Shown here piece after piece: positions 1-64,000 of a DNA stretch of 64,000 nucleotides. The stretch covers positions 1,665 through 65,664 of the forward strand of contig JAZUIL010000143.1 in the NCBI GenBank assembly GCA_045642245.1, in the 5' to 3' direction. The notes under the pieces are model-generated. The model was not told where the DNA came from, did not search any database, and saw only the letters and a program-made list of their open reading frames with translations. Origin of the DNA: Bacteroidales bacterium (GTDB lineage Bacteria > Bacteroidota > Bacteroidia > Bacteroidales > UBA3663). Each line of letters begins with the position of its first letter. The stretch's first letter is position 1. The translations under genes were made by a program, and so were the position numbers.

Positions 1-380
1 AACTGAGCCGCACGATCCTTCACACGTTTCATATTACGAAGAAGCTTGGCATTATTTGCATCCGCATCATGATCAAAACCTTCATCTGCAGCATAACGAG
101 CAGACATAACACCAGGCTCCATACCTAAAGCACGGACCTCAAGACCAGAATCATCAGCAAAACAGTCATATCCATAACGAACCTTGACATACTCTGCTTT
201 CTGCAAAGCGTTGCCGCTGAATGTCTGTGATGTCTCTGGAATATCAGTAGTACAACCGATATCTGCCAGAGAAAGAATCTCATAACGCTCAGCTACCTCA
301 GAACCACATGCTTCTAGAAGTGCTGTTACTTCCTTAATCTTATGTGCATTATTTGTTACAAATACAATACGCTTTTTCAT
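1..380 (-). CDS. rdgB: dITP/XTP pyrophosphatase (RdgB/HAM1 family), C-terminal part cut by window edge
   Basis: Not in the ORF track. My reverse translation from ATG (cat at 378-380) gives MKKRIVFVTNNAHKIKEVTALLEA...YDCFADDSGLEVRALGMEPGVMSARYA..., which matches the HAM1/RdgB N-terminus and DDSGL motif. Confidence 0.8.
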   Translation of the reverse strand, partial: MKKRIVFVTNNAHKIKEVTALLEACGSEVAERYEILSLADIGCTTDIPETSQTFSGNALQKAEYVKVRYGYDCFADDSGLEVRALGMEPGVMSARYAADEGFDHDADANNAKLLRNMKRVKDRAAQ

Positions 381-390
381 ACAGAGTACT

Positions 391-1869
391 TTAATATTTC
401 TCGATACGGTTAAGGTCGAGTTTTAAGAAGATGAATAATAAAATAGTAAAAGACCAAAGTCCAGAGCCACCATAACTGAAGAACGGCAGTGGAATTCCAA
501 TCACAGGGACTAATCCGATAACCATTCCTACATTAATTATTACATGGAAAGCAAAAATACTTGCTACACAATAGCCATATACTTGCGCGAATATCGTTCG
601 TTGACGTTCCGCTAGGTAAATCAATCTACATACTAGTATCGCATAGAGTGAAAGGACAAATACACATCCCAAGAACCCTTGCTCCTCACCTACTGTACAG
701 AAGATAAAGTCGGTCTCCTGTTCTGGAACGTATGCAAGTTTTGTTTGTGTTCCTTCAAGATATCCCTTACCAAATAAACCACCCGAACCAATAGCGATCT
801 TTGCCTGATTGACATTATAGCCAGCGCCCCTAAGATCTTCTTTCATTCCTAAAAGGACCTCAATACGACCACGTTGGTGATCCTGAAGCTTATGAAAAGC
901 GAAATCCACTGAATACAAGAAGACGACAAATAGCAAAGAAAAGACGCCGACTACCATGTATTCCTTCAATTTATGAAGCAGGAAAAGCCAGAAACAATAA
1001 CCGATAGTGAAACCACAAATAAGCCAACCTACCCAACGGTATTCAAATGTAAAAGGTAATTCAATAAAATACTTTATAATAGCAGTCACGCCAAAACCTA
1101 TTACAGAAACCATCGTTATCAGGCCAGCCGCTGACATATTATGAGCAAAGAATGCCAACATTCCAGCTATCAAAAATGGAATGAGTGTCAAAACTAGATT
1201 CTGACCGAATAGCGAAGACTGCATTGTTTCTCCTGATTCAAGGATCACTCCCTCTGGTACGGGTTCAATACTATATTTGATACCAAGTACAAATATAAGT
1301 ATAAAGCAGAACCCTGCCCATAAGACAATACCTGACATTCCCTGACGATAGAACAATAATACCAAAGAGAAATAGACCAATGCAGAACCTGTCTCATTTT
1401 GTAAAATGATCAAAAGGACTGGTAAAAGAATTATTCCACAGGCTTTCAGGAAATTAGAGGTTTGTGTAAACTTAAAGTTGTATCCATTAAAAAGCCATGC
1501 CAGCATCAGAGCTGTAGAAAACTTACCGAATTCAGCAGGCTGAATACTTGCACTTCCTATCTTAATCCATGAATGAGATCCATTGATGTTCGTACCAATA
1601 AAAATAGTAACAAACAAGAGAATCATCACCGATATATAAATGATCGGAGCCCAGGACATATATGTCTTGACATCAAAGCACATAATGGCAATGATCAGGA
1701 ACATAGCCAGACCAAACCATACAATCTGCTTTCCGGACGGACGAGCAAAATCGAAGATGGAAGCACCATCGAAATTATAGCTCGCAGCATTGATGGTTGC
1801 CCATCCGGCCAGAACCAGTATTACATATATGATGACTGTTAACCAGTCGAAGTTTCTAAAAAATGACAT
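391..1869 (-). CDS. rodA: Rod shape-determining protein RodA (FtsW/RodA/SpoVE, SEDS family)
   Basis: 492-aa polytopic membrane ORF with SEDS motifs (...GSGGLFGKGYLEGTQTKLAYVPEQETDFIF..., ...PLPFFSYGGSGLWSF...). It is the terminal gene of the mreBCD-mrdA-rodA cluster. Confidence 0.9.
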   Translation of the reverse strand: MSFFRNFDWLTVIIYVILVLAGWATINAASYNFDGASIFDFARPSGKQIVWFGLAMFLIIAIMCFDVKTYMSWAPIIYISVMILLFVTIFIGTNINGSHSWIKIGSASIQPAEFGKFSTALMLAWLFNGYNFKFTQTSNFLKACGIILLPVLLIILQNETGSALVYFSLVLLFYRQGMSGIVLWAGFCFILIFVLGIKYSIEPVPEGVILESGETMQSSLFGQNLVLTLIPFLIAGMLAFFAHNMSAAGLITMVSVIGFGVTAIIKYFIELPFTFEYRWVGWLICGFTIGYCFWLFLLHKLKEYMVVGVFSLLFVVFLYSVDFAFHKLQDHQRGRIEVLLGMKEDLRGAGYNVNQAKIAIGSGGLFGKGYLEGTQTKLAYVPEQETDFIFCTVGEEQGFLGCVFVLSLYAILVCRLIYLAERQRTIFAQVYGYCVASIFAFHVIINVGMVIGLVPVIGIPLPFFSYGGSGLWSFTILLFIFLKLDLNRIEKY

Positions 1870-1877
1870 TAATCAAA

Positions 1878-3743
1878 TCATTTCATAAAGCCCATATACA
1901 TCATTGTCGATGAATGGAGCATATTCTCTTCTTGTCCTTTACGTCTCGGAGATATCTTTCCGTTAATGTATTTCTCAATGACTAACGTTCCAATCGGAAC
2001 TCCAAAGTTTGCACCAAAACCACCATTCTCAACGAAACAGCATACAGCAATCTTCGGTTCATTCATTGGAGCAAATCCCATAAATACCGAATGGTCTCTA
2101 CCATGTGGATTCTGTGCAGTACCTGTCTTTCCACAAAGTTCAATACCCTCAGGATCCATATTTCCTGTTCTGAATACTGTACCGCCCGTTGCTGCAGCTC
2201 TCATTCCCTTTACAATCCAATCATAATGAACCGGATCGACCATCGTCTTATGCTGAATATTAAACGTATCAGGAATAATTGTATCCTGAATGGCTTTGAT
2301 AACGTGCGGAGAGTAATAATATCCACGGTTGGCAATAGTTGCAGCCAGATTAGCGATCTGAAGTGGTGTCGCTAGGATCTCACCTTGTCCGATGGAAATA
2401 GAGATTACATTAATCGGTTTCCATTTTTCTGTTCGGAACGCCTTATTATAATAGGCTCTGTTCGGGATAAATCCTCGTGTCTCTCCCGGAATATCGACAC
2501 CAAGCTTGTATCCATAACCCATGGAAACCATGTAATTCTTCCAAGCCTCAAATGATTCCTGTATACTTGCATATTTCCTATTATTAAGAATATGTACAAG
2601 ACACCAACCGAAATAGCCATTACAAGAACCAGAGATTGCAGGAACAATTGTCCACGCAGCATTTCCATCATGACAACCCATACGGAAGTTACCCATTACA
2701 AAACCTCCATGGCATGGTAAAACAGTCTGAGAAGTAATGGCTCCATCCTGCAGACCGATAAGTCCTTGCGTAGGCTTAAACGTAGATCCAGGAGGATATG
2801 ATGCCGAAACAGCTCGATCATATAATGGCTTATAAGGATCACTGGCCAAGGCTTTGTAATTACGACCTCGTTGACGACCTACAAGCAATCGCGGATCATA
2901 TGTTGGAGAAGAAACCATCGCAAGGATCTCACCTGTCTTAGGTTCAATAGCAACCAAAGCTCCTACTTTATTCACCATCAAGCTCTCAGCATAAGCCTGT
3001 AGATCAGCATCTATTGAGAGAGTTAAGTCTCGACCAGCAATCGGAGAAGAATCATATTTACCATCCTCAAAATGGCCTTTGATACGACCATGAGCATCAC
3101 GAAGAAGGATCTCCTTACCTTTTACTCCACGTAGATAGGACTCATAAGATTTTTCGACACCTAAGTCTCCTGTATAGTCTCCACGCTGATAATAATTATC
3201 TTTTTGCATTTCCTTGGCAGATACTTCTCGAATATTGCCAAGAATATGTGGTGCGATAGGATGTTTATACTGGCGGATGGTACGTGGACGAATCTCAAAT
3301 CCCTTGTATTTGAACATTCGCTGCTGCAACTTTGCATAATCCTGAATTGAAAGCTGTGTAGCAAATGTCTGCTGAGTATAACTTGAATAACCAGGATTCT
3401 TTGAGCGATCCTTAATCTCTCGCATACGATCATTAAAGACATCTAACGAAATACCCAAAGTGTTGCAAAGGTCGAGTGTATCAAGTTCAACGACTTCTCG
3501 CATCGTAACCACGAGATCGTAAGCAGGCTGATTATACACAAGCAACTCTCCATTACGATCATAAATCATTCCTCGAGCCGGATAAACCGTTCGAGTAAGG
3601 AATGCATTATCCTGTGCCATGATCTTATACTTCTTCTCTACAACCTGCAGGAAGAATAAACGAATAACATAGACCAGAAGAATCAGCAAAACTAATCCTC
3701 CTACAACAAATCTACGCTTTTCGAGTTCAAAATCATGTTGCAT
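1878..3743 (-). CDS. mrdA: Penicillin-binding protein 2 (elongasome transpeptidase)
   Basis: 621 aa with an N-terminal TM helix and class B PBP motifs STFK (PGSTFKPTQG), SCN and KTGT (GKTGTAQ). Located between mreD and rodA. Confidence 0.9.
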   Translation of the reverse strand: MQHDFELEKRRFVVGGLVLLILLVYVIRLFFLQVVEKKYKIMAQDNAFLTRTVYPARGMIYDRNGELLVYNQPAYDLVVTMREVVELDTLDLCNTLGISLDVFNDRMREIKDRSKNPGYSSYTQQTFATQLSIQDYAKLQQRMFKYKGFEIRPRTIRQYKHPIAPHILGNIREVSAKEMQKDNYYQRGDYTGDLGVEKSYESYLRGVKGKEILLRDAHGRIKGHFEDGKYDSSPIAGRDLTLSIDADLQAYAESLMVNKVGALVAIEPKTGEILAMVSSPTYDPRLLVGRQRGRNYKALASDPYKPLYDRAVSASYPPGSTFKPTQGLIGLQDGAITSQTVLPCHGGFVMGNFRMGCHDGNAAWTIVPAISGSCNGYFGWCLVHILNNRKYASIQESFEAWKNYMVSMGYGYKLGVDIPGETRGFIPNRAYYNKAFRTEKWKPINVISISIGQGEILATPLQIANLAATIANRGYYYSPHVIKAIQDTIIPDTFNIQHKTMVDPVHYDWIVKGMRAAATGGTVFRTGNMDPEGIELCGKTGTAQNPHGRDHSVFMGFAPMNEPKIAVCCFVENGGFGANFGVPIGTLVIEKYINGKISPRRKGQEENMLHSSTMMYMGFMK

Positions 3744-3782
3744 AACGCAAGGGATACAAAGAACCTTAAGAAAAAGGGACTA

Positions 3783-4277
3783 CTACTTATCGTAAGTAGC
3801 AAATTCAAGTGTAATGGTCGCAATAAACGTAAGTATCAAACTGATAATTACTTTCAAGAATGTAGAAAGGATATTAAACAAAGTAAATGCTTCTACAAAA
3901 TACAATAAAATACAGTGTATTGCTAACAAGGTTATAGCAAATCGGATATACGAAGACATACCCATCAGTGAATTTCCTGGTATACCGGATTTCACATCTT
4001 CCGCATTGATATATAGATGCAAGATCGGCATTCTTACCCACATGACAGTTACAGCTGTCAGAGTATGCATTCCTATAGTATTGCTGAAAATATCAATAAT
4101 CAAGCCACACAGAAAACCTGCAAGTATCTGGATATTACGATTTACCTCTACAGGCATCTTTAGAAGCGCAATCACATAAACAAGGATCACACCACCAAAC
4201 AACTGTAGATGGTTGAAGAGTAATGTCTGAAGCACTACTCCAATAATAAGCCAGAATATACTATATAATAAAGCCAA
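3783..4277 (-). CDS. mreD: Rod shape-determining protein MreD
   Basis: 164-aa hydrophobic ORF immediately after mreC. The start codon appears to be TTG at 4275-4277. Size, position and TM pattern are typical of MreD. Confidence 0.7.
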   Translation of the reverse strand: MALLYSIFWLIIGVVLQTLLFNHLQLFGGVILVYVIALLKMPVEVNRNIQILAGFLCGLIIDIFSNTIGMHTLTAVTVMWVRMPILHLYINAEDVKSGIPGNSLMGMSSYIRFAITLLAIHCILLYFVEAFTLFNILSTFLKVIISLILTFIATITLEFATYDK

Positions 4278-4291
4278 AGCTGATAAACTGA

Positions 4292-5119
4292 TTATTGATT
4301 ACTTTGTGATTCGAGGAAATTCTGTTCCTCCTGAAGTGCATTGTGAATAACATGCACATCATTCAAACGATTGAAGTCAGAGAAAAGTTCAATACGAAGA
4401 CGAAGAAAACTTCCACCTTCATCATAAGACTCTGACACACGTCCTACAGGAACATTTTTGGGGAAAGAGGTTGTATAACCTGTAGTAACAATGGTATCAC
4501 CGACTTCAAACTTCACACTTCGTGGCAAGTCTTCAAGAATGGCATAACGATGATCTTTTCCATCCCATACCAATGAACCGAAAGACTCATTGTTCTTGAT
4601 CATCACCGAAAGACGAAGCTTCGGATTCAGGACACTAATAACCAAAGAATAATGCTCACTAACTTTAGAAACAATGCCGACAACACCATTCTGATCAGCT
4701 ACACCTAAGTCCTGAGTTACACCATCACGAGCACCTTTATCAAGAGTGATATAGTTCTCTGCTTGAGTAATACTATTACCTACCACATGAGCCATCATAT
4801 ACTCATATTGAGTGATAGTATCAGCCATCTTTTTCTCTTCATCTTGATAATAAAGCAATTGCTGACGAAGAGAAAGATTTTCTGCCTCAAGCTGACCAGT
4901 ACGATTCAAAAGATCCTCATTAATATCTCTCAAACCTATATAGCCCGTCACATTACTCTGAAAATCGTATATACTACCTACTACTGCATTGGCACTGCCG
5001 AACCAGATACTCCTATGATAAGGATTATTCTGGCACAGCAACACTATGCTTATAATCACCAAAAACAGCCACAGGAAAAAAGGGCTGTTTTTGGCAAAGA
5101 AATTAAGTAGATTTTTCAT
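4292..5119 (-). CDS. mreC: Rod shape-determining protein MreC
   Basis: 275 aa with an N-terminal TM helix, a coiled-coil segment (LEAENLSLRQQLLYYQ) and a beta-rich MreC domain. Located between mreB and mreD. Confidence 0.85.
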   Translation of the reverse strand: MKNLLNFFAKNSPFFLWLFLVIISIVLLCQNNPYHRSIWFGSANAVVGSIYDFQSNVTGYIGLRDINEDLLNRTGQLEAENLSLRQQLLYYQDEEKKMADTITQYEYMMAHVVGNSITQAENYITLDKGARDGVTQDLGVADQNGVVGIVSKVSEHYSLVISVLNPKLRLSVMIKNNESFGSLVWDGKDHRYAILEDLPRSVKFEVGDTIVTTGYTTSFPKNVPVGRVSESYDEGGSFLRLRIELFSDFNRLNDVHVIHNALQEEQNFLESQSNQ

Positions 5120-5163
5120 TCGTAATATACGTCTTTTCCCAAATATGAATTATTGGGAAACGA

Positions 5164-6177
5164 TTATCGGATCAAGAATGGGAATCGATCAATATTCTGA
5201 AGAGCGATACCTACACCCTTAGCAACACTGAGCAATGGATCCTCTGCCACATGGAAAGGAATACCAATCTTATCCTGAAGACGCTTATCAAGACCACGAA
5301 GCAATGCGCCACCACCTGCGAGATAAATACCGTTACGAACGATATCAGCATAAAGCTCAGGTGGTGTCTGCTCAAGACCTGTAAGAACAGCTGCCTCAAT
5401 CTTAGAAATAGACTTCTCGATACAGTGAGCGATCTCCTGATAACTTACTGGAACCTCCATAGGAAGTGCAGTCATACGGTTAGGACCACGAACAATGAAG
5501 TCTTCTGGTGGATTATCGAGTACAGTGAGAGCTGAACCTACGTTGAACTTAATCTGCTCAGCAGTTGGAACACCAACCTTGATGTTGTGCTGACGGCTCA
5601 TATACTCCATAATATCCTGTGTAAGATCATTACCAGCGATACGAATAGAGTTGTTGGTTACAAGGCCTCCAAGTGAGATTACAGCAATCTCAGTAGAACC
5701 ACCACCGATATCAACAACCATGTTTCCTTCTGGAGCAAGGACATCAATTCCAATACCAATAGCAGCAGCCATTGGCTCGTAAAGCAAATAAACGTCACGA
5801 CCACCAGCGTGCTCACTTGAGTCACGTACAGCACGAAGCTCAACCTCCGTAGAACCAGAAGGAACACCAACAACCATACGAAGCTGTGGAGTAAAGAGAT
5901 GCTTGTTGCTGAATGCCATCTTCACGAGGCCGCGGATCATAAGCTCTGCAGCGTTGAAGTCGGCAATGACACCGTCGCGTAAAGGACGGACAGTGCGGAT
6001 ATTGGCAGGAGTCTTACCCTCCATCTGCTGTGCACGATGACCTACGGCTACCATCTTATCTCCCTCAAGAGCGACGATAGAAGGTGCATTGAGCACAATC
6101 TTGCCATTATGAATGATGACAGTATTGGCCGTTCCAAGGTCAATAGCCACCTCTTGTGTCAAATTGAAAAAACCCAT
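5164..6177 (-). CDS. mreB: Rod shape-determining protein MreB (actin-like ATPase)
   Basis: 337 aa with IDLGTANTVI, VGVPSGSTEVE and VVDIGGGSTEIAVISLGG actin-fold phosphate motifs. Confidence 0.95.
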   Translation of the reverse strand: MGFFNLTQEVAIDLGTANTVIIHNGKIVLNAPSIVALEGDKMVAVGHRAQQMEGKTPANIRTVRPLRDGVIADFNAAELMIRGLVKMAFSNKHLFTPQLRMVVGVPSGSTEVELRAVRDSSEHAGGRDVYLLYEPMAAAIGIGIDVLAPEGNMVVDIGGGSTEIAVISLGGLVTNNSIRIAGNDLTQDIMEYMSRQHNIKVGVPTAEQIKFNVGSALTVLDNPPEDFIVRGPNRMTALPMEVPVSYQEIAHCIEKSISKIEAAVLTGLEQTPPELYADIVRNGIYLAGGGALLRGLDKRLQDKIGIPFHVAEDPLLSVAKGVGIALQNIDRFPFLIR

Positions 6178-6211
6178 CTACAAATGTAAAAAGTAAAATG
6201 GTAAATGAAAA

Positions 6212-6811
6212 TTACTTCTGTGACTCGAACCAAGCGTGGATAGCTGTGTCGTAGTGAGAAGATACGCCAAATGCCTGTTCTGCAAATGAGATACGATCCT
6301 CATAATCGCTCACAGCACCCTTAGCCTTAAGCATATCAGCGAGCTGCTGATACTGAGCCTTTGATGCTACAATGATTACGTCATTGAAATTCTTTGCAGC
6401 AGCACGGATCAAAGAAATACCACCGATATCGATCTTCTCAATAATACTCTGGAAGTCTGCACCACTAGCAACGGTCTGCTCAAATGGATAAAGATCAACG
6501 ATAACAAGATCAATTTCAGGAATCTCATACTTTGCCATCTGCTCCTGATCGCCTTCATTGTCACGGCGACCAAGAATACCACCAAATACCTTTGGATGAA
6601 GGGTCTTAACACGACCTCCAAGAATTGATGGATAAGAAGTAAGATCCTCTACAGCATTGCAAGGAATGCCAAGTTCCTCAATGAACTTCTGAGTACCACC
6701 GGTTGAAAGAAGAGTTACGCCATTAGCGTGAAGCATTTTAATGATCTCGTCGAGTCCGTCCTTGTGAAATACTGATACAAGGGCTGTCTTAATTTTCTTC
6801 TGAGCGCTCAT
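6212..6811 (-). CDS. Stand-alone IMP cyclohydrolase (MGS-like) domain protein. It corresponds to the N-terminal third of bifunctional PurH, with no AICAR formyltransferase domain.
   Basis: 199 aa: KTALVSVFHKDGL...STGGTQKFIEELGIPC..VEDLT.YPSILGGRVKTLHPKVFGGILGRRD...DLVIVDLYPFE...IDIGGISLIRAAAKNF matches the PurH IMPCH domain. The ORF stops right after ...SSHYDTAIHAWFESQK, only 34 nt before mreB. Confidence 0.8.
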   Translation of the reverse strand: MSAQKKIKTALVSVFHKDGLDEIIKMLHANGVTLLSTGGTQKFIEELGIPCNAVEDLTSYPSILGGRVKTLHPKVFGGILGRRDNEGDQEQMAKYEIPEIDLVIVDLYPFEQTVASGADFQSIIEKIDIGGISLIRAAAKNFNDVIIVASKAQYQQLADMLKAKGAVSDYEDRISFAEQAFGVSSHYDTAIHAWFESQK

Positions 6812-6882
6812 ATATGTAATTATTTTTGTTTCAAATTTTGATTAACGACTCACCTGATTTCAGGGATCCCAAAGGGGTCTAC

Positions 6883-8790
6883 CTATTTTTGCGGTGCAAA
6901 GATAGTAAAAATTTTGGAAATACAATCATTATCGCATCCAAATTTTAAAATAAATTTTCTATTACCAATCTTAAGCATTGCCTCCTGCCCTAACTTGGCA
7001 GTTGGAACTAACAGTTTTTCCGGAGATGGATTCTTATAGCGTGGACACTGACCAAATGCATACTTCAAACAGTGTTTTGTTTGCATCACCATTCCTTCTT
7101 TAGAATGTTGAATTTCAAAAGCATCTTCCACATCCTCAATATGCATTTTAGAATAGGTTTGACGTGCTTTCTCATTGAGTACATTTGCCAAAAAAGTTGA
7201 TGGCAAAATGCCTTTTGCATCAAGTAATTCAGCACGCTTTATATAATCAGGAGCAGAGAAGTTTTTGCGAGATGCAGATTGCAATTTTTCACGTTTCTCA
7301 ATTAATGCGCTTACACATTGACGACGTAAATCGGCTAAAATTGATAAGGGAATAAACAATTCATTGTCTTTTATCCATAAAATTTCGCCAGCCTCAAAAA
7401 TTGTATCGCCTAATTTTGAAAGTTGTTTTTTTACATTCTCTTCTTGTGGTTTTTCTGAAGAATCGAAAGATCCTTTTATACATACTTCTACCCTATCTTC
7501 AGGACATGTTTCCATAGCAAGAAGCAGTTTTTCGGGAGTTGAATTCAAAACAATTTTGACTGCAATCTTGCGTTTTGAAGATGTTTTAGAAAGCAGTTGT
7601 TCAAATCGAACATCTAAGTTTCTATATACTTTCATCCCTGGTTTGATCTGCTGACAGATCTTAACACCATCAAGCGGAAAACACAAATGTGATGAAGAAT
7701 CGTAACGATTAAGACGGAATCCTATATCCCCGACAACTAATCCATCACCATTATTCAAAGCCTGACCATCAAACATAAAGGAATCTTTGCCAACTCGTAC
7801 TACTTTTCCAACGAATTCACCCATGGATTTCGGAGAAACAAAATTCCACATCGGCTCTCGTTCTCCATTTACAAAGTACGAGGTAAATCCTCGATTGAAA
7901 CTCTTTTCTAGTACAGGATCAAACGTATATACACAATGTCCTTGACTAATCGATTGCCAATCAGGATGTTTTTCAAGCAATGAATCAATAAGTCGACGAT
8001 AATAAGCCACCACATTCTTCACATATGAAACATCCTTCAGACGACCTTCGATCTTCAAAGAAGTAACACCTGCTTCTATAAGTTGTTCTATATAGTTGCT
8101 ACGATTCATATCTCGTAACGAAAGCAGATGTTTCTCCTTGGCAAGAAGTAATCCATTATCATCGAATGTATTATCATTCGTAATTCCATACAAATCCATC
8201 GGCAGACGACAAGGCTGAGCACACTCTCCTCTATTTGCACTTCGACCAGTCAAAGCTGCGCTCATATAACATTGTCCACTAATACAAACACATAAGGCAC
8301 CATGAACAAAACATTCTAATTCTACATCAGGAATCGCATTATGAATAGCACGAATCTGATCGACAGAGAGTTCTCGTGCCATAACAACGCGTGTCATTCC
8401 AAGATCTCGCATTAAGCGAACTTTCTCAATCGTACGATTATCGGTTTGGGTACTTGCATGCAATTCTATAGGAGGTAAATTTAGCTGAAGTAAACCTAAA
8501 TCCTGAATGATGAGGGCATCAACACCTGCTTCATAAAGTTGCCAAATCAGACGCACTGCTTCTTTCAGTTCAGAATCAGTAAGGATCGTATTAAAAGCGA
8601 CTATGGTCTTTGCACCATATTGATGACCGAAGGTTGCTAAACGAGCAATATCTTCGACAGAATTACCAGCAGCGGCACGGGCACTAAAGGCTGGAGCGCC
8701 GATATATACTGCATCAGCGCCATGACGAAAAGCTTCTATACCAATCTCTGCATTACGAGCCGGAGCAAGGAGTTCTATTCTTCTTTGCAT
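6883..8790 (-). CDS. U32 family peptidase-like protein (long form with C-terminal extension)
   Basis: 635 aa. The U32 signature ECFVHGALCVCISGQCYMS...GRSANRGECAQPCR is present, and the N-terminus reads MQRRIELLAPARN. Confidence 0.8.
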   Translation of the reverse strand: MQRRIELLAPARNAEIGIEAFRHGADAVYIGAPAFSARAAAGNSVEDIARLATFGHQYGAKTIVAFNTILTDSELKEAVRLIWQLYEAGVDALIIQDLGLLQLNLPPIELHASTQTDNRTIEKVRLMRDLGMTRVVMARELSVDQIRAIHNAIPDVELECFVHGALCVCISGQCYMSAALTGRSANRGECAQPCRLPMDLYGITNDNTFDDNGLLLAKEKHLLSLRDMNRSNYIEQLIEAGVTSLKIEGRLKDVSYVKNVVAYYRRLIDSLLEKHPDWQSISQGHCVYTFDPVLEKSFNRGFTSYFVNGEREPMWNFVSPKSMGEFVGKVVRVGKDSFMFDGQALNNGDGLVVGDIGFRLNRYDSSSHLCFPLDGVKICQQIKPGMKVYRNLDVRFEQLLSKTSSKRKIAVKIVLNSTPEKLLLAMETCPEDRVEVCIKGSFDSSEKPQEENVKKQLSKLGDTIFEAGEILWIKDNELFIPLSILADLRRQCVSALIEKREKLQSASRKNFSAPDYIKRAELLDAKGILPSTFLANVLNEKARQTYSKMHIEDVEDAFEIQHSKEGMVMQTKHCLKYAFGQCPRYKNPSPEKLLVPTAKLGQEAMLKIGNRKFILKFGCDNDCISKIFTIFAPQK

Positions 8791-8815
8791 TATAAAATAT
8801 TGAAAATTACTGCTG

Positions 8816-8823
8816 CAAAGATA
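8816..8823 (-). promoter_or_regulatory. Bacteroidetes -7 promoter box TATCTTTG for the U32 peptidase transcription unit
   Basis: The plus strand reads CAAAGATA, so the minus strand reads TATCTTTG (TAnnTTTG consensus), about 25 nt upstream of the ATG at 8790. Confidence 0.55.
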
Positions 8824-8886
8824 GCAATTATTTTAGAAATTGAATGTTTTTTATAAGTATTTTTTGTTAATTATATAAAATAGGTG

Positions 8887-8894
8887 TATCTTTG
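8887..8894 (+). promoter_or_regulatory. Bacteroidetes -7 promoter box TATCTTTG for the BASS transporter / methyltransferase unit
   Basis: TATCTTTG lies inside the GTG-started ORF-track model, which argues the real start is the ATG at 8923. Confidence 0.55.
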
Positions 8895-8922
8895 CACAGA
8901 TTTTACAAACACAATTCTTCCG

Positions 8923-9924
8923 ATGCTTAAGTATCTTCCTGTTATAAGCCATTTCATGAGCCGTTATTGCTCATGGATTGTCATTGCTGCAGCCGTAATC
9001 AGTGGCTTTTTTCCTCAAACATTTTCATGGGTTCAGCAAGGTCAGCGTCCTTCCATTATCCTTGGTATTATCATGCTTACCATGGGATGCACACTGACTA
9101 CTGACGACTTCAAAACAGTACTTAAAAGACCTATTGATATCTTTCTAGGAACTCTTGCTCAGTTTACGATTATGCCTTTCGTAGCCTATGGACTGACCAA
9201 AATATTTGGACTTGATCCCTTCCTATCGGCCGGCATTATTCTCGTTGGTTGCTGTCCAGGTGGAGTATCAAGTAATATTATGTCCTTCCTGTGTCATGGT
9301 GACGTAGCATTTTCGGTTGGAATGACTACAGTTAGCACTATTTTAGCACCTATCATGACACCTATGATGGTCTTATGGCTTGCCGGACAGCAGATCGAAG
9401 TCGATGCATGGGGAATGTTTCAAAATATATGTTATGTTACACTCCTTCCCGTTGCTTGTGGTTGTGCATTCAATTATTTCTTTGGTCATCGCAAAGACTT
9501 CAAAGATATCCAAACCATAATGCCAGGTATCTCTGTATTCTGTCTCGCATTGATTGTTGGAGGAGTCATCTACACAGTACATCCGCGTTTAGAAGAGAAT
9601 GGCATTGAACTTATCTTCTTGACACTCGCAGTGGTTACTTGTCACAATGGACTTGGTTATCTTCTTGGTTATTTCATAGGTAAGATATTTGGTTTTAACG
9701 TAGCAAAACGACGCACTTTAAGTATTGAAGTAGGTATGCAGAATGCTGGTATGGCAACTGTGCTAGCAGGAAATTTCTTTGCTACTCCTGCGGCAATAGC
9801 CGTGAATCCGATGGCAGCTCTTAGCGTAGTTCCTTGTGCTATTTCTTGTGCTTATCATAGTATTTCTGGTACCATTCTGGCTTCTTGGTTTGCATGGCGG
9901 GATAAAAAGAATAATAAGTTATAA
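8923..9924 (+). CDS. Bile acid:sodium symporter (BASS) family transporter
   Basis: Polytopic membrane ORF with BASS-like segments (...LILVGCCPGGVSSNIMS..., ...IEVGMQNAGMATVLA...). The start is trimmed from 8884 to the ATG at 8923, downstream of the promoter box. Confidence 0.75.
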   Translation: MLKYLPVISHFMSRYCSWIVIAAAVISGFFPQTFSWVQQGQRPSIILGIIMLTMGCTLTTDDFKTVLKRPIDIFLGTLAQFTIMPFVAYGLTKIFGLDPFLSAGIILVGCCPGGVSSNIMSFLCHGDVAFSVGMTTVSTILAPIMTPMMVLWLAGQQIEVDAWGMFQNICYVTLLPVACGCAFNYFFGHRKDFKDIQTIMPGISVFCLALIVGGVIYTVHPRLEENGIELIFLTLAVVTCHNGLGYLLGYFIGKIFGFNVAKRRTLSIEVGMQNAGMATVLAGNFFATPAAIAVNPMAALSVVPCAISCAYHSISGTILASWFAWRDKKNNKL

Positions 9925-9930
9925 AGATTC

Positions 9931-10686
9931 ATGAACGACAGCTTTGATTTCAAACAATTCAGTATCCATCAAGACCGATGCGCAATGAAAGTCGGTACAG
10001 ATGGTGTGTTGTTAGGTAGCTGGGCTGCACTAAACAATCTTCCACAAAACTGCCGTATTCTAGATATTGGAACAGGTACAGGACTTATTGCTCTTATGAT
10101 AGCACAAAGGATTGCAAATCAAGGTAGTCTTGACTTCTTCATCGATGCCATAGATATTGACGCGAATGCTGCTGCACAAGCCAGTGAAAACATTCAACGA
10201 TCACCATGGAGTGATAAAATAAGAGTCATTCATTCATCTTTGCATGACTATGCAAAACACATCTTAGCTCCAGAGACTAAGTATGATTGTATCGTAAGTA
10301 ACCCTCCTTTTTATAATGCTACTCTTAAGCCTGAAGATGAAGCACGTGCTATAGCTCGTCATAAAGACTCACTCCCACTCGATGAGATTACAGACTTCGC
10401 ATGCAAATACCTAAACAATACAGGAACTCTTAACTTGATTTATCCAACCGACTATGACGAAGAAGTGATGACTGCAGCCATTCTTTCAAAACTTCATCCA
10501 ATCAACCTATGTGATGTAATAACAAAAAAAAATAAGCCATGCAAACGTCGCATGGCTACTTGGTGTTTATCTTCACACCCACAAAAAGAAATCAGTCGGG
10601 AAACACTCTATATAAGAAACGAAGAAGGAGAATACACAGAGCAATATCTCAATCTAGTAGAAAACTTTTATCTAAGACTAAAATAA
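9931..10686 (+). CDS. tRNA1(Val) (adenine37-N6)-methyltransferase (YfiC/TrmN6-like SAM methyltransferase)
   Basis: 251 aa with FKQFSIHQDRCAMKVGTDGVLLGSWA, SAM motif ILDIGTGTGLIALMIAQR and catalytic NPPFY. Confidence 0.75.
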   Translation: MNDSFDFKQFSIHQDRCAMKVGTDGVLLGSWAALNNLPQNCRILDIGTGTGLIALMIAQRIANQGSLDFFIDAIDIDANAAAQASENIQRSPWSDKIRVIHSSLHDYAKHILAPETKYDCIVSNPPFYNATLKPEDEARAIARHKDSLPLDEITDFACKYLNNTGTLNLIYPTDYDEEVMTAAILSKLHPINLCDVITKKNKPCKRRMATWCLSSHPQKEISRETLYIRNEEGEYTEQYLNLVENFYLRLK

Positions 10687-10765
10687 AAAAATTCTTTGTA
10701 CAAATTAACAGTCAGAAAACTTTTGACTAATACATCGTTATCAAAAGTATACCACTTACTTCTTA

Positions 10766-11233
10766 TTATAATTCAATCTCCTCTGCGACAACAAACATCT
10801 CCTTGCTATAAGACGGTAATTCTTTTCGCAATATACGCAACATAGAATTAGCCTCTTCAGTAGTGCGATAATCACCTACCATAATTCGCCAGTTTGGTGT
10901 CTTAAAGCTAACATATGTAGAAAGATCAGGCATCTTTGCATTGATCTCATCCTGAATCTTGTATGCTTTATTCTTACTCACACCTTGCTGATTTCCAGAG
11001 AAAACACGAATTCTATATCCTTTAACTTTAGTCTTATTCGCTTTATCCTGCTGTTCAGGATTTGCATAATAAACCTTTGGTGAAGAACCAAGGAGTTCAG
11101 AGAGACGACTATCCTGCAGTATATATACACGACCAGTAGCAACAAGATGATCGCAGATTCCTGTTGATTTCTGAGCATTAGCTATTCCAGAAAGAAAAAG
11201 GGCAAATACTGCCAGGATAATTGTACGTAGCAT
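10766..11233 (-). CDS. SPOR domain-containing secreted protein
   Basis: The ORF is trimmed to Met8, which gives the signal peptide MLRTIILAVFALFLSGIANA. The upstream codons lie in the tpiA terminator T-run. The C-terminal SPOR-like fold reads GYRIRVFSG...NWRIMVGDYRTTEEANSML. Confidence 0.65.
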   Translation of the reverse strand: MLRTIILAVFALFLSGIANAQKSTGICDHLVATGRVYILQDSRLSELLGSSPKVYYANPEQQDKANKTKVKGYRIRVFSGNQQGVSKNKAYKIQDEINAKMPDLSTYVSFKTPNWRIMVGDYRTTEEANSMLRILRKELPSYSKEMFVVAEEIEL

Positions 11234-11240
11234 AAGAATA

Positions 11241-11295
11241 AAATAAAAAATCAAGAATTAGTGAATGAAAGAGTCTTCACATCCACTAATTCTTG
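11241..11295 (-). terminator. Rho-independent terminator after tpiA
   Basis: Perfect 12-bp stem CAAGAATTAGTG / CACTAATTCTTG (11252-11263 / 11284-11295) with extra inner pairs GTGAA/TTCAC. On the minus strand it is followed by TTTTTTATTTT. Confidence 0.75.
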
Positions 11296-11309
11296 ACAAT
11301 ATAAATTGA

Positions 11310-12065
11310 TTACTTCCAAGCCTCAATAATAGGCATGAAGGTATCAACCTTCAAAGCAGCACCGCCGATGAGACCACCGTCGATATCTGGCTGAGCGAAG
11401 AGCTCAGGAGCATTGCTGCCCTTGCAAGAACCACCGTAGAGGATAGAGCAGTTGTCAGCAACCTCAGCATTGTACTTAGCAGCGATAGAAGCACGAATGA
11501 AAGCATGAACCTCCTGAGCCTGCTCGCTGGTAGCGGTAAGACCAGTACCGATAGCCCAAACTGGCTCATAAGCTACTACACACTTTGCAAAGTCCTCTGC
11601 AGAGAGAGTGTACATAGCCTCCATCTGACCCTCGATAACAGCCTTGAAGGTACCGTTCTCACGCTCCTCCTTAACCTCACCTACACAGAAGATTGGAGTC
11701 AAACCATTAGCAAGAGCCTGCTGAAGCTTAGCAACAAGGATCTCGTTGTTCTCGCCATGATACTGACGACGCTCAGAGTGACCAAGAATTACATACTTAG
11801 CACCAGTAGAAGCAACCATGTTAGCAGCAACCTCGCCAGTGTAAGCACCCTTATCGTGAGCCGAGCAATCCTCAGCACCAACACCGATTACAGAACCTTC
11901 AACAGCCTTCACAACAGAAGCAACTGAGATAAATGGAGTACAAACTACTACATCACAATTTACAGTCTTACCAGCAAGAGCCTCCTTAAGACCCTCAGCG
12001 AGAGCTACGCCCTCCTGGAGAGTGGTGTTCATCTTCCAGTTGCCAGCTACAATTTTCTTACGCAT
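11310..12065 (-). CDS. tpiA: Triosephosphate isomerase
   Basis: 251 aa with [21 protein letters not shown] and [11 protein letters not shown] motifs. Confidence 0.95.
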
Positions 12066-13356
12066 TTTTGGATTGTTTATTAGTTATTATTTTGATGAAT
12101 TTTGGAATCTCAAAGCACAAAGATAGTGGCATTGGGCCAAATAGCAAAATCAGGAGTGCTAAAAAACGTTTATTATAGTCGATTTCATGGATTTCGCCAT
12201 AACTTTGCTTATCTAACTTGTCAGTTATTATCGAATTAACATCGAGAGACGCAAGGTTTTCCTTCCAGCAAAGTACACCATCATGAAGAAGCATAACTCC
12301 TGGATTAGCACGTGTGATTGTCTCCACAATCTGCATGTCTGTAAACAGGAATTCATATTCAGCGCCCGTATTATTCTTCCACTCGTCAAGTTGAGCACTA
12401 TTACGAGAAGTAAGACAATAAAAAGGATATTGATTGTCTTGTGCATACTCATATAACTGTTCTATTCGGTCAATATCGTGTTGACTGGCATCTCCAAGCG
12501 ATGGAGAAAGAAGCAATATTGTATACCCAGGTGCATTTAACAGTTGTTCTGTAAATAATTCACCATCCTCTGTACGAGCAAAAAAATCAAGCATTGGAGT
12601 CTTTTCCTGGTTCTCCTCTCCCTCGGTCTGTCCTCCTATTTCAAGAGTTTCCACAAACTCCCATCCATCAGCTTCATCAGGCAAGGAGTCAAGCTCAAAT
12701 TGTTTTACTTCATCACCCCGTTTATAAACACAAACATAGGTAACTTCATTATTCGAGTCAGTGACATTATCTGTCGTACCAAGTACACCTTCTGACATAT
12801 TAATGCCTGGTAAGAAAGGGCGGAAATCGATCCAAGGATCTCGCATTGTCCCAAGCCAGCATAGCCAAAGAACAACCCCAAGACACCAATAAGCATAAAA
12901 AGTATAATTGGTCTTACCAATCAGAGAATATAGATCTTTATATCTCCAGAAAAAAAGACCAAGAATAATATCAAGGACTACATTCTTCCAAAAAGTCTCC
13001 CAGTTTGTCAAATGAATGGCATCTCCAAAACATCCACAGTCCTGAATAGCATTAGTACATGCCAGCCACAAGGTCAATGGTGTAAATATGATCATCATGC
13101 AAACCGCAAAGAAGAGTGTCACTTTCAATGCTCTGCCCATCAAAAGATTAAATCCAACGAAAAACTCCATGATACTTAGAGTCCAAGATAATCCCATCGT
13201 AAAACCCACGAAAGAATCAAGGCCAAAGTATAACAAATATTCATTGAATTTGAGCGATGTACCAGTGGGATCAATACATTTGGCGACACCACTGAAGATG
13301 AAGACAAACGCAAAGAGTACCTGCAGGACACGGATCAAAATTTTCATGATTCGCAT
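12058..13356 (-). CDS. DoxX/MauE-like membrane protein with a C-terminal soluble (thioredoxin-like?) domain
   Basis: 432 aa. The N-terminal half has 4-6 TM helices and a CGCFG motif. The C-terminal half is hydrophilic. It overlaps tpiA by 8 nt and DUF1599 by 13 nt. Confidence 0.5.
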
Positions 13357-13883
13357 ACTAATTTAATCAACGCAAATAGCGAATAGTTGACCATATCCAT
13401 ATAATTAGCATCAATACCCTCACTGATCAAAGTCTTGCCTTCATGATCTTCAATCTGTTTGGTACGTTGAATCTTCATTAAGATCAAATCAACATAACTA
13501 CTCACCCGCATAAGACGCCATGCTTCATCATAGTCATGATTCTTCGCTTCAAGCAAGGTCAGTGTCTTTTTCATATACTCATCGTAAAGACTAACGACCT
13601 TCTCAGGAGTCATATCAACATCATCGGCATGGCCATATTGCAACTGAATAAGACCCATGATGCCATAATTGACAATGCCAATAAATTCTGGCTGAATACC
13701 CTCTCCTACTTTACTCTCTCCTTTTATCTGAAGCGATCGGATTCGGTTTGCTTTGATGAAAATCTGATCTGTGATAGATTCTGGACGCATGATACGCCAA
13801 GAAGCACCATAATCAAATGTCTTCTTCGTAAAAATATCACGACATAACGTGGTAACGGTCTTCAATTCTTCTTGTGTAGTCAT
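13344..13883 (-). CDS. DUF1599 (Nmad1-like) domain protein
   Basis: Contains two repeats of the DUF1599 pattern (...DYGASWRIMRPESITDQIFIKANRIRSL... and ...DYDEAWRLMRVSSYVDLILMKIQRTKQI...). The start is trimmed to Met8 at 13883. Confidence 0.6.
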   Translation of the reverse strand: MTTQEELKTVTTLCRDIFTKKTFDYGASWRIMRPESITDQIFIKANRIRSLQIKGESKVGEGIQPEFIGIVNYGIMGLIQLQYGHADDVDMTPEKVVSLYDEYMKKTLTLLEAKNHDYDEAWRLMRVSSYVDLILMKIQRTKQIEDHEGKTLISEGIDANYMDMVNYSLFALIKLVCES

Positions 13884-13884
13884 A

Positions 13885-14517
13885 TTAATGCATATATTTA
13901 CCAATCAACGACTTAGCCTTATCTATTGATTCAGTACTTTTTGAGTTAATACCATATGTCGTTGTATTTGGAAGATAAATCTTCATGTCTGCCTGGACTT
14001 TTTCTGGAGAAGCAAAAAGATGTTTATTAACGTCTATAATATATGGCCAAAAATAAAAACTTCCAAAGTATTCTTGAGATATTTGAGACAATGATTCTCC
14101 CTTTTGAACAATATGAAAAAGAGGCTCTCCATCATTATTCAACATAATTTGATCCATAGACAAACCATTAGGAAGAGAATAAGACTCTTCCAAGTTCAAT
14201 TCAGGTACAACTTTGCGCTCAATAGAATTCATAAAAATCGCATCATCAACTTGAATTGTTTCATTTGAAACATTATCTTCAATCTGAGTTTTGATATCAT
14301 TAGAAGACGCGACAGAATTAGTAAAAACAAATTCTTCTCCTAATTTGTCTTGTGTCAGTTCTAACGATGGCACAACATCAGCAGATATCTTATCAGCTTT
14401 GTTTACATCATCATCTAATAGATTAATTTCATCACTCTTATTCGATTTAATTACACTGCCACCACAGATGATAGCCCCAGTTAAGAGCCCCCAAAGTCCA
14501 AAAATTAAAATATCCAT
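13885..14517 (-). CDS. Membrane-anchored protein with a C-terminal LysM-like domain
   Basis: 210 aa with an N-terminal TM helix (MDILIFGLWGLLTGAIICGG). The C-terminus HIVQKGESLSQISQEYFGSFYFWPYIIDVNKHLFASPEKVQADMKIYLP is LysM-like and paralogous to the C-terminus of the next gene. Confidence 0.55.
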   Translation of the reverse strand: MDILIFGLWGLLTGAIICGGSVIKSNKSDEINLLDDDVNKADKISADVVPSLELTQDKLGEEFVFTNSVASSNDIKTQIEDNVSNETIQVDDAIFMNSIERKVVPELNLEESYSLPNGLSMDQIMLNNDGEPLFHIVQKGESLSQISQEYFGSFYFWPYIIDVNKHLFASPEKVQADMKIYLPNTTTYGINSKSTESIDKAKSLIGKYMH

Positions 14518-14528
14518 ATATATAAACT

Positions 14529-16061
14529 TTATTTTAGCAATTGCGCACCACGGCTCTTTGCTTTCTGAAGCGATTTCTCATCCTTAGCATCAATACCATA
14601 ATAAGAAGGATCTGGCAAATAGAGAGTCATCCCTGCTTGTACTAGATTAGGAGCTTTCAACTTATCAGAATTAGCATCGAATATATAAGGCCAGAATGCT
14701 TTATCTCCAAAGTGTTCCAAAGCAACCAGAGTCAGACGTTCTCCCGGTTTCAGCGTGACAGTCACTGGGTTACCATCCGGACCGGCCATACGATGATAAT
14801 CCTTATTAGCAGAGTTATTCGAAACAGGATCCGAAGATTTACTATCTTTTACAATAGAATCAACCTTTTTATCTATCTTAAGAACATCATTCTTTTCCTC
14901 CTTAGTAGTATTCTCTATTCTATCCGACTTAGATTCTTCAGCATTAGCGATCTCTGCGTTATCAGAATCTTCATTAATAGTTTCCAAGTCTTCACTTGTG
15001 ATCAATGAATCATTCAAAGAGACTTCTTCTTTATTTAAATTATCCCGTTCAAATGGATCTGTATTATAATTAACCACTACAGCTTCCTGAGGTTCTGATC
15101 CTTCCCAAATTCCTGAAGAATCACCAAACATCAACCATACAACAAATCCACAAGCAGCAAGAATAACCACTAAAGATATATAAAGAGACCAATTAGTAGA
15201 CGATTTTTCCTTCTTACTCTTATGAGAATTTTCAAAGTCCTCAACCTTTTGGTTCATGGTACTTACCGTTTCATCTTTAGTCACTACTCTATCTACGCCT
15301 ACCTCTCTATACTCCGGCTCAGCGTTTTTCTTTTCCTCTTCAGGGAAAGTATGTTGAGATTCTTCGACAATAACATTCTCTTTTTTTAACTCATCCTCTT
15401 CCTCCTTTTCAATTATAACTTCAAATGAGTCTTTTTCATCAGAAGCAGAAGAAGGCTGAAGTTCATTTTTTGACACAACAGGAGTATCCTCAGAAATCAT
15501 CTCTTGAGCGCCATTATCATGTATTTTTCCAGGAGCAGTTCCCTCGCTAATGACCACTGGTTCAAAACAGCTAAATGGAGCATTAACAAGTTCTTTCATC
15601 TGATCTGAAGGAATATAAGAAACATGACGCATCTCAGAATGGTGGGTCATAATATTCTGGAACCATCCAATACCAGGCACCTCAATCTCTTCCCCAGACA
15701 TCAAGTGATCATTAATTGCAGACACAAAAGCATTAACAAAAGAATTTGCTTGTATTTCAGGGACACTTGCATATTGTGCTAAAAGGACAGAAATAGAAGT
15801 AGCATCATCTACCACGTCACAAGTCATTCTATAAGAGATTCGTGGAGGATAGAGTGTCATAGCTCCCGTAGCTTGGTTTTCTTGGATATACTCAGGATGT
15901 TTATGAGAGGTAAACATTCCAAGTCCAGGCAAGACAACGGGTATCTGATCCACAGCAGCCTTGGCCATAATCTTCTGCATACTTCCCATCAAAGAAAGAC
16001 ACAAAGGCATATCCAAGTGGCACGCTTTTTGCACTTCTATCAAAAATTCCTTATTTGTCAT
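14529..16061 (-). CDS. HU-like (HU-CCDC81-type, two copies) / TM / LysM-like envelope protein
   Basis: 510 aa with two N-terminal HU/IHF-like modules (...VVLPGLGMFTSHK..., ...EEIEVPGIGWFQN...), an acidic linker, a TM helix (NWSLYISLVVILAACGFVVWLMF) and the C-terminal segment VTLKPGERLTLVALEHFGDKAFWPYIFDANSDKLKAPNLVQAGMTLYLP. Confidence 0.6.
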   Translation of the reverse strand: MTNKEFLIEVQKACHLDMPLCLSLMGSMQKIMAKAAVDQIPVVLPGLGMFTSHKHPEYIQENQATGAMTLYPPRISYRMTCDVVDDATSISVLLAQYASVPEIQANSFVNAFVSAINDHLMSGEEIEVPGIGWFQNIMTHHSEMRHVSYIPSDQMKELVNAPFSCFEPVVISEGTAPGKIHDNGAQEMISEDTPVVSKNELQPSSASDEKDSFEVIIEKEEEDELKKENVIVEESQHTFPEEEKKNAEPEYREVGVDRVVTKDETVSTMNQKVEDFENSHKSKKEKSSTNWSLYISLVVILAACGFVVWLMFGDSSGIWEGSEPQEAVVVNYNTDPFERDNLNKEEVSLNDSLITSEDLETINEDSDNAEIANAEESKSDRIENTTKEEKNDVLKIDKKVDSIVKDSKSSDPVSNNSANKDYHRMAGPDGNPVTVTLKPGERLTLVALEHFGDKAFWPYIFDANSDKLKAPNLVQAGMTLYLPDPSYYGIDAKDEKSLQKAKSRGAQLLK

Positions 16062-16081
16062 AGCTGATCGTTATTATTGCG

Positions 16082-16089
16082 CAAAAATA
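16082..16089 (-). promoter_or_regulatory. -7 promoter box TATTTTTG for the HU/LysM - DUF1599 - DoxX - tpiA unit
   Basis: The plus strand reads CAAAAATA, so the minus strand reads TATTTTTG, about 20 nt upstream of the ATG at 16061. Confidence 0.5.
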
Positions 16090-16174
16090 GTAATAATTTT
16101 GCTAAGTTGTGTCAAATTGAGGACAGAATAGTAAAATTTTAGGCGTTTTTTGCCTAAAAATAAATATTAATGCC

Positions 16175-16182
16175 TATTTTTG
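16175..16182 (+). promoter_or_regulatory. -7 promoter box TATTTTTG for clpC
   Basis: TATTTTTG overlaps the ORF-track start at 16180, which supports the ATG at 16231 as the true start. Confidence 0.55.
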
Positions 16183-16230
16183 CAGACATTTTGGCAAATA
16201 AGGTATTGCGAAGCAAACAAAAGGATACGA

Positions 16231-18864
16231 ATGGATTTCAGATTTAACCAGCAATTGTTAGAAATTTTTGAATTCAGCCAAACAGAGGCTGAACGCTTTC
16301 ATAGTCCTCTTATCAAACCAGAGCACTTTATGCTCGCTATTCTCAAACTCGGTCAAGGACGTGCCATAGAAGCTCTCGAAAAGTTATGTGTTGACCTTGA
16401 GTCTTTACGCAACCGACTTGAGCAGACTATGTACGATACTACCAGCGATAACTGGGATAATGTCCCTAATCACGACGGAGGTGCTACAGACACTGCCGAC
16501 GATGCCACACAGCATATGACTCGCGAGAGCGATCGCACGCTGAAACTATCTCGTCTTGAGGCACGCATGATGAAGAACGAACAAGTTTTTCCAGAGCATT
16601 TGATTCTGGCCATGCTCAAAGATGAGCACTCTGTGGTCAGCAAGATTCTTATGCAGTTCAATGTCGACTATAGTTCTTATTATAAACAAGTTGCAGAACT
16701 TGAAAACATTGCTCCAAGCGATCAGAATAATATTCGTGCTCACAGTCTTTACGACAAAACAGAAAAGACCAATGAAGAGAATCCTTCGGACTTTTCCGCT
16801 GACACATATACTGATAGTTATTCAGAAAGTGAACAAGAAGACGAGGAAGAAGATTCAGAAACCCCACAATCAAATGGAGCGACACAGACACGACAGCGTA
16901 CTCAGCAGACGAATTCTGGTACACCAGCCTTAGACCGTTTCGGATTTGACCTTACTCAAGCTGCTCGTGAAGGCAAACTCGACCCAGTCGTTGGTCGCCA
17001 GGATGAGATTGAGCGAGTAACTCAGATTCTAAGTCGTCGAAAGAAGAATAATCCTATCTTGATCGGAGAACCGGGTGTAGGAAAAAGCGCTATCGTAGAA
17101 GGCCTTGCACAGCGTATTGTAGAGAAGAAAGTCAGTTGGCTTCTCCTTGACAAACGAGTCATCTCTCTTGACATGGCTGGTCTTGTTGCTGGCACCAAAT
17201 ATCGGGGTCAGTTTGAGGAGAGACTCAAAGCTGTTATCAACGAGCTGCAACAACACCAGGACATTATATTATATATAGATGAGATACACACTATGGTAGG
17301 AGCTGGCAATGCACAAGGATCAATGGATGCTGCCAATATGCTCAAACCTGCGCTTTCTCGTGGAGAAATCCAGTGTATCGGATCAACAACCATTGACGAG
17401 TACCGTAAGACGATTGAGAAAGACGGAGCTCTCGAACGTCGTTTCCAGAAAGTCATGGTAGAGCCTACCTCTGCAACAGACACACTCGAGATCCTTCGCA
17501 ACATCCGAGATCGTTACGAAGAGCATCACAATGTTCGTTTTACCGACGATGCACTTGAGGCTTGTGTAACCCTTACCGATCGTTATGTGACAGACCGAAA
17601 TTTCCCAGACAAGGCCATTGATGCACTTGACGAGGCCGGTTCTCGCATGCATCTTTTCAGTGCTAATACACCAGATAACTTTGCCGAGATAGAAGCTCAA
17701 ATTGCGGATGCAAAAAAGCGCAAGGATGACGCTATCATCGCACAGCAGTTTGAAGAAGCTGCTACTTGTCGTGATCTGCAAAGGAACCTTGAACACCAAC
17801 TTAAGGAACAGCGTGACGAATGGAACGAAAAGCAGAAGAATAATCGTCCTGAAGTTAACGCAGAAACAATTGCTGAATGTGTTGCTAAGATTACCGGCAT
17901 CCCAGTACAGAAAGTTGCTTCGAGCGAAGGTCAAAAACTCCTCGCTATGAAGGGAATTCTACAGAACAGTGTTATCGGTCAGAATAAGGCGATTGAGAAG
18001 GTCGTACGTGCTATTCAGCGCAATCGCATCGGACTCAAAGACCCTCAGAAACCTATCGGGACCTTCCTTTTCCTTGGTCCTACCGGTGTAGGTAAAACCT
18101 ATCTGGCAAAGCGACTAGCTGAAGAGATGTTCAGTGCTAAAGACTCACTTATTCGTATCGATATGAGCGAATATATGGAGAAATATAGCGTGAGCCGACT
18201 CATCGGTGCACCTCCGGGTTATGTAGGTTACGATGAGGGAGGCCAACTCACAGAGCAAGTTCGTCGTCATCCTTATTCTGTAGTCTTGTTCGATGAGATT
18301 GAGAAAGCTCATCCAGACACATTCAATCTCATGCTCCAGATCTTCGACGAAGGTCATCTCACAGATTCCCTCGGCCGAAAGGTATCATTCAAGAATACCA
18401 TTATCATTCTTACGAGCAATATTGGCAGTCGTCAACTCAAGGATTTTGGTAGTGGCATCGGCTTTGCAGCACGCTCTAATGAACAGGAGAATGAACTTGC
18501 TCGTGGTGTAATTACCAAAGCCCTGCAAAAGACCTTCTCTCCTGAGTTCCTCAATCGAATTGATGATATCATCCATTTCGACCAGCTTGATAAAGAGGCA
18601 ATACGTCAGATCGTTGATCTAGAGTTGGATAGCGTCATCAAACGAATATCTTCGCTTGGATGCCAGATTAGTATTTCCGAAGCAGCTAAAGAATTCCTTG
18701 GGCAGAAGGGTTACGACAAACAATATGGTGCACGTCCTTTGAAACGCGCTGTACAACAATACGTAGAAGACCTTCTTTGCGAAGAACTTCTCGCTCATCA
18801 GGGAGAAGAGAATTTAGTTTTCACTATCGACGTTGAAGGCGATACAACAATCGTAAAAAAATGA
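16231..18864 (+). CDS. clpC: ATP-dependent Clp protease ATP-binding subunit, ClpC-type AAA+ chaperone
   Basis: Two Clp_N repeats, two AAA+ modules ([28 protein letters not shown]) and a UVR-like segment ([13 protein letters not shown]). An acidic/Gln-rich linker sits after the N-domain. Confidence 0.9.
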
Positions 18865-19985
18865 AGAAACTCTTATTTATCGATCGAGATGGCACTCTAG
18901 TCGTGGAGCCACCTGTGACAGAACAGATTGACAGTTTCGAGCAAGTCGAATTTCTTCCTCGTGTCATTCAGAACCTTTCATTCATCCGCCATACACTTGA
19001 CTTTGACTTCATCATTGTCTCAAACCAAGACGGACTAGGTACCGATGCGAATCCACGTGATCGTTTTGAAAAAATCAACGATCTCATCCTTCGCGTCTTC
19101 CATACAGAAGGTGTTGATTTTGAGGATCAATATTATGACGAACATTACCCAGAGGATAATCATCCTAATCGCAAGCCTGGAACTGGTATGCTCAAGAAGT
19201 TTATTGAGGGAAATGGTACTGAATACGATCTAGCAAATTCATTCGTTATTGGAGACCGGATCTCAGACGTCGAATTAGCAAAGAATCTGGGATGTAAGGC
19301 AATTCTTCTTGACCCTCAGGGTAACTATTCTTCAAAAAACACTTCTGATCAGTCTCTTAGAATTGTAAAATCTTGGGATGATATCGCTGCATATCTCTTC
19401 GCAGGAGAACGTACCGCTTCGGTCCGCCGTACAACTAAAGAGACAGACATCGATATCCAGCTCGATCTCGACGGTACTGGCAAGACAGATATCAATACAG
19501 GTCTTGGATTCTTTGATCACATGCTCGAACAAATCGGCAAACACTCAGGCATGGACCTCTCAATTCATGTTAAAGGCGATCTGAATGTTGACGAGCATCA
19601 CACCATCGAAGACACAGGTATAGCATTAGGAGAATGTATCGCAAAGGCGTTGGGTAACAAGCGAGGCATAGGTCGTTATGGTTTCTGTTTGCCTATGGAT
19701 GATTGTCTCTGTCAGGTGGCACTTGATTTCGGAGGTCGTCCTTGGCTTGTTTGGGACGCTCAGTTCAACCGTGAATACGTCGGTGATATGCCAACCGAAA
19801 TGTTCTTGCACTTCTTTAAGTCTTTCTCAGACAGTGCCAAGATCAACCTGAACATTAAGGCGGAAGGCGACAATGAGCACCACAAGATTGAGGGTATATT
19901 TAAGGCCCTCGCTCGTTCACTTCAGATGGCTATCCGTCGTGATATCCATCACTTCCAGTTACCATCATCAAAAGGCGTCCTGTAA
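18861..19985 (+). CDS. hisB: Bifunctional histidinol-phosphatase / imidazoleglycerol-phosphate dehydratase
   Basis: 374 aa. The HAD phosphatase half has LFIDRDGTL and SNQDG. The IGPD half has [12 protein letters not shown] and [14 protein letters not shown]. The ATG overlaps the clpC stop (ATGA). Confidence 0.9.
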
Positions 19986-19986
19986 T

Positions 19987-21480
19987 ATGAAAGCATTCCG
20001 TTATCTCCTTCTTCTTCTATTTCTCTGTCCTACTTTGGCTTCGGCGCAAGTGTTGGTCAAGGACCACATTTTACATCCTAAGCAGTTCAACGAAGGTTAT
20101 TACGACGTAGAGCCGGATTTCGTTTTCCGAAACGAGTTCAACATGGAATTCCAGCATTGTCTGAACGAATATGCGGCTCGTTATCAGTTCGAACAGATGG
20201 AATTAAAGCTTCCAGAAGGCTACGCTATCGAGCAGATCATGTTCTTCGGTCATCATGATAACGGACAGTATGCCGTCACTATCAAGACCTTCGATGACGG
20301 TAGTGCAGATTATGTACTTCACATGTACAATAATCTTGACCGCTGCTACTCCAGCGTCAATCTCTCAGATAAGTTCCAGCGTTTCAGCCGCATCACCCAC
20401 TTTACCTACTTCCGTGGACTCTTCTATTTTAATATGGAAGCGATCGATGGTATCGTTGGCGATGTGGAACATACCTGTTTTTATTACATCTACTGCTACA
20501 ATCCTGAAACTGAGAATATTATTTGGGAGACAGAGAGCGAAACCTCTCGCGGCGAATTCCTGATCACAGACAATTATATCTTTGCAGGTTTTGGTGGAGA
20601 CAACAGCAACGACTTTGTCACCTTGCTAAATAGAGAGAATGGTATCAATATGTGTATGGCACCTATGCCGACACAGCCTACAGCCACCGGCATGGCAGGA
20701 GATACCATTTATTTCCAAGACTATCAAGGCGAGTTATACCGCTACCTCGTACAGCCACGAGGCGTAAGAGTTACTGGCAAAGGTGTTCGTCTGCGCCGTG
20801 GTCCTGGCACCAACTATGAGATTTTCTCCGACCCATTTACCGGTAAAACCGTCTATCCGCTCGAAAACGACATCCTGGCATACGTTGGTGAAACCAGCGA
20901 ATGGTATCAGGTACGCTTTATGGGCGAGAACCTCTATATCTCAAAGCAGTTCTCTACCCTCTACGAAGGCGAATCGAAGACACCTGCGACCTTAGCTTAC
21001 TTACAGTGGCAGCAGGCTACAATGAAGCGCAACGGCCAATATATAAGCCATCCTTACGCCTACTTCCCTATCCCTATTGAGAATGACAAAGGTATGTTTG
21101 TAGCCTTGGTCAACGACCAACAAGGTGCCGTCTTCTTCAAAGACGAAACAGACAAGCTTACGTTGATTACTGAAGGCGAGCCTTACAACATTCACATCTA
21201 TCCTGAGGTTGCTAGTGTCCGTTATTATTTCGGCAACGCCATCGGCTTAGAAGAAGAAGCTCTTTATATCTTCGAGAATGGTCGACTGTCTGAGACTTGG
21301 ATACGTTCTATCAAGCCTTTAGGCAATATTCATGAGCAAGACGAGATTGGTGTAGAAACCAAATGTACGCATACAGTCAACGGCAAAACAACAAATTGCA
21401 CCGAAGAGGAATTCGAGAAAATACAAAGCGCAATTTGTGAAACACAAGAATATTACATTGCTGATTCTTTTGATCTGTAA
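19987..21480 (+). CDS. Secreted hypothetical protein with an internal SH3b-like segment
   Basis: The ORF-track start (19873) overlaps hisB. The ATG at 19987 (1 nt after the hisB TAA) gives the signal peptide MKAFRYLLLLLFLCPTLASAQ. An SH3b-like stretch reads GVRLRRGPGTNYEIFSD...WYQVRFMGENLYISKQF. I recognise no family for the rest. Confidence 0.6.
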   Translation: MKAFRYLLLLLFLCPTLASAQVLVKDHILHPKQFNEGYYDVEPDFVFRNEFNMEFQHCLNEYAARYQFEQMELKLPEGYAIEQIMFFGHHDNGQYAVTIKTFDDGSADYVLHMYNNLDRCYSSVNLSDKFQRFSRITHFTYFRGLFYFNMEAIDGIVGDVEHTCFYYIYCYNPETENIIWETESETSRGEFLITDNYIFAGFGGDNSNDFVTLLNRENGINMCMAPMPTQPTATGMAGDTIYFQDYQGELYRYLVQPRGVRVTGKGVRLRRGPGTNYEIFSDPFTGKTVYPLENDILAYVGETSEWYQVRFMGENLYISKQFSTLYEGESKTPATLAYLQWQQATMKRNGQYISHPYAYFPIPIENDKGMFVALVNDQQGAVFFKDETDKLTLITEGEPYNIHIYPEVASVRYYFGNAIGLEEEALYIFENGRLSETWIRSIKPLGNIHEQDEIGVETKCTHTVNGKTTNCTEEEFEKIQSAICETQEYYIADSFDL

Positions 21481-21496
21481 GTAATCGCACGCTTTC

Positions 21497-21618
21497 GTAG
21501 AGTACCTTCCTATACATCGGAAGGTATCACAGATAATTGTAGAGTACCTTCTTGTTTACTTGAATGTATTATAGAAAATCGTAGAGTACCTTCCGTAATA
21601 TACGAAGGTACTCTACGA
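21497..21618. repeat. Array of GTAGAGTACCTTC repeats: three direct copies at exact 42-bp spacing plus one inverted copy
   Basis: Direct copies start at 21497, 21539 and 21581. The inverted copy at 21604-21616 forms a 15-bp perfect hairpin with copy 3 (21579-21618). Copy 1 also has a local hairpin TACCTTCC/GGAAGGTA (21503-21526). Confidence 0.8.
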
Positions 21619-21643
21619 TTTCATTTAGTACATTCTCGCTATC

Positions 21644-21825
21644 GTGAAACCGCCAAATGAATTCATGTAGAAGCTTCGCAAATGTTTAAAGGCTCCAAAC
21701 AAAACCATGCGTAGGTTTCACGAATTTGAGAAGCCTCCAATTGAATTTGTATGGAGGCTTCACTCTTTCACAAAGCATACATATAAACAGAACTGGAGGT
21801 TCTACATAAATGTAAAGCCTCCAGT
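21644..21825. repeat. Cluster of related hairpins built on GGAGGCTT/AAGCCTCC
   Basis: GTGAAACC (21644) pairs with GGTTTCAC (21714). GAAGCCTCCA/TGGAGGCTTC forms a perfect 10-bp stem (21730-21761). ACTGGAGG/CCTCCAGT plus inner TACAT/ATGTA forms another hairpin (21792-21825). A GAAGCTTC palindrome sits at 21670. Confidence 0.75.
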
Positions 21826-21873
21826 AAAATCTATTGGTAAATTTCAGGGGAAAAAAAATCCTATTATTCTGGG

Positions 21874-22665
21874 TTAGAGATTACCGCGCTCCTTATCAAG
21901 ATAATACTTGTAAGTACCAACAGTAAGCTCATCACATGCAGGCTCGTCACAAACGACAATAGCATGAGGATGAAGCTGGAGCATAGAAGCAGTCCACTTG
22001 TGGCTGATATCTCCATCGATGATGTGCTTAAGAGCACGTGACTTATGATGACCATTACAAACCAGAAGTACCTCCTTTGCTGCCATTACAGTGCCAATAC
22101 CAACGGTAAGTGCCTGAGAAGGAACCTTAGACATATCACCATCGAAGAAACGGCTATTAGCAATCATGGTATCTGTAGTAAGGGTCTTCACACGAGTCTT
22201 AGAAGAAAGGGAACTGCCTGGCTCATTGAAAGCCAAATGGCCGTCAGGACCAACACCACCCATGAAAAGGTCGATGCCACCTGCAGCTTCAATAGCAGCT
22301 TCATATGCTTCGCACTCTGCCTTCAGATCCTTAGCATTACCATTGAGGATATGAACATTCTCCTTCTTGATATCAATATGCGAGAAGAAGTTAGTCCACA
22401 TAAATGAATGATAAGACTCTGGATGATCCTCAGGAAGATTAACGTACTCATCCATGTTGAAGGTAATTACATTCTGGAAAGAAATTTTACCTTCCTTGTA
22501 CATACGGATCAACTCACGATAAAGACCAAGTGGTGAAGATCCGGTTGGGCAACCTAACTTGAATGGCTTTTCAGGTGTAGGGTTTGCCTCAATGATTCGG
22601 CTAGCTACGTAATTAGCTGCCCAAGCAGACATCTTGTCGTAGTCTGGCTCAATGATTACTCTCAT
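21874..22665 (-). CDS. nagB: Glucosamine-6-phosphate deaminase
   Basis: 263 aa with MRVIIEPDYDKMSAWAANYVASRI and GIGTVM...NGHHKSRAL, typical of NagB. Confidence 0.9.
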   Translation of the reverse strand: MRVIIEPDYDKMSAWAANYVASRIIEANPTPEKPFKLGCPTGSSPLGLYRELIRMYKEGKISFQNVITFNMDEYVNLPEDHPESYHSFMWTNFFSHIDIKKENVHILNGNAKDLKAECEAYEAAIEAAGGIDLFMGGVGPDGHLAFNEPGSSLSSKTRVKTLTTDTMIANSRFFDGDMSKVPSQALTVGIGTVMAAKEVLLVCNGHHKSRALKHIIDGDISHKWTASMLQLHPHAIVVCDEPACDELTVGTYKYYLDKERGNL

Positions 22666-22784
22666 ACTTTTTTAGTTATTAATTATGTGTAAACACCACA
22701 GGACCTGCTACCAAAAAGTACAAACGGAGGGGTTTCCCGTGGATTAAATCGTCTATTAGCTATACTAATTCAGGAATAGATATG

Positions 22785-22823
22785 AAGAAATAGTGTGTCA
22801 TATTATTAGACACACTATTTCTT
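22785..22823 (-). terminator. Terminator hairpin after ppdK
   Basis: Perfect 15-bp stem AAGAAATAGTGTGTC / GACACACTATTTCTT, 14 nt beyond the ppdK stop. The downstream T-run is weak. Confidence 0.6.
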
Positions 22824-22836
22824 ATATTTGATCTGA

Positions 22837-25566
22837 TTACTCCTCAACAGCAGCCTGGGCGGCAGCAAGACGAGCAATAGGTACACGGAATGGAGAACAT
22901 GAAACATAGTTTAAGCCTGCGCGATGACAGAACTTAACTGATGAAGGCTCACCACCGTGCTCACCACAGATACCGCACTTGAGTTCAGGACGTACTGAGC
23001 GACCCTTCTCAACTGCCATCTTAATGAGCTGACCTACACCCTTCTGGTCGAGTACCTGGAATGGGTCAACCTTAAGGATCTTCTTCTCCAAGTAAACTGG
23101 GAGGAATGAAGCGATATCGTCGCGTGAGTAACCGAAGGTCATCTGGGTCAAGTCGTTGGTACCGAATGAGAAGTACTCAGCGCGAGCAGCAACAGCGTCA
23201 GCGGTAAGAGCAGCACGTGGAATCTCGATCATAGTACCTACCTTGAAGTTGAATGGCTCGATGCCTTCCTCCTCAAAGAGAGCAGCAGCAGTCTTGCGGA
23301 TGATAGCCTCCTGCATATCGAACTCGTGGTGACGGCCTACGAGTGGAACCATGATCTCTGGGATTGGGTTCATACCCTCCTTCTTCAACTGGATAGCAGC
23401 GCCGAGGATAGCACGTGTCTGCATCTCAGTGATCTCAGGATAGGTGATGCCGAGACGACAACCACGGTGACCGAGCATTGGGTTGTTCTCATTAAGAGAG
23501 GCTACACGAGCCTTGATGTAATCGATGGTTACGCCCATTGCCTCAGCCATCTCCTGCTGACCCTTCTGATCATGTGGTACGAACTCGTGGAGAGGTGGAT
23601 CGAGAAGACGGATGTTAACTGCGAGGCCGTCCATTGCTTTGAGGATGCCATAGAAGTCAGCCTTCTGGTATGGAAGGAGCTTAGCAAGAGCCTTCTTACG
23701 ACCCTCAACATTCTCAGCGAGGATCATCTCACGCATTGCCTTGATCTTCTCACCCTCGAAGAACATGTGCTCGGTACGGCAGAGACCGATACCTACAGCA
23801 CCGAAGTCGCGAGCAACCTGTGCATCGTGTGGAGTATCAGCGTTGGTACGAACTACGAGCTTGGTGTACTTGTTACAGAGGTCCATGAGCTCAGCGAAGT
23901 CGCCTGAGATCTCAGCAGCCTTGGTCTCAACCTGACCGAGGAGCACCTGACCGGTAGAACCGTTGATTGAGATGTAATCACCCTCCTTGAGAGTAACGTC
24001 CTCGATCTTGACAGTCTTAGCAACATAGTCAACCTGGATGCCACCTGCACCTGATACGCAACACTTACCCATACCACGAGCAACAACAGCAGCGTGAGAG
24101 GTCATACCACCACGAGCGGTAAGGATACCCTCAGCAGCAGCCATACCTGCGAGGTCCTCAGGAGAGGTCTCGATACGAACCATGACTACCTTGTGGCCAT
24201 TCTTGTGCCATGCCTCAGCGTCGTCAGCTGAGAATACGATCTGACCGGTAGCAGCACCTGGAGATGCAGGAAGACCGGTGGTAAGAACGCGTGCCTTCTT
24301 GAGAGCAGCCTTGTCGAATACTGGGTGGAGCAACTCGTCGAGCTTCTGTGGCTCGCAGCGCTGGAGAGCGGTCTTCTCGTCGATGAGGCCTTCCTTAACG
24401 AGGTCCATAGCGATCTTAACCATAGCAGTACCTGTACGCTTACCGTTACGTGTCTGGAGGAACCAGAGCTTGCCCTCCTGAACGGTGAACTCCATATCCT
24501 GCATATCGTGGTAGTGATTCTCGAGCTTGTTCTGAAGAGCATCGAGCTCCTTATAAAGCTCTGGCATAGCCTCCTCCATTGAAGGATACTTAGCAACACG
24601 CTCCTCCTCAGAGATCTCAGCACGCTGAGCCCAGCGGCGTGAACCCTCGATGGTAATCTGCTGTGGGGTACGGATACCAGCCACAACGTCCTCACCCTGA
24701 GCGTTGATCAAGTACTCACCGTTGAAGATGTTCTCACCAGTAGCTGCGTCACGGCTGAAGCATACACCAGTAGCAGAGGTGTTGCCCATGTTACCGAATA
24801 CCATGGCCATAACCGAAACAGCGGTACCCCACTCTGCTGGGATGCCCTCCATCTTACGATAGAGGATAGCTCGCTCGTTCATCCATGAATCGAATACTGC
24901 ACAGATAGCGCCCCAGAGCTGCTCGTAAACGTCAACTGGGAAAGCCTTACCGGTGCGCTCCTTAATCATAGCCTTGAACTTGGTAACCAACTCCTGGAGG
25001 CCTTCAACTGGAATATCCTTATCGAGGACAACATTATACTCTTCCTTTACCTTCTCGATAATAGCCTCGAATGGATCGATGTCAGTCTTGTTTACTGGCT
25101 TAAGACCCATTACAACGTCGCCATACATCTGAACGAAACGACGGTAGCTATCCCATGCGAAGCGTGGGTTGCCGGTCTTCTTAGAGAGACCCTCAACTAC
25201 CTCATCGTTCAAACCAAGGTTGAGGATAGTATCCATCATACCTGGCATAGAGGCGCGAGCACCAGAACGTACAGAAAGAAGAAGTGGATTAGTAGCATCG
25301 CCAAGAGTGCTGTTCATGAGACCCTCGATGTGCTTTACTGCAGCGAGGACATCATTCTTAAGAACGGCTACAACATTGTCTTTGCCAATCTCATAATACT
25401 CATTACAAACATCGGTGGTGATAGTAAATCCTGGAGGAACAGGTACACCGATGAGATTCATTTCAGCGAGGTTGGCACCTTTGCCACCAAGCTCATTACG
25501 CATGTTTGCATTACCCTCGGCTTTACCGTTACCAAAGGTATAAACGCGTTTTTTGTTTTCTGCCAT
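22837..25566 (-). CDS. ppdK: Pyruvate, phosphate dikinase
   Basis: 909 aa with an ATP-grasp N-terminus, the phosphohistidine motif GGMTSHAAVVARG and a PEP-utilizer TIM barrel (FFSFGTNDLTQ). Confidence 0.95.
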   Translation of the reverse strand: MAENKKRVYTFGNGKAEGNANMRNELGGKGANLAEMNLIGVPVPPGFTITTDVCNEYYEIGKDNVVAVLKNDVLAAVKHIEGLMNSTLGDATNPLLLSVRSGARASMPGMMDTILNLGLNDEVVEGLSKKTGNPRFAWDSYRRFVQMYGDVVMGLKPVNKTDIDPFEAIIEKVKEEYNVVLDKDIPVEGLQELVTKFKAMIKERTGKAFPVDVYEQLWGAICAVFDSWMNERAILYRKMEGIPAEWGTAVSVMAMVFGNMGNTSATGVCFSRDAATGENIFNGEYLINAQGEDVVAGIRTPQQITIEGSRRWAQRAEISEEERVAKYPSMEEAMPELYKELDALQNKLENHYHDMQDMEFTVQEGKLWFLQTRNGKRTGTAMVKIAMDLVKEGLIDEKTALQRCEPQKLDELLHPVFDKAALKKARVLTTGLPASPGAATGQIVFSADDAEAWHKNGHKVVMVRIETSPEDLAGMAAAEGILTARGGMTSHAAVVARGMGKCCVSGAGGIQVDYVAKTVKIEDVTLKEGDYISINGSTGQVLLGQVETKAAEISGDFAELMDLCNKYTKLVVRTNADTPHDAQVARDFGAVGIGLCRTEHMFFEGEKIKAMREMILAENVEGRKKALAKLLPYQKADFYGILKAMDGLAVNIRLLDPPLHEFVPHDQKGQQEMAEAMGVTIDYIKARVASLNENNPMLGHRGCRLGITYPEITEMQTRAILGAAIQLKKEGMNPIPEIMVPLVGRHHEFDMQEAIIRKTAAALFEEEGIEPFNFKVGTMIEIPRAALTADAVAARAEYFSFGTNDLTQMTFGYSRDDIASFLPVYLEKKILKVDPFQVLDQKGVGQLIKMAVEKGRSVRPELKCGICGEHGGEPSSVKFCHRAGLNYVSCSPFRVPIARLAAAQAAVEE

Positions 25567-25717
25567 AGTGAAAAAACAGTGTTTGATTGATTGAAGGTAT
25601 GTAAAATATTAAATCACTATGATTGGCCGCCGGGAGAGAGTATTTTTTGCCCCGACGCTTCTTCATTTATATATTTCAATATGTTTTGAGACCATCAGAG
25701 GCCTCAATTAATGTCTG

Positions 25718-25725
25718 CAAAGATA
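25718..25725 (-). promoter_or_regulatory. -7 promoter box TATCTTTG for ppdK (implies a ~145-nt leader)
   Basis: The plus strand reads CAAAGATA in the 297-bp gap upstream of ppdK. Confidence 0.5.
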
Positions 25726-25863
25726 GTCACTTTTTATCGCCTCACCAAATTTTTTTGACATATTTTAAGCGATTTCTACAAAAACCAAGGATTGTAAATA
25801 TAAAAACATGTTGTTAAACATATTTTCCCCGACCTATTGTAGTAAAATGCTATCTGACACAAA

Positions 25864-26658
25864 TTAATACTTATCCACTTTTATGTCAGTCTTAGTTCCC
25901 TTTGGGACAACACTAACTTGATCAGCATCGATCTCAAACTTGGCACAAAGCATATCTGTAAGGCGTACACAAAGGGTAATCTTATGCTTCGGAATTGGAT
26001 TTCCTTCGCTATCGAGAACCTGATGACCAAAACGATCGGTCTGGAACTCAGTCTTGCTAATTATCTCCTTTGTACTTACCAATTCGGCCACATGACCTTT
26101 AAGCTGACCGGCAAGAATCAGTACTGATTGACCTGGCTTAAATTCAGGGGCCTCCATCTGATAAGCATATTCCGATTCCGTCAATGCACGGAATGTTGCC
26201 ATCTCCTGATCAGGAATTGGCTGAGGACGATGTTTACTCTTATCGCTCATGAAACCGACAACGTATTCCTTATATTTACTATAGAATAAAGGATCTCGAT
26301 CATCGAGTGCACAATGAACAAAGATAACACCAGGAATGACAATCTTCTCCTTCCATACCATACGGTCAGATAGTTTCACACGGACTCGTGCCACTGGGAC
26401 ATAACATTCCATGAGGACTTTTTCCGGAACGATCTCCACAAATAAGTCTTCTTTTTTTGCCTTTCCACGACGGACGCCCTTTTTCTCCTGTTCAATACCC
26501 ATCAGGTAATCATGGATCTGGAGTTCATGTTGAGGATGCACATAACAAGCATACCAATGAACAGTGCGATTGAACTTTAGTTTTTCACGCTGGATTTTTA
26601 CATATTCGTCATCACATTCAGCAAGCGAACGCAATGGCGCAGATTCTTTACTTGTCAT
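25864..26658 (-). CDS. NusG/UpxY-like transcription antitermination paralog, enlarged (264 aa)
   Basis: NGN-like motifs HWYACYVHPQHELQIHDYL, VIPGVIFVHC and VVGFMSDKSKHRPQPIPDQEM, plus a KOW-like FKPGQSVLILAGQLKGHVAELVS. It also carries an N-terminal extension and two insertions. Confidence 0.65.
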   Translation of the reverse strand: MTSKESAPLRSLAECDDEYVKIQREKLKFNRTVHWYACYVHPQHELQIHDYLMGIEQEKKGVRRGKAKKEDLFVEIVPEKVLMECYVPVARVRVKLSDRMVWKEKIVIPGVIFVHCALDDRDPLFYSKYKEYVVGFMSDKSKHRPQPIPDQEMATFRALTESEYAYQMEAPEFKPGQSVLILAGQLKGHVAELVSTKEIISKTEFQTDRFGHQVLDSEGNPIPKHKITLCVRLTDMLCAKFEIDADQVSVVPKGTKTDIKVDKY

Positions 26659-26676
26659 TATATCTTTTAATTAATA

Positions 26677-26697
26677 AATAAGGAGGTTCTCCTTATT
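26677..26697 (-). terminator. Hairpin between the GT4 gene and the NusG-like gene
   Basis: AATAAGGAG gtt CTCCTTATT forms a perfect 9-bp stem. On the minus strand it is followed by TTATTAATTAAAAG. Confidence 0.45.
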
Positions 26698-26702
26698 CAA
26701 TT

Positions 26703-27827
26703 CTATATTAACGATAAAAGGTTTTGGGTCATGAAAGACCATGAATACTGTCGTTTCTCATCAAGGATTCCATCTGTAAAATCCGGCCGCTGAGTAACAA
26801 AGTCTTGTATTGCATAAGCAATAGCATCAATTGTTGGGTCTACGGCATAACCGACTTTTCCATCTGGCACTATTTCTGCAAGACCTCCTACTCTAGTCAC
26901 CAGCATCGGTTTCTCAAAATGATAAGCAATTTGAGTTACACCCGATTGAGTGGCAGTCTTATATGGTTGCACGATGAGATCTGCTGCACCAAAATAAAAC
27001 TTCACATCACTGTCTGGCACAAATTCTGATCGCCAGATAAGATGATCATCTATACCAAGATGCTCTGCTAAGTCGTGATATTTTGTTCCATCACTATAAA
27101 ATTCACCAGCAATAATCAAATAATAATCATTATTAGAAGACTGGTTCTGTATGAATTTTGCAAAGGCTTCAAGCAACCAATCAAGGCCTTTATAGTCACG
27201 AATCAAGCCGAAGAACAGCAGATATCGCTTATCCAATGTTATTCCCAATTTATCACAAGCAACATCTCGTGAAACTTTATCTCCAAAATTATCATATAAC
27301 GGATGTGGAGAAAAAACTCTTGGTAACTGCTTATTGAACAGAGAAATCTCCTCAAGTACCGACTTCGAAAGAGAAACTGCCGCATCAATTGATCCGATAA
27401 AATAGCGACTGAACATCTTATCCCCTGGACGATGTTCATGAGGAATCAGATTATGCAGCAATGCTATGACTCTAGTATGATTATTTCCTTTTGCCAGACG
27501 ACAAATAGTACCTAAAGCTGGCGCCATGAATGGTAACCAATAGGCTACAACCAGCAAATCTGGGTTTTCTTTTTTAATGCGACGGCCAGTACTGAGCCAT
27601 GAAATAGGATTACAGCTATTAATACATCGCTCTATCACCAAATCTTTAGGTGCAGGTTCTACGCTATATTGAGTCTTCCCCGGGAACAAGAAACCCGGGT
27701 ACTGAAGAGTAAAAGTATAGAGACGAACTATGTGCCCCTCAGCTTGCAACTGAAGTGCCAATCTCTCGTTAAAAGCCGCAATACCCCCACGATAAGGCCA
27801 AGCAGGTCCGAGTATTGAAATCTTCAT
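26703..27827 (-). CDS. Glycosyltransferase, GT4 (GT-B fold) family
   Basis: 374 aa. N-terminus MKISILGPAWPYRGGIAAFNERLA. The C-terminal half has GT1/GT4-like YLLFFGLIRDYKGLD and VQPYKTATQSGV segments. Confidence 0.7.
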   Translation of the reverse strand: MKISILGPAWPYRGGIAAFNERLALQLQAEGHIVRLYTFTLQYPGFLFPGKTQYSVEPAPKDLVIERCINSCNPISWLSTGRRIKKENPDLLVVAYWLPFMAPALGTICRLAKGNNHTRVIALLHNLIPHEHRPGDKMFSRYFIGSIDAAVSLSKSVLEEISLFNKQLPRVFSPHPLYDNFGDKVSRDVACDKLGITLDKRYLLFFGLIRDYKGLDWLLEAFAKFIQNQSSNNDYYLIIAGEFYSDGTKYHDLAEHLGIDDHLIWRSEFVPDSDVKFYFGAADLIVQPYKTATQSGVTQIAYHFEKPMLVTRVGGLAEIVPDGKVGYAVDPTIDAIAYAIQDFVTQRPDFTDGILDEKRQYSWSFMTQNLLSLI

Positions 27828-27875
27828 AGAAATTTCAATAGTTTTTTGATTGAGTTATCTTAAATTGAATGGATA

Positions 27876-30380
27876 TCAGTCTTTCTTAGGAATAAAATTG
27901 ACAGCAATACATCCAATAATGATCAGATACATAGCAATGACAAAAGCCATAGAAAGCATATTTCCTTTCTCTACCGACTCAGGACGGAACTCAAATCGGA
28001 TATGATGTTGGCCTGCAGGAACATTGAGAGCACGCAACAGATAGTTAACCCGGAAATGATCTGTCGGTTCTCCGTCAATGAGAGCCTTCCATCCATGTGG
28101 ATAATAGATCTCACTGAATACGATAGTACCATCCTCAGTAGACTTTGCATCATATTCGATATACTCTGGAGTATATTTAGTGAGCTCTACAGTTGCTGTG
28201 CTATCCTTCGTATTTACAATCTGGGCAAACTCCGGATATCCATTCAGATTCTGCGCAAATTCTTTATCGAGAACCGCTGTGGTATGAAGATCATATTCCA
28301 TCAAACCATCACATTCCTGATTTGGAGTATCTACAACTACGAGTGTATCAACATACCATGCATTACCCATTGCATTAGGATTTTGTTGTACTCCAATCTC
28401 TCCACTCTGCTGATCTTTGAAGATAAGATACTTTGTATTAAGCATATCGATGACAGGCCAGTGCATTTTACTAAGATGCTCATCGATAAGATCCTGATAA
28501 CGACGGAGCTTTGCTGCACTATATCCTCCAATAGATTTCAAACGATATGAAGTACGAGCATCATTGAAGGTACTAACTGCCAGATTCATTACACGGAAAT
28601 TTGGATCCTTATCATTGTCAAGGATCTGTTTCTCCCACGGCTGCATTTTGAAAGCCTGCTCAAACGAATTGCCCTTTGAGAACATTTCATCGTTCATATA
28701 TCTTTTATCGACTGGCCACATATCACACAGAACGAGTGCTCCCAATACAAGAGCCACTATTCCTGTACCTTTCATCTTATACATCTTCATATATACAACG
28801 AGGAAGACAAGTGCACACAATACAAAGCCCAAAGAACGGAACAAATCAGCATGGAACATTGCTTCACGTTGAAGAACAATACCATCACTCAACCACTCTG
28901 GCAATTGTGAGAACATGGCCTCATCATTAGGGCTCACAAATCCAGAAGTTGTGAAATATGCAACTAGAAGAAGTCCTGTAATAATAGCACCAGCAATACC
29001 CAACTGACGAATCATATTCTTGACATCTGAGCTAGCATTATATAGATCAACTGAACCATTTGACTTTTCAATAGCCTCATTCTTAACTTCACAAAGTCTC
29101 TTTAATGCCAAGAAACCGAGCAATGGCATAGTAACCTCAGCTATTACAAGAATAGAAGATACGGCACGGAACTTATTATACATCGGCACTACGTCGAAGA
29201 ACAATTTGGTCAATGACATCCAGTTATGACCCCATGATAACATTACAGAAAGAATGGTCACACCAAGTATTGCCCATTTATATGGACCTTTAACTATCAA
29301 TAGGCCAAGTACAAAGAGAAGACAGACAATAGAACCCATATAGACAGGGCCTGCAGTAAATGGCTGTGTTCCCCAATAAGTTGGCAAACTCTGGCAAAAC
29401 TGCTCGGCCTGCTTGCGCTGCACTCCTTGTTTTACCATCATGTCAAAGAGTTCACTATCCTTACCAACGTTATAGTTTGATGAACCTCCCATATAATCAG
29501 GAATAAGGAAAGTCCAGCATTCATCAATGCCATAACTCCAAGCAGTAGCATAGTCAAGATCCAGACCTTTTGTCTTATTTTCATTATCTGTCTCCTTAGC
29601 AAGGTCAGAACCACCGCCTCGCATAGTCTCTTCAGCATACTCGAGATTGGTAAATGTAGAGCCTGTACCCGTACCAAGACCGATACCGAATGCAGCTACG
29701 AAAAGCAAAGTACTTATTCCAAAAGCCTTCCATGATTTATGAGTAATTGCATTCCAGAGTTCAGCCAACCAGAAGAAGCCAATGATAAAACACATATAGT
29801 ACGACATCTGCGGATGTGGGAAGAATCCGACAGCAGAACAGATCATCGTGAGGCAAATTCCTGTCTTTTTATGTCCATGGAAAATCAGATAGAATCCAGC
29901 TATGACTGCAGCCATTAACGCTAAGGTAGAAGTCTTACTATGATGATTTGCTCCAATAATTATGAAGAAATATGACGAGAAAGCAATCGCTAATGCACCA
30001 ACGATACTCAGCAACTTATCGACCTTCATACTGCGGAGCAAAGCAAAGAACCCAAGACAATATAGCAGAACAATGGCAATGACATTGCTATGTCCCCACA
30101 AAAGTACTTCTCGGATAGGCTGCATCCAATTCTGTGCAGTAAAACGTCCTCCACCTATCTGGTAATTCGGCATACCTGAAAACATAGAACCAGTCCACCA
30201 AGTACGATTACCTGTCTGCTGATAATACTCTACAGCTTCTTGAACAGCGGCTCGACCTTGAACGCCATCGGATGTAGCAATGACTTTCCCATCAAGAACT
30301 GGCGACATATAGACGCACGATACAACGGCAAAGACAATAATGGCCACAAGGTAAGGCCAGAATTTTTTAATGTAATTCAT
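27876..30380 (-). CDS. YfhO family polytopic membrane protein (putative extracytoplasmic glycosyltransferase)
   Basis: 834 aa with more than 12 TM helices in the N-terminal two thirds, a large C-terminal soluble domain and a final TM helix. The overall architecture and N-terminus (MNYIKKFWPYLVAIIVF...SPVLDGKVI) are typical of Bacteroidetes YfhO proteins. Confidence 0.65.
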   Translation of the reverse strand: MNYIKKFWPYLVAIIVFAVVSCVYMSPVLDGKVIATSDGVQGRAAVQEAVEYYQQTGNRTWWTGSMFSGMPNYQIGGGRFTAQNWMQPIREVLLWGHSNVIAIVLLYCLGFFALLRSMKVDKLLSIVGALAIAFSSYFFIIIGANHHSKTSTLALMAAVIAGFYLIFHGHKKTGICLTMICSAVGFFPHPQMSYYMCFIIGFFWLAELWNAITHKSWKAFGISTLLFVAAFGIGLGTGTGSTFTNLEYAEETMRGGGSDLAKETDNENKTKGLDLDYATAWSYGIDECWTFLIPDYMGGSSNYNVGKDSELFDMMVKQGVQRKQAEQFCQSLPTYWGTQPFTAGPVYMGSIVCLLFVLGLLIVKGPYKWAILGVTILSVMLSWGHNWMSLTKLFFDVVPMYNKFRAVSSILVIAEVTMPLLGFLALKRLCEVKNEAIEKSNGSVDLYNASSDVKNMIRQLGIAGAIITGLLLVAYFTTSGFVSPNDEAMFSQLPEWLSDGIVLQREAMFHADLFRSLGFVLCALVFLVVYMKMYKMKGTGIVALVLGALVLCDMWPVDKRYMNDEMFSKGNSFEQAFKMQPWEKQILDNDKDPNFRVMNLAVSTFNDARTSYRLKSIGGYSAAKLRRYQDLIDEHLSKMHWPVIDMLNTKYLIFKDQQSGEIGVQQNPNAMGNAWYVDTLVVVDTPNQECDGLMEYDLHTTAVLDKEFAQNLNGYPEFAQIVNTKDSTATVELTKYTPEYIEYDAKSTEDGTIVFSEIYYPHGWKALIDGEPTDHFRVNYLLRALNVPAGQHHIRFEFRPESVEKGNMLSMAFVIAMYLIIIGCIAVNFIPKKD

Positions 30381-30419
30381 ATATAATTTATTATTATTTC
30401 GTACGAAAATAGAGCAGTT

Positions 30420-31250
30420 TTACCTGAAGAACTCTAAGATAGCTTGAGCCGGACCTTTCTTAAACCATATATACCACATGACAAGATTATACTGTTCCAA
30501 TGAAAGATGAGAATATTGAGGATCCTTTATCATTGCCCTATAATCTCGTATCAAAGCATTCAGACTCAACATACGTTCTTTATATCGATTCGGATTGTGT
30601 CCTGTCGTTAAAGATTCTTCTCTGACATTATATATATATAAAGGTATATCAACACATGCTATACTCTCGGCCAAAAGCAAAGCTTTAATTAAAAAATTTG
30701 TATCTTCACTATTACGTTGATTTGGGAATAGCAAATGGTTAGAAAGTAAGAAATCCCTACGATAAAGAAAACACACCGAAAAAGTCACAAATCTTCTTAA
30801 GAACTCTTTTTTCAAAGGTGGTTCAAACCTACCAGCTGGTAATACAGGATTGCGATGAACCTCTCCATCTCGTTTTCCTCCTTTATATTTCAGCTGGCAA
30901 TAGGTCAAATCATATGCTACCCCTTTTTTTTCAGAAAGTTGTAGATGCTGAGTCAAGAATTCAGGGGCCCAAACATCATCACTATCAAGAAATGCAACAT
31001 ATTCCCCCTTTGCCTCTGCAATTCCGATATTTCGAGCTACTCCTGGTCCTGAATTTTTCGGAGTCTCAAGGAATCGGAATCTGGCATCCTCGTCAACCAT
31101 ATCTTTTGCTATGGCCATACTATTGTCCTGTCCATGATCATCAACCAGTAGCACCTCAAAGTCCTGCATCGTCTGAAGCAAAAGACTTTGAAGCGTATCC
31201 GCAATGTATAAAGCGGCATTATATACCGGTATGATCACACTGACTTTCAT
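30420..31250 (-). CDS. Glycosyltransferase family 2
   Basis: 276 aa with MKVSVIIPVYNAALYI, LLVDDHGQDNS and the DXD motif AFLDSDDVW. Confidence 0.85.
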   Translation of the reverse strand: MKVSVIIPVYNAALYIADTLQSLLLQTMQDFEVLLVDDHGQDNSMAIAKDMVDEDARFRFLETPKNSGPGVARNIGIAEAKGEYVAFLDSDDVWAPEFLTQHLQLSEKKGVAYDLTYCQLKYKGGKRDGEVHRNPVLPAGRFEPPLKKEFLRRFVTFSVCFLYRRDFLLSNHLLFPNQRNSEDTNFLIKALLLAESIACVDIPLYIYNVREESLTTGHNPNRYKERMLSLNALIRDYRAMIKDPQYSHLSLEQYNLVMWYIWFKKGPAQAILEFFR

Positions 31251-32053
31251 TAGAACTTCCTTTTCAATTTATTAGGCCAATTTGCTATACGCTGAGGCAC
31301 TTTAACACACCATCTTAGCATTTCATCAAACATAAATCCCATGCGTTGAAATGGTCCAAAAAATGGACGTCTCAATCCCCGAATCGCATATGCACTATCT
31401 ATGATTGAATTGATTCTTTGCCTATGATCTACATCCTTACGATCATTACCCTCAAAGAGTCGAGTAAGGAATGAGACCTTATAAAGACGTGCGAACCAGG
31501 TATGAAGGCATATCTGGACCTCCCCTACCTCATTAAAGAGCTTAGTGGTAATAGTATCTTCATGTCGCTGGTTCTCGAGATAGAGAGTACGGTCCGGAAA
31601 GGTCTTTACTATCCAATGAAAGAAATTATAATAGGGTTCTATTCCTTTATAATTATCCTTCTTCAATTCTGGAATCAATCGATAAGCGTTCCATGACTTA
31701 CGGATTTCATGGAGATTAAAGATATTGAAGAATGGATTGGTTACCGTAGGATCTCCTTTACGAGGAACTCCTTGTCCGGCATCACTGCAACCTGCATTTA
31801 CCCACTTCTCATCTTCAACTTTTTTAGCCAAAGCAAGGACTGCATCCAGATCTGTAATAAAACAGTCTTCATCGACATTTATGGCAATATCACAATCCTC
31901 ATCTTCGAGCATCGTAAAGAAATAGCCATCAGCCGTCTGATCTGTCAATCGGACACAAGGATAACCAGCCTGCTCATATAAACCTTTACTGAGTAGGTAT
32001 AGTTCCTTATTAAAAGAACGACAATAGAACTTTATGCGAGATGTTCGAGACAT
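31250..32053 (-). CDS. Hypothetical protein, possible DXD-type transferase
   Basis: 267 aa with no family I recognise. It has an acidic DXD-like stretch (AINVDEDCFITD) and a basic amphipathic C-terminus. It overlaps both neighbours (1 nt and 22 nt). Confidence 0.45.
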   Translation of the reverse strand: MSRTSRIKFYCRSFNKELYLLSKGLYEQAGYPCVRLTDQTADGYFFTMLEDEDCDIAINVDEDCFITDLDAVLALAKKVEDEKWVNAGCSDAGQGVPRKGDPTVTNPFFNIFNLHEIRKSWNAYRLIPELKKDNYKGIEPYYNFFHWIVKTFPDRTLYLENQRHEDTITTKLFNEVGEVQICLHTWFARLYKVSFLTRLFEGNDRKDVDHRQRINSIIDSAYAIRGLRRPFFGPFQRMGFMFDEMLRWCVKVPQRIANWPNKLKRKF

Positions 32054-33102
32054 TGACTAATTCTTTGCTTAAATGTATGTTGTGATGTAATCAGTTCAAG
32101 TGCAGCTTTTGCATGAGAACTTTTATCATGCTGCAATGCTTCATCAATACATGCGAATAGAGAATCAAATTTATGCTCCTCACCCTCTGGCATATTAACA
32201 TGATATAGGCCAATCTCTCCATTGGGAAATAGTCTTTCAATATATGGGTTAGAATCGCACACCTGATAGCTACCCGTCGCAGCAATCTCATACACCTTTG
32301 GATTAGCCCCATCTTTCTGCTGCTCATGATGCATATTCAGTACAATGCGGGCTTTATTATAATCCTCATTCAATTGCTTCCCCGTAGCATTTCGGTTCAT
32401 ATAAACATCCTTCCTTTCGCGAGTCAACCACTTCCAAGGATTCTTGTACCATGGTTTATATTCTCCCCATACCCTAATCTTCAGAGATGGATAATGAGCG
32501 ACAACCGCTTGAATAATATCTCTACGTCGATGACTATGAAAAATATCTCCGGCAAAAACAATATCATATTCCTTATTTGAATTCATCGGATAATAAATCT
32601 CTGTATCAACTGCCTGAGGGAGGAAAAATGCATCGACTCCAAATCTTTCTTTAATCAATGGGATGTCCGTCTGTTCATAACAGAATACCGCATCAACGGC
32701 AGGAATACATTCTTCACATAATGGAATATGCGTCATACTGTCAAAGAACCACAAAGCTACCTTTGCTGGTTTAAGCACCGGATCTGGATCATCTTCTAAC
32801 TTACCTCTCCAATGTAAAACAGTATCAGATAAAAGCATATCTCCATTCATCACAAATACTACATCCGGTTCGAATTCCTCAAATGCCAGTTCCGCTTCTA
32901 AATGAAACAAAGCACGAGATTCTTTCTTCATCTGGAGTTTATCGCTTGCCAGTTTATATCGGATTTTGTTATCAAAAGTATATGGATGAACAGGATTATC
33001 ATAGGCTAAAACACGAGTTTCGTATCCAAGAGCACAAAAAGCCCTTTCAACACTTTGGTTGAAATAATGAAACTTCGGACCTATAATTAATGCTTTCATC
33101 AT
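32032..33102 (-). CDS. CgeB-like / DUF3880-type glycosyltransferase family protein
   Basis: 356 aa. N-terminus MMKALIIGPKFHYFNQS. The C-terminal segment IVLNMHHEQQKDGANPKVYEIAATGSYQVCD resembles the CgeB/Glyco_trans_1_2 family. Confidence 0.5.
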   Translation of the reverse strand: MMKALIIGPKFHYFNQSVERAFCALGYETRVLAYDNPVHPYTFDNKIRYKLASDKLQMKKESRALFHLEAELAFEEFEPDVVFVMNGDMLLSDTVLHWRGKLEDDPDPVLKPAKVALWFFDSMTHIPLCEECIPAVDAVFCYEQTDIPLIKERFGVDAFFLPQAVDTEIYYPMNSNKEYDIVFAGDIFHSHRRRDIIQAVVAHYPSLKIRVWGEYKPWYKNPWKWLTRERKDVYMNRNATGKQLNEDYNKARIVLNMHHEQQKDGANPKVYEIAATGSYQVCDSNPYIERLFPNGEIGLYHVNMPEGEEHKFDSLFACIDEALQHDKSSHAKAALELITSQHTFKQRISQCLEHLA

Positions 33103-33158
33103 AATAATCTCTGATCAGTCACTTATAGTTTATGTTCTTTAATCAACAGTTGTTAGAA

Positions 33159-33980
33159 TCAAAAACACTTCACATCATCCAGATTCACCGCAGCATACTG
33201 AACATGCTGGCGACGCTGTTTCTCGTTAGGCAACTTCATATAATCGCCGTATATATCTGACAATCGCTTATGGATATCCTTCGGAGCAAAAACCTTGAGT
33301 CCCTCAAATTCTACTTCCTGTAGCGGGAAAAGGTAGTCCGTATCATATGGTTTTCCATTGCCATAAGTCTCCGGGGTCGGACTCAGTCGTTTTTTGTTTT
33401 TAGGAATACACTTCCAGAGTCCCTTGAATATCACATATTGAATAGGATACCAGAAATAGCAAATGATATTATGGAAATTCAGCTGCGGATTATATTTGAA
33501 GAAATTATAGGCAAACGAAACTCTTCGCATAATATAACGCCAAGGTTTGTACGCCATCTTAGGTTGCTCTACAAACTCAAAGATATCAATGAAGATTCCT
33601 TTATGGCAAGGCTTACGAAAATCCTGGAAGTTGAAGATAAACAACGAATGATTATCTCGGACGCGAAGATTTCCTCGACCCACTTCAGAAGTTGGATCAC
33701 TTTGACGTGTCTGCAAGAAATAATCCTGGCACAGTTCCGTCTTAGCAATCTCAATAAATTTACGATAATCCTCGCTCGGCATATCTATATCCAGATCATC
33801 GTCCCATGGAATGAACCTCCCCTGATGACGCTTATAGCCAAGGAGCGTTCCATAGTCAATCCAATAACGGAGTTGATGCTTACGACAGATACGGTCTACT
33901 TCCGAAAGGAGCTCTACAGCACGTAACTGCACCTTACGGAGGTTAGAACCATCCTGTCCATATTGATATAAATCTTCCAT
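33159..33980 (-). CDS. LicD family phospho-alcohol (CDP-alcohol dependent) transferase
   Basis: 273 aa with the LicD core YWIDYGTLLGYKRHQGRFIPWDDDLDIDM. Confidence 0.8.
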   Translation of the reverse strand: MEDLYQYGQDGSNLRKVQLRAVELLSEVDRICRKHQLRYWIDYGTLLGYKRHQGRFIPWDDDLDIDMPSEDYRKFIEIAKTELCQDYFLQTRQSDPTSEVGRGNLRVRDNHSLFIFNFQDFRKPCHKGIFIDIFEFVEQPKMAYKPWRYIMRRVSFAYNFFKYNPQLNFHNIICYFWYPIQYVIFKGLWKCIPKNKKRLSPTPETYGNGKPYDTDYLFPLQEVEFEGLKVFAPKDIHKRLSDIYGDYMKLPNEKQRRQHVQYAAVNLDDVKCF

Positions 33981-34987
33981 TACTTCTTTAATTTACTCAT
34001 TCCCCACGAAAATACTTCATTGATATTTGGTGTACTTACATTATATTCTCTGGCCAAATCTACAATGTATTTCAGACCGAATGGGAAATCCTCTGTAAAA
34101 TATCGGTTTTCAAAATCCGGGATCCAACGGCCATCCGATTGTTGCTTCATCGGAGCAACAATATTCTGAAAAGCTTGAATACTACTTAATTTAGCTGCCA
34201 AAGATTCTGCATCATGACTCTCATAATATTCAAGTAGACTTGGAATTGAATCCGGATTCATCGGCAAATGCCTTAACAGATCTTTGAACTCATTATCCAT
34301 TCGGATTAACCATTCTGCAGCATCGACCGTCCATTCTTTATAGAATAAAAAACAACGATCATACGATTCTCCTTTCCAATCATGCCAAAGGCTATATAAT
34401 CTTCCGGTATGAAGGATCGGATTACTATTTGTCAAAGATACTTCAAGATAATTTGACAATAGTTTCACAGGCGTAGCAAAAAGAGTTTCTATCTGTTTGC
34501 AGAAATCCTCTTTATCTTGTATCCCCTCTGTTGCTATAGCCAATAATGGTTTGTACCCAAGCAAATTTGCAGTACTTCCATATTCAGAAATACGAGCAAT
34601 GAACGGTGCACGCTGGAATCCAAATAGCTTTGTACCATGAGACAATACTCTATGTGCGACGAAAAAGAAACCTGTGTTACATACAACTGATCCAACTATA
34701 GTTTCAGAATTCAAATATGGTTTGATCTGTAATAACGTCTTTTCGATCAAGAAGCCAGGCAAACAGAGTAAAACAATATCAGAAAGTGGTATGATCATGG
34801 AAGGATCAGAGGTGATTGTTTGTAATCTTCCCTCAAAGACTTTTCCATGTACATCAGTCACGTATATCGTCGAATTCCACTTCTCTAATCGTTGTGTAAG
34901 CAAAGATACTTCCACACCTTCAATCTGAGAAAGGACTCCTATACATACATGACCTAATGAACCACCTCCACATATTGTTATTCTCAT
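33980..34987 (-). CDS. NAD(P)-dependent oxidoreductase, octopine/nopaline dehydrogenase / glycerol-3-P dehydrogenase-like
   Basis: 335 aa with a Rossmann N-terminus MRITICGGGSLGHVCIGVL and the helical-domain motif NSNPILHTGRLY. Confidence 0.6.
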   Translation of the reverse strand: MRITICGGGSLGHVCIGVLSQIEGVEVSLLTQRLEKWNSTIYVTDVHGKVFEGRLQTITSDPSMIIPLSDIVLLCLPGFLIEKTLLQIKPYLNSETIVGSVVCNTGFFFVAHRVLSHGTKLFGFQRAPFIARISEYGSTANLLGYKPLLAIATEGIQDKEDFCKQIETLFATPVKLLSNYLEVSLTNSNPILHTGRLYSLWHDWKGESYDRCFLFYKEWTVDAAEWLIRMDNEFKDLLRHLPMNPDSIPSLLEYYESHDAESLAAKLSSIQAFQNIVAPMKQQSDGRWIPDFENRYFTEDFPFGLKYIVDLAREYNVSTPNINEVFSWGMSKLKK

Positions 34988-34989
34988 GA

Positions 34990-36810
34990 CTACATTAATG
35001 CTTTAAAACCTGCAATAAGTCTTGCGTTATCCTCATGGCTTCTTACAGCAATACGCATATATTGTTTCTGTCCATCAAAACCCTTTTTATCCGAACAATC
35101 GCGAGTCAGGATATTAAAACGCTTCAACATTGTAAGGACAAGCATATTTGCATTCATCGGAGGCAAGATCTCACACAAGAAATAATTGGCTTGAGATGGC
35201 ATTACACGAAGGAATGATATCTCATGCAACTGACGTTCAAAGTCTTCTCTCTCTGCAATGAACTTATCACAAGCACGCTTGTAATCCTTCTCATATTTAT
35301 TAAATATCTGCATGAAGAACTCTGCAAATGAGTTGATGTTCCAGATACTGACCATCTTCTTCATCTTGACAATGATCTCCTTATCTGCAGTGCATAGTAT
35401 ACCTAAACGTATGCCAGGAACGCCATAGCTCTTCGAAATACTCTTCATTACAACGAGATGTGGATACTGCTCAAGAATCTCATTGTGAAGTAATGTATTA
35501 TTCTCATAGCCAACGCTAAAATCGACAAAACTTTCATCAATAATCAAGCGGATTCCTCTTTCTTCACTCCATGCTGCCAGTTTGAGCACATCAGCAAATG
35601 GAATAAAATTGCCAGAAGGATTGTCCGGATTAATAATCAGAAGATTGTCTGCTGAATGCAGCCCAAAATATTCAATCAAATCATCCGCAGAATACCGGAA
35701 ATCTTCATTCTGTGGGACAAAAGTCACAAGGTTTTCCGTATCACGACGGTTTGGATACTCCTCAAAAGTTGGACGAACAATACCTAAAGTACCAGGGAGA
35801 AGTTCCATCAAGGCTTTGATCAACTCTGCTGCGCCATTACCTGGGATAATATATTCTTCCTTGATCCCCCAGCACTTACTTGCAAGCAATGTATTAACCT
35901 TCATACCTGAAGGATACTCCGCTATCAAGGTACGGAAATTTGCCTCTATCTCATCAATGATTCGCGACTCATTAAAATAGGGATTAACCAGATAACAATA
36001 GTCAAGCATCTGAGGAAAACGCCAGAAACCACCATAGCGTCCATAATATTTACGAAGAATATCTTTTTCCTCTGCAAAAAGAGCCTCAGCAATGTCCAAA
36101 TCCTGCTTATCATCAATCTCATACCACTTCAGATTGCCAATTGGCAATGCTTTCAGATCATGGCTATTAAGGAAAGTAATAATACGCAAGACATTCTCGT
36201 AGTATTCATTATTACCGACAGACTTTGAATAGGCTTCAAGGAATGGCACATACTTCGAACTAGAAAATTCTTTTGAGAACTTATAGATGTTGACTGTCTT
36301 ATAATACTCATCAACATTATGATAATTGAATGCCGCCTTAGGGATAAAGTTCACAATATTCTTTTCGCTATCGATGCAAACCATCGTTCCATCCATCCAT
36401 GTCTCATATTTTGCAACAAGCGCAAGATTTGGGAATGGATTATCGACAAGAAGATCTAACATACCATCTTCAAAAATCAGATCCGACTCAAGAAGTAAGG
36501 TATCTTCCTCCTGCATCTTATCCTTAGCTAATGCTAAAGAATAAATATTATTTGTCTTATCATAGATTGGATTAACGATGTATTCTATCTTCAGGCCATT
36601 ATATTCATTCCCTAGATAGTCCATAAGTTTCTGACCTTCGTAACCCACAACAATTACAACACGGGTCAGAGATAAACGAGACAGCTGACTTAAGGCTCTG
36701 TCAATGAGTTTTGTTCCGTTGACAGGCACCATGCATTTGGTATTTGACTCGGTGTATTCACCAAGTCTTTTACCCATACCTGCTGCCAATATGATTGCTT
36801 GCATATTCAA
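34990..36810 (-). CDS. Fusion protein: N-terminal nucleotidyltransferase (LicC/sugar-phosphate NTP-transferase-like) plus C-terminal class I/II PLP-fold enzyme (HisC/CobD-like)
   Basis: 606 aa. N-terminus MNMQAIILAAGMGKRLG...VPVNG. The C-terminal half carries the PLP-lysine motif VMKSISKSYGVPGIRLGIL. Confidence 0.75.
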   Translation of the reverse strand: MNMQAIILAAGMGKRLGEYTESNTKCMVPVNGTKLIDRALSQLSRLSLTRVVIVVGYEGQKLMDYLGNEYNGLKIEYIVNPIYDKTNNIYSLALAKDKMQEEDTLLLESDLIFEDGMLDLLVDNPFPNLALVAKYETWMDGTMVCIDSEKNIVNFIPKAAFNYHNVDEYYKTVNIYKFSKEFSSSKYVPFLEAYSKSVGNNEYYENVLRIITFLNSHDLKALPIGNLKWYEIDDKQDLDIAEALFAEEKDILRKYYGRYGGFWRFPQMLDYCYLVNPYFNESRIIDEIEANFRTLIAEYPSGMKVNTLLASKCWGIKEEYIIPGNGAAELIKALMELLPGTLGIVRPTFEEYPNRRDTENLVTFVPQNEDFRYSADDLIEYFGLHSADNLLIINPDNPSGNFIPFADVLKLAAWSEERGIRLIIDESFVDFSVGYENNTLLHNEILEQYPHLVVMKSISKSYGVPGIRLGILCTADKEIIVKMKKMVSIWNINSFAEFFMQIFNKYEKDYKRACDKFIAEREDFERQLHEISFLRVMPSQANYFLCEILPPMNANMLVLTMLKRFNILTRDCSDKKGFDGQKQYMRIAVRSHEDNARLIAGFKALM

Positions 36811-36835
36811 TTTGATTTATTAAAGATTGTATCTA

Positions 36836-37792
36836 TCAGACACAAGCGAAATAGTCGATAATACCACAGAAATGATTCTGCTTATCAAGAACGATGAGTG
36901 CATGTATACTATTACTCAACATCAGATCTGCAGCTTCACTGATCTTAGCATTCTGACTGATCTTCTTCGGATTACGACTCATTATATCCTCAACATGCAG
37001 ATGGAAGAGAGCTTCTCTATACTTCTGCATAGCTCTTCTCACATCACCATCAGTAATAATACCGACAACTTGCAAATCTTCATCAATAGCCACCACGAGA
37101 CCTTTTTTGCCTTCACTTATACGGATAATCACATCACTCAGCATATCTTTTGGAGATACCGTCCAAGTGTTTAGTCCATAAGTATCCATAAGATCAGAAA
37201 CACGGCACAATAATTTCTTTCCAAGACTTCCTCCTGGATGGAATCGAGCAAAATCAGAATCCTTGAATTGACGTACTTTCACCAAAGCACACGCTAAAGC
37301 ATCTCCAATAGCCATAGCTGCTGTAGTAGAAGATGTTGGTGCAAGATTCAACGGATCAGCCTCATGGCTTACAGCCGTATTCAGATGACAAGTACTATAT
37401 CTCCCTAATAATGAATCCGGATTACCAGAAATGCCAATGATAGGAATATCTCGTTCGATAATCAATGGAATAAAACGAAGTAACTCATCTGTATTACCAC
37501 TATACGATATAGCCATCACCACATCTCCAGTAGCTATCATTCCTAGATCTCCATGATATGCATCCAATGGATTGAGATAGAAAGACGGAGTACCAGTACT
37601 GGCCAAGGTCGCAGCGATCTTGCTTCCAACATGACCAGACTTACCGACTCCCGTCACAATAACCTTGCCTTTACAATCCTTTATGAGATTGACAGCCTGT
37701 TCAAACTCCTCTCCGATACGAGGAATAAGATCAAGTATTGCCTGAGCCTCATCTCTAAGACATTGAACACCTGTATTTATGATTTCGCTCAT
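36836..37792 (-). CDS. kdsD: Arabinose-5-phosphate isomerase (KpsF/GutQ/KdsD family; SIS + 2 CBS)
   Basis: 318 aa with the SIS motif VTGVGKSGHVGSKIAATLASTGTPS, then GGSLG and a tandem CBS pair. Confidence 0.85.
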   Translation of the reverse strand: MSEIINTGVQCLRDEAQAILDLIPRIGEEFEQAVNLIKDCKGKVIVTGVGKSGHVGSKIAATLASTGTPSFYLNPLDAYHGDLGMIATGDVVMAISYSGNTDELLRFIPLIIERDIPIIGISGNPDSLLGRYSTCHLNTAVSHEADPLNLAPTSSTTAAMAIGDALACALVKVRQFKDSDFARFHPGGSLGKKLLCRVSDLMDTYGLNTWTVSPKDMLSDVIIRISEGKKGLVVAIDEDLQVVGIITDGDVRRAMQKYREALFHLHVEDIMSRNPKKISQNAKISEAADLMLSNSIHALIVLDKQNHFCGIIDYFACV

Positions 37793-37798
37793 AAAAAC

Positions 37799-38596
37799 TT
37801 ATTTAAGTAATGATTTAATGACCTTTTCTAATTCATTCAGATACAACATGTTCGGACCATCGCTCAATGCCTTTTCAGGATCTGGATGTGTCTCAAAGAA
37901 ATAACCAGTTGCTCCAAAAGCCTTAGCAGCCAGTGCCATGTTGGGGACAAATTCACGATTGCCTCCTGATTTCCCTCCAGCTGCACCAGGTCGCTGCACG
38001 GAATGAGTACAATCCATGATGACAACTGGTGTAAACTGCTTCATATCTGGAAGATTTCTGAAGTCTACAACAAAATTGTTATAACCGAAAGAATTACCTC
38101 GTTCAGTCAACCAGACAGGAAACTCACTCTTTACTTCAGAAGTAGGGTTTATGCACTCATTCTGCCAAGTATCTCTAACCTTCTGCACAGGATACTGCAT
38201 ATCCAATCCACTCAGGAACTGCGCCTTTTTTATATTAACAGTCTTTCCAGTCTTTGCTGCAGCCACCAGCAAATCTGTCTGACGACAAAGGAACGCAGGA
38301 ATCTGCAAAACATCCACTACTTCAGCAACCGAAGCAGCCTGATAACTCTCATGAATATCGGTGAGCAGTTTCAAGCCATACTTCGTCTTGATATCAGCAA
38401 GCATCTGCAAACCCTTTTCCATCCCAGGGCCACGGTATGAAGAGATACTAGTTCGATTAGCCTTGTCAAAAGATGCTTTAAATATAATATCGACTCCCAG
38501 TGTCTTATTGATCTGAACTAGCTCCTTAGCTACTTCATCGAGACATTCCTGAGATTCAATTACACATGGACCCGCAATGAAAATTGGTGTATACAT
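37799..38596 (-). CDS. kdsA: 3-deoxy-8-phosphooctulonate (Kdo-8-P) synthase
   Basis: 265 aa with FKASFDKANRTS, LQIPAFLCRQTDL and DCTHSVQ motifs. Confidence 0.9.
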   Translation of the reverse strand: MYTPIFIAGPCVIESQECLDEVAKELVQINKTLGVDIIFKASFDKANRTSISSYRGPGMEKGLQMLADIKTKYGLKLLTDIHESYQAASVAEVVDVLQIPAFLCRQTDLLVAAAKTGKTVNIKKAQFLSGLDMQYPVQKVRDTWQNECINPTSEVKSEFPVWLTERGNSFGYNNFVVDFRNLPDMKQFTPVVIMDCTHSVQRPGAAGGKSGGNREFVPNMALAAKAFGATGYFFETHPDPEKALSDGPNMLYLNELEKVIKSLLK

Positions 38597-38620
38597 ATAC
38601 TGAAATAGTTTTTTTACTTA

Positions 38621-40117
38621 TCAATCTTTTACTACCTTCCGAAGAACATACTTGTTGATGAACCAAGTAATCTGTGGAGAGATACGCATCATATATATCA
38701 ACACTCCAGCAATAGACATAACGACAATAGTACGAAGTGCAATGTCTAACCAAGGAGAATATCCTGCAAATGATGGGATGAGGAAATTCAACGCAAAAAG
38801 AGCGCAGAGAATTGCAACGATACGAAGATGTGCCCATGTAAATGGATTGGTCTTAATCTTTACCTGCACAATATACTGCTGATATGCATAGCTGAAAAGT
38901 ACTGTAATAAGAGAAGCTAAAGCAGCTCCGCTTAATCCAAAGATTGGGATAAAATACAGATTTGTGGCGATGCTGATTCCCATTAGGATAAAGGTAAAGA
39001 ACAATGTCCAATAATAATACTTACTGAAAGAAATCAGCGTATTACCGAAATTCAATGTTCCATATACTACCTTCGATAATCCTAAGAACAAAACAGCCCA
39101 TCGTCCTTCAGCGAACTTATCTCCATTTGGAATAATCGCAAAGATATTATCAAGATTGATCCAAACAATGAGTAACAATACGGTAGAAGCCATCATCTGA
39201 TGAACAGAAACCTGCTTATATAGATCTTGTGCTTTTTCTACATTACCTTCCTTCATTGCCTCAGCGGCCAATGGGGTACTGATAGGAGTAATATTACGTG
39301 ATGGCATATTGACAATCTCTGCCATATAGACGACAATCGCATAAATACCAGCACTATAGAGACCCTTAACACCGGACAACATAAAAATATCCATCTGCTG
39401 AATCACATTTCCAGAGATTGTAGAGAGCATCAAGAAACCCGCATATTTAAGGACTTTAGATCTCAAATCAGGAGTAATGAAACTCCAATCATGTTTGAAA
39501 GACCGGCTTCCGATATGTAAAGAATAAACCGTAGCAATAAGCATACAGATTCCATAACATATAATAAAACCAACAATGAGACCTGTGACTCCAATATATC
39601 CGAAACCATAAGCCAGATAAATGGCAAGCATCATCACACGCATGCCAACTTCTCTGACTGCTTTTGGCAATGCAATACGCATATTGATATTGGCGTAATT
39701 CTCTGACCATACCCAGAACGCCAATACGATAAGCATTGGGATTACATAGAAGAAATGCTCATTGAAAAGCGGACTCTTCTCCCCAAAATAACTTTCAATA
39801 GGGCCACGTAAAGCAATATATAAACCTGTAATCAGGATAATTCCTACAACGGGGAACAGAAGATAATAATACAAGAATCCATTGTTTCCGTTCTCCTTGT
39901 TTTTGAAATATGGGAAGAAGCGCATTCCAGTACTTCCAGATCCTAGCAAAGCAAGAGTTGAAAGCAGAAATGCTACCTCATAAACGACCTTTGAGAGACC
40001 AATTACCTCTGGGTCAAGATATTTTGCAACGATATAGAACTGAACAAAAATGCCCAGTACCACACCGATATAATTAACTACGGTTCCTTTAAGAGACTGT
40101 CGTATTACTACGCCCAT
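38621..40117 (-). CDS. Polysaccharide/oligosaccharide flippase (MOP superfamily, Wzx-like)
   Basis: 498 aa with ~14 predicted TM helices. The N-terminus MGVVIRQSLKGTVVNYIGVVLG is typical of polysaccharide biosynthesis (PST) proteins. Confidence 0.7.
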   Translation of the reverse strand: MGVVIRQSLKGTVVNYIGVVLGIFVQFYIVAKYLDPEVIGLSKVVYEVAFLLSTLALLGSGSTGMRFFPYFKNKENGNNGFLYYYLLFPVVGIILITGLYIALRGPIESYFGEKSPLFNEHFFYVIPMLIVLAFWVWSENYANINMRIALPKAVREVGMRVMMLAIYLAYGFGYIGVTGLIVGFIICYGICMLIATVYSLHIGSRSFKHDWSFITPDLRSKVLKYAGFLMLSTISGNVIQQMDIFMLSGVKGLYSAGIYAIVVYMAEIVNMPSRNITPISTPLAAEAMKEGNVEKAQDLYKQVSVHQMMASTVLLLIVWINLDNIFAIIPNGDKFAEGRWAVLFLGLSKVVYGTLNFGNTLISFSKYYYWTLFFTFILMGISIATNLYFIPIFGLSGAALASLITVLFSYAYQQYIVQVKIKTNPFTWAHLRIVAILCALFALNFLIPSFAGYSPWLDIALRTIVVMSIAGVLIYMMRISPQITWFINKYVLRKVVKD

Positions 40118-40139
40118 TTATTACTTATATACTGAATGT

Positions 40140-40862
40140 TTATTTCTTAACTTTTTTACCCCTGATTATATGATGCCACCAGAAAGCCAGAGAAATCTGG
40201 AAAGAACTGTTACTTGCCTGTTCAAAATCGTCAGCCTTAGAATCTGGCCAAAGGTTTCCTAAACCAAAATAATAACGTCCCGTCAACTGAGCACTGAGCA
40301 CTGAATTGATCTTGAATTCATAACCAAGACCGAACTGCAGACCATAGTCAAAACTCTTTTCAATAGGTTTCTCATGATGAAGATACACATTACCTATTGA
40401 AAGTCCTGACTGGCCATAATTATCTGGCAGATTACTATTGATACGATCTGTCAGGAACCATGCGATCTTAGGACCGAGATCCAATGCAATCTCATTTCTT
40501 TTTCCCATCGGGAAGTATACATGTGCCATGATAGGCATTTCAAAATACAGCAACTTCCTTTCGAATACCCATTCATCTGGATTAGGTTCATACAGATCCG
40601 CATATCCTCGTTCGGTTAAAAGAAGTTCCGCCTGAAGTCCGAAATAAGTCTCCTCAATATAACGAGCAGCCACACCCATCGTATAACTACCAGTATATCG
40701 CTGTGTTACTCGAGGATGAAATGTATATTCACTTATGTTCGCTCCTCCCACGACGCCAAGATGCACTTCTCTTGGAATGCGTGTCTGAGCCGTCAAAACA
40801 TGACAGCAAACAAACATTGATAAGAGGAATATGAACAAATTGATTTTTCTCATAAATGTCAA
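40140..40862 (-). CDS. Outer-membrane beta-barrel protein (OMP_b-brl_2 / PorT-like family)
   Basis: 240 aa with a signal peptide (...FVCCHVLTAQ), alternating beta-strand pattern (HLGVVGGANISEYTF, GLQAELLL, QFGLGYEFKI) and an aromatic C-terminal region. Confidence 0.6.
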   Translation of the reverse strand: MTFMRKINLFIFLLSMFVCCHVLTAQTRIPREVHLGVVGGANISEYTFHPRVTQRYTGSYTMGVAARYIEETYFGLQAELLLTERGYADLYEPNPDEWVFERKLLYFEMPIMAHVYFPMGKRNEIALDLGPKIAWFLTDRINSNLPDNYGQSGLSIGNVYLHHEKPIEKSFDYGLQFGLGYEFKINSVLSAQLTGRYYFGLGNLWPDSKADDFEQASNSSFQISLAFWWHHIIRGKKVKK

Positions 40863-40865
40863 CTA

Positions 40866-42437
40866 TTACTTGATGACTATTTTCTCAATCGTCGACTCTG
40901 GAGTGAAATGTACCAGATAGAGACCATGGTTATAGAATCCCTTGCCATTCTCTCCATGCACAAAACAGAAGACATTCTGCAGGCAATCTTCTTCCTGACC
41001 TACAATTCTTTCTTCAATATGTTGACCATGACGTGAAAGAGAACGCATGAAGAATCGAGTAATATCATAGCCAAGAATACCGTATTTAGGCATCAGAGCC
41101 ATTGGTTCCTTATTATACCAAGACTTAAAGTTGTCATAGAATCGTTTCACAAAAGGATCGAAAGGATTGACATACAACTTACTGAACAGATATACATTCA
41201 GATCATAGTAGTAGTCGATAAAATCATTCGTATATAATACCCATTCAGGATATCCTAGAACTGCCATCTTAGGCTGTGCTTTTGTAGCTGTTCCTTTCGT
41301 AAGAGCATCCTGGAATCTAGCATCACGAAGAATCTTCACATGTTGCAGGCCACTGAACATACGACGCATGGATTCCTGCTGAGGAGTAACAGGAACAAAA
41401 AGGATATTATCCTCCATGATTCCTAAAATAGAATCACAAGCCATCAATCTCTCTGGTCGATAATAAGAAAGATCCTTACATTTTACACCTTTTGAAAGAA
41501 GTTCTTTCTTCAAAAGTGCTGGATATGGATCTACCTTATGGCCACTGATACTATCTGTCAAGAAAACGAAAGTATAATTCTTGAAACGTGACAGTAAATC
41601 CTCAGTCAATTGAGGATAGAGCATTGATTTCTGAGTATTGATCTGGAAGAGATGCTCATACTTATCGACCAAACTCGCATTGAAGATTGAAGGACTAACC
41701 ACAGGCGTACCATGTTCTTCACCCCAATCTGCAACCTGCTTAAGATCATTTTCCTCCATTGGTGCAATAATAAAATCTGCCGTCAGGAGATTCTGGTCTG
41801 ACAGGATCTTCTGGATTGGTTGAGTAGAGATATCAAATGCCATCACAGACACTCTACGTCCTAATTGCTGGATTTCATCTACAGCAAGAAGAACGCCTTG
41901 ATAAAGTTCAACAGAGCGCATCTGAATCTTTTGGTCATCAGCATTCTTTGCATTCAGATGGAATGGGAGTATCACCGCAACCGAAAGAGTACCATCTGTC
42001 CAATGTCCATTACCAAGCACATTATAAGTTGGCAAAGTTGGTTTATTGGCAAACTCTACCACAGGAGCAGCATTACTAATTGGCTTTTTATCAGGAGTGA
42101 CAATTGTAGTCTTAGGCTGAGAAGGTTGCACAGCAGGTGTCTCCTTCTTACTTCCAGAATTAGCAAATGAAAGGGCAGATTTGGTCTTGTTTTCTGTTGT
42201 AGAGTTCTCTTTTGCAGCCACAGGAATCACTAGAGTCATACCAGTAGGGATATTCGTACCTTCTATGCTTGGATTAGCTGCCTGAATAGCCTCGACAGTG
42301 ACTCCATATAATTTAGCAAGGCTATAAAGCGTATCTCCAGGACGGACGACATGCTCGCGGTTTGCTGCTGAAAGAATGTTCATTCCTGCCATAAGGCAGA
42401 CGAACAAAAATGCGATTATTTTATTAGACATCTTCAT
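40866..42437 (-). CDS. LysM domain plus periplasmic-binding-protein-like (type I PBP fold) secreted protein
   Basis: The start is trimmed to MKMSNKIIAFLFVCLMAGMNILSA, because the promoter box lies inside the longer ORF. LysM: HVVRPGDTLYSLAKLYGVTVEAIQAANP...GMTLVIP. This is followed by a Pro/Thr linker and a ~380-aa PBP-like domain. Confidence 0.65.
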   Translation of the reverse strand: MKMSNKIIAFLFVCLMAGMNILSAANREHVVRPGDTLYSLAKLYGVTVEAIQAANPSIEGTNIPTGMTLVIPVAAKENSTTENKTKSALSFANSGSKKETPAVQPSQPKTTIVTPDKKPISNAAPVVEFANKPTLPTYNVLGNGHWTDGTLSVAVILPFHLNAKNADDQKIQMRSVELYQGVLLAVDEIQQLGRRVSVMAFDISTQPIQKILSDQNLLTADFIIAPMEENDLKQVADWGEEHGTPVVSPSIFNASLVDKYEHLFQINTQKSMLYPQLTEDLLSRFKNYTFVFLTDSISGHKVDPYPALLKKELLSKGVKCKDLSYYRPERLMACDSILGIMEDNILFVPVTPQQESMRRMFSGLQHVKILRDARFQDALTKGTATKAQPKMAVLGYPEWVLYTNDFIDYYYDLNVYLFSKLYVNPFDPFVKRFYDNFKSWYNKEPMALMPKYGILGYDITRFFMRSLSRHGQHIEERIVGQEEDCLQNVFCFVHGENGKGFYNHGLYLVHFTPESTIEKIVIK

Positions 42438-42456
42438 ATATGCACATATTTGGTGG

Positions 42457-42464
42457 CAAAGATA
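42457..42464 (-). promoter_or_regulatory. -7 promoter box TATCTTTG heading the 16-gene minus-strand unit
   Basis: The plus strand reads CAAAGATA, about 20 nt upstream of the ATG at 42437. It is the only TAnnTTTG box I found for this gene string. Confidence 0.55.
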
Positions 42465-42558
42465 CAATTAAATCCAGACATATCCAAACAAAATATACTT
42501 TTTGTTTTGTCCGATTTGATTTTTTCAGAAAATGCTTGTTTATTTAGTTTTTTTTATA

Positions 42559-42566
42559 TATCTTTG
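42559..42566 (+). promoter_or_regulatory. -7 promoter box TATCTTTG, 330 nt upstream of tsaD
   Basis: TTTTTTTTATATATCTTTGCC is followed by a compact palindromic element TTTCGTACGTATATGCGTACGCATTATGCGAAA. Confidence 0.5.
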
Positions 42567-42645
42567 CCGCCGTTTCGTACGTATATGCGTACGCATTATG
42601 CGAAAACAACTTAATGTTTTAGCATTGGATTTTGAATGTAAATTC

Positions 42646-42872
42646 GCAGAATAGAATTCTAAAGAGGTTTTATTCATCGTCAGAACCTATTATTAGTTTT
42701 CTTAAGAGGTTTTGCACCCCAACAAGACCTACAAAAGAAATACAAAATAGGTCTTAACAACTTGCAGAACCCTCAAAAGAAATTCTAAAGAGGCTTCGCA
42801 CATGGCAAGACCTACAAAGAAAATCCGAAAGGGGTCCTACACTTTGCAGAACCCTCAAAAAAAGTTCAAAAA
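42646..42872. repeat. Degenerate tandem repeats (two ~82-bp units plus two partial units) in the tsaD leader region
   Basis: Units begin with GCAGAA at 42646, 42681, 42764 and 42846. The two full units share GCAGAACC..TTCTAAAGAGG..CAAGACCTACAAA(A)GAAA at roughly three quarters identity by eye. An 8-bp hairpin AAGACCTA/TAGGTCTT lies at 42724-42755. Confidence 0.7.
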
Positions 42873-42896
42873 GGAAATTTATAATTTTCGAATCAT

Positions 42897-43934
42897 ATGT
42901 CGACAATAATATTAGGAATTGAGTCTTCTTGCGACGACACATCCGCTGCAGTACTTAAAGATGGCGTACTCTTAAGCAATGTCATTGCCAGTCAAGCCGT
43001 TCACGAATCATATGGAGGTGTCGTACCAGAGTTAGCCAGCCGTGCTCATCAGCAGAATATAGTTCCTGTTGTCAGTGAGGCTATTCGTCGTGCCGGATTA
43101 AAACCTGAAGATCTGACCGCTATAGCATTTACACGTGGCCCTGGTTTGATGGGATCGCTCTTAGTAGGACTAAGTTTTGCTAAGGGTCTCGCTTCAGCTT
43201 TGCATATTCCTATGATCGAAGTGAATCACTTGCAGGGTCATGTTATGGCACACTTTGTCAAAGAGCTTGACGACAAGGGAGAAATTATTGACCGTTCACC
43301 AGAGTTTCCATTCCTCTGCCTTTTAGTTTCTGGTGGCAATTCACAGATTATAAAGGTGAATTCATATAAGGAGATGGAAGTTATTGGACAGACAATTGAT
43401 GATGCTGCAGGCGAAGCTTTTGACAAATGTGCGAAAGTTATGGGAATGGGATATCCTGGAGGTCCTGTCATTAATCGTTTTGCCAATGAAGGAGATCCTA
43501 AACGCTTCCAATTCGCAAAGCCTCACATTCCAGGTCTGAACTATTCTTTCTCAGGACTTAAGACCTCTTTCCTTTATACATTACGCGACGAGATGAAGGA
43601 GAATCCTAATTTCATCGAAGATAACAAGGCAGATCTATGTGCTTCTTTGCAGAAGACTATTGTTGACATCCTTATGGATAAACTCAAGAAAGCGGTAAAA
43701 GAAACAGGAATTAAAACCGTGGCAGTCAGTGGTGGTGTAAGCGCAAACAGCGGTGTCCGTGATGGTCTTACAGAACTAGGCAAGAAATATGGATGGAAAG
43801 TATTCCTTCCTCCATTTAAATTCACGACCGACAATGCTGCCATGATTGGTATTGTAGGCCAATATAAATATCAAGACAAAGACTTCTGTTCGTTTGATGC
43901 ACCTGCATTTGCACGTGTCACCGATAAGTTTTAA
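42897..43934 (+). CDS. tsaD: tRNA N6-adenosine threonylcarbamoyltransferase
   Basis: 345 aa with ILGIESSCDDTSAAV, HQQNIVPV, GHVMAHF and VSGGVSANSG Kae1/TsaD motifs. Confidence 0.95.
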   Translation: MSTIILGIESSCDDTSAAVLKDGVLLSNVIASQAVHESYGGVVPELASRAHQQNIVPVVSEAIRRAGLKPEDLTAIAFTRGPGLMGSLLVGLSFAKGLASALHIPMIEVNHLQGHVMAHFVKELDDKGEIIDRSPEFPFLCLLVSGGNSQIIKVNSYKEMEVIGQTIDDAAGEAFDKCAKVMGMGYPGGPVINRFANEGDPKRFQFAKPHIPGLNYSFSGLKTSFLYTLRDEMKENPNFIEDNKADLCASLQKTIVDILMDKLKKAVKETGIKTVAVSGGVSANSGVRDGLTELGKKYGWKVFLPPFKFTTDNAAMIGIVGQYKYQDKDFCSFDAPAFARVTDKF

Positions 43935-43938
43935 ATAC

Positions 43939-44727
43939 ATGTATAACATTCAAGTTCCGTCAGTTATAACTTCTCTCCTATTTGTTATCGGTATTTCATC
44001 GATAGCGAGCAACTCTTATGCTCAGAATCAAGAAGATGCCAATCATTTTGTATTGGTAGATACAGCCTTTACTGACGCTGCAGAATATATTGAAAACCGA
44101 GCAGAATCCATTAAAGTCAGTGGTCATTCTTTCGTCGGTCCTGGTCCATTTGCCATTACTTTTCATGCTGAGTTTGACCGCCAACCATCATATTGCGGTT
44201 GGGAGCTTGCTGAAGACAACCGTTTTGAGAATCTCATCGATCAGTTCCGCACACTTGACAACAATGGAATGACGTCTGAATTCAACTACGAATTCAATGA
44301 AGCCGGTTCCTATTTTGTTCGATTCGTTGCGGATTTCCCGACTGAATCTAGCTCAGCAGACAATGATTCTGGTTCAACACTGAGTTACACCACTGCTGAA
44401 CCCTACCAGATACAGATAACAGAATCTCTACTTGAAGTACCAAATCTGATTACTCCTGATAATTCGGACAGCAAGAATAGCACATTCCGTGTCAGGTACA
44501 AATCGCTAGTCAATTATGAAATCTGGATCCACAACAGATGGGGACAAGAACTCTTCCATTCGACTAATCCTGAAGAAGGATGGGATGGCCGAGCCGGTGG
44601 TAATACGGTGCCTACAGGAGCTTATTACTACTTGATTAAGGCAGAAGGAACAGAAGGATTAAAATATAATAAGAAAGGTTCTATCAATGTCATCCGGACA
44701 AGAGACAAATCATCTTACAACAAATAA
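43939..44727 (+). CDS. Secreted protein with a T9SS type-B C-terminal sorting domain (gliding-motility-associated CTD)
   Basis: The start is trimmed to MYNIQVPSVITSLLFVIGISSIASNSYAQ. The C-terminus VPNLITPDNSDSKNSTFRVRY...IWIHNRWGQELFHS...GWDGRAGGNTVPTGAYYYLIKAEG...GSINVIR matches the type-B CTD pattern. Confidence 0.75.
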   Translation: MYNIQVPSVITSLLFVIGISSIASNSYAQNQEDANHFVLVDTAFTDAAEYIENRAESIKVSGHSFVGPGPFAITFHAEFDRQPSYCGWELAEDNRFENLIDQFRTLDNNGMTSEFNYEFNEAGSYFVRFVADFPTESSSADNDSGSTLSYTTAEPYQIQITESLLEVPNLITPDNSDSKNSTFRVRYKSLVNYEIWIHNRWGQELFHSTNPEEGWDGRAGGNTVPTGAYYYLIKAEGTEGLKYNKKGSINVIRTRDKSSYNK

Positions 44728-44740
44728 TAAAACATTATAA

Positions 44741-45724
44741 ATGAAAGCCATAACATTCATATCAACTATACTTTGCTCGTCAATATTGTCTGCATCAGCA
44801 ATCCTCTTTATGAGTTCGTCTAAAAGCGAACAAGTGAAACCTGAATTGCCAATCATGCAGAGTTTCTCGGCTACTCCAAGATTTGAAAACGTCCAGACTA
44901 TCTTCGATCAGAAAATTGATCTCAGCCGATATGATTTACACGAACGTTTTGAACGTGAATTGACAAATATCTGCTATACACATAATAGTACGATTCTAAC
45001 AATCAAGAAAGCGAATCGCCTTCTTCCAATCATCGAACCGATCCTAAAAGAAGAAGGTGTTCCAACGGATTTCATCTATCTTTGCTGTATTGAATCCAAT
45101 CTTAATACAAGAGCTAAAAGTCCTGCAGGAGCTGCTGGCCTTTGGCAATTCATGCCAGCTACTGGACGTCAATATGGACTGACAATTACAGAAGAGATCG
45201 ATGAAAGATACAATACTGTCAAAGCTACACGCGCAGCGTGCAAATATCTCAAAGATGCATATAAGAAGTTTGGTGACTGGATGAATGTTGCAGCATCTTA
45301 TAATGCAGGACAAGGTGGTATTTCTAGCAAACTTACCAAACAGCAGGAAACTCGTGCATTGGATCTCTTTCTCGTTGAAGAGACTTCTCGTTATATGTTC
45401 AGAATTATGGCATATAAAGAATTGATGCGTGATCCATACAGATATGGATTCGTATTATATAGCGATCAGCTCTATCGTCCTATACGTACACGCTCAATTA
45501 AAGTGGGGAATTCAATTTCAGACTTAGTAGATTTTGCTAAACAGCATAATACCTCCTATTATAATATTAGAGAGTTTAATCCATGGATACGCGACAGCAA
45601 AATCACATTTAGGAAAGGTCAAACCCAGACCTATGAAATTGAGATTCCTTTGGAAGAGGATATGTATTATGATCCTTCAAAACCATTCGAAGTATACAAT
45701 AGGAACTGGGTGGTTGATAAATAA
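44741..45724 (+). CDS. Lytic transglycosylase (SLT domain)
   Basis: 327 aa with a signal/TM N-terminus and the SLT catalytic region YLCCIESNLNTRAKSPAGAAGLWQFMPATGRQYGL. Confidence 0.8.
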   Translation: MKAITFISTILCSSILSASAILFMSSSKSEQVKPELPIMQSFSATPRFENVQTIFDQKIDLSRYDLHERFERELTNICYTHNSTILTIKKANRLLPIIEPILKEEGVPTDFIYLCCIESNLNTRAKSPAGAAGLWQFMPATGRQYGLTITEEIDERYNTVKATRAACKYLKDAYKKFGDWMNVAASYNAGQGGISSKLTKQQETRALDLFLVEETSRYMFRIMAYKELMRDPYRYGFVLYSDQLYRPIRTRSIKVGNSISDLVDFAKQHNTSYYNIREFNPWIRDSKITFRKGQTQTYEIEIPLEEDMYYDPSKPFEVYNRNWVVDK

Positions 45725-45732
45725 TTAGAAAG

Positions 45733-46365
45733 ATGATCGATACTCTAAATAAATGGGATCACCAGCTCATACTATGGATGAATGGAGATGCCGGCATATT
45801 TTGGGATCAATTCTGGTATATTTACTCCGGTAAGTTTACCTGGATTCCACTATACGTGCTTCTGCTATGGTTCATGGTTGATCGATGTCGAAAATGTAAG
45901 GATATCGCATTCTGGCATCATCTTTCTATTTGCGTTTTCTGTACAGTTTTGCTAATCCTATTATCAGATCAAATTGCAAGTGGATTAATCAAACCTTTAG
46001 TATGTCGTCTACGACCAAGCCATGAACCCGGCTTAATGGATAGCCTGCATTATGTCAACGATTATCGTGGCAGTCAATATGGTTTTGTTTCAAGCCATGC
46101 GTCAAACAGTATTTCAATTGCTCTTTGGCTTGGTTGGTTACTCTGGACACAGCTGAAACACATAGGGGGAAAGATCCACAATCAATGGGGCCAATCTTTC
46201 AGATGGATTCTGATCATATGGGCAATACTGAATTGCTATAGCCGCATTTATCTTGGTGTACACTACTTCGGAGACATACTAGGCGGTCTGTTTGTAGGCT
46301 GGATCAGTTTCTTACTTATCCGTCAAATCTATCTTTGGTCATTTAATCGTTTCAAAATTGAATAA
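45733..46365 (+). CDS. PAP2 family membrane phosphatase
   Basis: 210 aa with PAP2 motifs KPLVCRLRP, SSHASN and SRIYLGVHYFGD. Confidence 0.8.
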   Translation: MIDTLNKWDHQLILWMNGDAGIFWDQFWYIYSGKFTWIPLYVLLLWFMVDRCRKCKDIAFWHHLSICVFCTVLLILLSDQIASGLIKPLVCRLRPSHEPGLMDSLHYVNDYRGSQYGFVSSHASNSISIALWLGWLLWTQLKHIGGKIHNQWGQSFRWILIIWAILNCYSRIYLGVHYFGDILGGLFVGWISFLLIRQIYLWSFNRFKIE

Positions 46366-46369
46366 AAAA

Positions 46370-46400
46370 ATGAGCGCTCTTTTTTATATTGAGCGCTCAT
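46370..46400. terminator. Bidirectional terminator between the PAP2 gene and the LytTR regulator
   Basis: Perfect 10-bp stem ATGAGCGCTC / GAGCGCTCAT flanked by A7 and T-rich runs. The right arm overlaps the last codons of the LytTR gene. Confidence 0.7.
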
Positions 46401-47103
46401 TAATATATTCCATAAATTTCTGCTTATAATTATCTCCTACAGGGATATAGACATCATCAAAGATAATTCGCATTCTACTGATCTCCTGTATCTTATTCAT
46501 ATTAACGATATAAGATCTATGAACACGCATAAACGATTTATCTGGCAAAATCTCTTCCATTCGTTTCATGCTCATCAATGGCATCAAAGGCTTAGCCTGA
46601 CCTTCTAAGAAAATACGAAGATACTCTCCCATACTTTCCACATATTTAATATCAGCGAATGCTATTCGGTTAATACGATAGTCATTCTTAACAAAAAGCG
46701 ATTCATTCTGAACTTCTGTCACTTGAACCTTGTTGTCTTCAGACTTTCCTTCAATCAACCTATGTGCACGATCGACAGCGCCCAAAAAATCCTGGAACCC
46801 AAATGGTTTAAGCAGATAATCTATCGCCTCTACCTTATAACCTTCTATAGCATATTCAGAATAAGCTGTAGTAAAGATAACCTTCGGTCCCTTTGTTAAT
46901 GAACGAACGAAATCCAGACCATTTAGATCTGGCATATTAATATCAACAAACATCAGATCGACCTGTTCTTCATTGATGATCTTAATAGCCTCAAGTGCAT
47001 CACGACACTTTCCTACTAGTTCAAGATAAGGAATCTTTGCAATATAATTTGAAATCTGAGCCAATGATAATGGCTCATCATCAATAGCAATACAACGAAT
47101 CAT
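46384..47103 (-). CDS. LytR/AlgR-family response regulator (REC + LytTR DNA-binding domain)
   Basis: 239 aa. REC domain: IAIDDEP...LMFVDINMPDLNG. LytTR domain: FMRVHRSYIVNMNKI. Confidence 0.9.
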   Translation of the reverse strand: MIRCIAIDDEPLSLAQISNYIAKIPYLELVGKCRDALEAIKIINEEQVDLMFVDINMPDLNGLDFVRSLTKGPKVIFTTAYSEYAIEGYKVEAIDYLLKPFGFQDFLGAVDRAHRLIEGKSEDNKVQVTEVQNESLFVKNDYRINRIAFADIKYVESMGEYLRIFLEGQAKPLMPLMSMKRMEEILPDKSFMRVHRSYIVNMNKIQEISRMRIIFDDVYIPVGDNYKQKFMEYINERSI

Positions 47104-47111
47104 AAAAGCAA

Positions 47112-48179
47112 TTAATATAAAGGTACATATAAATCGACGATATAATCTTTATCATTCGACACAATTTCAAGCTTATATCTGTCAGAATAAATAAGATCGA
47201 GACGTTTTCGGACATTAGCAATTCCTAAACCGCATCCTTTCTTCTGAATTACTTCCTGACTATAGTTACTATTCTGACAATGAAAGTGTATCAAATAACC
47301 CGGAGCTTCAGAATAATTTACACTAATATAGGATGGGTGACGATGCGAAATGCCATACTTAAAAGCATTTTCTATAAAAACGATACCAATTAATGGAGGA
47401 ACCTGTGTATTCAGATAACTAGCATTCTTATCTGGATCTTCATAAGTAATCTTCACGGATTCATCACATCGAAGTCGCATTAACTGTACAAAATGACGAT
47501 GGAACTCTAATTCTTTATATAATGGTACCGTTGTCGAACTTGTTTCATAAAGCATGTATCGCATCATTCGCGACAACTCTATAATTGCATCTTTTGCCAA
47601 TTGACCATCAATATCAACCAAAGCATGAATGTTATTTAGAGTATTCATGAAAAAATGCGGATTAATCTGATACTTCAGATAATCCAGCTCAGTCTTAATC
47701 TTCTCAGCCTCAGTGTCTTTCTCCAAGCGTTTTTCATGCCTTGATCGGAAAACAATACTGAAACACAAACACGTTCCAAGCATCAATAATGCCATTGTAA
47801 ATAACGACAAGAACTGACCTCGAACCTCCAAACCTTGTGAAATCATGTAATCTGCCGAGACAATGCTATAGATCGCCATGACAACAAAGGCAGACAAAAA
47901 AGCAAAAAAGATATACGACTTGATCTTCTGCTTGAAAAAATATTTTGGTTCCAGGAAGTACTTGCTCCAGAAAAACAAGATCAGAAACATCAAGTCTCCG
48001 CTCCAATCTGCAAGAATCTGGCTCCAGTCCATCGAATCTACTAATCCGATGGAATACTCATAATAACAATGTGAAAGGGGCCTGATAAAAACAAGAAACC
48101 ACGCGGCAATGTAGAATACATCTTCATTACCGACATGCTTACGAAGTATTTCCTTTAATCTGGATGTCTGTGATTCCAC
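47112..48179 (-). CDS. Sensor histidine kinase (LytS/YpdA-type His_kinase domain)
   Basis: Contains the LKYQINPHFFMNTLNNIHALV motif, an HATPase C-terminus and N-terminal TM helices. The start is uncertain. The ORF-track start at 48290 lies upstream of the promoter box at 48277-48284, so I chose the GTG at 48179. The ATG at 48029 is the alternative. Confidence 0.75.
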   Translation of the reverse strand: MESQTSRLKEILRKHVGNEDVFYIAAWFLVFIRPLSHCYYEYSIGLVDSMDWSQILADWSGDLMFLILFFWSKYFLEPKYFFKQKIKSYIFFAFLSAFVVMAIYSIVSADYMISQGLEVRGQFLSLFTMALLMLGTCLCFSIVFRSRHEKRLEKDTEAEKIKTELDYLKYQINPHFFMNTLNNIHALVDIDGQLAKDAIIELSRMMRYMLYETSSTTVPLYKELEFHRHFVQLMRLRCDESVKITYEDPDKNASYLNTQVPPLIGIVFIENAFKYGISHRHPSYISVNYSEAPGYLIHFHCQNSNYSQEVIQKKGCGLGIANVRKRLDLIYSDRYKLEIVSNDKDYIVDLYVPLY

Positions 48180-48276
48180 AGTGATATATAGAAACAAAAA
48201 AAAGGATTTAATAAGACAGCTAACTTCCAAGCAACGCCCCTTACATTTCTTGAACACTGTCTCATTAAATCCGTTG

Positions 48277-48284
48277 CAAAGGTA
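48277..48284 (-). promoter_or_regulatory. -7 promoter box TACCTTTG for the histidine kinase / LytTR operon
   Basis: The plus strand reads CAAAGGTA, so the minus strand reads TACCTTTG. Confidence 0.45.
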
Positions 48285-48364
48285 AAACAAAAGCTATACC
48301 CTTACAAATAAGTTCAACGAAACGTCAATTTTTAATCATCAATCTTTTTAAAGGATTGAAGTTT

Positions 48365-49105
48365 TTAATCTAAAACAGAGATTGTCATGCTTACATCCTC
48401 CATCGGACGATCTCCAGGTTGTGTCTTAACATTCTGGATTTTATCTACAACCTCAAGGCCTTCTACAACCTCACCAAAAACTGTATAGTTCTGATCAAGG
48501 AATGGTGTACCACCGATAGAAGTATAAATCTCTCTCTGTTCTGCAGAATACTTAGGAGCTCCTAATTCTTTAGCTTTTGCCATTGTTTGTTTCTGGAGAT
48601 CTTCCTGCAATGCCATCAATCCAGCATTGTCACGATTCTTACGCAGATCGAGAATCTTACTGCGGTTCTCCACTACTAATTGATTAAAAATACCCTGAAG
48701 CTGCTGTTGCTCCATCTGCTTCTCCATCTGTGTCAACTTACCAGCGCTATACACTTCACCAGTAACGATATAAAACTGAGATCCACTTGATCGTTTCTCT
48801 GGATTAACTTCATCTCCCTGACGAGCTGCTGCTAAAGCACCTTTCTTATGAATCAAATTGAGATTAAACTCTGCAGGAATAGTATAATCTGGACCACCTG
48901 AACCAAGATGAGCACCAGCAGAAGCACCTTTACTATCAGGATCACCACCTTGTACCATAAAATTCTTGATTACACGGTGAAATAGGGTTCCATCATAATA
49001 TCCTTCAGATGCAAGTTTCAAAAAGTTATCACGATGCAATGGTGTTTCGTCATAGAGACGAACAGTAATATCACCAAGGCTTGTCTTAATTAATACTTTT
49101 GCCAT
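48365..49105 (-). CDS. Peptidyl-prolyl cis-trans isomerase, cyclophilin type, with a ~75-aa internal helical insertion
   Basis: Contains FHRVIKNFMVQGGDP, GSQFYIVTG and TVFGEVVEGLEVVDKI. The start is trimmed to MAKVLIKT (49105). Confidence 0.85.
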   Translation of the reverse strand: MAKVLIKTSLGDITVRLYDETPLHRDNFLKLASEGYYDGTLFHRVIKNFMVQGGDPDSKGASAGAHLGSGGPDYTIPAEFNLNLIHKKGALAAARQGDEVNPEKRSSGSQFYIVTGEVYSAGKLTQMEKQMEQQQLQGIFNQLVVENRSKILDLRKNRDNAGLMALQEDLQKQTMAKAKELGAPKYSAEQREIYTSIGGTPFLDQNYTVFGEVVEGLEVVDKIQNVKTQPGDRPMEDVSMTISVLD

Positions 49106-49295
49106 TATTCTTATCAATTTGTGGATTATTTGCCACTGTGCAATTGCTTGCGCAAGGGCTCAAACACACTATTTGTTACTTATTATACGACTTTCAATTG
49201 CAAGTTAGCGTTTACAAAATTCAGTTTATAAGTGCTGATTAATGTAATTTCTGTAAAAAAAACAAATAAGATTTGCTCATAAAACACGAACACGC

Positions 49296-49303
49296 TATCT
49301 TTG
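49296..49303 (+). promoter_or_regulatory. Orphan plus-strand -7 promoter box TATCTTTG bracketed by a 9-bp inverted repeat
   Basis: TATCTTTG lies between AAAACACGA (49281-49289) and TCGTGTTTT (49306-49314). There is no plus-strand gene downstream, only the terminator at 49347. Confidence 0.4.
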
Positions 49304-49309
49304 CATCGT

Positions 49310-49375
49310 GTTTTTCATGGTATTAGATTTTAAGGTTAATGCAAAAGGGTCGTCGTGATGACGCCCCTTTTTTGT
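49310..49375 (+). ncRNA. Candidate ~65-nt small RNA (promoter-to-terminator unit, unverified)
   Basis: The TAnnTTTG box at 49296-49303 and the terminator hairpin plus U-run at 49347-49375 delimit a short plus-strand transcript. There is no credible ORF and no family I recognise. Confidence 0.25.
49347..49373. terminator. Bidirectional rho-independent terminator at the purM 3' end
   Basis: GGGTCGTC gtgat GACGCCCC (one bulged T). It is followed by TTTTTTGTTTTT on the plus strand and by TTTTGC on the minus strand, 10 nt after the purM stop. Confidence 0.7.
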
Positions 49376-49377
49376 TT

Positions 49378-50547
49378 TTATTCGTACTCAAATACACCAT
49401 TCTCGGTATGAAGAGTAACCTTAGCGCCTTCCGGACGATCCTCAACTCTACCGATAATCTGCGCATCAATATTGAAGCTCTTAGCAATATCAATGACTTC
49501 CTGAGCCTTTTCTGCCGGGAGATATACTTCAAGTCGATGGCCCATATTGAATACCTTATACATTTCTGACCAATCTGTTCCTGACTGCTCGTGGATAGTA
49601 CGGAAGAGTGGTGGGATTGGGAAGAGGTTGTCCTTAATCACATGAAGGTTCTTAATGAAGTGAAGTACCTTAGTCTGAGCACCGCCAGAACAGTGAACCA
49701 TGCCATGAATGCTATGACGCATTGCATCAAGCATCTTCTTTACAACAGGAGCATAAGTACGAGTTGGACTCAAAACCAACTTACCAGCATCGAGAGGAGA
49801 ACCCTCTACTACATCTGTCAACTTCAAACCGCCGCTATAAACGAGATCCTCTGGTACTGCATGATCATAAGACTCTGGATACTTCTCAGCCAAGTACTTA
49901 GCGAAAACATCATGACGAGCAGAAGTAAGACCGTTTGAGCCCATGCCTCCGTTATACTCCTTCTCATAGGTAGCCTGACCATAGCTAGCAAGACCAACAA
50001 TTACATCACCAGCCTGAATATTGGCATTATTGATGACATCACTACGCTTCATACGACAGGTTACAGTGCTATCAACAATAATCGTACGAGCAAGATCGCC
50101 TACGTCTGCAGTCTCACCACCTGTACCATAAACACCGATACCCATTTCGCGAAGTTCCTGCATGAGTTCATCATTGCCATTGATTACAGCACTAATGACT
50201 TCTCCTGGAATCAGCATTTTATTTCGACCGATTGTGCTACTAACGAGAATATTATCTACAGCACCTACACAGATAAGGTCATCAATATTCATAATGAGAG
50301 AATCCTGGGCGATACCTTTCCAAACAGAGACATCGCCAGTCTCTTTCCAATACATGTATGCAAGAGAAGTCTTTGTTCCTGCACCATCTGCATGCATAAT
50401 GTTGCAGTATTCCGGATCACCACCTAAGATATCTGGGATGATCTTGCAAAAAGCCTGAGGATAAAGGCCTTTATCTATATTCTTGATGGCATTATGCACA
50501 TCTTCCTTGCTGGCACTTACACCACGCATCATGTAACGCTGATCCAT
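49378..50547 (-). CDS. purM: Phosphoribosylformylglycinamidine cyclo-ligase-like (AIR synthase family, long Bacteroidetes form)
   Basis: 389 aa with MHADGAGTKTSLAYMYW and AIR-synthase N/C domain patterns (VGAVDNI, GLASYGQATYE). Confidence 0.7.
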   Translation of the reverse strand: MDQRYMMRGVSASKEDVHNAIKNIDKGLYPQAFCKIIPDILGGDPEYCNIMHADGAGTKTSLAYMYWKETGDVSVWKGIAQDSLIMNIDDLICVGAVDNILVSSTIGRNKMLIPGEVISAVINGNDELMQELREMGIGVYGTGGETADVGDLARTIIVDSTVTCRMKRSDVINNANIQAGDVIVGLASYGQATYEKEYNGGMGSNGLTSARHDVFAKYLAEKYPESYDHAVPEDLVYSGGLKLTDVVEGSPLDAGKLVLSPTRTYAPVVKKMLDAMRHSIHGMVHCSGGAQTKVLHFIKNLHVIKDNLFPIPPLFRTIHEQSGTDWSEMYKVFNMGHRLEVYLPAEKAQEVIDIAKSFNIDAQIIGRVEDRPEGAKVTLHTENGVFEYE

Positions 50548-50559
50548 ATAAATTATAGA

Positions 50560-50586
50560 ATTACTAATTACTAATTACTAATTACA
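50560..50586. repeat. Heptanucleotide microsatellite (ATTACTA) x ~3.9
   Basis: ATTACTAATTACTAATTACTAATTACA lies 13 nt upstream of the purM ATG, in the 76-nt uvrA-purM spacer. Confidence 0.9.
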
Positions 50587-50623
50587 ATTTCATATTAGCG
50601 AACTCCTGATCAGGAAAAGTCTA

Positions 50624-53461
50624 TCATTGTAGTTCTTCCTTCAAGAATTTTGTTGTCCAAGTATCTGCTGCTTTTTTCTTTGACCTGGAAAGTCCACAGA
50701 TTTCCTCTGGAGTGCCTTGAGCAACAATATAGCCACCAGCAGCACCGCCATCCGGACCCATATCAATCAAATAATCACAACACTTTATCACATCCAGGTT
50801 ATGCTCGATGATTACAACCGTATTGCCTTTATCGACCAATCGATTGATACAATTCATCAGAACACGGATATCTTCAAAATGGAGACCTGTAGTAGGCTCA
50901 TCAAGAATATATAAAGTCTTGCCTGTCTGTTTCTTTGCGAGTTCTGTTGCCAACTTTACTCGCTGGCTCTCTCCTCCTGACAATGTAGTTGATGGCTGCC
51001 CAAGTTTAATATAACCCAAGCCTACTTCCTGTAGGACACTGATCTTATAAAGAATAGTCGGTACATTCTCAAAGAACTCTACTGCTTGATTGATCGTCAT
51101 GTTTAGCACATCGGCAATAGACTTTCCTTTGAAACGGACCTCAAGTGTCTCTCGATTATATCGCTTACCGTGACATGCCTCACACTGAACCATGACATCT
51201 GGCAAGAAATTCATTTCAATATTCTTATATCCATTGCCGGAACATACCTCACATCGGCCACCACCTACATTAAAGGAGAATCTACCTGGCTTATAACCTC
51301 TCATCTGAGCCTCAGGCAACTGAACGAACAGATTTCGAATATCCTGAAAAACGCCAGTATAAGTGGCAGGATTTGAACGTGGAGTTCTACCCAAAGGACT
51401 CTGATCAACAGTTACAACTTTATCAATCAGCTCAAGCCCCTCTATGCTCTCATATGGTAATGGCTGTTGCAAAGAACGATAGAAATGTTGACTCAGAATA
51501 GGTTGCAAGGTTCCATTGATCAATGAAGACTTGCCAGATCCAGACACACCTGTGATTCCTACCAAACACCCTAAAGGCAGATCAAGAGTAACACCTTTTA
51601 GATTATGACCTGTAGCTCCGGATACGATCAAATGCTTTCCATTACCAGGTCTTCTAGTCTTTGGCACTTCAATCTTTCTTGCACCGTTCAGATAATCACT
51701 TGTCACCGTATGTTGAGACAACATCTCTTCCGGAGAACCTTGGAACACAACATTTCCACCTTTTCGTCCAGCCTCAGGGCCAATATCAACAACATAATCA
51801 GACTTGAGCATCATATCCTTGTCATGCTCAACGACAATGATTGTATTGCCGATGTCACGTAGCTCTTTCAAGGAGTTGATGAGCAACTGATTATCACGCT
51901 GATGCAAGCCAATTGAAGGTTCGTCAAGAATATATAGTACATTGACTAATTGTGTTCCAATCTGTGTCGCCAAACGAATACGCTGGCTTTCACCTCCAGA
52001 AAGAGTCATTGTAGCACGATCAAGAGAGAGATAACCAAGACCTACCCCAAGAAGGAAACTAATACGTGTACCTATTTCTTTCAAAATCTCACCTGCTACT
52101 TGCAACTGTCGCTCTGACAGTTTCGTAGGGAGTTGATTAATCCACACAGCCAAGTCTGTAAGTGTCATTGCACTTACATCAGCAATATTTTTCCCGTCAA
52201 GGAAATAATGAAGAGCTTCCTTATTTAATCTTTGTCCGTTACACTCCGGACATGGACGTGTCGAACTAAAAGACTCTGCCCAACGACGCTCTTTAGCAGA
52301 AGCCTCATCTCCTGCTGCATCTTGAAGATATTTTACAAGACCTTCATATGGCATTGTCATCATAGAATAGCCGACACTACCCACACTATCTTCATTGACA
52401 TGATAGCATTGACCAGTTCCAGACAATACAGCTTCTAATGCTTCCTCCGACAGATCCTTGATAGGAGTTGATAGTTCTGCATCATAAGTCTGAAGCAAAG
52501 CCTCAATCTGCCAGAAGATCATAGATTTCTTCTGTTTACCCAATGGCACAATTCCACCATCAGCAATGCTCAGCGATGGATTTGGAATAATCTTGTCACG
52601 ATCTACCATGGTGACTGTACCTAATCCATGGCAATGTGGACAAGCACCCATTGGACTGTTGAAAGAAAAATCATGTGGTGCAGGATCTTTATATGAGATT
52701 CCTGTCACAGGATCCATCAATGTGCGACTATAATAACGGATAGCATCAGGCAAATCTGCCGAGAGGATCATCATCATTCCCTCTCCCATTCTCATAGCCA
52801 AGCGAACACTTTCACGCAAACGATGTTCATCGATAGCTTCTACTCGCATCTTATCTACTACGAGCTCTATGCTATGATTCTTATATCTATCCAGCTGCAA
52901 TCCATGGAGAATCTCTCTCATCTCTCCATCAATTCGCACATTGAGATAACCTTTCTTTCGAAGGTTTTCAAATAAATCTCTATAATGGCCCTTACGATTA
53001 CGGACCAATGGAGACAAAAGGTATACGCGTTGACCATCATAGTCCTTCAATATCAAGTCTATGATCTGATCTTCGCTAAATCTAACCATCTTTTCACCGC
53101 TCAAATAAGAATATGCCTCACCGGTTCGTGCATACAGCAGACGAAGGAAGTCATATATCTCTGTGGTTGTACCGACAGTTGAACGGGGATTATGGTTGGT
53201 AGTTTTTTGTTCGATACTGATTACTGGGCTTAATCCACTGATCTTGTCGACATCAGGACGTTCCAGATTACCTAAGAAATTACGGGCATAACTAGAGAAC
53301 GTCTCGATATAGCGCCGCTGACCTTCGGCATAAATAGTGTCGAAGGCCAGCGATGATTTACCCGAACCTGAGAGTCCGGTGATGACAGTTAACGAATGAC
53401 CAGGAATGGTCACATCGATATTCTTCAGATTATGGACGCGAGCGCCCAGAACTTCTATCAT
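50624..53461 (-). CDS. uvrA: Excinuclease ABC subunit A
   Basis: 945 aa with two ABC modules (GLSGSGKSSLAFDT, GVSGSGKSSLING) and zinc modules (CPHCHGLG, CPECNGQR, CEVCSGNG...CEACHGKR). Confidence 0.97.
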   Translation of the reverse strand: MIEVLGARVHNLKNIDVTIPGHSLTVITGLSGSGKSSLAFDTIYAEGQRRYIETFSSYARNFLGNLERPDVDKISGLSPVISIEQKTTNHNPRSTVGTTTEIYDFLRLLYARTGEAYSYLSGEKMVRFSEDQIIDLILKDYDGQRVYLLSPLVRNRKGHYRDLFENLRKKGYLNVRIDGEMREILHGLQLDRYKNHSIELVVDKMRVEAIDEHRLRESVRLAMRMGEGMMMILSADLPDAIRYYSRTLMDPVTGISYKDPAPHDFSFNSPMGACPHCHGLGTVTMVDRDKIIPNPSLSIADGGIVPLGKQKKSMIFWQIEALLQTYDAELSTPIKDLSEEALEAVLSGTGQCYHVNEDSVGSVGYSMMTMPYEGLVKYLQDAAGDEASAKERRWAESFSSTRPCPECNGQRLNKEALHYFLDGKNIADVSAMTLTDLAVWINQLPTKLSERQLQVAGEILKEIGTRISFLLGVGLGYLSLDRATMTLSGGESQRIRLATQIGTQLVNVLYILDEPSIGLHQRDNQLLINSLKELRDIGNTIIVVEHDKDMMLKSDYVVDIGPEAGRKGGNVVFQGSPEEMLSQHTVTSDYLNGARKIEVPKTRRPGNGKHLIVSGATGHNLKGVTLDLPLGCLVGITGVSGSGKSSLINGTLQPILSQHFYRSLQQPLPYESIEGLELIDKVVTVDQSPLGRTPRSNPATYTGVFQDIRNLFVQLPEAQMRGYKPGRFSFNVGGGRCEVCSGNGYKNIEMNFLPDVMVQCEACHGKRYNRETLEVRFKGKSIADVLNMTINQAVEFFENVPTILYKISVLQEVGLGYIKLGQPSTTLSGGESQRVKLATELAKKQTGKTLYILDEPTTGLHFEDIRVLMNCINRLVDKGNTVVIIEHNLDVIKCCDYLIDMGPDGGAAGGYIVAQGTPEEICGLSRSKKKAADTWTTKFLKEELQ

Positions 53462-53470
53462 TATCAGTTT

Positions 53471-54439
53471 TTATTCTTTTGCTTTCCAGCCAAGAGCTGC
53501 AGCACCGAGTACAGCAGCATCAGCTGACTTAAGGCCAGAAGGCAGTACCTTGATCTTACCCTTCCAGATAGCAAGGAGGCTATTCTCCATAGCATCTACG
53601 ATAGGCTTCATCAAAAGGTCACCTGCCTGAGCAAGACCACCGAAGAGGATGATAGCCTCAGGAGCAGAGAAGCTTACGAAATCAGCAAATGCCTCACCCA
53701 TGATCTTACCTGTGAACTCGAAGATCTCCTTTGCAAGAGCATCACCCTTCTGAGCTGCATCAAATACGTCCTTTGAAGTAATCTTCTCTGGATCAATTGC
53801 ACGAAGGAGAGAGTCTTCTGTACGAGTCTGGAGGAATTCACGAGCAGAACGAGCTACACCTGTAGCAGAGCAATAGCACTCAAGGTGATCAGTATGACCG
53901 CAACCGCAAAGACGATTACCCTGATGGCGAACACGTACGTGACCGAGCTCACCAGCAAAACCGTCATGACCATAAACGAGCTCGCCATTGATAACGATAC
54001 CAGAACCAACACCAGTACCAAGAGTAATCTCGATAAAGTCACGCATACCCTTTGCAGCGCCATAGGTCATCTCACCGATAGCAGCAGCATTAGCATCATT
54101 AGTAACAGCAACAGGAATACCGAGACGCTCATAAAGGCTCTCTGCCAATGGGAGGACGCCCTTCCAAGGGAGGTTTGGCGCGAACTCAATATTACCAGTA
54201 TAATAATTGGCATTAGGAGCACCGATACCGATACCGGTGATCATCTGAGAACCACCAACCTGCTCCATTACCTCGCGAAGTGCTGCAGCAATGGCATCAA
54301 TGAAATCATTGAAGTCAGGATAATTCTGTGTTTTGATGGAAGTCGTAGCAACTACACGGCCACGAGTGTCGGCAATACCCATTACGGTGTTTGTTCCACC
54401 ACAGTCAATGCCGATAACATAAGGTTTGCAAGTAACCAT
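53471..54439 (-). CDS. ROK family glucokinase
   Basis: 322 aa with IGIDCGGTNT and the ROK signature GHDGFAGELGH...C.CGHTDHLECYCS. Confidence 0.85.
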   Translation of the reverse strand: MVTCKPYVIGIDCGGTNTVMGIADTRGRVVATTSIKTQNYPDFNDFIDAIAAALREVMEQVGGSQMITGIGIGAPNANYYTGNIEFAPNLPWKGVLPLAESLYERLGIPVAVTNDANAAAIGEMTYGAAKGMRDFIEITLGTGVGSGIVINGELVYGHDGFAGELGHVRVRHQGNRLCGCGHTDHLECYCSATGVARSAREFLQTRTEDSLLRAIDPEKITSKDVFDAAQKGDALAKEIFEFTGKIMGEAFADFVSFSAPEAIILFGGLAQAGDLLMKPIVDAMENSLLAIWKGKIKVLPSGLKSADAAVLGAAALGWKAKE

Positions 54440-54540
54440 TTTAAGGAAAATTTAAGTGTATTGATTATTGTGTTTACAATCACAAAACGATTAATAAGCG
54501 TTCATGAAATAATAATAATTCCAACTTATTAATACGGGTG

Positions 54541-54548
54541 CAAATTTA
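54541..54548 (-). promoter_or_regulatory. -7 promoter box TAAATTTG for the glucokinase-uvrA(-purM) unit
   Basis: The plus strand reads CAAATTTA, so the minus strand reads TAAATTTG, about 100 nt upstream of the ATG at 54439. Confidence 0.45.
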
Positions 54549-54617
54549 ATAAATTATTTTAAAACGAACAAGAGAACGTCTCAATTATTAATAAGAAAGA
54601 CTATTTATTGTAAATTT

Positions 54618-55571
54618 TTAACGCAATTTGAGCACTTGACCTGCATGTACTGTCGCAGAAACAAGATCATTTCGCTTCATTAAGGACATAACTCGTACTC
54701 CGTAAACCTGAGAAATACTCCATAACGACTCTCCACCTCGTACGACATGGTAGTCATGTCCCTTATCTGCCTTTTTGTTTTTTTTCTGAAGATAAATGAT
54801 GTCACCTTCTTTTAATACCGATTGCTTTGTAAGATCATTCCAACTGCGTAGTTTTCGTTTAGAAATGCCATATTCTTTTGCAATCACAGACAAATCGTCA
54901 TCTTTTAAACAACGGATGTATTTAAGGCCTCCTTTCTTTTTTGTTACATATAGCTGGTGTACCTCATTTTTTGTTTTGATTTTCTTTACATCATATGCAT
55001 CCAGATGATTATTCTCAATCATCTCAATCAGCATATAGCCATACTTAGGATTAGTTGCATAACCACATCTCTTCAATCCATGAGCCCAACTCTCATAATC
55101 ACGGATGTCGAGTGCGAACAATGAATTATATCGCGTATTGTTACGTAAAAATGTACTATGATACTCATACCCCTCTTCTACAGACTTGAATTTGCAGAAA
55201 GGCTCATCTTTGGCATCATCATCACATCTTACCACAGGTCCAGTCCAACCACGACTATAAGCTTTGATTCCAAAATGATTATTAGCCTCAATAGCAAGAT
55301 AGCTCGAACCATAACCAGATTCTATGATACCCTGTGCCAATGTTATTGAAGCAGGAATACCGTATTTCTTCATTTGATTTCTAGCTTCCTCTCCATACTT
55401 ATTACAATATTCCTGTACAGTCATACGAGGACCAAGTGGAGGACACTTTGCCTTTTTTGCAGCAACTGCAGGAAGTATAGAAAAGACACAGGAAAAGAGT
55501 AAAATAAAAAAAAACTGAGTATTTTTTATGTTTTTAGGAGTCAAAACTTGTTTAATATTATTATAGAACAT
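54618..55571 (-). CDS. Peptidoglycan hydrolase: N-acetylglucosaminidase domain plus two LysM domains
   Basis: The start is trimmed to MFYNNIK...FFFILLFSCVFSILPAVAA. Glucosaminidase motif: ASITLAQGIIESGYGSS...NNHFGIKA. Two C-terminal LysM repeats are present. Confidence 0.8.
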   Translation of the reverse strand: MFYNNIKQVLTPKNIKNTQFFFILLFSCVFSILPAVAAKKAKCPPLGPRMTVQEYCNKYGEEARNQMKKYGIPASITLAQGIIESGYGSSYLAIEANNHFGIKAYSRGWTGPVVRCDDDAKDEPFCKFKSVEEGYEYHSTFLRNNTRYNSLFALDIRDYESWAHGLKRCGYATNPKYGYMLIEMIENNHLDAYDVKKIKTKNEVHQLYVTKKKGGLKYIRCLKDDDLSVIAKEYGISKRKLRSWNDLTKQSVLKEGDIIYLQKKNKKADKGHDYHVVRGGESLWSISQVYGVRVMSLMKRNDLVSATVHAGQVLKLR

Positions 55572-55578
55572 ATATTTG
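55571..55578 (+). promoter_or_regulatory. -7 promoter box TATATTTG for cdd
   Basis: TATATTTG lies about 65 nt upstream of the ATG at 55643. Confidence 0.5.
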
Positions 55579-55642
55579 CAGTGTTTTAATCTAAAATAGA
55601 GACATTCTCTATCAAACAACCTCATTATTTACCGACAAAGTC

Positions 55643-56128
55643 ATGAAAACAATTGAAATCGCTGCAAAGATAAGTATTTTTGACGATATAGAACTAACAA
55701 ATAGTCAAAAAAAAGTAATTGAAGCAGCAAAACAGGCCACGAAGGGCGCTTATGCTCCCTATTCTCACTTTCATGTAGGTGCAGCATGTCTATTAGATAA
55801 TGGAGAAATCATTAGTGGATCAAATCAGGAAAATGCCGCATATCCTAGTGGAATCTGTGCCGAAAGAACCACGATATTTTACGCTTTAGCAAAGTATCCA
55901 GATGCAAAAGTTCATAAACTAGCCGTAGTTGCATGTGATGATCAAGGGAATTACTCGCCAGACATAGCTGCACCTTGCGGGGCTTGTCGTCAGGTCATTT
56001 ATGAAACCGAATGCCGATCAAACGGACCGATCGAAATTCTTTTACCAACAAATTCGAACGGCACTTATGTCTTCAAAAGCATAAAAGATTTACTTCCATT
56101 TGGCTTCGGACCGACTAATTTAATTTAG
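55643..56128 (+). CDS. cdd: Cytidine deaminase
   Basis: 161 aa with zinc motifs CAERTTIF and PCGACRQVI. Confidence 0.9.
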   Translation: MKTIEIAAKISIFDDIELTNSQKKVIEAAKQATKGAYAPYSHFHVGAACLLDNGEIISGSNQENAAYPSGICAERTTIFYALAKYPDAKVHKLAVVACDDQGNYSPDIAAPCGACRQVIYETECRSNGPIEILLPTNSNGTYVFKSIKDLLPFGFGPTNLI

Positions 56129-56152
56129 AATTATTTTTTTATAGCAAATAAT

Positions 56153-56228
56153 AGTTATCAACAATCTAAATACCCATTTTTCAAGGACAAACGTCTCGAA
56201 TAACAATGGTAAAAGATTGTTGATAACT
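56153..56228. repeat. Perfect 15-bp inverted repeat AGTTATCAACAATCT, each arm containing a DnaA-box-like TTATCAACA
   Basis: The arms lie at 56153-56167 and 56214-56228 (reverse complement), in the AT-rich 369-bp region upstream of dnaA. TTATCAACA has one mismatch to TTATCCACA. Confidence 0.6.
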
Positions 56229-56409
56229 TATTTTTAAATATCGCAATACTTAGTCATACATATACTCATTATCAGCGCTTTAGATAATTTGAAGAGAATA
56301 TTTTCATAATCCCATTTTCAAAACATAAAAAAAGCAGAAAATCAGCGACTTAGAGAAATGCAAATTTTTCTCAACATTTTTACCACTTGCAGAATAAAAA
56401 AATTTATCG

Positions 56410-56417
56410 TAACTTTG
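56410..56417 (+). promoter_or_regulatory. -7 promoter box TAACTTTG for dnaA
   Basis: TAACTTTG lies inside the ORF-track N-terminal extension, which supports the ATG at 56498 as the start. Confidence 0.5.
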
Positions 56418-56497
56418 CAGCCGCAAACCTAAAGTTGCGTACTATTTACAACGTTGAATGTATATTCTACTTTGTTTATATTTCATTAATATATAAT

Positions 56498-57874
56498 ATG
56501 GCTCAATTTGAAACTCAATGGGACCAATGTCTCGACATTATAAGGGATAACCTTCAGAACGAAGAAGCTTATCAGGCTTTCTTCGCTTCATGTCGTGCAT
56601 TCAGCTATGAGGATGGCAAACTTACTTTGCTCATCCCGTCTCATTTTGTGTATGAGCACCTCGAAGACCAGTATTTTGACCTTCTGAAGAAAACTCTCCA
56701 GCGCGTATATGGACCTCAGGTACGTTTAGGATATAAAGTAGCTGTTGTAAAGCCAAAGCAAGGAGAGATCGAAGATGACGATCATACCATCGCGCTCAAT
56801 GGCATCAATAGAAATGATGTTCATCAAGAGCAGGAATTTGATACTCATCTGAACCCTAATTGCACCTTTGAAAGCTTTTTCTCAGGCAAATCAAATGAAT
56901 TGGCATATAGTGCAGGCAAGACCGTCAGCAAGATGCCAGGACACAATGCATTTAACCCATTCTTTATCTTTGGCGCCAGCGGTGTAGGCAAGACTCATCT
57001 TGCTCAGGCTATTGCACTCAAGATTCAGGAGAACGATCCTAAAAAACGTATTTTGTATGTAACTGCACATCAGTTCATGACACAGTACGCAGATGCATCT
57101 CGTCGCAATGTGGTTCCAGACTTTATCAACTTCTATCAGACCATCGATGTACTTGTCGTTGATGATATCCAGGAGTTTGCTGGCAAGAATAAGGTCGCTA
57201 CACAGAATACATTCTTCCATATCTTCAATTACTTGCACCAGAGCGGCAAGCAGCTCATTATGACCTGTGACCGTCCTCCTGTAGAATTGGAGGAACTTGT
57301 TCCACGTCTTCTCACACGCTTTAAGTGGGGTTTCATTGGAGAAATAGATCATCCTGATTACGAATTAAGAAAGGATATTCTTCGTGGAAAGTGTGAGAAA
57401 GAAGGATTATCAATCTCTGAGGAGGTTATTGACTTCATTGCTCGCAATGCAACAGACAACGTCCGTGACCTTGAGGGCATTATCAATTCACTTCTCGCCC
57501 ACTCTATTGCATTCAATCGTCCAATCGATCAAGAGCTCGCATCCCGCGTCATGCGCATGATCATTAAGATTGAGGCGAAGGTAATTACCTGCGAGAATAT
57601 TCTCAACCTTGTCATTGGCACATTCGGTGTCGACATGAAGAGTATCAACTCAAAGAGTCGCAAGCGTGAGATTGTTTTGGCTCGTCAGGCAGCAATGCAT
57701 CTCTGCAAGAAGTTTACTACACAGTCTGTTAGTCGCATCGGCATGGTAGTTGGTGGCAGAGATCATGCAACAGTACTGCATGCATTAAAGAACGTAGAGG
57801 ACCTGCTCTCTACAGATGCAGACTTTAAGCGCAAATATGATTCAGTAGAATCAGAGCTCTCAAGCAACTCCTAA
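56498..57874 (+). CDS. dnaA: Chromosomal replication initiator protein DnaA
   Basis: Begins MAQFETQWDQCLDIIRDNL. Walker A: GASGVGKTHLAQAI. Walker B: VLVVDDIQEF. C-terminal DNA-binding helix: GGRDHATVLHA. Confidence 0.95.
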   Translation: MAQFETQWDQCLDIIRDNLQNEEAYQAFFASCRAFSYEDGKLTLLIPSHFVYEHLEDQYFDLLKKTLQRVYGPQVRLGYKVAVVKPKQGEIEDDDHTIALNGINRNDVHQEQEFDTHLNPNCTFESFFSGKSNELAYSAGKTVSKMPGHNAFNPFFIFGASGVGKTHLAQAIALKIQENDPKKRILYVTAHQFMTQYADASRRNVVPDFINFYQTIDVLVVDDIQEFAGKNKVATQNTFFHIFNYLHQSGKQLIMTCDRPPVELEELVPRLLTRFKWGFIGEIDHPDYELRKDILRGKCEKEGLSISEEVIDFIARNATDNVRDLEGIINSLLAHSIAFNRPIDQELASRVMRMIIKIEAKVITCENILNLVIGTFGVDMKSINSKSRKREIVLARQAAMHLCKKFTTQSVSRIGMVVGGRDHATVLHALKNVEDLLSTDADFKRKYDSVESELSSNS

Positions 57875-57893
57875 TCATAAACAAATAAACCTC

Positions 57894-57927
57894 AAAAGAG
57901 CATAAGAAAATTTTCTTATGCTCTTTT
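57894..57927 (+). terminator. Rho-independent terminator after dnaA
   Basis: AAAAGAGCATAAGAAAA / TTTTCTTATGCTCTTTT forms a near-perfect palindrome ending in a T-run. Confidence 0.8.
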
Positions 57928-57940
57928 GCATATAGAAAAA

Positions 57941-57972
57941 CAGATTATTCACTGCGGTGAGTGGTCTGTTTT
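57941..57972 (+). terminator. Second, strand-specific terminator hairpin after dnaA
   Basis: CAGATTATTCAC tgcg GTGAGTGGTCTG forms a 12-bp stem that needs 3 G-U pairs, so it is only stable as plus-strand RNA. It is followed by TTTTGG. Confidence 0.5.
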
Positions 57973-58036
57973 GGTTATAAACAAATAAAAAAATTGGTTT
58001 TTATTCAAAGTTTTTGGTCGTTTCGACAAAAATAAT

Positions 58037-58044
58037 TATATTTG
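58037..58044 (+). promoter_or_regulatory. -7 promoter box TATATTTG for parE
   Basis: TATATTTG overlaps the ORF-track start at 58042, which supports the ATG at 58069. Confidence 0.55.
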
Positions 58045-58068
58045 CACACCTATTTAAATAAGAAACCA

Positions 58069-59964
58069 ATGGCAGAAACACAAGATACCTTGGACGAGCA
58101 GATGGCACAAGCACAAGCCATTGCCGACTATGGAGATGACAAGATACAACACCTCGAATGGACTGAACACATCCGTCGACGCCCTGGCATGTATATTGGA
58201 AAGCAAGGCGACGGATCTCATGCTGACGACGGTATATATATTCTTCTCAAGGAAGTGATCGATAACTCTATCGACGAATATGCAATGGGATTCGGTAAGC
58301 GTATTGATGTCAAAATCTCAGAAGATGGACATTGTTCAGTACGCGACTATGGTCGTGGCATTCCATTAGGCAAACTGGATGCTTGCGTCAGTGAGATCAA
58401 CACCGGCGGCAAATACGACAACTCTGTATTCAAGAAGAGTGTAGGTCTGAACGGTGTAGGTCTAAAAGCTGTCAATGCTCTTTCTACCCACTTCTTTGTA
58501 CGTGCATGCCGTAATGGAGAAATGAAGGAGATCACATACTGTGCAGCAAAGAAACTTGCAGAAACAGATATCCTTCCAACTGATGAGCAGAACGGAACCT
58601 ATGTAGAATTCGTTCCTGACAATACTATTTTTGAGAACTACAAGTTCCGTATGGAATTTGTAGAGACACTGCTTAATAATTACAGCTACCTAAACATCGG
58701 ACTCACGCTGACTCTTAATGGCAAACGATTCATCAGTAAGAACGGTCTTGCAGACCTTCTCAATGCCCGTATGGAAGCTCAGCCACTCTATGAACCGATC
58801 CACTTATTAGGACAAGACATCGAGGTTGTCATCACTCATGGCAATTCTTACGGAGAGCAGTATTATTCCTTTGTCAACGGTCAGTACACGAGCTTAGGAG
58901 GTACTCACCTTGCAGCTTTCAAGGAGGCTTCGGCCAAAGTGATCAAAGAATTCTTTGCTCAAAAGAATTTCGAATATAGTGACATCCGTAACGGCATGGT
59001 TGCTGCCATTGCCATCAAAGTACAGGAACCTGTATTTGAGGCTCAGACAAAGACCAAGCTTGGTTCTACCCGTATGAGTCCAAACCCTGAAGATGTAACC
59101 ATTCAGAAGTTTGTCGGAGACTTTTTGAAACGAGAACTTGATAACTATCTGCATCGCGAAGCTGATACAGCAGAGATCATGATGCAGAAGATCCAATCCA
59201 GCGAAAAGGAACGTAAGGAACTTGCAGGTCTTTCAAAGCAGGCCAAAGAACGTGCAAAGAAAGTCAATTTACATAATCGCAAACTTCGTGACTGCCACGT
59301 TCACTACAACGACACTCGTGGCGACAAGCAGGAGGATTCCTGCATCTTCATCACGGAGGGTGATTCTGCATCAGGTTCAATCACAAAGAGCCGCAATGTA
59401 GAGACTCAAGCCGTATTTTCATTACGAGGCAAACCTCTCAATTGTTTTGGTATGACCAAGAAGGTCTGCTATGAGAACGAAGAATTCAATCTTCTACAGG
59501 CTGCATTGAATATCGAAGACGGTCTGGATGGACTGCGATATAACAAAGTAATTATCGCCACTGATGCCGACGTAGATGGTATGCACATCCGTCTGTTGCT
59601 TATGACTTTCTTCCTACAGTTCTTCCCTGAACTTGTCCGCACAGGCCATGTATACATTCTACAGACACCTCTATTCCGTGTAAGAAACAAGAAGATTACT
59701 CGTTATTGCTACACCGAAGAAGAACGTGTTTCTGCAATCTCAGAATGTGGATCTACTGCAGAAATCACTCGCTTCAAAGGTCTTGGCGAGATTTCTCCTG
59801 ACGAGTTCAAGCATTTCATCGGCAAAGACATGAGGCTTGATACAGTGATGCTCCGCAAGGAAGATGCTGTACACGAGATGCTGGAATATTACATGGGCAA
59901 GAACACCATGGAACGACAGGAATTCATTATTAATAATCTGGTCATTGAGATGGATGAGGCATAA
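58069..59964 (+). CDS. parE: DNA topoisomerase IV subunit B (type IIA topoisomerase B subunit)
   Basis: GHKL ATPase region ([24 protein letters not shown]) and TOPRIM region ([22 protein letters not shown]). The shorter ParE-like length and the [14 protein letters not shown] insertion pattern argue against GyrB. Confidence 0.8.
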
Positions 59965-59982
59965 GTCTCTCCCATTACAAAT

Positions 59983-60474
59983 ATGAAAATAATTTTTCCT
60001 GGATCTTTTGATCCATTTACTAAAGGACACGAGTCAGTTGTACGTCGTGCACTTGAGTTCTCTGAAGAGGTTGTCATCGCTGTAGGTTATAATGGACAGA
60101 AGCGCAACAATGGTATGTTCACCGTTGATGAGCGTGTACGAATGATCTCAGAATTCTATGCAGAGGAACCTCGTATTTCGGTCATCACCTATACCTGTCT
60201 TACCACAGATATTGCCAACGAACTTGGATGTTCACACATTCTTCGTGGTGTACGTACTGTAATCGACTTCGAGTATGAGCGTAACCTTGCCGACGTAAAC
60301 CGTCACCTCACAGGCATTGAGACCATCCTTCTCTTCAACGAGCCTGCAATGGCCCACATCACTTCTACCACCGTACGAGAGTTGCTTACCTTCGGCAAAG
60401 ACGTTACAGATTTTATGCCTGAAGGCTTCCCTCCCCTGATCGTCAAGCAAAAGAATGAACCATTCTTTGGTTAA
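59983..60474 (+). CDS. coaD: Phosphopantetheine adenylyltransferase
   Basis: 163 aa with MKIIFPGSFDPFTKGHESVV and ILRGVR motifs. Confidence 0.9.
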   Translation: MKIIFPGSFDPFTKGHESVVRRALEFSEEVVIAVGYNGQKRNNGMFTVDERVRMISEFYAEEPRISVITYTCLTTDIANELGCSHILRGVRTVIDFEYERNLADVNRHLTGIETILLFNEPAMAHITSTTVRELLTFGKDVTDFMPEGFPPLIVKQKNEPFFG

Positions 60475-62083
60475 ATACCAGAAGCGACTATTTCTCTCAT
60501 TAGTAGTCGGATTCATGACACTAACCTGTTATGCAGATGTATACAATAGCATCAAAGCATACAGCCGTGCCATGATGGCTTTCGATGCACTTTATGTCGA
60601 CACCGTAAACATGGATAAACTCAATGAGGTGGCCATCAAGGCTGTTCTCAAAGAGCTTGATCCTCATTCAACATATCTTGATGCCGAAGAAGTTGCGGCC
60701 ATGCAGGAGAACCTGGGTGGCAATTTCGAAGGAATAGGTGTCCGTTACCAGATGGAGAATGACACTCTGCTGGTCATCAACGCAGTTACTGGAGGCCCTT
60801 CGGAGAAAGCCGGTATTTTGGCAGGAGACCGTATCATCATGGTAGGTGATTCTACTATAGCCGGCATGAAATACGACACTAAAGAGATTCAGCGTCGCTT
60901 ACGTGGTCCAAAAGGATCGAAAGTCAATCTCGGAGTTTTGCGTCAAGGAGAGAAGAAACTATTATGGTTCACCGTAACCCGAGACAACATTCCTGTCTAT
61001 AGTATTGGTGCTTCATACATGGCCGCACCAGGTGTAGGCTATATCAAGTTAAGCCGATTTGCCTTAACGACCGCGAATGAAGTAGAAATGGCCATGGAGA
61101 AGCTGAAAGACCAGGGGATGAAAGATATCATCATCGACCTTCAGGACAATGGTGGCGGTTATCTCAATGCGGCTGCTGAACTTGCAGAACTATTTCTTCT
61201 TGATGGAGAACTTGTCGTATATACCCAAGGACGAGCAGAAGGCCGACGCAATTATATCACCCGATGGGGACGTAATGCATTCCGTGGCAGACTAGTCATC
61301 ATCATCAACGAACAGAGTGCATCAGCCAGCGAGATCTTTGCAGGATGTATGCAGGACGTCGACAGAGGTGTCATCATCGGTCGTCGCAGCTTTGGTAAGG
61401 GCCTTGTCCAACGTCCTATCGATTTACCAAATGGTGGTATGATAAGACTGACCGTTGCCCATTATTATACCCCATCTGGTCGAGACATCCAGAAACCTTA
61501 CGTCAAAGGTGACCAGAAGAAATATCAGCATGATCTGATTGATAGATTACACAATGGAGAATTGACCTCTGCAGACAGCATACATCTCCCCGACTCGCTA
61601 CTCTTCCACACGCGTGGCGGTCGTCCTGTTTATGGTGGAGGTGGCATTATGCCTGACGTATTCGTTCCTCTAGATACCACAAAGATCTCTAAAGCACACA
61701 GTGCTATCATTGCCAAAGGAACCATCAATACCTTTACGCTCAATTATTTCAAGGCGAATCAGGCAAAGCTTAAGAAAACCATGCCGACTCTTGAGGACTT
61801 CATTGCTCAAAGATTTGAAGTAACTGACGAAATGGTAAACGGACTGATTGAGCAGGCCCGCAAAGACAGCATAAAGAACGACAGCCTAGAATCGCTTCTG
61901 ACAAATGATCTTTTCAGGATGCATCTCAAAGCTTATCTGGCTAATGACCTGTATGAGAACGGTGCATTCACACGCATCATGAATCAGACGAACGAAGCGT
62001 TCCTAAAAGCCTTAGGTGTTTTGGCTGAAGAGAATCGTTATAGAAATATCATCGAAGGTAAGAAAGACGATTCACCTCAATAA
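60455..62083 (+). CDS. S41 family C-terminal processing peptidase (PDZ-containing)
   Basis: 542 aa with PDZ (GGPSEKAGILAGDRIIMVGD) and S41 core (IIDLQDNGGGYL, INEQSASASEIFAG, SFGKGLVQ). Confidence 0.85.
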   Translation: MNHSLVKYQKRLFLSLVVGFMTLTCYADVYNSIKAYSRAMMAFDALYVDTVNMDKLNEVAIKAVLKELDPHSTYLDAEEVAAMQENLGGNFEGIGVRYQMENDTLLVINAVTGGPSEKAGILAGDRIIMVGDSTIAGMKYDTKEIQRRLRGPKGSKVNLGVLRQGEKKLLWFTVTRDNIPVYSIGASYMAAPGVGYIKLSRFALTTANEVEMAMEKLKDQGMKDIIIDLQDNGGGYLNAAAELAELFLLDGELVVYTQGRAEGRRNYITRWGRNAFRGRLVIIINEQSASASEIFAGCMQDVDRGVIIGRRSFGKGLVQRPIDLPNGGMIRLTVAHYYTPSGRDIQKPYVKGDQKKYQHDLIDRLHNGELTSADSIHLPDSLLFHTRGGRPVYGGGGIMPDVFVPLDTTKISKAHSAIIAKGTINTFTLNYFKANQAKLKKTMPTLEDFIAQRFEVTDEMVNGLIEQARKDSIKNDSLESLLTNDLFRMHLKAYLANDLYENGAFTRIMNQTNEAFLKALGVLAEENRYRNIIEGKKDDSPQ

Positions 62084-62115
62084 CACACATTTATTAATAA
62101 TATAGCAATTGAGTT

Positions 62116-62727
62116 ATGACTTTTCTTGAAATGCATTTTGATTTTGAGCAGATCATTTCTGCCTTCATTGTCATCTTCGCTATGATTGATATTACAGGAG
62201 CCATCCCTATCATCATCGACCTGAAACAGAAGACTGGCCACATCTACCCAGGTAAGACCACGCTCTATGCAGGCATATTGCTCTATCTGTTTCTTTTTGC
62301 GGGCAATATGATTCTTGAGCTTTTTGGTGTTGACATCCATTCCTTTGCGGTTGCTGGTGCTATCATCCTCTTCATCATGGGCCTAGAGATGCTTCTTGGC
62401 CGTGAGATTATGCAATATTCCGGTGGTCCAACAGGAGCTTCAGCACTTGTTCCACTGGCCTTCCCGCTGATTGCAGGTGCTGGCACATTCACCTCACTCA
62501 TCTCCCTTCGCGCAGAATACAACATCCTGAATATCATCATTGCCCTGGCACTCAATTTAGGCTTTGTATACTTTGTCCTCAACCGTTATCGATTTTTAGA
62601 GCGATTGCTCGGCCCTGGTGGTATATTTGTTTTACGCAAGTTTTTCGGAGTTATCCTCCTCGCAATATCAGTAAAACTTTTCACAACAAACATTGCAGCT
62701 CTGCTGGCTGGAGGGTATACTCAATAA
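62116..62727 (+). CDS. MarC family (UPF0056) integral membrane protein
   Basis: 203 aa with six TM helices. IVIFAMIDITGAIPIII and PLAFPLIAGAGTFTS are typical of MarC. Confidence 0.75.
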   Translation: MTFLEMHFDFEQIISAFIVIFAMIDITGAIPIIIDLKQKTGHIYPGKTTLYAGILLYLFLFAGNMILELFGVDIHSFAVAGAIILFIMGLEMLLGREIMQYSGGPTGASALVPLAFPLIAGAGTFTSLISLRAEYNILNIIIALALNLGFVYFVLNRYRFLERLLGPGGIFVLRKFFGVILLAISVKLFTTNIAALLAGGYTQ

Positions 62728-62775
62728 ATGAGATTATAATTTATATCAATTGCATATCTTTAAAATCTTTATCTC

Positions 62776-62967
62776 ATGTTTAAGTTTTTAAAGTCAAAAC
62801 ATCGATCTTTGTATTTCAAAATCGCAATTAGAAATGGTATGACCCCTGACCATGTTCGCAAACTAGCCCATGGGAAAGAATACGTTTCTAAGAAAGAAAA
62901 GAAGGTGCATGACATCCTCAAAGAACATGGACTCATACGCCGTTACTCACATCACTATGATGACTAA
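62776..62967 (+). CDS. Small basic hypothetical protein (63 aa)
   Basis: An ORF only, followed directly by a strong terminator. No family recognised and no clear TAnnTTTG box upstream. Confidence 0.35.
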   Translation: MFKFLKSKHRSLYFKIAIRNGMTPDHVRKLAHGKEYVSKKEKKVHDILKEHGLIRRYSHHYDD

Positions 62968-63015
62968 AAATGCCAGGTTATAACAGAACATTCTGAAATA
63001 ACCTGGCATTTTTTT
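62966..63015. terminator. Bidirectional rho-independent terminator between the small ORF and lptB
   Basis: Perfect 16-bp stem AAAAATGCCAGGTTAT / ATAACCTGGCATTTTT with inner CAGAA/TTCTG pairs, flanked by an A-run and a T-run. Confidence 0.85.
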
Positions 63016-63030
63016 ATATTTTGAAAAAAC

Positions 63031-63888
63031 TTATTCGTCAGTTTTATTAGCTTCTCGCATTGCCACTTCTTCTGTCGTACTTGGCTGATCGAACTTCTTA
63101 CGGATAAACCGGAAGTTTCGTCCCAAATATTTTTCCCTTACGACAGGATTCTCCGCAAGTTCCTCACTTGTACCCTGGAAAAGAATCTTACCTTCAAAAA
63201 GAAGATATGCACGATCCACAATCGAAAGGGTCTCTGGCGCATTATGGTCAGTAATCAGGATACCGATATTCCTGTCCTTCAGCTTATATACAATATACTG
63301 GATATCCTCTACCGCAATAGGGTCTACACCTGCGAATGGCTCATCAAGCATAATAAACTTTGGGTTGATAGCCAGACAACGAGCGATTTCACAACGACGA
63401 CGTTCACCTCCCGAAAGTCGGTCACCTAAATTCTTACGTACCTTCTGAAGACGGAACTCTGCGATCAATGACTCAAGCTTCTCCTTCTGTTCTGCTGGCG
63501 TCATATCCGTCATTTCAAGTGTAGCGCGAATATTATCCTCTACAGTCATCTTTCGATAAACCGAAGCCTCCTGAGCCAGATAACCGATACCAAGCTTAGC
63601 ACGTTTATATACTGGCAACTTCGTAATTTCCTGATCATCGAGGAAGATCCTACCCTCATTAGGAGTGACAAGGCCAGTCGTCATATAGAAGGTTGTCGTC
63701 TTACCTGCTCCATTAGGGCCAAGGAGACCAACAATCTCACCCTGCTTCACATCAATATTCACGTGATTTGCCACAGTTCGAGGACCATAACGCTTCACCA
63801 GATTATCGGTGCGCAGTACACTTCGATCATCGACCTGCACCTTCTCTGCTGGGGTTTCTATTGTATTTGTCTGTATAGGGTTTTCCAT
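63031..63888 (-). CDS. lptB: LPS export ABC transporter ATP-binding protein
   Basis: 285 aa with GLLGPNGAGKTTTFY, LSGGERRRCEIARCLA and IMLDEPFAGVDP. The C-terminal extension is typical of Bacteroidetes LptB. Confidence 0.85.
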   Translation of the reverse strand: MENPIQTNTIETPAEKVQVDDRSVLRTDNLVKRYGPRTVANHVNIDVKQGEIVGLLGPNGAGKTTTFYMTTGLVTPNEGRIFLDDQEITKLPVYKRAKLGIGYLAQEASVYRKMTVEDNIRATLEMTDMTPAEQKEKLESLIAEFRLQKVRKNLGDRLSGGERRRCEIARCLAINPKFIMLDEPFAGVDPIAVEDIQYIVYKLKDRNIGILITDHNAPETLSIVDRAYLLFEGKILFQGTSEELAENPVVREKYLGRNFRFIRKKFDQPSTTEEVAMREANKTDE

Positions 63889-63908
63889 ATTTTCGTTCTA
63901 ATTTGGCG

Positions 63909-63916
63909 CAAAGATA
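63909..63916 (-). promoter_or_regulatory. -7 promoter box TATCTTTG for lptB
   Basis: The plus strand reads CAAAGATA, about 20 nt upstream of the ATG at 63888. Confidence 0.55.
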
Positions 63917-63970
63917 GTGATTATTTTTGAATAAAGAGCACAAAAAAGTCCACTTTAATCATTTTTTACT

Positions 63971-63978
63971 TATCTTTG
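63971..63978 (+). promoter_or_regulatory. -7 promoter box TATCTTTG for a plus-strand gene beyond the window edge
   Basis: TATCTTTGCAGCG lies at the right end of the window. The downstream gene is not visible. Confidence 0.4.
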
Positions 63979-64000
63979 CAGCGCATAATAATAAAAATAA

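Follow-up and report, generated by a model that had tools for sequence, protein, structure and literature searches.

Organization of the locus

Within the window, by which we mean the whole 64,000-nucleotide stretch of Bacteroidales DNA that was analysed, three minus-strand genes form a cassette flanked on both sides by co-directional genes, as listed here.

25864..33102, minus strand: downstream run of six genes, co-directional with the cassette (Pfam)
33159..33980, minus strand: LicD-family phosphotransferase, 273 aa (Pfam LicD)
33980..34987, minus strand: octopine dehydrogenase (OcDH)-family NAD(P)H enzyme, 335 aa (Pfam Octopine_DH)
34990..36810, minus strand: fusion of a nucleotidyltransferase (NT) and a PLP enzyme (ORF; Pfam NTP_transf_3 and Aminotran_1_2)
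34990..36027, minus strand: CobD/Ser-P-decarboxylase-like PLP domain, fusion residues ~262-606 (PDB matches, TIGR01140)
36076..36810, minus strand: LicC/PntC-type cytidylyltransferase domain, fusion residues ~1-245 (PDB matches)
36836..37792, minus strand: KdsD (Pfam/NCBIfam)
37799..38596, minus strand: KdsA (Pfam/NCBIfam)
38621..40117, minus strand: Wzx-like flippase (Pfam/NCBIfam)
36836..40117, minus strand: whole upstream run of Wzx-like flippase, KdsA, and KdsD, in one strand run with the cassette

The three open reading frames described in the first-pass annotation are all present, with the OcDH-like gene starting 2 nt past the stop of the fusion gene and itself overlapping the LicD gene by 1 nt. 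Read from its TTG codon, the fusion comprises 606 residues; translation probably begins instead at the ATG at 36804, giving 604 residues, because all fusion homologues begin with MQAIILAAG and a database protein (P0001) of 100% identity is 604 residues long. The LicD protein matches Pfam LicD over its full length (E 2e-34) and carries the acidic motif WDDDLDID. Downstream, the six genes encode a Glyco_trans_1_2/DUF3880 protein, a 267-aa protein without family, a GT2, an 834-aa YfhO-like membrane protein, a GT4, and a NusG-like protein, and several of the related loci likewise have YfhO-like, GT2, and GT4 genes close to the cassette. The adjacency to kdsA/kdsD, to which attention had earlier been drawn, looks incidental, because just one of the 80 related loci (L007) has such Wzx-like/KdsA/KdsD neighbours upstream.

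The NT-PLP fusion

In the fusion, Pfam places NTP_transf_3/NTP_transferase over residues 5-124 (E 1e-12) and Aminotran_1_2 over residues 316-599 (E 1e-28). The LicC-type assignment first given to the initial ~240 residues is borne out, as LicC (PDB ID: 1JYK; E 5e-12) is among the best PDB matches of this half, together with Tde1415 PntC (PDB ID: 6PD1), with which the alignment spans residues 3-241, end to end. Moreover, the LLLESDLI motif of the NT half is identical in Tde-PntC, and includes the equivalent of Glu104, which in that enzyme contacts the primary amine of 2-aminoethylphosphonate (AEP).

Likewise, the C-terminal half has the HisC/CobD-type PLP fold and intact Schiff-base lysine originally ascribed to it, as seen from the Aminotran_1_2 match and from the alignment of SISKSYGVPGIRLG in this half with SLSKDFGIAGVRLG in PDB entry 6OUX, and its PLP motifs (Lys, Asp, and Asn) do not vary across phyla. 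Closest in the PDB is 6OUX, named 'threonine phosphate decarboxylase-like enzyme' (E 1.7e-41), followed by 3FTB, deposited as HisC (E 2.5e-30); S. enterica CobD (PDB ID: 1LC5) gives E 4e-25, and the HisC entry 8BJ1 E 1.3e-19. The score is 173.8 bits for CobD (TIGR01140) versus 137 bits for hisC, both under cut-off, the CobD equivalog cut-off being 290.55 bits. The molecule name of 6OUX is the annotation of SMUL_1544, which we take this entry to be, and SMUL_1544 is the Ser-P decarboxylase of norcobamide synthesis. We regard the PLP half as a putative Ser-P decarboxylase, a choice over an aminotransferase that is not readable from sequence, because two PLP enzymes of one capsule locus, Cj1436 (Ser-P decarboxylation) and Cj1437 (DHAP transamination), do either. 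Cj1436, which turns Ser-P into ethanolamine phosphate for capsule decoration, is with 6OUX and CobD among the closest relatives of the PLP half, and has the Lys/Asp/Asn motifs in common with it. However, these enzymes are stand-alone, feeding cobamide assembly or an amide ligase, whereas the PLP half in the window is joined to a cytidylyltransferase.

That this fusion is undescribed, as was once supposed, does not hold. With more than 8000 homologues scored, it proved to be widespread rather than peculiar to this locus, being the usual arrangement in Bacteroidales, Fibrobacter, Clostridia, and PglB-type loci, and FrbH and Tde1415 are two characterised NT-PLP fusions. FrbH, from FR-900098 biosynthesis in Streptomyces rubellomurinus, is likened here by description: it too combines an N-terminal PF12804 cytidylyltransferase with a C-terminal class I/II-fold PLP decarboxylase, and its substrate, 2-amino-4-phosphonobutyrate, is the C-P isostere of O-phosphoserine. 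Its decarboxylase role was reportedly described by Johannes and colleagues in 2010, with the CMP-bound amine said to be then tailored by partner enzymes; cytidylylation comes first in the reaction order. Unlike the window cassette, which has an OcDH-like partner, a probable LicD transfer of the head group to glycan, and no PEP mutase gene in the window, FrbH serves a secondary-metabolite phosphonate pathway in which the CMP handle is finally removed. The cytidylyltransferase role of FrbH is stated in PMC6697681. A full-length homologue with 32% identity lies in a B. cereus plasmid cluster, where the adjacent genes encode an additional DXR and an N-acetyltransferase of the AAC(3) type. Tde1415/PntC (PDB IDs: 6PD1 and 6PD2) likewise pairs an N-terminal LicC-like cytidylyltransferase with a C-terminal fold-type-I PLP enzyme, and its pathway, which tailors with CMP-2-aminoethylphosphonate, occurs in loci with LicD-like transferases decorating surface glycans. 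In contrast to the CobD/HisC-type PLP half of the window, Tde1415 has an AEP transaminase of class V at its C-terminus, and its substrate derives from Ppm and Ppd, both absent from the window.

The OcDH-like enzyme

To call the 335-aa protein a Rossmann reductase of the glycerol-3-phosphate dehydrogenase type undersells it. In fact, it is a full-length homologue of Pecten maximus OcDH (PDB ID: 3C7A; E 2e-33), with Pfam matches to Octopine_DH (E 2e-32) and ApbA, and its H193, R295, and D300 align to OcDH His212, Arg324, and Asp329, such that both the proton relay of His and Asp and the NADH sensor, Arg324, are retained. Across 91 homologues, ten of 11 pocket residues are invariant and the other, Q125, is found in 90. 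Here, the two OcDH residues that hold the guanidinium of arginine are replaced, Glu142 by a Gln with an invariant Arg after it, and Trp278 by Ser/Thr/Pro; two extra Arg at the substrate pocket of OcDH are invariant, as is Lys266, whose place in the fold is unmapped. The cation pocket of OcDH has here turned polar and basic, which fits an anionic, phosphate-bearing amine as substrate. Opine dehydrogenases otherwise serve anaerobic redox balance or opine catabolism, whereas this gene lies in a putative CDP-headgroup pathway, and in the literature we found no earlier description of the chemistry of this middle enzyme in the cassette.

Distribution and variants of the cassette

The three-gene cassette is real and common: its gene order is not a chance arrangement, because it is repeated in 64 of the 80 related loci and in other phyla. 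Across phyla, the OcDH-like gene is strictly paired with the fusion, often with translational coupling; of the 80 loci, 57 include a LicD homologue in the flanks retrieved, and about six have the OcDH-like gene by itself. Neighbouring steps also occur fused in genomes (NT+PLP, CTP_transf_like+OcDH, and OcDH+LicD), which suggests the step order NT/PLP, then OcDH, then LicD, and in two loci (L090 and L091) a CDP-alcohol phosphatidyltransferase stands in for LicD, which suggests a CDP-alcohol as the product.

That the OcDH-like enzyme acts on an amine rather than a ketone is suggested by its other genomic settings. In three loci (L051, L055, and L059), this enzyme (52-74% identical) is encoded directly 3' of Ppm-Ppd-PntC-AEPT, a set that makes AEP, the isostere of phosphoethanolamine, though a TagF-like gene follows there and the association could be with it instead. 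In two others (L042 and L053), the OcDH-like gene lies alongside a choline/ethanolamine kinase-NT fusion, and in Fusobacterium vincentii the NT-PLP fusion is paired with a formyltransferase-like gene, of an amine-modifying family, in place of the OcDH-like gene.

Proposed pathway and alternatives

We infer every substrate and product of the pathway proposed here, to which we give a rough probability of 0.45. With kinase, Ppm, Ppd, and AEPT genes all missing from the window, the fusion is the only head-group source in it, and would convert O-phospho-L-serine and CTP to CDP-ethanolamine through cytidylyl transfer by the N-terminal LicC/PntC-type domain and PLP-dependent decarboxylation by the C-terminal CobD/Ser-P-decarboxylase-like domain, in either order. 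With NAD(P)H, the OcDH-like enzyme would then join the primary amine of CDP-ethanolamine to a 2-oxo acid, most simply pyruvate, giving CDP-N-(1-carboxyethyl)ethanolamine; LicD would place the phospho-headgroup on a hydroxyl of a sugar in the glycan made by the neighbouring glycosyltransferases, and Wzx would flip the decorated lipid-linked glycan. This logic, in which LicC-type activation precedes LicD-type transfer of a small phospho-headgroup onto a glycan, is also that of the Lic1 phosphocholine pathway (LicA-LicD) and of pneumococcal WchX/Gtp1-3, but genes for a LicA-type kinase and a LicB-type transporter are absent from the window, and the phosphorylated precursor would come from the PLP domain.

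Alternatively, the cassette might be the Bacteroidales counterpart of pneumococcal WchX-Gtp1-Gtp2-Gtp3, adding glycerol-2-phosphate via CDP-2-glycerol: the OcDH-like enzyme would reduce dihydroxyacetone to glycerol, the PLP half in some way yield glycerol-2-phosphate, the NT half make CDP-2-glycerol, and LicD attach glycerol-2-phosphate to the glycan. Work by Wang and colleagues in 2010 reportedly found plain reduction of dihydroxyacetone as the Gtp1 activity, with glycerol-2-phosphate as the product there, which counts against N-alkylation by the OcDH-like enzyme only if Gtp1 is in this family. Glycerol-2-phosphate in pneumococcal capsules tracks four genes, wchX and gtp1-3 (PMC1391919), whose order would match LicD, OcDH, NT, and PLP, with gtp2-gtp3 fused here. 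Of these, gtp1 is annotated 'glycerol-2-phosphate dehydrogenase', in keeping with the many OcDH-like homologues that also match NAD_Gly3P_dh_N, and gtp2 'nucleotidyl transferase', but gtp3 is annotated 'phosphotransferase', a label more fitting for a LicA-type kinase than for a PLP fold (PMC3493582). Moreover, polysaccharide loci of Firmicutes commonly contain the cassette, and the P. gingivalis O-glycan has glycerol phosphate on HexNAc. Nevertheless, we consider such a counterpart unlikely, given that a PLP enzyme with all its cofactor residues has no evident role in glycerol phosphorylation, that variants tied to AEP or to a formyltransferase would be pointless with a glycerol head group, and that 6OUX, the nearest solved PLP relative, was deposited as a threonine-phosphate-decarboxylase-like enzyme.

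Distinctly unlikely, in our estimate, is that the OcDH-like enzyme acts as a plain carbonyl reductase on a CMP- or CDP-linked aldehyde or ketone supplied by PLP-dependent (decarboxylative) transamination, much as C. jejuni HS:5 makes CDP-6-glucitol by reducing CDP-6-fructose, the transferred group then resembling 2-hydroxyethyl phosphate or glycerate/glycerol phosphate. While the Rossmann fold, weak ApbA and G3P-DH N-terminal matches, the OcDH-like step between cytidylyltransferase and LicD in the fusion chain, the alditol phosphates that are the phospho-substituents so far reported on Bacteroidales O-glycans, and a conceivable reduction of phosphonoacetaldehyde in AEP loci all agree with it, such a reductase would call for an unusual PLP reaction within the trio, make the AEP transaminase superfluous in AEP loci, and lack a source of its carbonyl where the kinase fusion is the partner. 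The retained OcDH-type His-Asp relay also differs from the Lys-based catalytic residues of ketopantoate and G3P reductases. Very unlikely, finally, is an unmodified amino-alcohol phosphate as the head group, either phosphoethanolamine or, should the PLP half be a DHAP transaminase like Cj1437, serinol phosphate, with the OcDH-like enzyme an accessory that, for example, clears the keto acid of transamination. Both Cj1437-type and Cj1436-type reactions are found among capsule PLP enzymes, and the keto acid released by AEPT-type transaminases, pyruvate, could explain why the OcDH-like gene co-occurs with both PLP types; however, the strict, often translationally coupled pairing and the OcDH+LicD and NT+OcDH fusions argue for an on-pathway step, and the invariant extra Arg pair and Lys266 for a phosphorylated substrate.

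Returning to CDP-ethanolamine that is reductively N-(1-carboxyalkyl)ated before LicD transfer to a surface glycan, an O-polysaccharide of Proteus mirabilis is reported to carry N-[(R)-1-carboxyethyl]ethanolamine phosphate as a substituent (PMC9630907). As a counter-point, reports on O-glycans of Bacteroidales have so far described glycerol phosphate and a hexitol phosphate as phospho-substituents, neither being opine-type. Of the first-pass annotation, its central idea stands, namely that the three genes make a CDP-linked small phospho-headgroup that LicD transfers to a glycan, whereas the novelty of the fusion and the kds link do not. Kept across phyla, with a CDP-alcohol phosphatidyltransferase swap and with neighbouring steps fused elsewhere, the cassette is well supported as a CDP-headgroup and LicD decoration module, in which we propose the OcDH-like enzyme as a putative N-(1-carboxyalkyl)ating tailoring enzyme.

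Gene structure of the cassette

Three closely packed ORFs had been claimed for positions 33159-36810 in the first-pass annotation, and these we found present with the spacing described there. They comprise a nucleotidyltransferase (NT) joined to a CobD/HisC-type PLP protein (the NT-PLP fusion), an octopine-dehydrogenase-family protein (OcDH-like), and a LicD protein. The features of this trio and of the adjoining operon are as follows.

34990..36810, minus strand: ORF of the NT-PLP fusion
33980..34987, minus strand: ORF of the OcDH-like protein, 335 aa, beginning 2 nt past the fusion stop
33159..33980, minus strand: ORF of the LicD protein, 273 aa, with a 1-nt overlap with the OcDH-like gene
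31250..32053, minus strand: 267-aa protein with no Pfam or NCBIfam match
30420..31250, same strand run as the YfhO-like gene: GT2
27876..30380, minus strand: polytopic YfhO/PgfM-type protein, 834 aa, its C-terminus matching YfhO/PgfM-type membrane glycosyltransferases
26703..27827, same strand run as the YfhO-like gene: GT4
25864..26658, minus strand: NusG-family protein, 264 aa, at the downstream end of the operon, not its head

In Pfam, with matches above the curated cut-offs, residues 5-124 of the fusion correspond to NTP_transf_3/NTP_transferase and residues 316-599 to Aminotran_1_2, and the 335-aa protein corresponds to Octopine_DH (PF02317) with a weak ApbA match. The LicD protein (PF04991) scores 120.1 bits against a cut-off of 22.6, spans profile positions 1-227 of 227, and carries an acidic DxD-type motif (WDDDLDID). 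The TTG start of the fusion is probably placed two codons too early, since all homologues start MQAIILAAG and a length of 604 aa is recorded for the database protein with 100% identity.

Further along the operon, the gene for the 267-aa protein overlaps its neighbors at both ends, at its start the preceding Glyco_trans_1_2/DUF3880 gene and at its stop the start of the GT2 gene. The 264-aa NusG-family protein is reminiscent of the UpxY anti-terminators of Bacteroides polysaccharide loci. YfhO-like genes recur close to the cassette in several related loci fetched from other genomes (e.g., L007, L015, L021, L028, L056, and L065), and in L007 a NusG-like gene also adjoins the YfhO-like and GT4 genes. 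As a review of Bacteroidota O-glycosylation describes the O-oligosaccharyltransferase and ligase as still undiscovered, the 834-aa YfhO-like protein might be a candidate periplasmic glycan transferase. With regard to a possible reading of the operon as the Bacteroidota O-glycosylation (LFG) locus, metG is not nearby and the operon flanks are housekeeping genes.

The nucleotidyltransferase half of the fusion

The NT half matches NTP_transf_3 (PF12804; 48.5 bits, cut-off 27) and NTP_transferase (PF00483; 43.8 bits, cut-off 21.2), and the glycine-rich (L)AAGxGxRL signature is found as AAGMGKRLG at fusion residues 8-16. Among solved structures, it matches LicC (PDB ID: 1JYK) and aligns over its whole length with the PntC domain of Tde1415 (PDB ID: 6PD1). 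The LLLESDLI motif has the same letters in both the window protein and Tde1415, and its Glu is known in Tde-PntC as a contact to the primary amine of 2-aminoethylphosphonate (AEP). Here, fusion Glu108 aligns to Tde-PntC Glu104 (LicC counterpart Asp105), so that the acidic residue of the amine contact is present, while the second amine contact of Tde-PntC, Glu196, is ambiguously aligned, lying opposite Tyr204 with Glu205 adjacent. The NT half is a predicted cytidylyltransferase of the LicC/PntC type, with a putative CTP-dependent formation of a CMP/CDP conjugate.

The PLP half of the fusion

The best PDB match of the PLP half is a 'threonine phosphate decarboxylase-like enzyme' (PDB ID: 6OUX; E 1.7e-41), next to which come 3FTB (deposited as histidinol-phosphate aminotransferase, HisC; E 2.5e-30), Salmonella CobD (E 4e-25), and other HisC entries (E 1e-19 or weaker). 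The Schiff-base lysine motif noticed on first reading aligns with the lysine-containing motif SLSKDFGIAGVRLG of this best solved relative. The molecule name of 6OUX is an exact match to the annotation of SMUL_1544, the L-serine-O-phosphate decarboxylase of norcobamide synthesis; on the strength of this name match, we take 6OUX to be that Ser-P decarboxylase. With 173.8 bits against an equivalog cut-off of 290.55, TIGR01140 (CobD) falls short and yet is the top NCBIfam match, ahead of hisC (137 bits, also under its equivalog cut-off), and by its score the PLP half is a CobD relative, not an orthologue.

When fusions of Bacteroidales, Fibrobacter, Clostridia, and PglB-type loci were aligned together with 6OUX and two stand-alone PLP versions, the PLP hallmarks NPDNPSGN, DESF, KSISKSYGVPG.RLG, and the C-terminal R.A.R proved invariant. 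NPDNPSGN, DESF, and KSISKSYG hold in 16 sequences covering five phyla and align to 6OUX. This conservation predicts an active PLP enzyme acting on a phosphorylated amino compound. A Cj1437-like transaminase is the alternative for this half, as the PLP enzymes of the C. jejuni capsule locus are each either decarboxylase or transaminase; the ranking of solved relatives on the whole mostly favors decarboxylases over transaminases, and going by homology the PLP half is probably a decarboxylase.

Comparison with characterized fusions

The fusion had been thought undescribed. In fact, it is not rare, as more than 8000 database proteins match it (E < 1e-10), and two NT-PLP fusions, Tde1415 and FrbH, are characterized. 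Tde1415 joins PntC to a class V AEP transaminase. FrbH, from FR-900098 biosynthesis, cytidylylates L-2-amino-4-phosphonobutyrate (PMC6697681). With this C-P isostere of O-phosphoserine as its substrate, FrbH sets a direct precedent for the conversion of Ser-P and CTP to CDP-ethanolamine. FrbH and the window fusion are alike in combining an N-terminal PF12804 domain and a C-terminal class I/II PLP domain in a single polypeptide, a likeness of architecture; in contrast, the PEP-mutase phosphonate context of FrbH is missing, with Ppm, Ppd, and AEPT absent from the 64-kb window. In the work of Johannes et al. of 2010, the C-terminal PLP domain of FrbH reportedly decarboxylates the CMP-bound amino acid, and partner enzymes are said to tailor the CMP-bound amine. 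By this analogy, the window fusion would work like FrbH, yet we do not class it as FrbH.

The OcDH-like enzyme

The 335-aa protein had been described as a Rossmann reductase. The Rossmann GxGxxG motif is indeed there (GGGSLGH), but the enzyme proves to be a full-length homologue of Pecten octopine dehydrogenase (PDB ID: 3C7A; E 2e-33) with the catalytic residues of that family. More specifically, H193, R295, and D300 align to His212, Arg324, and Asp329 of 3C7A, of which His212 and Asp329 form a His-Asp proton relay and Arg324 is the 'NADH sensor' (PMC2924402), and this conservation of relay and sensor indicates that the catalytic apparatus of opine dehydrogenases is retained. The head-group pocket is a different matter. 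In octopine dehydrogenase, the side chains of Glu142 and Trp278 hold the guanidinium of arginine (PMC2924402), whereas the OcDH-like protein has Gln125, followed by an invariant Arg126, in place of Glu142, and Ser at the Trp278 position (Ser/Thr/Pro among homologues), which argues that its amine substrate is not arginine-like. Across 91 OcDH-like homologues, R126, R132, H193, R196, Y216, W219, Y255, K266, R295, and D300 are invariant, and Q125 is found in 90. The pocket, which in octopine dehydrogenase binds a cationic head group, is polar and basic here, as would be expected if the substrate ends in phosphate.

Distribution and conservation

A scan of species-representative genomes, which reached only relatives of at least 50% identity, yielded 80 loci, all from Bacteroidales or Fibrobacter. 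As for whether relatives conserve the fusion, NT-PLP lies directly upstream of OcDH-like in 64 of the 80, another 4 have at least the PLP part, and a LicD homologue is located inside the fetched flanks of 57. The best 120 of the more than 8000 fusion matches have the same architecture throughout (80-100% identity). The OcDH-like family comprises 1277 clusters in a representative search, and among these representatives OcDH-like and LicD are fused in both orders, and one OcDH-like protein is fused to a CTP_transf_like cytidylyltransferase.

The fusion is also conserved in Clostridia, PglB-type loci, and Fusobacterium. In Wzx/Wzy loci of Hungatella hathewayi and Lachnospiraceae, the same order recurs (LicD - NT-PLP - OcDH-like), and in one lineage a CDP-alcohol phosphatidyltransferase takes the place of LicD. 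Two further homologue searches gave matches in Clostridia and an environmental-looking group and none in Streptococcus, and the E. coli genomes searched gave no DNA match. The adjacency to kdsA/kdsD, remarked on earlier as not known to be described in a diderm, is shared by only one of the 80 related loci (L007), and Clostridia carry the cassette too. Such conservation across Bacteroidales/Fibrobacter, Clostridia, and PglB-type loci indicates that the cassette is old, mobile, and not diderm-specific.

Three metagenome contigs (L088, L089, and L092), from an uncultured, probably Campylobacterota-like lineage, have NT-PLP, OcDH-like, and two LicD genes amid PglB/STT3, PglC, and a DegT aminotransferase. 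This placement within PglB/STT3 and PglC loci implies an N-linked protein glycan bearing the same head group.

More distant relatives lie on plasmids. Plasmid matches to OcDH-like belong to distant subfamilies; one cluster, in Proteus, is of the siderophore type and includes a PALP enzyme, and another is from Burkholderia. In Proteus mirabilis H63 (L082) and the rhizobial plasmids H3, H9, and H15-H29, a different OcDH-family branch adjoins a PALP/cysteine-synthase-like enzyme. In these siderophore-type clusters, which also encode IucA/IucC and a TonB receptor, this branch may substitute for SbnB in an SbnA-type diaminopropionate route. Full-length fusion homologues of about 32% identity occur in plasmid clusters of B. 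cereus and Erwinia, the latter adjoining a CDP-alcohol phosphatidyltransferase. In the B. cereus plasmid (L094; NZ_CP053657.2), the 32%-identical fusion sits between an AAC(3)-type N-acetyltransferase and ACP, aaRS-like, and ATP-grasp genes, and an additional DXR copy adjoins the cluster, which points to a product of the fosmidomycin/FR-900098 kind and a gene for self-resistance. In a cluster on the Rhizobium sp. 007 plasmid (L093; NZ_CP064190.1), a distant OcDH-family protein comes immediately after a CobD/HisC-like PLP enzyme, in company with a methyltransferase, an MFS transporter, a CDP-alcohol phosphatidyltransferase, class I/II PLP enzymes, a PEP mutase, and a protein of the phosphocholine-cytidylyltransferase family; with the same PLP-then-OcDH pairing, the cluster resembles a pathway to a small-molecule phosphonate. 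Three plasmid-labelled PLSDB records from Proteus mirabilis and Fusobacterium vincentii (NZ_OL790811.1, NZ_OL790812.1, and NZ_CP084075.1; 4.08, 4.09, and 2.1 Mb) are evidently whole chromosomes almost without annotation.

Variant contexts and the source of the head group

In three related loci (L051, L055, and L059), OcDH-like comes immediately after the genes of the pathway to AEP (PEP mutase, phosphonopyruvate decarboxylase, a PntC-type NT, and a class V AEP transaminase), and AEP is an isostere of phosphoethanolamine. In two others (L018 and L020), the PLP domain is not fused, and a member of the unrelated CTP_transf_like family takes the cytidylyltransferase role; in a further two (L042 and L053), OcDH-like is followed by an NT gene close to an NT-choline/ethanolamine-kinase fusion. 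OcDH-like proteins from all contexts are 52-74% identical, being as close to the trio-context proteins as those are to each other. A LicD locus of Fusobacterium vincentii SB055 carries a fusion of 49% identity and no OcDH-like gene, and a formyltransferase-like partner gene overlaps the fusion start. Since opine dehydrogenases and formyltransferases are both amine-modifying, these partners, together with the AEP and kinase contexts, argue that the fusion product carries a free primary amine on which OcDH-like acts.

The 64-kb window holds no gene for Ppm, Ppd, AEPT, choline/ethanolamine kinase, a TagF-like protein, CDP-alcohol transferase, or CTP_transf_like protein, and a tblastn search of the window with a Bacteroidales NT-choline-kinase fusion, looking for a LicA-type choline kinase, matched the NT part only. 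With those genes missing, the PLP half is left as the sole source of the head group. Phosphocholine was ruled out as head group, with no kinase in the window and choline having no reactive amine, as was AEP in the case of this window, from which Ppm and Ppd are absent.

Proposed pathway and alternatives

The generic reading of the first-pass annotation, a CDP-headgroup and LicD decoration module, is sound; all substrate assignments within it are ours by inference. In the pathway we propose, the fusion would convert Ser-P and CTP to CDP-ethanolamine, perhaps with cytidylylation coming first, by analogy to FrbH. OcDH-like would then join the amine to a 2-oxo acid by reductive condensation, pyruvate being the simplest choice, and so yield CDP-N-(1-carboxyethyl)ethanolamine, LicD would move the phospho-headgroup onto the glycan made by the adjacent glycosyltransferases, and Wzx would flip the decorated glycan. 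The natural fusions of NT with PLP, NT with OcDH, and OcDH with LicD support this order of steps. For OcDH-like as a CDP-ethanolamine (and CMP-2-aminoethylphosphonate) N-(1-carboxyalkyl) synthase, we would tentatively give a probability of roughly 0.4. The proposed product is chemically precedented, as a Proteus mirabilis O-polysaccharide has been reported to bear N-[(R)-1-carboxyethyl]ethanolamine phosphate (PMC9630907). The Proteus O-antigen paper and its supplements have no gene-level link to this group, and our literature search found no paper linking opine dehydrogenase with phosphoethanolamine, AEP, or cytidylyltransferase.

The main rival, unlikely in our estimate, is the CDP-2-glycerol route that the earlier annotation had drawn from the Gtp proteins. 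Its gene order would fit, and the four genes wchX and gtp1-3 track glycerol-2-phosphate in pneumococcal capsules (PMC1391919). However, while gtp2 is annotated as a nucleotidyl transferase, gtp3 is annotated as 'phosphotransferase' and gtp1 as 'glycerol-2-phosphate dehydrogenase' (PMC3493582), labels more in keeping with a kinase than with a PLP fold, and a glycerol head group would leave the AEP-linked and formyltransferase-linked variants and the intact PLP site unexplained. Alditol-type readings are kept alive by the phospho-substituents known from Bacteroidales O-glycans, namely glycerol phosphate in P. gingivalis and hexitol phosphate in P. intermedia. Less probable again is that OcDH-like simply reduces a CDP-linked carbonyl, and we regard as the most doubtful that phosphoethanolamine or serinol phosphate stays unmodified, the dehydrogenase being accessory.

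Biological significance

The novelty lies in how consistently glycan loci pair an FrbH-like bifunctional enzyme with one of the opine-dehydrogenase family, and in the amine-tailoring chemistry that this implies, for which we favor N-(1-carboxyalkyl)ation. If our reading is true, OcDH-like would be the first opine dehydrogenase known on a nucleotide-activated substrate, a large branch of that family that lacks annotation would gain a function, and CDP-ethanolamine would be made de novo from phosphoserine, without ethanolamine kinase. The three enzymes are soluble, the substrates cheap, and carriers cultured, among them Alloprevotella rava DSM 22548 (L047), Xylanibacter rarus (L064), and Hungatella hathewayi (L083), all of which makes the cassette tractable. 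Thousands of genomes from Bacteroidales, Fibrobacter, and Clostridia carry it, and Fusobacterium has a related form of the fusion without OcDH-like. The location of the cassette in loci for polysaccharides and for protein glycosylation makes it a probable determinant of a surface epitope common among gut, rumen, and oral bacteria. Very common in anaerobes of these habitats, it would, on our reading of OcDH-like, be the missing route to opine-type glycan phospho-substituents, e.g., N-(1-carboxyethyl)ethanolamine phosphate, and would explain the origin of the carboxyalkylated phosphoethanolamine groups known from O-antigen chemistry.
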